Of a DNA stretch of 32,424 nucleotides, positions 1 to 32,424 are shown piece by piece. Within the stretch, counting starts at the first letter, position 1. Each line of letters begins with the position of its first letter. This DNA is from an uncultured Muribaculaceae bacterium (GTDB taxonomy: Bacteria; Bacillota_I; Bacilli_A; RF39; UBA660): assembly GCA_964585265.1 (NCBI GenBank), contig CAZPCX010000001.1, forward strand, positions 1-32,424, given 5' to 3'. The translations under genes and the position numbers were made by a program. The notes under the pieces were generated by a model. That model was given only the letters and a program-made list of their open reading frames with translations, was not told the origin of the DNA and did not search any database.

Positions 1-2553
1 TTCTCCAAATATTGCATGTAATAATTTTTCTTCAGAAGTTAATTCAACCATCCCTTTTGGAGTTACTTTACCAACTAATATGTCTCCTTCTTTTACTTCT
101 GTACCAATTCTTACTATTCCGCTATCATTTAAATTCTTTCTAGCATTTTCACTAACATTTGGAATATCCCTAGTTATTTCCTCAGGACCAAGCTTAGTGT
201 CTCTGCATTGAATTTCATAATTTTCTATCTTCAACGATGTATATACATCATCTTTAACTAATCTTTCGTTTAATATAACAGCATCTTCATAGTTATATCC
301 TTCAAATGTCATTATAGCTACAACTACATTCTTTCCTAATGCTAATTCGCCTTTATCTGTACTTGGACCATCTGCTATTACCATACCTCTTGTTACAAGA
401 TCACCTTTTCTAACTATTGGTTTTTGGTGATAACATGTAGCAATATTTGATCTTTCATAATTTAATAAATGATAAATATCTTTTCCTAGAGCATTCTTTA
501 CTACTATTTTTCTAGAATCAGAATATTCAACTACACCATCTGCTTTAGCAACTATAACTGCTCCACTATCTTTTGCAGCTATATGTTCTACTCCAGTTGC
601 TACTATTGGCGCTTCTGTTGTTAACAATGGTAGTGACTGACGTTGCATGTTTGCACCCATCAATGCTCTTGTAGCATCATCGTGTTCTAAGAATGGTATA
701 CAACTTGCTGTAATTGATACTATTTGTTGTGGTGAAACATCAATATAATTAACTGTATCTTTATTAACAATAATAGTTTCGCCTTTATAACGAGCTGTAA
801 CAGTCTTATCTGTTATTTTCTTGTCCTTGTCTATATTAATTGTTGCTTGAGAAATTACATAATCATTTTCTTCATCTGCAGTTAAATAATCAACATCCTC
901 AAGTAATTGTCCATCTTTAACTCTTAAATATGGAGTCATTATAAATCCATAGTCATTAACTTTTGCATAACTTGCTAAAGATGTTATTAATCCGATGTTT
1001 TGACCTTCTGGAGATTCAATAGGACATATTCTTCCATAATGTGAAACATTTACATCTCTAACTTCCATTCCAGCTCTATCTCTAGATAATCCTCCAGGTC
1101 CTAAAGCTGATAAACGTCTTTTATTAGTAAGTTCTGCAATCGGATTAATTTGATCCATAAATTGTGATAATTGAGAAGAACCAAACAATTCTTTAATTAT
1201 TGCTGTTAATGGTCTAATATTAATTAATGCTTTTGGATTTACTGTTGCTAAATCAACCGTACTCATCTTATCTCTTATTATTCTTTCCATTCTAGCAATA
1301 CCAATTCTAAATTGGTTTTGTAATAATTCTCCAACTTGTCTAACACGTCTGTTTGCTAAATGATCTATTTCATCTAAGTTACCAATTCCATGTAATAAAT
1401 TTAAGTAGTATGAAACTGAAGCATATATATCAGAAATAGTTAATCTCTTTGCACTTATGCTTTGATCATTACCAATTATTTTTATAATTTCATTATCATT
1501 TGTCTTATCGTATACTTTAATAATTTGTACATTATCAAAAGTATCTAATTCATCATTGATTAGAACTCTCTTTAATCCATATCCATCTTTAATATGTGGT
1601 CTAATTTTTTCAAGTATTTCTTTAGTGATTACTGTGCCTTTTTCAATTATTGTTTTGTTTTTAACTTTTATTGACTCTGCTATCTTACAATCTAAAAGTC
1701 TATCACAAACATCTAACTTTTTATTGAATTTATAGCGTCCTACTTTTGCAAGATCATATCTAAATTCATCAAAAAATCTTGTAATTAATTGATTTTTTGC
1801 ACTATCTAATGTTGCAGGCTCACCTGGTCTTAATTTTTCATATATTTCTATTAATGCTTCATCTGTATTCTTAGTGGAATCTTTTGCCATTGTATTAACA
1901 ATATAACGCTCTTCTCCAAACAATTCAATAATATCTTCATCTGAAGATAAACCAAATGCTCTTAATAAAGTGGTTATTGGAACTTTTCTAGTCCTATCTA
2001 TTCTTACATATATAACGTCTTTAGCATCAATTTCATATTCAAGCCAAGTTCCTCTAGTAGGTATTACTTGTGACATGAATACTTCTCTACCATTTTTATC
2101 TGTTTCTTTTGTAAAATAAACACTTGGTGATCTAACTAATTGTGAAACTATAACTCTTTCTGCACCATTAACTATAAAAGTGCCACCATCAGTCATTAAT
2201 GGCATATCTCCTAAGAATATATCTTGTTCTTTAACTTCTCCAGTTTCTTTGTTTAATAGCTTCGCTTGTACTATTAAAGGAGATGCATATGTTAAATTTC
2301 TATCTTTGCATTCTTTTATAGAATGTCTAGGTGTTTCAAAAACGTAATCTCCAAAATCTAATTTCAGATTACCTGAAAAACTTTCGATTGGAAATAAATC
2401 ACCTATAACTTCTTTTATGCCTTCAGTAGCAAAAGTTTCATATGATTTCTTTTGAATATCCAACAAATTAGCCAATTCCAAGAAATTGCCTACTTTTGAG
2501 AATGTAGCCCTTTCGCGATGTGAACCAAACATTTTTAACTTATAACTCATCAT
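1..2553 (-). CDS. rpoB: DNA-directed RNA polymerase beta subunit, N-terminal ~851 codons; the C-terminus runs off the window
   Basis: The minus-strand frame from ATG at 2551-2553 reads [21 protein letters not shown]... It contains [43 protein letters not shown] (rc of ~1010-1120), a hallmark RpoB motif. The frame is open to position 1. It is absent from the ORF track because it is partial. Synteny is rplL-ybxB-rpoB. Confidence 0.97.
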
Positions 2554-2612
2554 TTCACCCCACATAATTATTTCAAAGAACCATTACAATAAAGATTTGG
2601 TACTAATTTTAG

Positions 2613-2641
2613 ATTTTACCAAAATAATATTAACAAGTCAA
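2613..2641 (-). promoter_or_regulatory. Sigma-A type promoter upstream of rpoB (TTGACT-17 nt-TAAAAT, with a TGn extended -10)
   Basis: The rc of 2611-2645 reads tttgTTGACTtgttaatattattttggTAAAATct, with an exact 17-nt spacer. It lies in the ybxB-rpoB intergenic gap. Confidence 0.55.
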
Positions 2642-2669
2642 CAAAAACATCGTATTTATTTGCTTTTAT

Positions 2670-3248
2670 CTATTTTTCAGCCGTTATAATACAATATCCT
2701 TTTTTCTTGTTTATAATTTTGACGCTATAAAATTTTTCCAGTTCTTTATTCAAAGATTTAGCTCCTTGTTCTTTTCTTATTACCAATATTAATTTACCTT
2801 CTTTTTTTAAATGATCTTTTGCACTTATTAGAAGATTGTACAGCTTTTCTTTTCCTATTCTAATAGGAGGATTAGTTACAATATAATCATATTCTGAAAC
2901 TATATTTTCATAACCATCACTTTCAAATGCATTAATATTATTTAAATTGTGTAATTCTATGTTTTTATTTGCAAGTACTATTGCTCTTTTATTAACATCA
3001 ACCATATCAACTTTCACATCATAATTACTTCTTAAATATATACCTATTACTCCATATCCACATCCTAAATCAAGAACGTTTCCATGAATATTAGTTATAC
3101 TCTCTAATAATAACTTTGTGCCAAAATCAATTTTATCTTTTGAAAAAAGGTTGTTATCAGTATAAAAAGCATATTCTTTTTTGTTAATAATTGACTTAAT
3201 TGTTTTAACATCTGACTTTACTTCATCATTTGTAAAATAATGAGACAA
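2670..3248 (-). CDS. ybxB: Class I SAM-dependent (RsmC/YbxB-like) rRNA methyltransferase
   Basis: It has the SAM-binding motif VLDLGCGYGVIG and the catalytic TNPPIRIGK (NPPxH/R-type) motif. It sits between rplL and rpoB, as ybxB does in Bacillus. The start is TTG at 3246-3248, 5 nt after AGAGGTG. Confidence 0.8.
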   Translation of the reverse strand: MSHYFTNDEVKSDVKTIKSIINKKEYAFYTDNNLFSKDKIDFGTKLLLESITNIHGNVLDLGCGYGVIGIYLRSNYDVKVDMVDVNKRAIVLANKNIELHNLNNINAFESDGYENIVSEYDYIVTNPPIRIGKEKLYNLLISAKDHLKKEGKLILVIRKEQGAKSLNKELEKFYSVKIINKKKGYCIITAEK

Positions 3249-3274
3249 TATTACACCTCTGTTCTTAAATACGC

Positions 3275-3300
3275 AAAAACCTATACTTTATTTGTATAGG
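3275..3300 (-). terminator. Rho-independent terminator after rplL
   Basis: The minus-strand RNA reads CCUAUAC-AAAUAAA-GUAUAGG followed by UUUUU. The stem is 7 bp and starts 13 nt after the rplL stop. Confidence 0.6.
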
Positions 3301-3312
3301 CCTATATGTTTA

Positions 3313-3678
3313 TTACTTTAATTCTACTGTTGCTCCGGCTTCTTCAAGTTGTGCTTTTAAACTTTCAGCATCTTCTTTAGAAATTCCTTCTTTGATGTTT
3401 CCGCCAGCTTCAGTTAAATTCTTAGCATCTACTAATCCAAGACCAGTAGCTTCTCTAACAATCTTTATAACTGCAATTTTATTTGCTCCAGCTCCATTTA
3501 ATACTACATCAAATTTAGTTTTTTCTTCAACTGGTGCAGCAGCAACTGGTGCAGCAGAAGATACAGCGCTTGGATCTACTCCGAATTCTTCTTTCATTGC
3601 GTCTACTAATTCTTTAATTTCTAGTAAACTCATTCCTTTAAGAGATTCAATAAAACTTTCTTTTGTTAACTTTTCCAT
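3313..3678 (-). CDS. rplL: 50S ribosomal protein L7/L12
   Basis: [34 protein letters not shown]...[11 protein letters not shown] hinge...[10 protein letters not shown]...[10 protein letters not shown] chose the second ATG (3678) because GGAGG is 8 nt upstream of it. The track start at 3684 is only 2 nt from the SD. Confidence 0.95.
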
Positions 3679-3695
3679 ATTCATTTCCTCCTTCT

Positions 3696-4187
3696 TTAAT
3701 TTTCTTTAGTTTCAGCATATAAATTTAATGCTATGCTCAAATCTTTAACTATTCCTATCATACTACCAGCAAGCATTGTTAATAGTACTTCTCTTGAAGG
3801 TATGCTTGCAAGCTTTGATATTACATCTAATGTAGAAATCTTACCTTCTACAATACCACCCTTAATAACTAATAACTGATTCTTTTTTGAGTATTCAGAT
3901 AATACTTTAATTGGTGATACTACATCTTTACCAAATGCTATTGCGTTTGGACCAGCAACACATTCATCTATTGTTAAATTTAAATCATCAAGCGCTCTTT
4001 TTGTAAGTGTGTTTTTGTATATTTTCATATCAGAATTTGTTTCTCTTAATTTTTTTCTTATTTCAGTAATTTCTTCGTCACTTAATCCTCTATAATCAAA
4101 GAATATAATTGAAGATGAATCTTTTACTTTTTCAGTAATTTCAGATACTACATTCTTCTTCTTATCTAATACTTCTTTATTAGCCAT
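3696..4187 (-). CDS. rplJ: 50S ribosomal protein L10
   Basis: The product is L10-like ([27 protein letters not shown]..., 163 aa) and lies directly upstream of rplL. The RBS is AAAGGAGG. Confidence 0.95.
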
Positions 4188-4316
4188 ATTAACCTCCTTT
4201 ATATATTAAAAGCTCCCATATTTCCATACGAGAGCTACCATAACCTAAGTTATTATATCTCCCTAAGTAGGAATTATGCTTTTGCACCTACCGTCTATGG
4301 GTAAACTTTTTATTCG
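4188..4316 (-). promoter_or_regulatory. Probable rplJ (L10) leader with an attenuator-like hairpin
   Basis: The 5' UTR is about 125 nt, between a consensus promoter and rplJ. Minus-strand RNA shows GUAGG/CCUAC and CCCAUA/UAUGGG pairings. There is also a terminator-like AGCUC-N16-GAGCU-UUUU (plus coordinates 4208-4236) just before the RBS. Bacillota regulate rplJL through an L10 leader. This was not verified with a covariance model. Confidence 0.5.
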
Positions 4317-4322
4317 AATTTT

Positions 4323-4351
4323 ATTATATCTTATATATCTTTATTTGTCAA
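4323..4351 (-). promoter_or_regulatory. Perfect-consensus sigma-A promoter for rplJ-rplL (TTGACA-17 nt-TATAAT)
   Basis: The rc of 4321-4360 reads taaattcctTTGACAaataaagatatataagaTATAATaa. The -35 element (4346-4351) lies in the last codons of rplA and the spacer covers the rplA stop codon (4341-4343). Confidence 0.7.
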
Positions 4352-5033
4352 AGGAATTTATATCAATTTTAATTCCAGGACCCATTGTAGAAGAAATTGA
4401 TATATTTTTAATATATGTTCCCTTTACACTGTTTGGTTTACTCTTTATAACCATTTCAACGAATGAAACTAAGTTTTCAAGTAATTTTGATTCATCAAAT
4501 GAAGCTTTTCCAATTATTGAATGTATATTACCAAATGTATCTGTTTTATATTCTACTCTACCTTTTTTAATTTCAGATACTGTTTTTTCAACATCAGTAG
4601 TAACTGTTCCAACTTTTGGATTAGGCATTAATCCTCTTGGTCCTAATACTTTTCCTAATTTTCCTAAACTAGGCATCATATCTGGAGTAGCAATCATTAT
4701 ATCGAAATCTAACCAATTTTCTTTTTCTATTTTTTCTAATATATCAGCATCTCCAACATAATCTGCTCCTGCTGCTTTAGCAATCTTTGCATTTTCACCC
4801 TTTGTAACAACTAATATCTTTTTTGACTTTCCTGTACCATTGGGTAATACTATTGCACCTCTTAGTTGTTGATCACTCTTCTTTAAATCAAGATTTAAAT
4901 TAACTGCTATTTCAACAGTTCCATCAAATTTTGAAGTACTTGTTTCTTTTACTAATTTTACTGCTTCTTCTTTTAAGTATGACTTTGTTCTATCAACCTT
5001 CTTAGAAGCTTCTAAATATTTCTTTCCTTTCAT
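4341..5033 (-). CDS. rplA: 50S ribosomal protein L1
   Basis: MKGKKYLEASKKVDRTKSY...GTVEIAVNLNLD...LGPRGLMPNPKVGTVT is a typical L1. The RBS is GAAGGAGG. Confidence 0.97.
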   Translation of the reverse strand: MKGKKYLEASKKVDRTKSYLKEEAVKLVKETSTSKFDGTVEIAVNLNLDLKKSDQQLRGAIVLPNGTGKSKKILVVTKGENAKIAKAAGADYVGDADILEKIEKENWLDFDIMIATPDMMPSLGKLGKVLGPRGLMPNPKVGTVTTDVEKTVSEIKKGRVEYKTDTFGNIHSIIGKASFDESKLLENLVSFVEMVIKSKPNSVKGTYIKNISISSTMGPGIKIDINSFDK

Positions 5034-5085
5034 AAATCCTCCTTCTGTGGTTATTTCGGTTTTCCTCCCACATAGAATAGTTATA

Positions 5086-5511
5086 CTATTCTTCTATTCC
5101 AATTCCCATGTTATGAGCAGTTCCTTCAATTATCTTCATTGCTTGTTCTACATCATAAGCATTTAAGTCCTCTTTTTTTATTTCTGCTATTTCTTTTAAT
5201 TGTGCTCTATTTATTTTTGCTACTATTTCGTTATGTCCTTTTGATCCTGCTTTTTCCACTTTTGCAAATTTCTTTAATAGAAATGCTGCTGGTGGAGTTT
5301 TTAATTTGAAATCATAAGAACGATCATCATAAATATATAACTCAACAGGTAATATATCACCCATCTTGTCTTTTGTTGCATCATTAAATCTTACACAGAA
5401 CTCTTGTAAATTTATTCCTGCAGGGCCTAAAACTGTTCCAACTGGTGGAGCAGGTGTTGCTTTTCCAGCAGGTATTTGTAATTTTATTTTTTTTACTACT
5501 TCTTTTGCCAT
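5086..5511 (-). CDS. rplK: 50S ribosomal protein L11
   Basis: [43 protein letters not shown] is a canonical L11 N-terminus. The RBS is AGGAGGTG. Confidence 0.97.
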
Positions 5512-5564
5512 GAAAACACCTCCTAAATTTATTTTTATTTAACATATAAATATATAGCAATGAT

Positions 5565-5593
5565 ATTCTATCACTATATATTAATATTATCAA
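5565..5593 (-). promoter_or_regulatory. Sigma-A type promoter for rplK-rplA (TTGATA-17 nt-TAGAAT, with a TGn extended -10)
   Basis: The rc of 5561-5595 reads tatTGATAatattaatatatagtgaTAGAATatca, in the nusG-rplK gap. Confidence 0.6.
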
Positions 5594-5600
5594 TACATAT

Positions 5601-6140
5601 TTACTTTATTTTTTCAATTTGGAATAAGTCTACTTCGATAGGAGTTTCTTGACCAAATAAATCTATTAATACTCTTAACTTTTGTTTTGCTAAATCTATT
5701 TCTTCAATCTTACCTACCATTGTCTTAAATGGACCATCTACAATTCTAACTTCATTACCTACTTCTATTTCCTTAGCTATATCAAATCTACTCATACCCA
5801 TATTACCTAATATAAGATCTATTTCTTTTGGAAATAATGGTATTGGTTTTGCCCCTTTACCACTTGATCCAATAAATCCAGTAACACCGGGAGTATTTCT
5901 AACTACATACCAAGCCTCATCAGACATTACCATTTCAACAAGTAAATAACCTGGAAACATCTTTTTAAGCTTTTCTTTAGTAACTCCATCTTTAATTTCT
6001 ATCTCTTTTTGCTCTGGAACAATAACTCTATAAATAAAGTCTTGCATATTCATAGAATTTATTCTCATTTCTAATTTTTCTTTTACTTTACTCTCATGAC
6101 CTGAATAAGTGTTTACAACATACCATTGTTTTGTTTCCAT
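5601..6140 (-). CDS. nusG: Transcription termination/antitermination factor NusG
   Basis: It has WYVVNTYSGHESKVKEKL (NGN domain) and a C-terminal KOW (VRIVDGPFKTMVGKIEEID). Synteny is secE-nusG-rplK. Confidence 0.97.
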   Translation of the reverse strand: METKQWYVVNTYSGHESKVKEKLEMRINSMNMQDFIYRVIVPEQKEIEIKDGVTKEKLKKMFPGYLLVEMVMSDEAWYVVRNTPGVTGFIGSSGKGAKPIPLFPKEIDLILGNMGMSRFDIAKEIEVGNEVRIVDGPFKTMVGKIEEIDLAKQKLRVLIDLFGQETPIEVDLFQIEKIK

Positions 6141-6141
6141 A

Positions 6142-6321
6142 TTAACTCACCAAACTCTTTAAGTAAGCAAAAATTAAATCTAGAGAAAAGAAAAATAAAG
6201 CAAAAAATATTATGAATATAATTGTAGTTATTGAATATTTTACCATTTCTTTTTTACTTGGCCATTTAACTTTTTCCATTTCTTTTTTAATGCCAGTAAA
6301 AAAGTTTGATACCTTACTCAT
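6142..6321 (-). CDS. secE: Preprotein translocase subunit SecE
   Basis: MSKVSNFFTGIKKEMEKVKWPSKKEMVKYSITTIIFIIFFALFFF has the single TM and KV.WPS motif typical of short SecE. I prefer ATG at 6321 (GGTGGG 5 nt upstream) over the track's TTG at 6339. Confidence 0.85.
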   Translation of the reverse strand: MSKVSNFFTGIKKEMEKVKWPSKKEMVKYSITTIIFIIFFALFFFSLDLIFAYLKSLVS

Positions 6322-6369
6322 ATTATCCCACCTTTTCAAAATAAAAACACCTCTACGTGCTTCGAATTG

Positions 6370-6398
6370 ATATTAACATAATACCTTTTCAAAGTCAA
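6370..6398 (-). promoter_or_regulatory. Sigma-A type promoter for secE-nusG (TTGACT-17 nt-TAATAT, with a TGn extended -10)
   Basis: The rc of 6366-6400 reads tgTTGACTttgaaaaggtattatgtTAATATcaat. Confidence 0.6.
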
Positions 6399-6405
6399 CA
6401 AATAT

Positions 6406-7011
6406 TTATAATGTAGATAATATCTTTTTTATCTTTGTTTTTATTCTTTGTATTGCTGTATCAACCGATTTATAACTCTTATTTATAATCCCACATATTT
6501 CTTTGTAATCAAAACCATTTATTTTTAAATTAAATACTTCTTTTTCGAGTTCTGTAAGATTTTCGATTATTTTTTTATATAATTCTTCTACTCTTTCTTT
6601 ATTTTCAATATATACACCAGGATCAGAATTTTTATCAAATACGAAATTCAATAAACTGAAATCATCATCAAATGTATTATCTAACGATAATGAATCGTTT
6701 AATATTGTATGTTTCTTTCTGCTTGCCTTAGTCAATACTGAGAATATTTGTCTTTCTATACAAATATTTGCAAATGTTGAGAATTTTGTTTCTTTTGAAA
6801 CCTTAAATCCTTCAATTGCTTCACTAAGACCAACCATTCCTTCTTGATATAAATCTGAATATTCTAAGCCAAGTTTATTAGCATATTTTAAATATTTTTT
6901 TATTTTCATAGAAACAATATTTTTATATTTTTCATAAATTATATTTAATGCTTCTTCATTTGATTCGCTGATTAAATACAAAAGCTCATTGTCTTCATAA
7001 TTCTTGTACAT
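6406..7011 (-). CDS. sigH: Sigma-70 family RNA polymerase sigma factor, SigH-like by position
   Basis: It has region 2 (DLYQEGMVGLSEAIEGF...FSTFANICIERQI) and a region 4 HTH (YKEICGIINKSYKSVDTAIQRIKTKI). It sits between rlmB and secE, exactly where sigH lies in Bacillus. The symbol is assigned from synteny. Confidence 0.75.
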   Translation of the reverse strand: MYKNYEDNELLYLISESNEEALNIIYEKYKNIVSMKIKKYLKYANKLGLEYSDLYQEGMVGLSEAIEGFKVSKETKFSTFANICIERQIFSVLTKASRKKHTILNDSLSLDNTFDDDFSLLNFVFDKNSDPGVYIENKERVEELYKKIIENLTELEKEVFNLKINGFDYKEICGIINKSYKSVDTAIQRIKTKIKKILSTL

Positions 7012-7020
7012 ATTTGCCCC

Positions 7021-7716
7021 CTATTGTTTTTCGACTATTTTATATATTAATATCCCTGCTGCTACTGATGCATTTAAACTATTAATTTTACCTTTCATTG
7101 GTATATTTATAACAATATCGCAATTTTCTTTTAGCAGTCTACTTATTCCAAATCCTTCACTACCTATTATTAGTACGATTGGCATATTGTAATCAACTTG
7201 TCTGTAATCAACACTATCCTCTAGATCACTACCTATTATCCAATAACCTTTCTCTTTTAGTTCGTTAATAGTACTTACTAAGTTTGTTACCTTACATATT
7301 TTTGTATTATTAAGTGCTCCTGCACTTGTCTTCATAACTGTTGAATTAACTTCAACACTTCTATCTTTAGGAATAATTATTCCTGATACTCCAGCAGTTT
7401 CACACGTTCTTATAATAGCTCCAAAATTATGGGTATCTTCTAAATGATCTAACATTACTATTAATTTACAATCTTCACTTAATATTTCATTTAAATTTGA
7501 ATATTCAAAATCTGGAACATCCAATATTATACCCTGATGATTTCCGTTATCAATTTTATCTAATTCAAATTTATTTAAGAACTTTATACTAATATCTCTT
7601 TTTTGTACATCTTCAACTATATTTTTGTCATTAAAATTATCCAAAATCAATGCTTTGTTTACTTTTTTATTTGTTTTTAAATATTCAATTGCTACATTTT
7701 TACCAATTATATACAT
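7021..7716 (-). CDS. rlmB: TrmH/SpoU-family 23S rRNA 2'-O-methyltransferase (RlmB/YacO-like)
   Basis: It has SpoU motifs (LDHLEDTHNFGAIIRT, LIIGSEGFGIS, IPMKGKINSLNASVAAGILIY). Synteny is mrnC-rlmB-sigH. Confidence 0.85.
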   Translation of the reverse strand: MYIIGKNVAIEYLKTNKKVNKALILDNFNDKNIVEDVQKRDISIKFLNKFELDKIDNGNHQGIILDVPDFEYSNLNEILSEDCKLIVMLDHLEDTHNFGAIIRTCETAGVSGIIIPKDRSVEVNSTVMKTSAGALNNTKICKVTNLVSTINELKEKGYWIIGSDLEDSVDYRQVDYNMPIVLIIGSEGFGISRLLKENCDIVINIPMKGKINSLNASVAAGILIYKIVEKQ

Positions 7717-7724
7717 ATTTCTCC

Positions 7725-8096
7725 TTACTCTAAAATATTTTTCATTATTTCATTAATTCTATCTTTTTTTTCTTCTAAATATAAGTGACCAATTAAAGCC
7801 TCTAAACCAGTTGCATATTTATATGTAATTATATCAGTATTCTTAGGATGAGATTTAACTTTGCTATTTCTTGCTCTTTTAACTATATCGATTTCTGATT
7901 CTGTAAGTAGATTGTTACTAATTATTTTATCTAGATAAACACTTTGATTCTTTGCCGTTACATATCTCTTTGCTTCTTTTTGTAAATCATTAACGTTGTT
8001 TATTCCTTTATTAATTAGATGTTCTCTTACAAATAGTTCATAAATTGAATCTCCAATATATGCTAATACCAAAGTATTAACTTGATTTGTTTTCAT
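7725..8096 (-). CDS. mrnC: Mini-ribonuclease 3
   Basis: LAYIGDSIYELFVREHL and the ~120 aa size match Mini-III (YazC). It lies upstream of rlmB, as in Bacillus. Confidence 0.88.
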   Translation of the reverse strand: MKTNQVNTLVLAYIGDSIYELFVREHLINKGINNVNDLQKEAKRYVTAKNQSVYLDKIISNNLLTESEIDIVKRARNSKVKSHPKNTDIITYKYATGLEALIGHLYLEEKKDRINEIMKNILE

Positions 8097-8125
8097 AATA
8101 TCACCAATTACATTTTAACACATAT

Positions 8126-8150
8126 AAAAAGAAAGTTTTATTACTTTCTT
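8126..8150 (-). terminator. Weak rho-independent terminator after the divIC-like gene
   Basis: The minus-strand RNA reads AAGAAAGU-AAUAAA-ACUUUCUU followed by UUUAUAU. The 8-bp stem is AT-rich. Confidence 0.4.
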
Positions 8151-8173
8151 CTTATTACATCATATATTTGCAA

Positions 8174-8461
8174 TTATTGAATTCTTATATTAAATTCTCC
8201 ATCCTTTGAGAATAAATACTTTTCCCTTGCATATCTCGCAACATAATCAGGATCATTAAGTTTTTCAACTTCTAATTTTAAATATTGTTCTTCTTCCTCT
8301 AAATTCACTAATCTTTCTATAACAGTTTTTCTTTCTGCCTTTATATTTGAAATTTTGATACAAAGTGAAAATATGTTAATTATCATCAATAATATTAAAG
8401 ATAAAGTTAATATACTAATTATTAAAGTCTTTCTTTTTTCTTTTTTTGGAACATCTATCAT
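8174..8461 (-). CDS. divIC: Septum formation initiator (FtsB/DivIC family)
   Basis: It has an N-terminal TM (LIISILTLSLILLMIINIF), a coiled coil, and C-terminal DPDYVARYAREKYLFSKDGE, which is typical of DivIC/FtsB. Confidence 0.75.
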   Translation of the reverse strand: MIDVPKKEKRKTLIISILTLSLILLMIINIFSLCIKISNIKAERKTVIERLVNLEEEEQYLKLEVEKLNDPDYVARYAREKYLFSKDGEFNIRIQ

Positions 8462-8574
8462 AATATCACCTATAATACTACATTATATTATTATACGTAA
8501 CAAAAATCAAAGACTAATAATAAATATTACACATTTTTACAAAAAAAGCACATGCTATTGCAAATGCTTGTTTT

Positions 8575-8898
8575 TTATTCTTCAGTCTTTTCTTCAGAAC
8601 TTTCTTCTGTAGTTTCTTCTTGAGCAACTTCTTCAGTTACTTCACCTTGTTTTTCATATTCCGCTAAAATTTCTTGTTCAAACATTGATCTTATCTCAGG
8701 ATTAATTGGATGTGCTATATCTTTATAACCGCCAGTTGCTGTTTTACGACTTGGCATGGCGATAAACAAACCATTATCTCCTTCGATAATTCTAATATCG
8801 TGAACTGCAAAGCTATCATCTAATAGCACTGATGCAATTCCTTTCATTCTAGAGTTTTCCTTTTCGATTCTGCGAACATTTACCGATGTTATTTTCAA
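8575..8898 (-). CDS. spoVG: Regulatory protein SpoVG, with an acidic C-terminal tail
   Basis: (M)KITSVNVRRIEKENSRMKGIASVLLDDSFAVHDIRIIEGDNGLFIAMPSRKT..GGYKDIAHPIN is canonical SpoVG. The likely start is TTG at 8896-8898, 7 nt after GGAGAGG. The track's longer N-terminus (to 8946) looks spurious. Confidence 0.9.
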   Translation of the reverse strand: MKITSVNVRRIEKENSRMKGIASVLLDDSFAVHDIRIIEGDNGLFIAMPSRKTATGGYKDIAHPINPEIRSMFEQEILAEYEKQGEVTEEVAQEETTEESSEEKTEE

Positions 8899-8962
8899 GT
8901 ATATCCTCTCCTTTATATATATGTAATATACAATTCTAATATACACTAGTTAACAAAATAAA

Positions 8963-9826
8963 TCAACATTTATTTTTTGTTAAATAATTTGATATTTCTA
9001 CAAAAATATCTATGCTAATTTGTTCTGCTCTAACTCTGTCATCAAATTTATATTTATTAAGTATTTCCATTACCTTTTCGAAATCATATTCTTTTAAATT
9101 ATTCTTTAAAGTCTTTCTTTTTTGTTTAAATGAATCTCTTACTAATTTATAAAAATGCTGTTCATTCATTGCATTTTTTTTCTTATTTTTAGTAAATTCT
9201 ATTACAATACTGTCAACTTTTGGTTTTGGCATAAAAGATTCTTTATTAACTTTTAACAATCTTTTTATATTAAAATTATAATTTAAGAAGACCGAAAGAG
9301 AATTATACTCTTTTGTGCTTATTGATGCACTTATTCTATCTCCAACTTCTTTTTGAACCATTAATACAACTTTGTAGAAATCCACATTACTATTCATTAT
9401 TTTTTCAATTATAGGTGTAGTAATGTAATATGGTATATTTCCTATTATATATAATTTTTTATATTTATATTTTGAAACATCAACACATAGATCTCTATTT
9501 AAGAAATTATCGTATATTACTTCTAAGTTTTTATCTTTTTCAGATATTTCACTAAGAATTGGCGTTAATGATTTATCAATTTCGTATCCAATTACTTTTT
9601 GTCCTTTATTTAACAATATATTTGTTAAAGCTCCTGCACCACAACCAATTTCCATAATTAGTGAGTTTTCTTCTATATCTGATAATTCTACAATACTATT
9701 CAATATATCAGTATCGATAATAAAATTCTGTCCTAATCTTTTTTTGAATCTAAAATCTGTTTCTTTTAACTGTTTAATATTCACTTGTCCTCCTAACAAA
9801 AACTTCTCAAATGAGAAGTTTACCAT
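8963..9826 (-). CDS. rsmA: 16S rRNA (adenine1518/1519-N6)-dimethyltransferase
   Basis: It has KKRLGQNFIID, EIGCGAGALT and GNIPYYITTPI motifs, which match KsgA. Its ATG overlaps the upstream stop (ATGGTAA). Confidence 0.95.
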   Translation of the reverse strand: MVNFSFEKFLLGGQVNIKQLKETDFRFKKRLGQNFIIDTDILNSIVELSDIEENSLIMEIGCGAGALTNILLNKGQKVIGYEIDKSLTPILSEISEKDKNLEVIYDNFLNRDLCVDVSKYKYKKLYIIGNIPYYITTPIIEKIMNSNVDFYKVVLMVQKEVGDRISASISTKEYNSLSVFLNYNFNIKRLLKVNKESFMPKPKVDSIVIEFTKNKKKNAMNEQHFYKLVRDSFKQKRKTLKNNLKEYDFEKVMEILNKYKFDDRVRAEQISIDIFVEISNYLTKNKC

Positions 9827-10341
9827 CCATATCTTAGTATTTCGAACTTGGCTTTCTTTTCACGACCAAGATTTAATACATCTGGGTTTTTAACTGTATC
9901 AAACGCTAAATCCATTATATCGCCTTTAATTAAAAAACCTCTATCTAAAACAATTGCTATAAATGGTTCATCATAAAATCTTAAATTAGAAATTCTAACA
10001 ATAGTTCCAAATTTGTATCGTCTATCTGCTGCAACAATTCTTATATTTCCATATTCTTTGTCATCGTAATATATATTTCCATTTCTTATATCATATCCTG
10101 AAGCTGTTATTCCTGAACAACCATAACAATCAGAACCATACGCAGTTAATTGTCCTGAAAATATTTCTAGCGCATCTGTCTCTTCAATATGATTTGCAGA
10201 ATCATAATTACTCTTTAAAACGAGTTCTTCTTCGTTTTTTAATTTCGTTTTATTTGAGGCTACATTTAAAATCAAATAACCATTAAAAACAGCTATTATA
10301 AAGCACATTGATATAAGTATTTTTGTTACATTTTTGCTCAT
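9820..10341 (-). CDS. 3D-domain (RlpA/MltA-like) secreted or membrane-anchored protein, YabE-like remnant
   Basis: It has an N-terminal TM followed by LTAYGSDCYGCSGITASGYDI...IVAADRRYKFGTIVRI...IAIVLDRG..GDIMDLAF, typical of 3D domains. It sits between tatD and rsmA, as yabE does. I prefer ATG at 10341 (AGGTGA 5 nt upstream) over the track's TTG at 10356. Confidence 0.8.
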   Translation of the reverse strand: MSKNVTKILISMCFIIAVFNGYLILNVASNKTKLKNEEELVLKSNYDSANHIEETDALEIFSGQLTAYGSDCYGCSGITASGYDIRNGNIYYDDKEYGNIRIVAADRRYKFGTIVRISNLRFYDEPFIAIVLDRGFLIKGDIMDLAFDTVKNPDVLNLGREKKAKFEILRYGW

Positions 10342-10373
10342 TGTTTTCACCTTCAAATTACATTAAAATTGTA

Positions 10374-11132
10374 TCATATACTTGGTTTTAAGTCAAATAA
10401 TTCAACGGCATTATTATAGGTTGTTTCTTCAATCTTTTTTTCTTCCATTTGCATTATTTCAGATAACTTTTTTATTATTATTTTTAAATATATTGGGTTG
10501 TTTTTCTTACCTCTATATGGATCTGGTGTTAGATAAGGAGAATCTGTTTCTAAAACTATATTCTCAATTCCTATTTCTTTTACAACATCTTTTAAGTTGG
10601 AATTTTTGAAAGTTACCACTCCACCAATTCCTAGTTTAAAACCTAGTTTAACAAATTCTTTTGCCATTTCTAAACTTCCAGAATATGCATGTAATATTGC
10701 TTTTATTTTATATTGTGACATAATGTCGTACACGTCTTGAATTGAATCTCTGCTGTGTACTATTATTGGCTTTTTCATTTTAATCGCCAATTCAATTAAC
10801 TTTTTAAACACTTCTTTTTGTTTTTGTTTATTGTCTTTTGTATGATAATAATCTAAACCAATTTCACCCATAGCAACTACTTTTTTGTTATTTAATTGTT
10901 CTTCTATTATATTAAAATCTTCTTTAGTTATTTCATTAATATTTGAAGGATGATAACCTACTGAAGCATAAACATTTTTGTATCTTTCGGATATTTCTAT
11001 TGCTTCTTTATTTGTCTTTCTATCATACCCATTTATTATTATAATTATATTTTCTTTACTTATTGCTTTTAATATCTCGTCTCTGTTTTCATATTCTTCA
11101 TTAAATATATGACAATGTGTATCTATAATCAT
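10374..11132 (-). CDS. tatD: TatD-family metal-dependent hydrolase/DNase
   Basis: It has MIIDTHCHIF, EIGLDYY, PIIVHSRD and LETDSPYL motifs. It lies downstream of metG, as yabD does in Bacillus. ATG at 11132 follows AGGTGA. Confidence 0.9.
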   Translation of the reverse strand: MIIDTHCHIFNEEYENRDEILKAISKENIIIIINGYDRKTNKEAIEISERYKNVYASVGYHPSNINEITKEDFNIIEEQLNNKKVVAMGEIGLDYYHTKDNKQKQKEVFKKLIELAIKMKKPIIVHSRDSIQDVYDIMSQYKIKAILHAYSGSLEMAKEFVKLGFKLGIGGVVTFKNSNLKDVVKEIGIENIVLETDSPYLTPDPYRGKKNNPIYLKIIIKKLSEIMQMEEKKIEETTYNNAVELFDLKPSI

Positions 11133-11161
11133 TTTAATCACCTATTTAATTATAGCATTTA

Positions 11162-11188
11162 TAAAAAAAACAGCAATGTCTTGCTGTT
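11162..11188 (-). terminator. Strong rho-independent terminator ending the ffs/tadA...metG-orf86 gene string
   Basis: The minus-strand RNA reads AACAGCAA-GACA-UUGCUGUU followed by a long U run. It starts directly after the stop at 11189. Confidence 0.75.
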
Positions 11189-11449
11189 CTAGAAAAAACT
11201 CATTATAAATTGTATTGGCGTATATATTATTTCAATGAATTTTAGTGTTTCACTTAGCACATACTCTTGAAGCAATCCAAGAACAAAATCTCCGACAAAA
11301 TAGTATGCTACTAAGAATAAAATAAACGTTATTATTTTTATATTTATACCAAATATATCCAATATCATTTTAACGATTGTGTATGTTAGTGGTATTAATA
11401 TACACGCTCCTATTACAGGTACTAATATATTTAATGCAAAGTCTCCCAT
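11189..11449 (-). CDS. Hypothetical small integral membrane protein (86 aa)
   Basis: The RBS is good (GGAGGT 5 nt before the ATG). It lies 23 nt after metG and is followed by a strong terminator. It has 2-3 hydrophobic segments. I recognise no family. Confidence 0.6.
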   Translation of the reverse strand: MGDFALNILVPVIGACILIPLTYTIVKMILDIFGINIKIITFILFLVAYYFVGDFVLGLLQEYVLSETLKFIEIIYTPIQFIMSFF

Positions 11450-11472
11450 ATTTTACCTCCATATATAAATTA

Positions 11473-13032
11473 CTATATTTTGTTTATTTTTTCAAGTTTT
11501 TCTTCTTTGTTTATTCTCAAAAATAGTGGTTCTGGATTATTAAGTTTTGAGTTTATTTCTAAACCTCCAAACTTTTCAAGACTTTCTAAACCATTTACTT
11601 TCGTATTTAATTGATAAAACATTTTTTCTGAAGTGTCCGGAAGAAACGGTTGTAGTAATACTGCTATATATCTTATTGCTTCCAATAAATTATATATTAC
11701 AGTTTTTAATCTGTTATTGCTTTCATTACTTTTTGCTAACTCCCATGGTGTAGTTTCATCTATATATTTATTGCATCTTCTTGCTAATTCCACTATTGCT
11801 TCTATACTCGCATTTACTTCAATAGTTTCCATCTTCTTAGATACTATTTTTGTTGTATTTAAAGCTTGTTCAATTAATTCTTTATCTATATCTTCAATAA
11901 TATCTGATCCTTGTACTACTCCATCAAAATACTTATGGCTCATAGCAATTGTTCTATTAATTAAATTACCAATTGTATTAACTAAATCTGAATTAATTCT
12001 ATCTATTAACAATTCATATGATAATACTCCATCATTTGCATATGGCATTTCATGTAACATAAAATATCTTATTTCATCAAGCCCAAATAAATCAACAAGA
12101 TCGTCAGCATAAATTACATTACCTTTTGATTTGCTCATCTTATCATTTCCTGTTAATAACCATGGATGTCCAAATATAGTCTTAGGTAATTCTTCTTCAA
12201 GTGCCATAAGCATTATAGGCCAATAAATTGCATGAAATCTAAATATATCTTTTCCAATTAAATGCAAATCAGCAGGCCAATATTTTTTATAACTATCACT
12301 ATGATTTTTATCAATATCATATCCTAGAAATGTAATATAATTGCTTAAAGCATCAATCCATACATAAACAATATGCTTTTCGTCAAAAGATACAGGCACT
12401 CCCCAGTTAAACGATGTTCTTGAAACACATAAATCTTGTAATCCTTTATTAATAAAATTATTTGTCATTTCATTTTTTCTTGATTCAGGTAATAGGAAGT
12501 TAGGATTATCATTTATATGTTTGATAAGTCTCTCTGTATAGTTATTTAATTTTAAAAAGTAAGCTTCTTCACTTGTTTTCTCTGCTTCTTTGCCACAATC
12601 AGGACATTTCCCATCAATCAATTGTCCTTCTGCTATGAACGCTTCACAAGATGTGCAATACCATCCTTCATATTTTCCTTTATATATATCTCCTTGATCA
12701 TATAGTTTTTTAAATATTTGTTGGACTTTTTTAATATGTGTTTCATCTGTTGTCTTTACAAATTTGTCATAATTAACATTTAATTTATCGCATGTGTTTT
12801 TAACTATTGTTGCTATATCATCAACAAAATCCTTTGGATTCTTGCCAGCTTCTTTTGCCTTCTTCTCAATTTTTTGTCCATGTTCATCTGTTCCTGTTTG
12901 AAAATATACATCATAGCCTTGTAATCTCTTATATCTTGCTATTGCATCTGCAAGAACAACCTCATAGGTATTCCCAACATGAGGTTTAGATGATGCATAA
13001 GCTATTGATGTTGTAATATAATATTTATTCAT
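11473..13032 (-). CDS. metG: Methionine--tRNA ligase
   Basis: It has HVGN (HIGH-type), KMSKSKGN (KMSKS) and CPDCGKE zinc knuckle motifs. ATG at 13032 is 8 nt after GGAG. The track's GTG at 13041 is less likely. Confidence 0.95.
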   Translation of the reverse strand: MNKYYITTSIAYASSKPHVGNTYEVVLADAIARYKRLQGYDVYFQTGTDEHGQKIEKKAKEAGKNPKDFVDDIATIVKNTCDKLNVNYDKFVKTTDETHIKKVQQIFKKLYDQGDIYKGKYEGWYCTSCEAFIAEGQLIDGKCPDCGKEAEKTSEEAYFLKLNNYTERLIKHINDNPNFLLPESRKNEMTNNFINKGLQDLCVSRTSFNWGVPVSFDEKHIVYVWIDALSNYITFLGYDIDKNHSDSYKKYWPADLHLIGKDIFRFHAIYWPIMLMALEEELPKTIFGHPWLLTGNDKMSKSKGNVIYADDLVDLFGLDEIRYFMLHEMPYANDGVLSYELLIDRINSDLVNTIGNLINRTIAMSHKYFDGVVQGSDIIEDIDKELIEQALNTTKIVSKKMETIEVNASIEAIVELARRCNKYIDETTPWELAKSNESNNRLKTVIYNLLEAIRYIAVLLQPFLPDTSEKMFYQLNTKVNGLESLEKFGGLEINSKLNNPEPLFLRINKEEKLEKINKI

Positions 13033-13600
13033 TATTACCACTCCTATAATTGTATTTATTCATAAGATTTAAGAAAGTTAATATAGTAAAGTCTTCAATA
13101 ATTGATATGCTTTTTTCTATTATCTCTTTTATTTGCTTTTTTTCTTTACTTTCAAAATTTGAAAGCACGTAATCAACTCTATCTTCTATTTTATTGTTAT
13201 CAATACCAATTCTTAATCTTTTGTATTCATTTGTATTTAAACTGCTATCTATACTTTTTAATCCGTTATGTCCAGCATTACCACCTGATATTTTTAATCT
13301 ATAAGTTCCTAATTGTAAATCTAGTTCATCGTGAATAATTAAAATATCCTTTATTTGAATTTTATAATAATCTATAAATTCTTTAATTACTTCTCCAGAA
13401 CAATTAATATATTTTTGTGGTTTTAAGAACATTATTTTCTCACCGTTAATATGTGTCTCAAAATAGATGCCCCCACCTTTTTTCTTGTTAAATTCAACAT
13501 TTAAACATTCAGCAAAAGCATCCAAAACCATAAAACCAACATTATGTCTTGTATTTTTATATTCAAGACCGGGATTTCCAAGACCTACTATTAATTTCAT
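13025..13600 (-). CDS. pth: Peptidyl-tRNA hydrolase
   Basis: MKLIVGLGNPGLEYKNTRHNVGFMVLD and GGNAGHNGLKSI are canonical Pth motifs. Confidence 0.95.
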   Translation of the reverse strand: MKLIVGLGNPGLEYKNTRHNVGFMVLDAFAECLNVEFNKKKGGGIYFETHINGEKIMFLKPQKYINCSGEVIKEFIDYYKIQIKDILIIHDELDLQLGTYRLKISGGNAGHNGLKSIDSSLNTNEYKRLRIGIDNNKIEDRVDYVLSNFESKEKKQIKEIIEKSISIIEDFTILTFLNLMNKYNYRSGNNE

Positions 13601-13604
13601 AAAA

Positions 13605-14447
13605 TCACTTCCCTTTTTCTAAATATTCCTTATAAATTATACTTTTTGATATGTTTCTATCTTTTGCAACTAGTTTCATTGCTTCATTCTTGAGTTTTCC
13701 TTCTTTTATATATAAATTAACATGTTCAATAATACTTAAATTTTCATAATTATTATTACTCTCTATTCCCTCTATTACTATTACAAACTCACCTTTTGGA
13801 GATATGATTTCTTTAAGTATATCCTCAGCTGTTCCTCTATATATTTCCTCGTGTTTTTTACTTATTTCTCTCGCGACACATATTTTCCTATCTTTTATTA
13901 TTTCTTTAAGATCATTTAGTGTATCTATAATTCTATGAGGTGCTTCATATATAATTGTTGTAATCATATTTTTTGATAATTCTTCTATTTCTTTTCTTCT
14001 TTTTTGTTGTTTTGAATCCAAAAAGCCATTAAATATGAACTTGTCTGTATTTAAACCAGAACTAGTAATTGCTGGTATTAAAGCTGTAGCACCAGGTAAC
14101 GATATAACAGAATAGCCTTGTTCTAATATTGTTTTTACTACTGTTTTACCAGGGTCACTTATTAGAGGTGTTCCTCTATCTGATACAAGTGCAATTGATA
14201 ATCCTTCTTTTAAATATTGTAGCATTTTTTCAGAACTTTTTTGTTCATTAAATTTATGTGATGATATTGTTTTCTTATCAATTTTATAATGATCTAACAA
14301 TATTTTTGTTGTTCTTGTATCTTCTGAAAATATAACATTAACTTCATTAAGTATTCTTATTGATCTAAATGTTATATCTTCTAAATTACCTATTGGTGTT
14401 GGTACTAAATACAGTGCGGGTTTACCATTAAAACTTATTTGACTCAT
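13605..14447 (-). CDS. rsmI: 16S rRNA (cytidine1402-2'-O)-methyltransferase
   Basis: LYLVPTPIGNLEDITFRSIRIL, EDTR and SDRGTPLISDPG are RsmI/YabC tetrapyrrole-methylase-fold motifs. ATG at 14447 follows AGGTGA. Confidence 0.92.
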   Translation of the reverse strand: MSQISFNGKPALYLVPTPIGNLEDITFRSIRILNEVNVIFSEDTRTTKILLDHYKIDKKTISSHKFNEQKSSEKMLQYLKEGLSIALVSDRGTPLISDPGKTVVKTILEQGYSVISLPGATALIPAITSSGLNTDKFIFNGFLDSKQQKRRKEIEELSKNMITTIIYEAPHRIIDTLNDLKEIIKDRKICVAREISKKHEEIYRGTAEDILKEIISPKGEFVIVIEGIESNNNYENLSIIEHVNLYIKEGKLKNEAMKLVAKDRNISKSIIYKEYLEKGK

Positions 14448-14461
14448 ATTAATCACCTATT

Positions 14462-15241
14462 TCACAATCTAATTGTTTCAATCTCGTTATTTTCGTATAC
14501 AACTTTATATGCTCTATTTAATATATCTAATCCTATTACTTTTGCTTGTCCTTTTTTTGTTTTAATTGTTTCTCCAATGTTAGGAATATCATTTCTGTTT
14601 TTTTCATATAAGTCATTCTCATATCTTAAACAACAAAGTAATCTTCCGCATGACCCATTTATCTTTGTCGGATTTAAAGATATGTTTTGCGTCTTTGCCA
14701 TGTTAATTGATACCGAATCTAGGTTATCTAAAAAGGCACTGCAGCATAATGTTCTGCCACAAAGACCTAATCCTCCAATTTCTTTTGCTTTATCTCTAAC
14801 TCCTACTTGTCTTAACTCTATTCTTGTTCTATATCTTGAAGCTAAGTCTTTAGCTAGATTTCTGAAATCAACTCTGTTTTCAGAAAAAAAATGGAATAGC
14901 AACTGGTTTCTATCAAAAGTATATTCTGCATCTATTAATCTCATACTTAGATTATATTTAGACGCTAACTTTTCACATTCTATTAGTGCTTTCTTTGCAT
15001 CTTCCACGTTACTATTATATTCCTTTTCATCTTCTTTTGATGCAATTCTTACAACGCTTTTTAATGGGAAAGTTATTTTTTTATTTTCTATTTGCATTAC
15101 ATCTGTAGCAACAAAACCAAATTGCATACCTCTCTCAGTTTGAACAATTACTTTATCTCCTTTTTTTATATCAAATTGTTCAGAAGCAAAATAATACATT
15201 CTGCCAGTCTTATTAAATTGAATCCCAATTACATTATTCAT
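14462..15241 (-). CDS. ricT: PSP1-domain protein (YaaT/RicT-like)
   Basis: The product has PSP1 domain character with conserved Cys clusters (LGLCGRTLCCSAFL, CGRLLCCLRYE). It lies downstream of holB, as yaaT does in Bacillus. Confidence 0.88.
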   Translation of the reverse strand: MNNVIGIQFNKTGRMYYFASEQFDIKKGDKVIVQTERGMQFGFVATDVMQIENKKITFPLKSVVRIASKEDEKEYNSNVEDAKKALIECEKLASKYNLSMRLIDAEYTFDRNQLLFHFFSENRVDFRNLAKDLASRYRTRIELRQVGVRDKAKEIGGLGLCGRTLCCSAFLDNLDSVSINMAKTQNISLNPTKINGSCGRLLCCLRYENDLYEKNRNDIPNIGETIKTKKGQAKVIGLDILNRAYKVVYENNEIETIRL

Positions 15242-16217
15242 TTTTTGCTCCTCCTTCTAAATCTATAAATAGTTTTTCTAGAAACAAATTAATATTCATA
15301 CCACTTTTAACATATTCTTTATGTCCTATTATTGTATTTAGCTTGTATATTAATTCCTTCTGAGTATTATTTTCTGATACCTTCTTTATTTGATCAATAT
15401 AATTATCAAAATAACTTATTTTATTTTTCAATTTATATTCGATTACATCTTTGTAAAACAATGTTATTATTTCAAATACATAACATATATCTTCTTTATC
15501 TGAGAACACACTGTGAAAGTATTTTTTTGCATGACATATCATCTTCATGTTTAATTCTTCATATTTTAAAACAAATTTTACTATATTTTCCAAAAACAAT
15601 TCATTATCTTTGTTTTCCATATATTCATCTAAATTCTTTTCGTTTTGAAACATCATAAATAACTTTAATAGCGTTATATTTTCATAGTTATAAGCTTTAA
15701 CACACTCGCATATATCACTGTTATTAAACGTTATAGTTTGACACCTTGATGCAATAGTATCCATAATTTGATTATAATTATCTGTGACTAGTATTGCTAT
15801 TATATTTTCTGAAGGTTCTTCTAAAAATTTCAATAAACTATTTGATGCTTGTTTATTCATTTTTTCCGCATCATAAATTAAATATACTCTTTTTTCACCT
15901 TCAATTGGTTTAGTACTCATTTCTTTTTGCATATCTATTAATTGATCTTTTTTTATCCATAACCCATCTGGTCTTATTATTTTAATTTCAGAATATTCAT
16001 TCTTATCTATTCTTTCACATATATTACATTTACCACAAGCGTCTTTATTTGTATGGTTATTTATACATATGATTGATTTTACGAACGAAGATATTATCTG
16101 ATCAGAATATATGTTTTTGTTAGTCACAAATATAAAAGCATGTGACAAATTACCATCTAATATATTTTTTAACTGTCTGTATATTATTGGTTGTTTTTCT
16201 TTATATTCATCAAGCAT
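15234..16217 (-). CDS. holB: DNA polymerase III delta' subunit
   Basis: It has LSHAFIF, a CGKCNICERI zinc module and NSLLKFLEEP. The AAA+ clamp-loader fold and its position before yaaT also fit. Confidence 0.85.
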   Translation of the reverse strand: MLDEYKEKQPIIYRQLKNILDGNLSHAFIFVTNKNIYSDQIISSFVKSIICINNHTNKDACGKCNICERIDKNEYSEIKIIRPDGLWIKKDQLIDMQKEMSTKPIEGEKRVYLIYDAEKMNKQASNSLLKFLEEPSENIIAILVTDNYNQIMDTIASRCQTITFNNSDICECVKAYNYENITLLKLFMMFQNEKNLDEYMENKDNELFLENIVKFVLKYEELNMKMICHAKKYFHSVFSDKEDICYVFEIITLFYKDVIEYKLKNKISYFDNYIDQIKKVSENNTQKELIYKLNTIIGHKEYVKSGMNINLFLEKLFIDLEGGAKNE

Positions 16218-16233
16218 ATGTCACCTTCCTTTA

Positions 16234-16839
16234 TCATTTTGAAATTTTCTTCCTATCTAACATAGCCATTTCTAATGTAAGAGGATCTAAGTATTCCATA
16301 TCTGTTCCTACTGGTATACCGTGTGCTATTTTTGAAACTACTACTTCCATATCTTCCAACATTTTTGTTATATATAGAGATGTTGTTTCTCCTTCTATTG
16401 TAGGTTTAATTGCAATTACAACTTCTTTTATTTCTTCCTTTTTGACTCTTTCTAATAACTTTTCTATATTTATATCTTCAGGTCCAACACCATTCAATGG
16501 TGAAATTAAATTACCAAGAACATGATAAACACCTTTAAATACTGATATTCTTTCAAAAAGCATTATATTTTTTATATCTTCTACAACACACAGTGTATTA
16601 TTATTTCTTTTTTTATCTTTACATATTTCACACAATGTATCCTCTGTTAAATTACCACATCTTTCACATTTTTTAAGTTTTTCTTTTACATCTTTCAATG
16701 ACTTTGAGAATAAATCTACATCTTCACTTTTAAAGTCATTCACGATTGAAAATGATAGTCTTTCAGCAGTTTTTTCTCCTATACCTGGCAATTTTTTAAA
16801 AGATTCTACTAGATTATTTAAACTATTCGGATAATTCAT
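16234..16839 (-). CDS. recR: Recombination protein RecR
   Basis: It has LPGIGEKTAERL (HhH), a C4 zinc finger (CERCGNL...CEIC) and a Toprim segment. Its start overlaps the ybaB stop (TAATG). Confidence 0.97.
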   Translation of the reverse strand: MNYPNSLNNLVESFKKLPGIGEKTAERLSFSIVNDFKSEDVDLFSKSLKDVKEKLKKCERCGNLTEDTLCEICKDKKRNNNTLCVVEDIKNIMLFERISVFKGVYHVLGNLISPLNGVGPEDINIEKLLERVKKEEIKEVVIAIKPTIEGETTSLYITKMLEDMEVVVSKIAHGIPVGTDMEYLDPLTLEMAMLDRKKISK

Positions 16840-17135
16840 TAGATCATACCTTTTATTCCTGGGCCAAATTTATTTAATTTTTGTTCCATTTCTTTATCAA
16901 TAGTTTCAAACAATTCATTTGTTGCTAATAAAATCATATCTTCTAGTATTTCTAAATCTTCTGTCTGAAAATTTGCCTTATTTATTTCGATTTTTTGAAT
17001 CTTCTTTTTTCCATTAACTTCAACACTTACTATTTCTTTTGTAATACTGTATGTTTTATCTTCTATTTCTTTTTTTGTATTTAATATTTCTTTTTGAAGT
17101 TTTCCTGCTTGTTGCATCATTGCTTGTATATTCAT
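16839..17135 (-). CDS. ybaB: Nucleoid-associated protein YbaB/EbfC
   Basis: MNIQAMMQQAGKLQKEI... and the ~98 aa size fit. It sits between dnaX and recR. Confidence 0.95.
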   Translation of the reverse strand: MNIQAMMQQAGKLQKEILNTKKEIEDKTYSITKEIVSVEVNGKKKIQKIEINKANFQTEDLEILEDMILLATNELFETIDKEMEQKLNKFGPGIKGMI

Positions 17136-17136
17136 T

Positions 17137-18825
17137 TTATTCCTCCATCTCTACTATTTCATTGCCGAAATCATTTAGTGCGTTTTTTGATAAATTGTTT
17201 TCTTGTTTCTTTGTTTCTTCTTTGTTATCATCGATTGTTTCTTCTTTAATCTCAATTAATTCGTTGTTTTTCTTCATTTCTAGATATTTGGGTCTTATTT
17301 TTTCCCATTCATCTAATGTTATTGCAACAGTTTTAACTTTATTTCCGATTAATTCTTTTAATAGTAATTCGATTTTTTGTTTTTCTTGATCATGAGAATT
17401 TACCATACTTTGATATTTGTATGTTAATAACAAATGATTCTTACCCGCCGCATTTATTTTTGAATCTAACAAAATCGTTGAAGCCTCTTTAAATTTTTTG
17501 TTTATTAGAAATGTTTGTAAATTGCTCATTTTTTCTTTAGCGTTTTTTAAATTTTCTTTATCTGCGTGATATAAAGTATTATTAATTAAAATTTGTTTTT
17601 TGTTAAAAATCTCAGAAATTTCTTCTTTTGAAAGTGGTTTTTCAACCTTTTTAATTTCAACTTGTGGTTTCTCTTTAACTTCCTTTTCTTTTTCTATATT
17701 TTGTTCTATCTTTTTTGTGTTCGTTTCTACAATTTCTTTTTCTTCTCCATCTGATATTATTCTAAATAAAAATAATTCAAACATTGTTGAAGCGTTAGCT
17801 GTCTTTTTAATATCAAATAAAAGATTATTTATTTCTTTTACTATTATTAATAATTCTTTTTCTTGCAATATATTTGAAATTTCAAAAATTATTTCTTTAT
17901 CGTAAAGCATTTTCTTCTTGAAAAAATTTGGTGCTTTTTTGTTTAATAAGACATTTCTTAAAAATAACATTAAATCTTCTGCAAGTTTTGAAAAGTCTTT
18001 TCCTTCAGATTTCATTTCTTCAACAAAATCCATTATTTTTTCAATATCTTTGTTTGATATATACTTAACTAAATTAGCGATTTTATCATTTGATATAGTT
18101 CCAGTAACATCATAAATATCTTTAATTTTAATTTTTTTGTTTGTATATGAAGATGCTTGTTCAAGTATTCCAATCGCATCCCTCATTGAACCATCACAAA
18201 TCTTAGATATTTCATCTAACACTGCTTCTTCGACAGCAATTTTTTCTTTGTCTGATATATATTTTATTCTTTTCTTGATGTCTTCAGGCATTATTTTTTT
18301 AAAATCATATCTTTGACATCTAGATAATATGGTATTAGGTACTTTTTGTGGTTCAGTTGTTGCCAATATAAATATAGCGTGTGCTGGCGGTTCTTCTAAA
18401 GTTTTTAGCAGAGCGTTAAAAGCACCTGCAGAAAGCATGTGAACTTCATCTATAATATATACTTTGTATTTACAAAGTGTTGGAACTAGATTAATTTTAC
18501 TTTTTAATTCTCTTATTTCATCAACACCATTATTTGATGCTGCATCTATCTCAATTATATCTTGTATTTCATCAGAGTTAATTGTTTTGCAAATTATACA
18601 TTTGTTACACGTTTCGCCGTTCTCTAATGATAAACAGTTAATAGTTTTTGCAAATATTTTTGCAACTGTTGTTTTACCAGTACCCCTTGTACCAGCAAAT
18701 AAATAAGCGTGATTAATTTTATCTTCCTTAATAGAATTTTTTAAAGTTTTTATTATTATATCCTGTCCGAAAACATCTTTAAATTCCAACGGTCTATATT
18801 TTCTATATAATGATTTGTATGCCAT
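17137..18825 (-). CDS. dnaX: DNA polymerase III tau/gamma subunit
   Basis: It has LYRKYRP, Walker A GTRGTGKTT, a Cys4 module, DEVHMLS, NALLKTLEEPP and SRCQRYDF. Confidence 0.96.
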   Translation of the reverse strand: MAYKSLYRKYRPLEFKDVFGQDIIIKTLKNSIKEDKINHAYLFAGTRGTGKTTVAKIFAKTINCLSLENGETCNKCIICKTINSDEIQDIIEIDAASNNGVDEIRELKSKINLVPTLCKYKVYIIDEVHMLSAGAFNALLKTLEEPPAHAIFILATTEPQKVPNTILSRCQRYDFKKIMPEDIKKRIKYISDKEKIAVEEAVLDEISKICDGSMRDAIGILEQASSYTNKKIKIKDIYDVTGTISNDKIANLVKYISNKDIEKIMDFVEEMKSEGKDFSKLAEDLMLFLRNVLLNKKAPNFFKKKMLYDKEIIFEISNILQEKELLIIVKEINNLLFDIKKTANASTMFELFLFRIISDGEEKEIVETNTKKIEQNIEKEKEVKEKPQVEIKKVEKPLSKEEISEIFNKKQILINNTLYHADKENLKNAKEKMSNLQTFLINKKFKEASTILLDSKINAAGKNHLLLTYKYQSMVNSHDQEKQKIELLLKELIGNKVKTVAITLDEWEKIRPKYLEMKKNNELIEIKEETIDDNKEETKKQENNLSKNALNDFGNEIVEMEE

Positions 18826-18875
18826 ATAATCGCCCCCAATTGGTTATATAAATATTATATCACGATTTAATTGAT

Positions 18876-19304
18876 TTATCTTTTATTATAGAAGAAACTT
18901 TTTAAGCTTTTTGAACATTCTTCTTCTAAAATACCACATTCAATTTCTATGTTGTTTTCTTCAGCAATCTTTACTATTTGATCGTGATATTTTTTATTTT
19001 CTGTACCACATACGATTTTACTTATTCTAGATTCTATTATTGCCCCCATACACATTATACAAGGTTCTAAGTTTACAAATAGTAAACAATCGTTTAACCT
19101 CCAATTATTAAGTTTTCTACTCGCTTTTTGTATTGCAATAATTTCCGCATGCTTTGTTGCATCATTTTTTGATTCTTTACAATTATACGCTTTTGAAATT
19201 ATTATATTATTTTTAACAATAATTGCCGCAACCGGTATTTCTCCTTCTTTCTGCGCTTTTCTTGATAATAACAATGTTTTTCTTATATATTTTTCATAAT
19301 TCAT
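18876..19304 (-). CDS. tadA: tRNA adenosine(34) deaminase
   Basis: It has HAE (KHAEIIAI) and PCIMCMGA deaminase zinc motifs. At 142 aa, its position next to ffs and dnaX matches Bacillus. Confidence 0.92.
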   Translation of the reverse strand: MNYEKYIRKTLLLSRKAQKEGEIPVAAIIVKNNIIISKAYNCKESKNDATKHAEIIAIQKASRKLNNWRLNDCLLFVNLEPCIMCMGAIIESRISKIVCGTENKKYHDQIVKIAEENNIEIECGILEEECSKSLKSFFYNKR

Positions 19305-19323
19305 ATTTTTCTCCTATAAAAAT

Positions 19324-19396
19324 GACGTACACAAATTAAATTGCCCTGGCTGCTATCTTCCAATCCTGACCAATTTGACAATTTATTTGTTACGTC
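19324..19396 (-). ncRNA. ffs: Signal recognition particle RNA, small (4.5S-like) type
   Basis: The minus-strand RNA is GACGUAACAAAUAAAUUGUCAAAUUGGUCAGGAUUGGAAGAUAGCAGCCAGGGCAAUUUAAUUUGUGUACGUC. The core GGUCAGGAUUGGAAGAUAGCAGCCAGGGCA aligns with E. coli 4.5S GGUCAGGUCCGGAAGGAAGCAGCCAAGGCA, including the GGAA tetraloop and conserved domain IV loops. The flanks close a long helix (GACGUA/UACGUC, CAAAU/AUUUG, AAAUUG/CAAUUU). The exact ends are uncertain by a few nt. Confidence 0.85.
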
Positions 19397-19402
19397 CATA
19401 TT

Positions 19403-19431
19403 AATATACATTATTTGTTTTTATATTTCAA
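19403..19431 (-). promoter_or_regulatory. Sigma-A type promoter for ffs, probably also driving tadA-dnaX (TTGAAA-17 nt-TATATT)
   Basis: The rc reads TTGAAAtataaaaacaaataatgTATATTaatatgGACGUA..., which places the start about 7 nt before the SRP RNA helix. Confidence 0.55.
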
Positions 19432-19441
19432 CATTTTTATA

Positions 19442-19457
19442 TGTTTCACGTGAAACA
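19442..19457. other. parS: parS site 1 (ParB/Spo0J centromere-like site), a perfect palindrome
   Basis: TGTTTCACGTGAAACA matches the Bacillota parS consensus tGTTNCACGTGAAACa at 16/16. The palindrome extends to 18 bp (19441-19458). Confidence 0.85.
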
Positions 19458-19529
19458 TTGATATTAAAATTAGCTTGGCACTTATCAATTGTTTATTTTA
19501 TATTTATTACATATATTTTTGTTTCAAAT

Positions 19530-19545
19530 TATTTCCCGGGAAATA
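19530..19545. other. Noc-binding site (NBS) 1
   Basis: TATTTCCCGGGAAATA contains the 14-bp NBS consensus ATTTCCCGGGAAAT exactly. The perfect palindrome extends to 24 bp (19526-19549). Confidence 0.8.
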
Positions 19546-19580
19546 ATTTATTGTTTATGATCACACAAATCTATAGCATA

Positions 19581-19596
19581 TGTTTCACGTGGAACA
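19581..19596. other. parS: parS site 2
   Basis: TGTTTCACGTGGAACA is the reverse complement of TGTTCCACGTGAAACA, the B. subtilis parS consensus form. Confidence 0.85.
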
Positions 19597-19764
19597 TTAA
19601 ATTAATAAAACAAAACCATTATTAATTATTTATTTAAAATATATGAATAAATATTATTAGTGATATATTGTCACATTTAAATGATTCGTTGTCATTTTAT
19701 TATGACGCTTTGTTATTTAACAACATTTGTAATATATAAAGAAAATAATCTTATTATTTCAAAT

Positions 19765-19780
19765 TATTTCCCGGGAAATA
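19765..19780. other. Noc-binding site (NBS) 2
   Basis: TATTTCCCGGGAAATA sits in a 24-bp perfect palindrome (19761-19784). The 34 bp at 19757-19790 are identical to 19522-19555. Confidence 0.8.
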
Positions 19781-19815
19781 ATTTATTGTTATAAATATAT
19801 ATTTATTTTTATATA

Positions 19816-19831
19816 TGTTTCACGTGAAACA
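19816..19831. other. parS: parS site 3, a perfect palindrome
   Basis: TGTTTCACGTGAAACA. It shares the flank tatATG...CAT with site 1. Confidence 0.85.
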
Positions 19832-19869
19832 TCGTTTGTTTTTAAATCTTGATCAATTATTGTAGAAAT

Positions 19870-19885
19870 TATTTCCCGGGAAATA
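19870..19885. other. Noc-binding site (NBS) 3
   Basis: TATTTCCCGGGAAATA sits in a 28-bp perfect palindrome (19864-19891). Confidence 0.8.
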
Positions 19886-19894
19886 ATTTCTGTA

Positions 19895-19910
19895 TGTTTC
19901 ACGTGGAACA
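19895..19910. other. parS: parS site 4
   Basis: TGTTTCACGTGGAACA. The 23-bp block tATGTTTCACGTGGAACATTAAA is shared with site 2. It lies 15 nt beyond the gyrA stop codon. Confidence 0.85.
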
Positions 19911-19925
19911 TTAAAAAAGAAAGTA

Positions 19926-22364
19926 TTAATTACTCTCTTCTTCAGACATTATATTTACAACAGCTGTAACTTTTTGGTCTTCTTTTAATTTAATTAAACG
20001 GACTCCTTGTGTTACTCTGCTCATTGCAGATATTTGGTTTACTGGAATTCTAATAATAACTCCAGAATCAGTAATAATAATTAAGTCTTCTTCGTTGTTT
20101 ACTAATTTAAACGCAACTATATTTCCCGTCTTAGTAGTTGTATTCAAAGCTTTAACTCCCTTGCTTCCTCTATGTGTTACTCTATATTCTTCAATTTTAG
20201 TTCTCTTTCCATATCCGTTTTCACTAACAACGAGAACTTCTTGATCATCAGACGCTACACTTGCATCTATACAATAACCATTCATTACATCTATGCCTTT
20301 TACTCCAGATGCAGCTCTTCCCATTATTCTTATTTCTTTTTCATCGAACCTAACCATTCTTCCTTTTGAAGATGCTAATATTACATGTTTATTACCATCT
20401 GTTTTTTTGACAGCAATTAATTCATCTTCATCTTTTAATGTGATTGCCATTTTACCATTTTCTCTTATACTATCAAACTCTGAAATTAATGTCCTTTTTA
20501 CAATTCCACCTTTAGTTACAAATAGTAAACAGTTATTTATTTCACTATCACTTAATGATAAAATTGCTTTTACATACTCATCTTTTTCTATCGGTATTAA
20601 GTTTACAATTGGTAAACCTTTTGCTTGTCTACCATATTCTGGTATCTTATATCCTTTCATTCTATATACTTTGCCTTTATTCGTAAACAACATAACGTGA
20701 TCATGCGTTTCTAATACAATTAAGTGCTCTGCAAAGTCTTCCTCATTTGTAGTCATACCTTTTATACCTACTCCACCTTTGTTTTGAATCTTGTAAGTAT
20801 CTATTGGCATTCTCTTTATATATCCTTTGTTTGTCAAAGTAATCATTATACTTTCTACAGGTATCAATGATTCATCTTCAATATATTCTATTGCAGATAA
20901 ATCTATTTTTGTTCTTCTTTCGTCGCTGTATTTATCTTTTATTTCTAAAAGTTCTGTTTTTATTACTTCACATATTTTTGGTTCACTTAATAATAAGCTA
21001 TTTAAATATTCAATTGTTTTTGCTAATTCTGCAAGTTCTTCTTCTATTTTTTCTCTTTCTAGACCTGTTAATCTTCTTAACTTCATTTCTAATATTGCTT
21101 CTGACTGTGCATCTGATAGATTATATCTGTCGCTCAACTCTTTTTTAGCAATATTATCTGTTTTTGATGATTTTAATATTTTTATTACTTGATCAATATT
21201 GTCTAGAGCGATTTTTAATCCTTCTAATATGTGTGCTCTTTTTATCGCTTTGTCTAAATCAAATTTTGATCTTCTTACAACTATTTCTTTTTGATGATTT
21301 AAATAATTAAACAAAATATCTTTTAAACTTAATATTCTAGGTTCCCCATTAACTAGCGCAAGTAAAATTATTCCATATGATGTTTGTAAAGCTGTTTGTT
21401 TATATAAATTGTTTAATATTACATTGGCATTTGCATCTTTTCTTATTTCAATTACAATTCTTATTCCGTCAATGTTTGATTCGTCTCTTAAATCAGTTAT
21501 TCCATCTATTACTTTTTCTCTAACTAATGCCGCTATTTTTGAAACAACATTTGCTTTATTTACTTGATATGGTATTTCAGTAATAATTATTGATTGTTTT
21601 CCTGAATTATTAACTTCTATTTCTGCTTTTGAACGAATATATATTATACCTCTCCCTGTTTCATAAGCTTTCTTTATTCCACTATTACCTAAAATAAGCC
21701 CCGCAGTAGGAAAATCAGGACCTTTAACATAATCCATTAAACCTTCTACTGTTATGTCAGGATTGTCAATTAAAGCTATTGTAGCATCAATTGTTTCACC
21801 TAGATTATGTGGCGGTATATTTGTTGCCATACCAACAGCAATTCCGGTTGCACCATTTGTAAGTATATTTGGAAATCTAGAAGGTAAAACTTCTGGTTCT
21901 TTTTCTGAACCATCATAATTATCTACAAAATTTACAGTGTCTTTGTTTATATCTTTTAACATTTCCATAGATAATTTGCTCATTCTTGCTTCCGTATAAC
22001 GCTGAGCAGCAGCTCCGTCACCATCGATAGAACCGAAATTTCCATGTCCATCCACTAACATATATCTATATGAGAATTTTTGTGCCATCCTTACCATTGC
22101 TTCGTATATACTTGAATCGCCATGAGGATGGTATTTTCCCATAACGTCTCCGACAATACGCGCAGACTTTTTAAATTGTGTATTTGCAAACATTCCCAAT
22201 GTATTCATTCCATACAATATTCTTCTGTGTACTGGTTTTAAACCATCTCTTACATCAGGCAAAGCTCTAGCAACTATTACACTCATTGAGTAATCAAGAA
22301 ATGAATTTTCCATTTCGTTGGTTATGTTTCTATCTAATAATTTATCAGTTATATTTTCATCCAT
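19926..22364 (-). CDS. gyrA: DNA gyrase subunit A
   Basis: It has [41 protein letters not shown] (QRDR) and [11 protein letters not shown] with the catalytic Tyr. The C-terminal beta-pinwheel repeats are present. 812 aa. Confidence 0.98.
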
Positions 22365-22376
22365 TTTAACACCACC

Positions 22377-24320
<1,944 letters not shown>

Positions 24321-24420
24321 TTAACGTTACTTAGTTTTTTTGTTTGTATGTGCTCCCCTACTTACACACTAATTATATCACAAATTTTTGATTTATTATA
24401 TGTTTTACGACAAATCAATT

Positions 24421-24454
24421 AAAAAGAGAATATTTTTTTAATTTAATATTCTCT
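24421..24454 (-). terminator. Rho-independent terminator of recF; the stop codon lies in the loop
   Basis: The minus-strand RNA reads AGAGAAUAUU-N10-AAUAUUCUCU followed by UUUUUAAUU. Confidence 0.5.
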
Positions 24455-25553
24455 TTTCTAATACTCCATCTTTTATTTCATAAATGTCTGCTGTTTTTAA
24501 TAACTCTTTATCTATATTATTTATATCTGTAGTTGTTATAAATGTTTGAATTCCTTTTTTCATATATGTAACTAGATTGTTCTTTTTTTCTTCATCTAAC
24601 TCACTAAACACATCGTCAAGAAGAAGTATTGGATATTCTTTTTTTATTTCCTTAAAAATTTCTAATTCTGCAAGTTTTAAACTTAGTATTGCCAATCTTT
24701 GTTGTCCTTGTGAACCATATTCTTTTATTTCGTGTTTGTTTATATAAAAACACAAATCATCTCTATGCGGTCCATTTATTGTAGTCCCTAAGAACAAATC
24801 TCTCTTTAAACTCGAATTAATTTTTTCATATATTTTATTTTGCAAGATTTCTGCGGTTGTATTAAATATTTCAATGTTTGTTTGATATTCAATATCAAGT
24901 GAATCTCCTTTTGACATTTTTTCATATATCTTTTTTGCTGTTTTGCCTATTTTGTTAATAAAATCTCGTCTCATTTCATATATTGTTGATGCTTTAACAG
25001 AAATCTGTTCATCTATTATTTTAATATATGTTTTATCTATTGTATCAATTGTATTTTGTTTTAAATACTCGTTTCTATTTTTTAATAATTTATTGTAATC
25101 ATTTAAATATATTAAATATTTGTTATTTATTTGTCCTAACTCTATATTTATAAATCGTCTTCTTATACTAGGACTTCCCTTTATCATTTCTAAATCGTCT
25201 GGGCAAAACACAATTATTGTAAATTTTGAAATATATTCACTAATCTTTTTTGTTACATTGTTGTTTATTTTAACACTTTTACCTTTTTCGTTAATTATTA
25301 CTTCTAATTCTAACGTATTATTGTTAGAAATGATTGTTCCTGTTAGTTTTGAAAATTTTGAACCATTTCTTATAAGTTTTTTATCATTATACATTCTGTG
25401 TGATTTTGTTATGCCTAAAACATACAAACTTTCAATTAAGTTTGTTTTACCTTGAGCATTATTTCCAATAAATACATTCAAGTTAGAATTGAAATTAATG
25501 TCTAAATGTTCATAATTTCTGAAGTTTTTAATTTTAATATTCGTTATTTTCAT
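24438..25553 (-). CDS. recF: DNA replication and repair protein RecF
   Basis: It has MKITNIKIKNFRNYE, Walker A GNNAQGKTNL, the signature SQGQQR and Walker B ILLLDDVFSELD. Confidence 0.95.
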   Translation of the reverse strand: MKITNIKIKNFRNYEHLDINFNSNLNVFIGNNAQGKTNLIESLYVLGITKSHRMYNDKKLIRNGSKFSKLTGTIISNNNTLELEVIINEKGKSVKINNNVTKKISEYISKFTIIVFCPDDLEMIKGSPSIRRRFINIELGQINNKYLIYLNDYNKLLKNRNEYLKQNTIDTIDKTYIKIIDEQISVKASTIYEMRRDFINKIGKTAKKIYEKMSKGDSLDIEYQTNIEIFNTTAEILQNKIYEKINSSLKRDLFLGTTINGPHRDDLCFYINKHEIKEYGSQGQQRLAILSLKLAELEIFKEIKKEYPILLLDDVFSELDEEKKNNLVTYMKKGIQTFITTTDINNIDKELLKTADIYEIKDGVLEKRILN

Positions 25554-25587
25554 ATTGTTGTTCTCCTACATAACATTATATTAATTA

Positions 25588-26943
25588 TTATTTGCCTAAA
25601 CAAAATCTACTAAATATTTGATCTATTAGTTCCTCACTATATGTTTCACCTGATATTTCACCTAATAAACTCCATATTTTTTTAAGATCTATTTCCAAAA
25701 TATCGATTGGCGTTCCTTCTTTTATAGCTTTTTCTATATCATTTACCAATTTTAAAGATTCTTTCATAATTGATATTTGCCATGTGTTTGATAAATATGT
25801 TAAGTCTCCATTTTCTATACTTTCAAAATTAAACATTTCTTTTATTTTGTTTTTTAGTTCATCAAGTCCATCTTCTTTTATAGTGTTGCCATATACTATT
25901 ATTTCTTTTTGAAGTTTTTTAACATCAATTTTTCTTTCTAAATCTGTTTTATTAATAAATATTATCTTTTGCATATCTTCTGTCATATTCAATAATTCTA
26001 AATCTTTTTCTAAAACTTTTTCGTTATTGTTCAACACAAGAATTATTAAATTTGCTTCTTTAATCAGTTTTAAACTCTTATTAACTCCTATAATCTCTAT
26101 TTCGTTCTTTGTTTCTCTTATTCCTGCTGTATCTATTATATTCAATAATATACCATCCAAATTAACTGTTCCCTCTACTATATCTCTTGTTGTACCTTCT
26201 ATGTTTGTAACTATAGCTTTGTCTTCTTTTATTAACTTATTTAATATACTACTCTTACCAACGTTTGGTCTTCCTAATATTAATACTTTAATTCCTTCTT
26301 TTACTATCTTTCCGTTTTCTGAATCTTGTATTATCTTATTTAGATCGCTCTTTATTTCCGTTAACTTCCCTTGTAGTTTTTTATTAGTAACTACTTCTAT
26401 ATCTTCATATTCGGGATAATCTATATTAACTTCTATGTTTGAAACTATTTCTATTAGTTTTTCTCTCAATTTCTTTATTTTTTCAGAGGTTTTTCCTTCT
26501 AAACTGTTTATTGATAATTTCCTTGCCTTCTCAGTTTTTGATACTATTAAATCCATTACAGATTCTGCTTCTATTAAATCTATTCTCCCATTTATAAATG
26601 CTCTTTTAGTAAATTCTCCAGGTTGAGCTAGTCTTGCTCCACTATTTAAAACAACTTCCAAAACTTTTTTTGTAGTTGCTATTCCTCCGTGGCAATTAAT
26701 TTCTACAACATCTTCTGTCGTAAAAGTATTTGGTTTTTTCATAACACTTACCAATACTTCATCTATTGTTTCTTTTTTATAAACAATATGTCCATAATTT
26801 ATAGTATGTGTATCTACTTTATTTAAATCTTTACCTTTAAATATTTTACTAACTATTTTGATTGATTTATCACCAGATAATCTTATTATTGATATTGCTC
26901 CTACACCAAGAGCTGTTGATATTGCTACTATTGTATCATTCAT
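25588..26943 (-). CDS. mnmE: tRNA modification GTPase MnmE
   Basis: It has MNDTIVAISTALGVGAISIIRLSG, G-domain motifs GRPNVGKSS, DTAGIR and NKTDL, and the C-terminal FCLGK. Confidence 0.95.
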   Translation of the reverse strand: MNDTIVAISTALGVGAISIIRLSGDKSIKIVSKIFKGKDLNKVDTHTINYGHIVYKKETIDEVLVSVMKKPNTFTTEDVVEINCHGGIATTKKVLEVVLNSGARLAQPGEFTKRAFINGRIDLIEAESVMDLIVSKTEKARKLSINSLEGKTSEKIKKLREKLIEIVSNIEVNIDYPEYEDIEVVTNKKLQGKLTEIKSDLNKIIQDSENGKIVKEGIKVLILGRPNVGKSSILNKLIKEDKAIVTNIEGTTRDIVEGTVNLDGILLNIIDTAGIRETKNEIEIIGVNKSLKLIKEANLIILVLNNNEKVLEKDLELLNMTEDMQKIIFINKTDLERKIDVKKLQKEIIVYGNTIKEDGLDELKNKIKEMFNFESIENGDLTYLSNTWQISIMKESLKLVNDIEKAIKEGTPIDILEIDLKKIWSLLGEISGETYSEELIDQIFSRFCLGK

Positions 26944-27002
26944 ATTATTCGCTCCAATCAATAATATTATATCATTTATATTTATGCTAATAAAGTTATA
27001 TT

Positions 27003-27032
27003 AAAACAGATTTGGGAAATCCAAATCTGTTT
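27003..27032 (-). terminator. Hairpin terminator after jag
   Basis: The minus-strand RNA reads ACAGAUUUGG-AUUUC-CCAAAUCUGU followed by UUUUAAUAU. The stem is 10-12 bp. Confidence 0.5.
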
Positions 27033-27038
27033 GTATAA

Positions 27039-27647
27039 TTAATCTTTTAATTTTATTACTATGTATCTGAATGGTTCTTCACCATTTGATTCTGTTATTA
27101 TTCCTTCTACGCTGTTACAAACATTATGCACGATTCTTCTTTCATAAGAATTCATTGGATCTAGTTTAATTTCCATTCCTGTTCTTTTTACATCTTCAGC
27201 CATTCTTTGAACTCTATATTCTAAATCGTTGCTCTTTTGCTCTTTATATGAACCTACATCCACTAAAACATTTGTTCTGAAACCAGTTTTATTTTGAATT
27301 GAGCTTCTTAATAATATTTGCATTGAATCAACGATTCTACCATTTTTTCCTATAAGTATTGCATTGCTATCAGAAATAATATTTAAATTAATAGAGTCTT
27401 CTCTGATTTTTGCTTCTAAGTTTGCTTCAATTCCCATTTTATTAATCATTTCTTTTATAAACTCTTTGCTATACTCTAGAATCTCTGATTTTAATATTAC
27501 AGTTACTTTTGCTTTTTTTCCCTTAAACAATCCTGAAGCCTCTTCTTCCTCATAAAAATATGCTTCTTTTTCTTTAATTTTTAATTCTTTGATTGCCTTT
27601 TCTTTTGCATCTTCAAATGTTTTTGCAATATATTCGTACTTTTTCAT
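27039..27647 (-). CDS. jag: Jag/SpoIIIJ-associated RNA-binding protein (KH + R3H)
   Basis: Its length (202 aa) and the C-terminal R3H-like ERRIVHNV fit. It lies downstream of yidC. Its ATG overlaps the yidC TGA stop (ATGA). Confidence 0.9.
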   Translation of the reverse strand: MKKYEYIAKTFEDAKEKAIKELKIKEKEAYFYEEEEASGLFKGKKAKVTVILKSEILEYSKEFIKEMINKMGIEANLEAKIREDSINLNIISDSNAILIGKNGRIVDSMQILLRSSIQNKTGFRTNVLVDVGSYKEQKSNDLEYRVQRMAEDVKRTGMEIKLDPMNSYERRIVHNVCNSVEGIITESNGEEPFRYIVIKLKD

Positions 27648-28744
27648 TTTATATCGCCTCTCTTAACTATTAAATTTTGCAATATTGTGAAAGCACTTGA
27701 TGTTATCCAATATATTCCAATAGCTGTTGATAATGAGAATGACATGAATATTATAAATACCAACAAGAATATGTTCATGCTCTTCATTTGCTTTTGAGCA
27801 GGTCCATCTCCAACTGCTTTATTTTGTGCAAATGAGAAGTATGTAACTGCTGCTAGTATTATTACTATAATTATATACCACCATTCTCCTCTAAATATTG
27901 CTACATATGGTGTTAATCCAAGTTTAAATCCAAGAAAGCTTCCTTCAAATATTGCCGGTACTCTATTAATTGCTTCAATAAACGCAAACAAAATAGGTAT
28001 TTGTATTAAGGCAAATAGACAGCTTGTTAATGGATTTATATTGTATTTCTTATATATTGCTATAGTTTCTTGATTTTTTTGCATAACCATTTGTTGATCT
28101 GTCTTATCTTTATATTTTGATTCTACTGCATTTATCTCTGGTTGTGCTTTTTTCATCTTTTCTGATTGTTGTGCTGTACTCTTTGTTATTGGTAACATCA
28201 TTAATCTTATAAGTATTCCTATTATTACTAACGAAAACCCATAATTATTTAATATTGTTCCAAGTTTTAATAAAAGCCACGCTAACGGTTTTATAAAAAA
28301 CGATGTCCAAAGTCCTTCATATCCGCCGTTGTCTATCTTATATTCGCTACATTTTGGTAATGTTTCTATATCTATTCCATATATTTCATAAATAGCTATA
28401 ACATCTTCGTTTGTAGGCTTACATAATATATTTTCTGTTAGTGTTTGTCCTGTTGCATTTTCTTTCGCCACTGTGCATGCAGTTGTACATGTTGTTTCAC
28501 AAGATAATGCTGTTTCTTCTATCTCTGCTAGTCTTATTGTTTCTTCTTCGCTTAATTCTTCTTTATCTTTTAAAATATTATACTCTTCTATTGTTGCATC
28601 ACATTTTTCTTCACATTTTGTACATATAAAATCGGCGTCATATTTAACAATTTTGTTGTCTTCATCTTTTAATGTTTTTGTACAACCTGTTAAAAACATT
28701 ACTAGTAGTAAAATAAATATCATATTTTTAAATTTTATTCTCAT
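27644..28744 (-). CDS. yidC: Membrane protein insertase YidC/SpoIIIJ lipoprotein, with an extended Cys-rich N-terminal domain
   Basis: It has a signal peptide with lipobox (MRIKFKNMIFILLLVMFLTG|C). The YidC core is present (GFSLVIIGILIRLMMLPIT, MKKAQPEINAVESKYKDK, YKKYNINPLTSCLFALIQIPILFAF, GIYWITSSAFTILQ). I prefer ATG at 28744 (GAGGA 8 nt upstream); the track start is 28765. Confidence 0.9.
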   Translation of the reverse strand: MRIKFKNMIFILLLVMFLTGCTKTLKDEDNKIVKYDADFICTKCEEKCDATIEEYNILKDKEELSEEETIRLAEIEETALSCETTCTTACTVAKENATGQTLTENILCKPTNEDVIAIYEIYGIDIETLPKCSEYKIDNGGYEGLWTSFFIKPLAWLLLKLGTILNNYGFSLVIIGILIRLMMLPITKSTAQQSEKMKKAQPEINAVESKYKDKTDQQMVMQKNQETIAIYKKYNINPLTSCLFALIQIPILFAFIEAINRVPAIFEGSFLGFKLGLTPYVAIFRGEWWYIIIVIILAAVTYFSFAQNKAVGDGPAQKQMKSMNIFLLVFIIFMSFSLSTAIGIYWITSSAFTILQNLIVKRGDIK

Positions 28745-29096
28745 TTTTGTTGTCCTCATATACAATATTAATTAATTTTAACAACTTTTCTTCAATTGTT
28801 TTATAATCAATATTTAATATTTCTTTCCTTACTAATATTATACAGTCATTATTCGTTAACGCAATAGAGTTTTTTGTAATTATTTCTTTAATTTGTCTCT
28901 TTATTTTATTTCTTACTACTGCATTACCTATCTTCTTTGGTACTGCAATACCTATTCTATAGTATTTTTCTTTTTTATCATATAAAAATATAATAAAATT
29001 CTTTTCTTTATATGCTTTGCCTTTTTTCATTATAAGAGCAAATTCATTATTACTTTTTATAATATTAATTTTTTTCAATAAATCACCTATTTTCAA
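28728..29096 (-). CDS. rnpA: Ribonuclease P protein component
   Basis: It is small and basic, with KSNNEFALIMKKGK and GNAVVRNKIKRQIKE (RNR-type motif). It lies between rpmH and yidC. The start is uncertain: TTG at 29096 or TTG at 29078. Confidence 0.85.
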   Translation of the reverse strand: MKIGDLLKKINIIKSNNEFALIMKKGKAYKEKNFIIFLYDKKEKYYRIGIAVPKKIGNAVVRNKIKRQIKEIITKNSIALTNNDCIILVRKEILNIDYKTIEEKLLKLINIVYEDNKNENKI

Positions 29097-29123
29097 TAAT
29101 AAAAAACCACCTAAAAAGTGGTA

Positions 29124-29252
29124 TTATTTAGAAAGCTTCTTTCTTCCTTTGATTCTTCTCTTTCCCATTATGTTTGTCCCAGCTTCTTTTCTAGCAAAAA
29201 AACCGTGATCTGCCTTCATTTTTTTGTTATTTGGTTGATATGTTCTTTTCAT
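29124..29252 (-). CDS. rpmH: 50S ribosomal protein L34
   Basis: The minus-strand translation MKRTYQPNNKKMKADHGFFARKEAGTNIMGKRRIKGRKKLSK (42 aa) is L34. The RBS is AGGAGGTG. It is too short for the ORF track. Confidence 0.95.
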   Translation of the reverse strand: MKRTYQPNNKKMKADHGFFARKEAGTNIMGKRRIKGRKKLSK

Positions 29253-29281
29253 TTCTACACCTCCTGGCTTTTAACGCTATA

Positions 29282-29311
29282 ATTATATACTAATGCAAAT
29301 ATGGTTGTCAA
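29282..29311 (-). promoter_or_regulatory. Sigma-A type promoter for rpmH-rnpA (TTGACA-18 nt-TATAAT)
   Basis: The rc reads aTTGACAaccatatttgcattagtaTATAATt. Confidence 0.5.
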
Positions 29312-29331
29312 TTAAATATTTATATTGTTTT

Positions 29332-29340
29332 TGTGGACAA
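29332..29340 (-). promoter_or_regulatory. DnaA box (TTGTCCACA, 1 mismatch to TTATCCACA)
   Basis: The plus strand reads TGTGGACAA. Confidence 0.65.
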
Positions 29341-29380
29341 GTTGTTAATATTTTTTAATAAATGTATGTGTTTAGTTTAG

Positions 29381-29389
29381 TTGTACACA
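29381..29389 (+). promoter_or_regulatory. Weak DnaA box (TTGTACACA, 2 mismatches)
   Basis: The plus strand reads TTGTACACA. Confidence 0.35.
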
Positions 29390-29438
29390 GTTTTAACTGA
29401 AATGTATATGTTATTGTTTAATATATTCTTTTAAAATT

Positions 29439-29447
29439 TGTGGATAC
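29439..29447 (-). promoter_or_regulatory. DnaA box (GTATCCACA, 1 mismatch)
   Basis: The plus strand reads TGTGGATAC and directly abuts the next box. Confidence 0.7.
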
Positions 29448-29456
29448 TGTGGATAA
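29448..29456 (-). promoter_or_regulatory. DnaA box (TTATCCACA, perfect)
   Basis: The plus strand reads TGTGGATAA. It forms a head-to-tail tandem with the box at 29439-29447. Confidence 0.85.
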
Positions 29457-29594
29457 CCTTTATTTTTATCATCTTTTTTACCTTTTTTGTGTTAATAACA
29501 TTGTTAATAACTATTTGTTTGTATTTTTATTAACTTTTTTCTTAAAAATAGGTTAAAATATATATGTAATTGCAATTTTGAGTGAGGTAATGAT

Positions 29595-30938
29595 ATGGAA
29601 AAAGATTCTTTGTGGATAAATTTTTTAGAATTAATTAAAACCAAAATATCTCCGATATGTTTTGAAACATGGTTTAAAGACACTAAATTGTATAGTTTAG
29701 AAGGGGGTATTGCTAAAATAATAGTTCCTATGTCTTTACATAAAAAACACTTTCAAGATAATTATATGGATTTAATATCAGAAAATTTTAACATATTGAC
29801 TGGAACTAATTTTGATTTTGAATTTATTTTAGAAGATGAAGTTAATTTAAAAAAGAAGAAGAACACAGAAGAGAGTGGGGTTCCTTATAATAATCCTGTT
29901 CAAGCAAATATTAATCCTAATTATACTTTTGAAAATTATGTTAAAGGTTCATCAAACAGTCTTGCTTACACAGCTGCTTTAGCTGTTGCTGAAAAGCCAG
30001 GCAAGGCATATAATCCTTTATTTATATACGGTAACAGCGGTTTAGGTAAGACACATTTAATGCATGCAATAGGAAATTATATATTAACTACCAGTAATAA
30101 GAAGGTTTTATATGTAACTAGCGAAAGATTTATAAGTGATTTTATAAATATAAATAGAAAAGATAGTAATAATGATTTTGTAGAAGCTTTTAAAAATAAA
30201 TATAGATCTTTAGATGTATTAATAATAGATGATATTCAATTTTTATCAAATGCGACACAAAGTCAACAAGAGTTCTTTCATACATTTAATGAATTACACC
30301 AAGAAGGAAAACAAATTATTATTTCTTCTGATAGATCACCAGATGATTTAAAATTATTAGAGGAAAGACTTAGAACTAGATTTAATTGGGGATTAGCATG
30401 TAATATATTGCCTCCGGATTATGATTTAAGAATTGAAATATTAAAGAAAAAGCTTAGTGTTCATGAATTAGCTAGACCATTAAGTAATGATGTAATAGAA
30501 TTTATTGCAAGTAATTGTGATTCTGATGTTAGAAAATTAGAAGGTGCATTAAATAGATTATTTGCATATACAGCTATGTTTAATAAAGAAAAAATAGATT
30601 TAAATGTTGCTGTAGAAGCTCTTAGTGATTATTTAGTATCTGCATCTTATTTAAAAAATAATATACAAAAAATTAAAAAGATTGTGTGTGATTATTATAA
30701 TATTACAGTTGAAGAAATGGTTTCAAAAAAGAGAAGTAATTATGTTACTTTACCTAGACAAGTAGCAATGTATTTATGTAGAATGATTACTGATGAAAGT
30801 TTTCCAACTATTGGTTTTGAATTTGGAGGAAGAGATCATTCAACAGTAATGCACGCGTGTAATAAGATTGAAATAGAAATTAAAAAGAATAAAGATTTTA
30901 AGAATGTATTAGATCAATTAAAATTAAAACTTAAATAA
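29595..30938 (+). CDS. dnaA: Chromosomal replication initiator protein DnaA
   Basis: It has Walker A GNSGLGKTHL, Walker B LIIDDIQFL, sensor motifs and the domain IV DnaA signature (LPRQVAMYLCR...FGGRDHSTVMHACNKI). Confidence 0.98.
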   Translation: MEKDSLWINFLELIKTKISPICFETWFKDTKLYSLEGGIAKIIVPMSLHKKHFQDNYMDLISENFNILTGTNFDFEFILEDEVNLKKKKNTEESGVPYNNPVQANINPNYTFENYVKGSSNSLAYTAALAVAEKPGKAYNPLFIYGNSGLGKTHLMHAIGNYILTTSNKKVLYVTSERFISDFININRKDSNNDFVEAFKNKYRSLDVLIIDDIQFLSNATQSQQEFFHTFNELHQEGKQIIISSDRSPDDLKLLEERLRTRFNWGLACNILPPDYDLRIEILKKKLSVHELARPLSNDVIEFIASNCDSDVRKLEGALNRLFAYTAMFNKEKIDLNVAVEALSDYLVSASYLKNNIQKIKKIVCDYYNITVEEMVSKKRSNYVTLPRQVAMYLCRMITDESFPTIGFEFGGRDHSTVMHACNKIEIEIKKNKDFKNVLDQLKLKLK

Positions 30939-31069
30939 TTGTTAATAACACCTATTTGTTAACTAATAACTTTTATAAATATTTACATTGATTTCTTACC
31001 TTTTTTGGTTTATTAACAATTTACACAGTAATAAAAAATATATATAATAAAAATAAAGGAGAATATATA
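30939..31069. other. oriC: oriC, downstream half (dnaA-dnaN gap with box-like motifs and an AT-rich candidate unwinding element)
   Basis: It contains TTATTAACA (31010-31018) and ATTTACACA (31019-27) box-like motifs. These are followed by the nearly pure A/T tract aataaaaaatatatataataaaaataaa (31029-31057). The bipartite layout matches Bacillus oriC. Confidence 0.6.
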
Positions 31070-32188
31070 ATGAATTTAATAATTAAAAAAAATATTTTAT
31101 TAGAAAACTTAAATTATGTTTCAAGAGCTTTATCCAACAAAAATTTAATACCAGTTTTAGCAGGAATTAAATTTGAATTAAAAAAAGATGGATTATATTT
31201 AATGTGTAGTAATGATGATATTACTATTGAAAATTATATATTGAAAAAAGATATTGATGAAGTTAATGAAGTAGGTAATATAATTATTCCTGGCAGATAT
31301 TTTGTTGATATTATAAGAAAAATTCCAAACGAATATATTAAAATTAAAACAGATGGATTAAAAATAATAATAAATACAGATACAGGAGAATATAATTTAA
31401 ATGGAATTGCTTCAACAGAATTTCCTAATAGAAAATTTGAATTAAATGAAAAACCAATAATTGTAAGTAAAACAAATTTAAAAGATATAATTGATCAAAC
31501 TTCTTTTGCAATATCTACACAAGAATCAAGACCAGTATTAACAGGAATAAATTTAAAAGTAGAAAATAAAAATTTAAAATGTATAGCAACAGATTCTTAT
31601 AGATTGTCTGAAAAAACAATAAATTTAGTGGAAAAAGTAAAAGAAGAAATAAATATAATTATTCCTGGAAAAAATTTAATTGAGTTATCTAAAATGTTTG
31701 ATGATAAAGAAGAAAATATAGAAATTCATATATTTAGTAATAATGTATTATTTAAATTTAATAATATAATATTTCAATCAAGATTATTAAACGGAACATA
31801 TCCAGACACATCAAAATTAATAGTAGGGGAATCAATTTTAAAAGTAATTGTGAATAAAGAAGAATTATATAATATAATTGATAGAGCTGCATTATTAACT
31901 TCAGAAAAAGATAAAAATGTAGTAAAAATGGAAGTTATAAAAAACAAAATAATTGTAAGTTCTATTTCTCAGGAAATAGGTAAAATAGAAGAAACAATGA
32001 ATATTAACAAAGATAATAATAAAGAAATGAGTATAGCTTTTTCATCAAAATATATGATGGATGCAATAAGAGCTTTTAAAAAAGAAAATATTGAAATTAA
32101 TTTATCCGGTGAAATAAAACCAATAATTATTAAATCAGAAAACGAAGAGGATTTAATAGAATTAATTTTACCAATAAAAACTTTTTAA
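31070..32188 (+). CDS. dnaN: DNA polymerase III beta sliding clamp
   Basis: It is 372 aa with a three-domain clamp pattern (LLENLNYVSRALSNKNLIPVLAGIKFEL, SRPVLTGINL, ATDSYRLS, LLNGTYPD). It lies downstream of dnaA. Confidence 0.97.
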   Translation: MNLIIKKNILLENLNYVSRALSNKNLIPVLAGIKFELKKDGLYLMCSNDDITIENYILKKDIDEVNEVGNIIIPGRYFVDIIRKIPNEYIKIKTDGLKIIINTDTGEYNLNGIASTEFPNRKFELNEKPIIVSKTNLKDIIDQTSFAISTQESRPVLTGINLKVENKNLKCIATDSYRLSEKTINLVEKVKEEINIIIPGKNLIELSKMFDDKEENIEIHIFSNNVLFKFNNIIFQSRLLNGTYPDTSKLIVGESILKVIVNKEELYNIIDRAALLTSEKDKNVVKMEVIKNKIIVSSISQEIGKIEETMNINKDNNKEMSIAFSSKYMMDAIRAFKKENIEINLSGEIKPIIIKSENEEDLIELILPIKTF

Positions 32189-32241
32189 TTGTTATTTATA
32201 TCGTTTTTCTTTATAATATCTAATTGAGAAAAGGTGATATT

Positions 32242-32424
32242 ATGGATTATGAAATAGTAGTTGTAGGCGGCGGACACGCAGGGTGTGAAGCCGCTCTTTC
32301 GTGTTCTAGATTAGGACATAAAACATTATTAATAACAGGTAGTTATAATTGCATAGCAAATATGCCTTGTAATCCATCAATAGGAGGATCTGCAAAAGGA
32401 ATAGTTGTTAGAGAAATTGATGCA
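32242..32424 (+). CDS. mnmG: tRNA uridine 5-carboxymethylaminomethyl modification enzyme MnmG (GidA), N-terminal 61 codons; it runs off the window
   Basis: [32 protein letters not shown]...[18 protein letters not shown] is the canonical GidA FAD-binding N-terminus. The RBS is AAGGTGA. Confidence 0.95.

Follow-up and report, generated by a model that had tools for sequence, protein, structure and literature searches.

Does a single intergenic gap beside the replication origin serve two different ParB-family proteins, and which proteins would these be? ParB and Noc are textbook paralogous CTP-switch clamps with diverged DNA specificity, and previous work has treated each of them as a system of its own, with its own genomic targets. 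The gap between gyrA and ffs in the window, i.e., the whole 32,424-bp stretch of DNA that was analysed here, holds palindromes that correspond to the loading sites of both, parS and the Noc-binding site (NBS). In our reading, to which we give a probability of roughly 60% on the basis of the sequences, two distinct CTP-dependent DNA clamps of the ParB family would load in the gap, which would form a composite loading zone close to the origin. The two motifs and the protein families concerned were already known. What is new is a mixed array at a fixed locus that has been kept across more than 100 metagenomic lineages of uncultured low-GC gut Bacilli, a Noc-type paralogue that does not have the membrane anchor of Noc, and a soj-spo0J pair that is missing from where it is usually encoded.

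Seven palindromes of two classes near oriC

The sites and their neighbours in the window are listed below, with the strand where one was assigned.

19407..19925: gyrA-ffs intergenic gap that contains the whole array, 519 bp by the ORF and Rfam boundaries
19442-57: parS, exact TGTTTCACGTGAAACA, 36 bp upstream of the ffs 5' end
19530-45: NBS, exact 16-mer TATTTCCCGGGAAATA, within the 24-bp palindrome AAATTATTTCCCGGGAAATAATTT at 19526..19549
19581-96: parS variant TGTTTCACGTGGAACA
19765-80: NBS, exact 16-mer, within the 24-bp palindrome at 19761..19784
19816-31: parS, exact TGTTTCACGTGAAACA
19870-85: NBS, exact 16-mer, within the 24-bp palindrome at 19866..19889
19895-910: parS variant TGTTTCACGTGGAACA, 9 bp after the NBS at 19870-85 and 15 bp away from the gyrA stop codon
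19926..22364, minus strand: gyrA (NCBIfam NF004043, 1191 bits), the upstream neighbour of the array, conserved throughout the clade
19309..19406, minus strand: ffs, the small SRP RNA (Rfam RF00169, 61.8 bits), the conserved downstream neighbour of the array
18876-19304: tadA (NCBIfam), next after ffs
29100..29594: oriC region between rpmH/rnpA and dnaA (DnaA boxes and GC-skew switch)
32244..32424, plus strand: 5' end of mnmG; the contig ends 181 bp into the gene

The sites of the window alternate strictly between parS (P) and NBS (N) in the order P N P N P N P. The parS are 16-bp palindromes that fit TGTTNCACGTGAAACA, and they are counted here as four sites of which two are exact, because the TGTTTCACGTGGAACA copies carry one mismatch each, which falls at the position symmetric to the degenerate N of the consensus. 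An earlier note on this DNA had described four exact parS and three exact NBS in a gap of 525 bp. All seven coordinates and the exactness of the NBS were reproduced, whereas the exactness of the parS holds for only half of the copies and the length of the gap has to be corrected to the value listed above. The NBS are exact 16-mers of the palindrome ATTTCCCGGGAAAT, and all three are embedded in the exact 24-bp palindrome AAATTATTTCCCGGGAAATAATTT; the flanks of the copies at 19530-45 and 19765-80 are 93% identical. In the window, a complete MAG contig with about 27% G+C, the gap has 39% G+C inside the sites vs. 15% outside them.

The gap contains a statistical excess of sites of both classes. 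In 100 dinucleotide-preserving shuffles of the window, which served as the chance model, the mean number of matches was 0.17 for parS and 0.19 for NBS, and four matches were never reached. When up to three mismatches were allowed, no further parS-like sites were found in the whole 32,424-bp window, and the only other NBS-like site (31963-78, two mismatches) lies within dnaN. Leftwards of oriC, the minus strand carries rnpA, yidC, jag, mnmE, recF, gyrB, gyrA, the gap, ffs, tadA, dnaX, ybaB and recR, while dnaA and dnaN are read rightwards from it. The array is thus placed 9.4 kb from oriC, within the origin-proximal range of parS; this distance, which had been proposed previously, agrees with both the DnaA-box cluster at 29332-29456 and the sign change of the GC skew at about 29.0-29.5 kb. 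An inversion that spans oriC was found in the sublineage of the window, and the distance between the array and oriC was nonetheless unchanged. The gyrA-ffs gap has no DnaA-box cluster, as the boxes of the window are confined to oriC, and no ParB-family genes were found within the 32-kb window by domain annotation.

Conservation of the mixed array in relatives

Relatives were obtained through GyrA homologues without any selection for the motifs, which provided an unbiased sample of four lineages. A mixed parS/NBS cluster was present at the same gap in every relative that was fetched in this way.

L004, L005 and L006 (GyrA identity 82%): three NBS-parS pairs after gyrA, with the 16-mers 19-20 bp apart; a fourth pair in L004 is a scaffold-gap duplication
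L010 (GyrA identity 77%): one NBS and four parS with a 48-bp tandem unit, followed by the contig end
L011 (GyrA identity 68%): parS, parS and NBS in a 190-bp gyrA-tadA gap, with an extra NBS within ybaB

The spacers between the sites vary in both length and sequence across these relatives, while the sites themselves are conserved. The source of L011 is a 2.03-Mb record in which sporulation genes are also present.

The sample was extended by a metagenome scan with the pattern TATTTCCCGGGAAATA-N(5-35)-TGTTNCACGTGNAACA, which matched at least 120 loci. Among the 120 matches listed, the array adjoins gyrA and/or tadA/dnaX in 113; both flanks are present in 53, and the remainder are mostly cut by contig ends. 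The only clearly different context among these matches was that of L105, an unrelated organism with 49% G+C in which the order is noc, three parS and one NBS, parA, parB. The GyrA of the metagenome relatives is about 45 to 73% identical to that of the window, and they therefore represent a broad clade. Relatives go by names such as 'Bacilli bacterium', 'Mollicutes bacterium' and Candidatus Pelethosoma, a genus that NCBI places in Mycoplasmatota incertae sedis. In the approximately 1 Mb of related DNA from the matches listed, 630 exact sites lie in the arrays (378 parS and 252 NBS) vs. 34 outside them (6 parS and 28 NBS). The small SRP RNA gene was found between the array and tadA in all seven of the loci checked that include that stretch, and in several lineages a parS lies 31-39 bp upstream of its 5' end.

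These observations support the proposal of the earlier note that the gap holds a dedicated origin-proximal array, and they show the array to be conserved, since the same mixed clusters occur in the gap of the relatives and the sites are rare outside it. The strict alternation that it had also described is a property of the window and does not extend to the clade, in which 2-11 sites within 0.2-1.7 kb follow varied orders such as PPN, NPPPP and PNPPPPPPP, with 2-9 parS per gap and parS in excess overall. The note knew of no such mixed array in the literature, and full-text literature searches found no description of interleaved parS/NBS arrays; these searches likewise found no description of Noc or parS in RF39-like Bacilli.

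The two classes are discrete. When all of the loci were scanned for sites framed by TNTTNCNCGNGNAANA, with the discriminating positions left free, 404 of the 712 framed sites were pure parS and 298 were pure NBS, with a single parS/NBS chimera and nine others; only 3 of 1,424 half-sites were hybrid (G..C or A..A). At position 5, parS accepts either T or C (581 vs. 225), whereas NBS has T almost without exception (598 vs. 2). The position -1 of parS is A in 99% of the unique sites, and the flanks of NBS are AAAT at 71-87%, so that the extended flank of the 24-bp palindrome is conserved in the clade. The exact NBS 16-mer occurs in 296 copies in the related loci and TGTTTCACGTGGAACA in 38; the parS variants of the window are the dominant ones in its relatives. 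Such a separation of the classes, together with the difference in tolerance at position 5 and in the flanks, is the expected product of two proteins with different recognition surfaces.

Two such proteins might also share the gap as independent readers that are not functionally coupled, in which case the interleaving and pairing of the sites would be by-products of unit duplication. The gap, as the first non-coding stretch of some size beside oriC, would then be shared because both readers need proximity to the origin and because G+C-rich 16-mers fit poorly into the genes of a genome with 26% G+C. We consider this to be unlikely. In its favour, the arrays of the clade vary widely in the number, order and spacing of their sites and have an excess of parS (378 vs. 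252), L116, L091 and L010 show clear tandem duplications of units (NBS+parS repeat units of 61 bp and 72 bp in the first two), and solitary NBS copies occur within dnaX and ybaB. Moreover, the spacing between neighbouring NBS and parS had no clear helical periodicity in a sample that is biased by the scan pattern. However, both classes have been kept together in every lineage that was not selected by motif. Neighbouring NBS and parS are also much closer to each other (start-to-start median 42 bp, mode 22-37) than are two sites of the same class (median about 135-141), statistics that are biased because the pattern selected close NBS-parS pairs, and the corresponding distances in the motif-unselected loci are 25-51 bp.

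The Noc-type paralogue and the presumed reader of parS

The contig of the window ends within mnmG, and the syntenic position beyond this gene thus falls off the contig end in its MAG; the candidate reader of NBS was found in the relatives. In L007, L013 and L134-137, which have the same gene order as the window, dnaN-mnmG-rsmG are followed by a single ParB-family gene of the Noc type; the genes downstream of it are unrelated and encode Ig-like surface proteins, ArgRS and RF-1. The gene is adjacent to rsmG in L007, L013 and L134 but not in L012, where it is an orphan 155 kb from gyrA. Neither parA, parB nor soj-spo0J was found beside it in L007, L013, L012 or L134. The expectation of the earlier note, an rsmG-noc-parA-parB locus, was therefore not borne out: the locus consists of rsmG and the Noc-type gene only, and neither ParA nor a canonical ParB was seen there. 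P0364, a 356-aa NCBI protein from a 10.3-kb contig with the specificity residues QKNR, may be the copy that belongs to the MAG of the window.

The Noc-type proteins are 351-539 aa long and are matched by both the ParB_N and HTH_ParB families of Pfam. Their best PDB matches are Noc (7NG0, 7NFU and 7OL9, about 202 bits) over Spo0J/ParB (about 158 bits), and the GERR and ENxxR positions (E94, N95, R98) are invariant among the homologues. In all of the best 120 homologues, the specificity positions 173/179/184/201 read Q-K-(N/G/S/T)-R; position 184 is thus N, G, S or T in the clade vs. the near-invariant K of known Noc. According to previous work, A1 of NBS is recognised by Q173 and C6 by R201, and only one of the positions 179 and 184 has to be K (PMC7383237). 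This combination of NBS-reading residues was seen in close relatives only, i.e., in these best 120 homologues. The protein of the clade is predicted to be specific for NBS because it carries Q173, K179 and R201 in all of them and because of the recognition rules mentioned above. The assignment of the palindromes to parS and NBS in the earlier note is well founded, and it is strengthened by the paralogue with these residues that occupies the syntenic position in the close relatives.

In the predicted AlphaFold structure, an N-terminal domain and an HTH domain are connected through a disordered linker (about 100 aa) to a small C-terminal domain (residues 315-353); across the homologues, the linker is about 100-300 aa long and contains two conserved short motifs. 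A conserved motif of the linker is K-N-[KR]-F-[LIF]-x-x-[FL]. The membrane anchor of Noc is an N-terminal amphipathic helix that comprises alpha-1, alpha-2 and a loop, about 26 aa in all (PMC8429893). This membrane-targeting helix is absent from all of the best 120 clade homologues, which begin 4-12 residues ahead of strand beta-1. The DNA of L007 and L013 leaves no space for a start codon further upstream, and an in-frame ATG eight codons upstream in L134 would add only the extension MRIKVGLF. The AlphaFold model likewise has no helix ahead of the first strand (E6-10). Because the helix is absent, the paralogue is probably not a classical membrane-tethering nucleoid-occlusion factor, and the suggestion that the array could be a membrane-tethering hub is not supported, as it depends on the amphipathic helix of Noc.

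The reader of parS is a different matter. An HMM search of every ORF in the 134 loci (about 1 Mb) found no canonical ParB (R173/G201) in the origin-proximal loci of the clade; the only ParB-family genes were those of the Noc type and those of L105, and it is in this unrelated organism with 49% G+C that the only canonical ParB was seen. A YidC-based scan of genome contigs yielded three loci, none of which extends to the gyrA-ffs gap. We nevertheless infer that a canonical ParB/Spo0J reads parS, because the parS are strictly conserved and because a protein with Q173 and R201 is predicted to be unable to read them.

A further scenario, which we regard as rather doubtful, is that ParA and the anchor of Noc were lost in this large uncultured clade, that the paralogue was repurposed as a centromere protein and that NBS became a second or replacement centromere, assembled together with parS at a fixed position near oriC. 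In its extreme version, the paralogue would be the only ParB-family protein and would serve both site classes.

A single reader of this kind, i.e., a Noc-type paralogue that is the sole chromosomal ParB-family protein and has a natural dual specificity for parS and NBS, had been suggested in the earlier note and is disfavoured by our results; we judge it to be quite improbable. It would agree with the single ParB-family gene in all of the origin-proximal DNA of the clade, with no parA or parB after it in L007, L013, L012 and L134, and with the residues at position 184, which differ from the near-invariant K of known Noc. Dual-specificity variants also occur in a deep mutational scan, but in that scan the parS binders had an invariant R173 and the dual binders mostly had T or S at 201 (PMC7383237), whereas Q173 and R201 are invariant in the best 120 homologues. 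The sites themselves also argue against it: they fall into discrete classes with different tolerated variation and different flanks, with 1 chimera in 712, and every lineage has retained both classes, for which one reader of relaxed specificity would have no need.

That the palindromes are not sites of the ParB family at all but a REP-like repeat, RNA hairpins or terminators of gyrA or ffs, or unrelated operators is scarcely credible: they are intergenic and G+C-rich, and a parS lies close upstream of ffs in several lineages, yet they fit the parS and NBS consensus base for base, have no more copies in 32 kb and are very rare elsewhere in the roughly 1 Mb of DNA from relatives, are conserved in their exact sequence rather than in pairing, and occur in organisms whose relatives encode a protein with the matching NBS-reading residues. 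A REP-like repeat was rejected on the rarity of the sites outside the gap, both in the window and in the related DNA, and a terminator or RNA element on the finding of no terminator-like structure and of ffs as the only Rfam family. A phage or mobile origin was rejected as well, with 0 matches to the scan pattern in viral contigs.

A proposed composite loading zone compared with known systems

In the composite loading zone that we favour, the four parS of the window would be nucleation sites for a canonical ParB/Spo0J, a presumed protein itself, and the three NBS would be nucleation sites for the clade-specific Noc-type paralogue that is encoded past dnaN-mnmG-rsmG. Each protein would load at its own palindromes, close as a clamp upon CTP binding and slide onto the flanking DNA. 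CTP clamp behaviour has been established for Noc and ParB (PMC8429893, PMC7053999), and it is by analogy with these that we infer binding and clamp loading; any functional coupling between the two complexes, such as the mutual roadblocking suggested in the earlier note, would be hypothetical. In a lineage whose paralogue has no neighbouring parA, two ParB-type nucleoprotein complexes would thus be superimposed on a few kilobases beside oriC. Across the clade, the two kinds of loading sites, 2-11 in all within 0.2-1.7 kb, would be kept about 9-10 kb from oriC, in arrays that would expand and contract through the duplication of NBS+parS units. The ParB-parS complex would presumably act in SMC loading and origin organisation, as in the ParA-less cocci. 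For the Noc-type complex, the known membrane anchor would be unusable, and we may speculate that its linker more likely serves to recruit a partner. Alternatively, and equally as a speculation, the complex could modulate initiation or division, as does Noc of S. aureus (PMC5540599).

Compared with the Noc-NBS systems of B. subtilis and S. aureus, the clade has the identical 16-bp NBS core TATTTCCCGGGAAATA and a paralogue with Q173, K179, R201, the GERRxxA and ENxQR motifs and a Noc-like C-terminal domain, whose gene comes after rsmG; S. aureus is also without ParA (PMC5540599). The known NBS, however, number about 40-70 and are spread across the half to two-thirds of the chromosome nearest to the origin, whereas those of the clade are concentrated next to parS in a single gap, with a few more copies inside genes. 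The paralogue differs from Noc in having N, G, S or T at 184 and in its disordered linker (about 100-300 aa), which contains two conserved motifs.

The likeness to the ParB/Spo0J-parS systems of B. subtilis, S. pneumoniae and S. aureus lies in the consensus parS, including its natural T/C at position 5, and in the origin-proximal location of the sites, and streptococci and staphylococci are known to do without ParA. The parS of B. subtilis are single sites that are dispersed over hundreds of kilobases, mostly in genes. Those of the clade, in contrast, occur in 2-9 copies in one gap of 0.2-1.7 kb at the fixed gyrA-ffs position, where they are mixed with a second site class, and their cognate ParB is a presumed one.

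Clustered parS centromeres are present in Caulobacter crescentus, Myxococcus and Streptomyces. Such clusters have also been reported for Corynebacterium glutamicum (PMC7083940) and Pseudomonas aeruginosa (PMC4368675). As in the clade, several copies near oriC form one joint loading region for ParB, but these centromeres have one site class and one ParB, with no reported interleaving with the sites of a paralogue. The iterated centromeres of plasmids (F sopC, P1 parS and the parC of type Ib and type II) resemble the arrays in being tandem arrays of units that expand by duplication. They are plasmid-borne, have a single reader and consist of regular unit repeats, whereas the arrays of the clade are chromosomal and comprise two classes.

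A natural conserved locus with both kinds of loading sites 9-35 bp apart is a ready-made test bed for asking how two kinds of clamp behave on one DNA, be it by collision, blocking, mixing or cooperation. The array also raises the question of the role of a Noc-type protein that does not have a membrane anchor, and it is a pointer to how origins are segregated and organised in abundant, uncultured and apparently ParA-less gut Bacilli. On the practical side, the arrays break metagenome assemblies at a predictable place.

Array growth and position relative to oriC

The mixed parS and NBS arrays of this clade of low-GC Bacilli expand through the duplication of units, as the following regular tandem repeats in related loci indicate:

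L116:2943-3386, tandem units
L091:12-315, tandem units
L010:12557-12716, tandem units

The units of 61 bp and 72 bp in L116 and L091 carry one NBS and one parS apiece, and the 48-bp unit of L010 carries parS alone. Assemblies are broken by the arrays, with numerous contigs terminating within them (L010, L021, L037, L054 and L133), and a scaffold gap of 100 N with duplicated flanks lies inside the array of L004 (12520-12619).

An oriC-spanning inversion (window 24438-32424) was also observed. In the window and the loci L004, L005, L007, L010 and L134, one replichore carries mnmE and then recF-gyrB-gyrA, and the other dnaN and then mnmG-rsmG, while many clade members retained the ancestral order dnaA-dnaN-recF-gyrB-gyrA. 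The array was found about 9-10 kb from oriC in the inverted and ancestral layouts alike. For comparison with the window layout, the loci are L025, L032, L055, L094, L106, L110, L111 and L120.

Sites beside ffs and outside the array

In several lineages, a distance of 31-39 bp separates the parS nearest to ffs from the 5' end of the mature SRP RNA downstream of it. This puts the parS about at, or slightly upstream of, the position expected for a -35 element. This placement was found in L005, L025, L032 and L091 as well as in the window. The parS concerned and a separate NBS-like palindrome of the window are:

19442-19457, parS nearest to ffs (ffs 5' end at 19406, minus strand)
31963-31978, NBS-like palindrome TATTTCTCAGGAAATA inside dnaN, two mismatches to NBS

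Because of its position, ParB bound at this parS could affect ffs transcription. The palindrome TATTTCTCAGGAAATA is the sole further near-match in the 32,424-bp contig beyond the array sites. Many relatives carry a single exact NBS within the coding sequence of dnaX or ybaB, 2-3 kb from the array (L011:15047, L014:7171, L016:7114 and L021:5412, among others), which the window lacks.

The Noc-type linker and a classical operon

In the Noc-type proteins, ParB paralogues that several relatives encode after rsmG, two short motifs are conserved within the disordered linker (P0247 residues 255-300, alignment A2):

Motif 1, A-x-D-I-N...[AV]-[DN]-[IV]-x-x-L-[LM]
Motif 2, K-N-[KR]-F-[LIF]-x-x-[FL]-[DE], basic and aromatic

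Motif 2 loosely resembles SFSRFFGL at the N-terminus of B. subtilis Noc and could be a relocated peptide that binds the membrane or a partner.

As in the clade arrays, parS and NBS are adjacent in L105, a metagenome contig with 49% G+C:

L105:630-4107, noc, three parS and one NBS, parA, canonical parB

All four sites lie within the noc-parA intergenic region, and hence the close juxtaposition of parS and NBS is also found beside a classical noc-soj-spo0J operon.

Cell type and labelling of relatives

Genes for SpoIVA, SpoVIF, SpoIIR and a class A PBP occur in relatives that bear the label 'Mollicutes', and the window has two further genes of interest here:

L011:17486-19287, sporulation/PBP genes
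L134:13614-15527 and 20033-20551, sporulation/PBP genes
Window 8174-8946, spoVG and divIC

Judging from these genes, members of the clade apparently have a cell wall and at least some form spores, unlike mycoplasmas. Two contigs of GCA_964424005.1, CAYRHA010000022 (L001) and CAYRHA010000023 (L013), are titled 'uncultured Muribaculaceae bacterium'. Since their origin genes are of the Bacilli type, with 84% identity to the window (YidC), this bin is probably mislabelled or contaminated.
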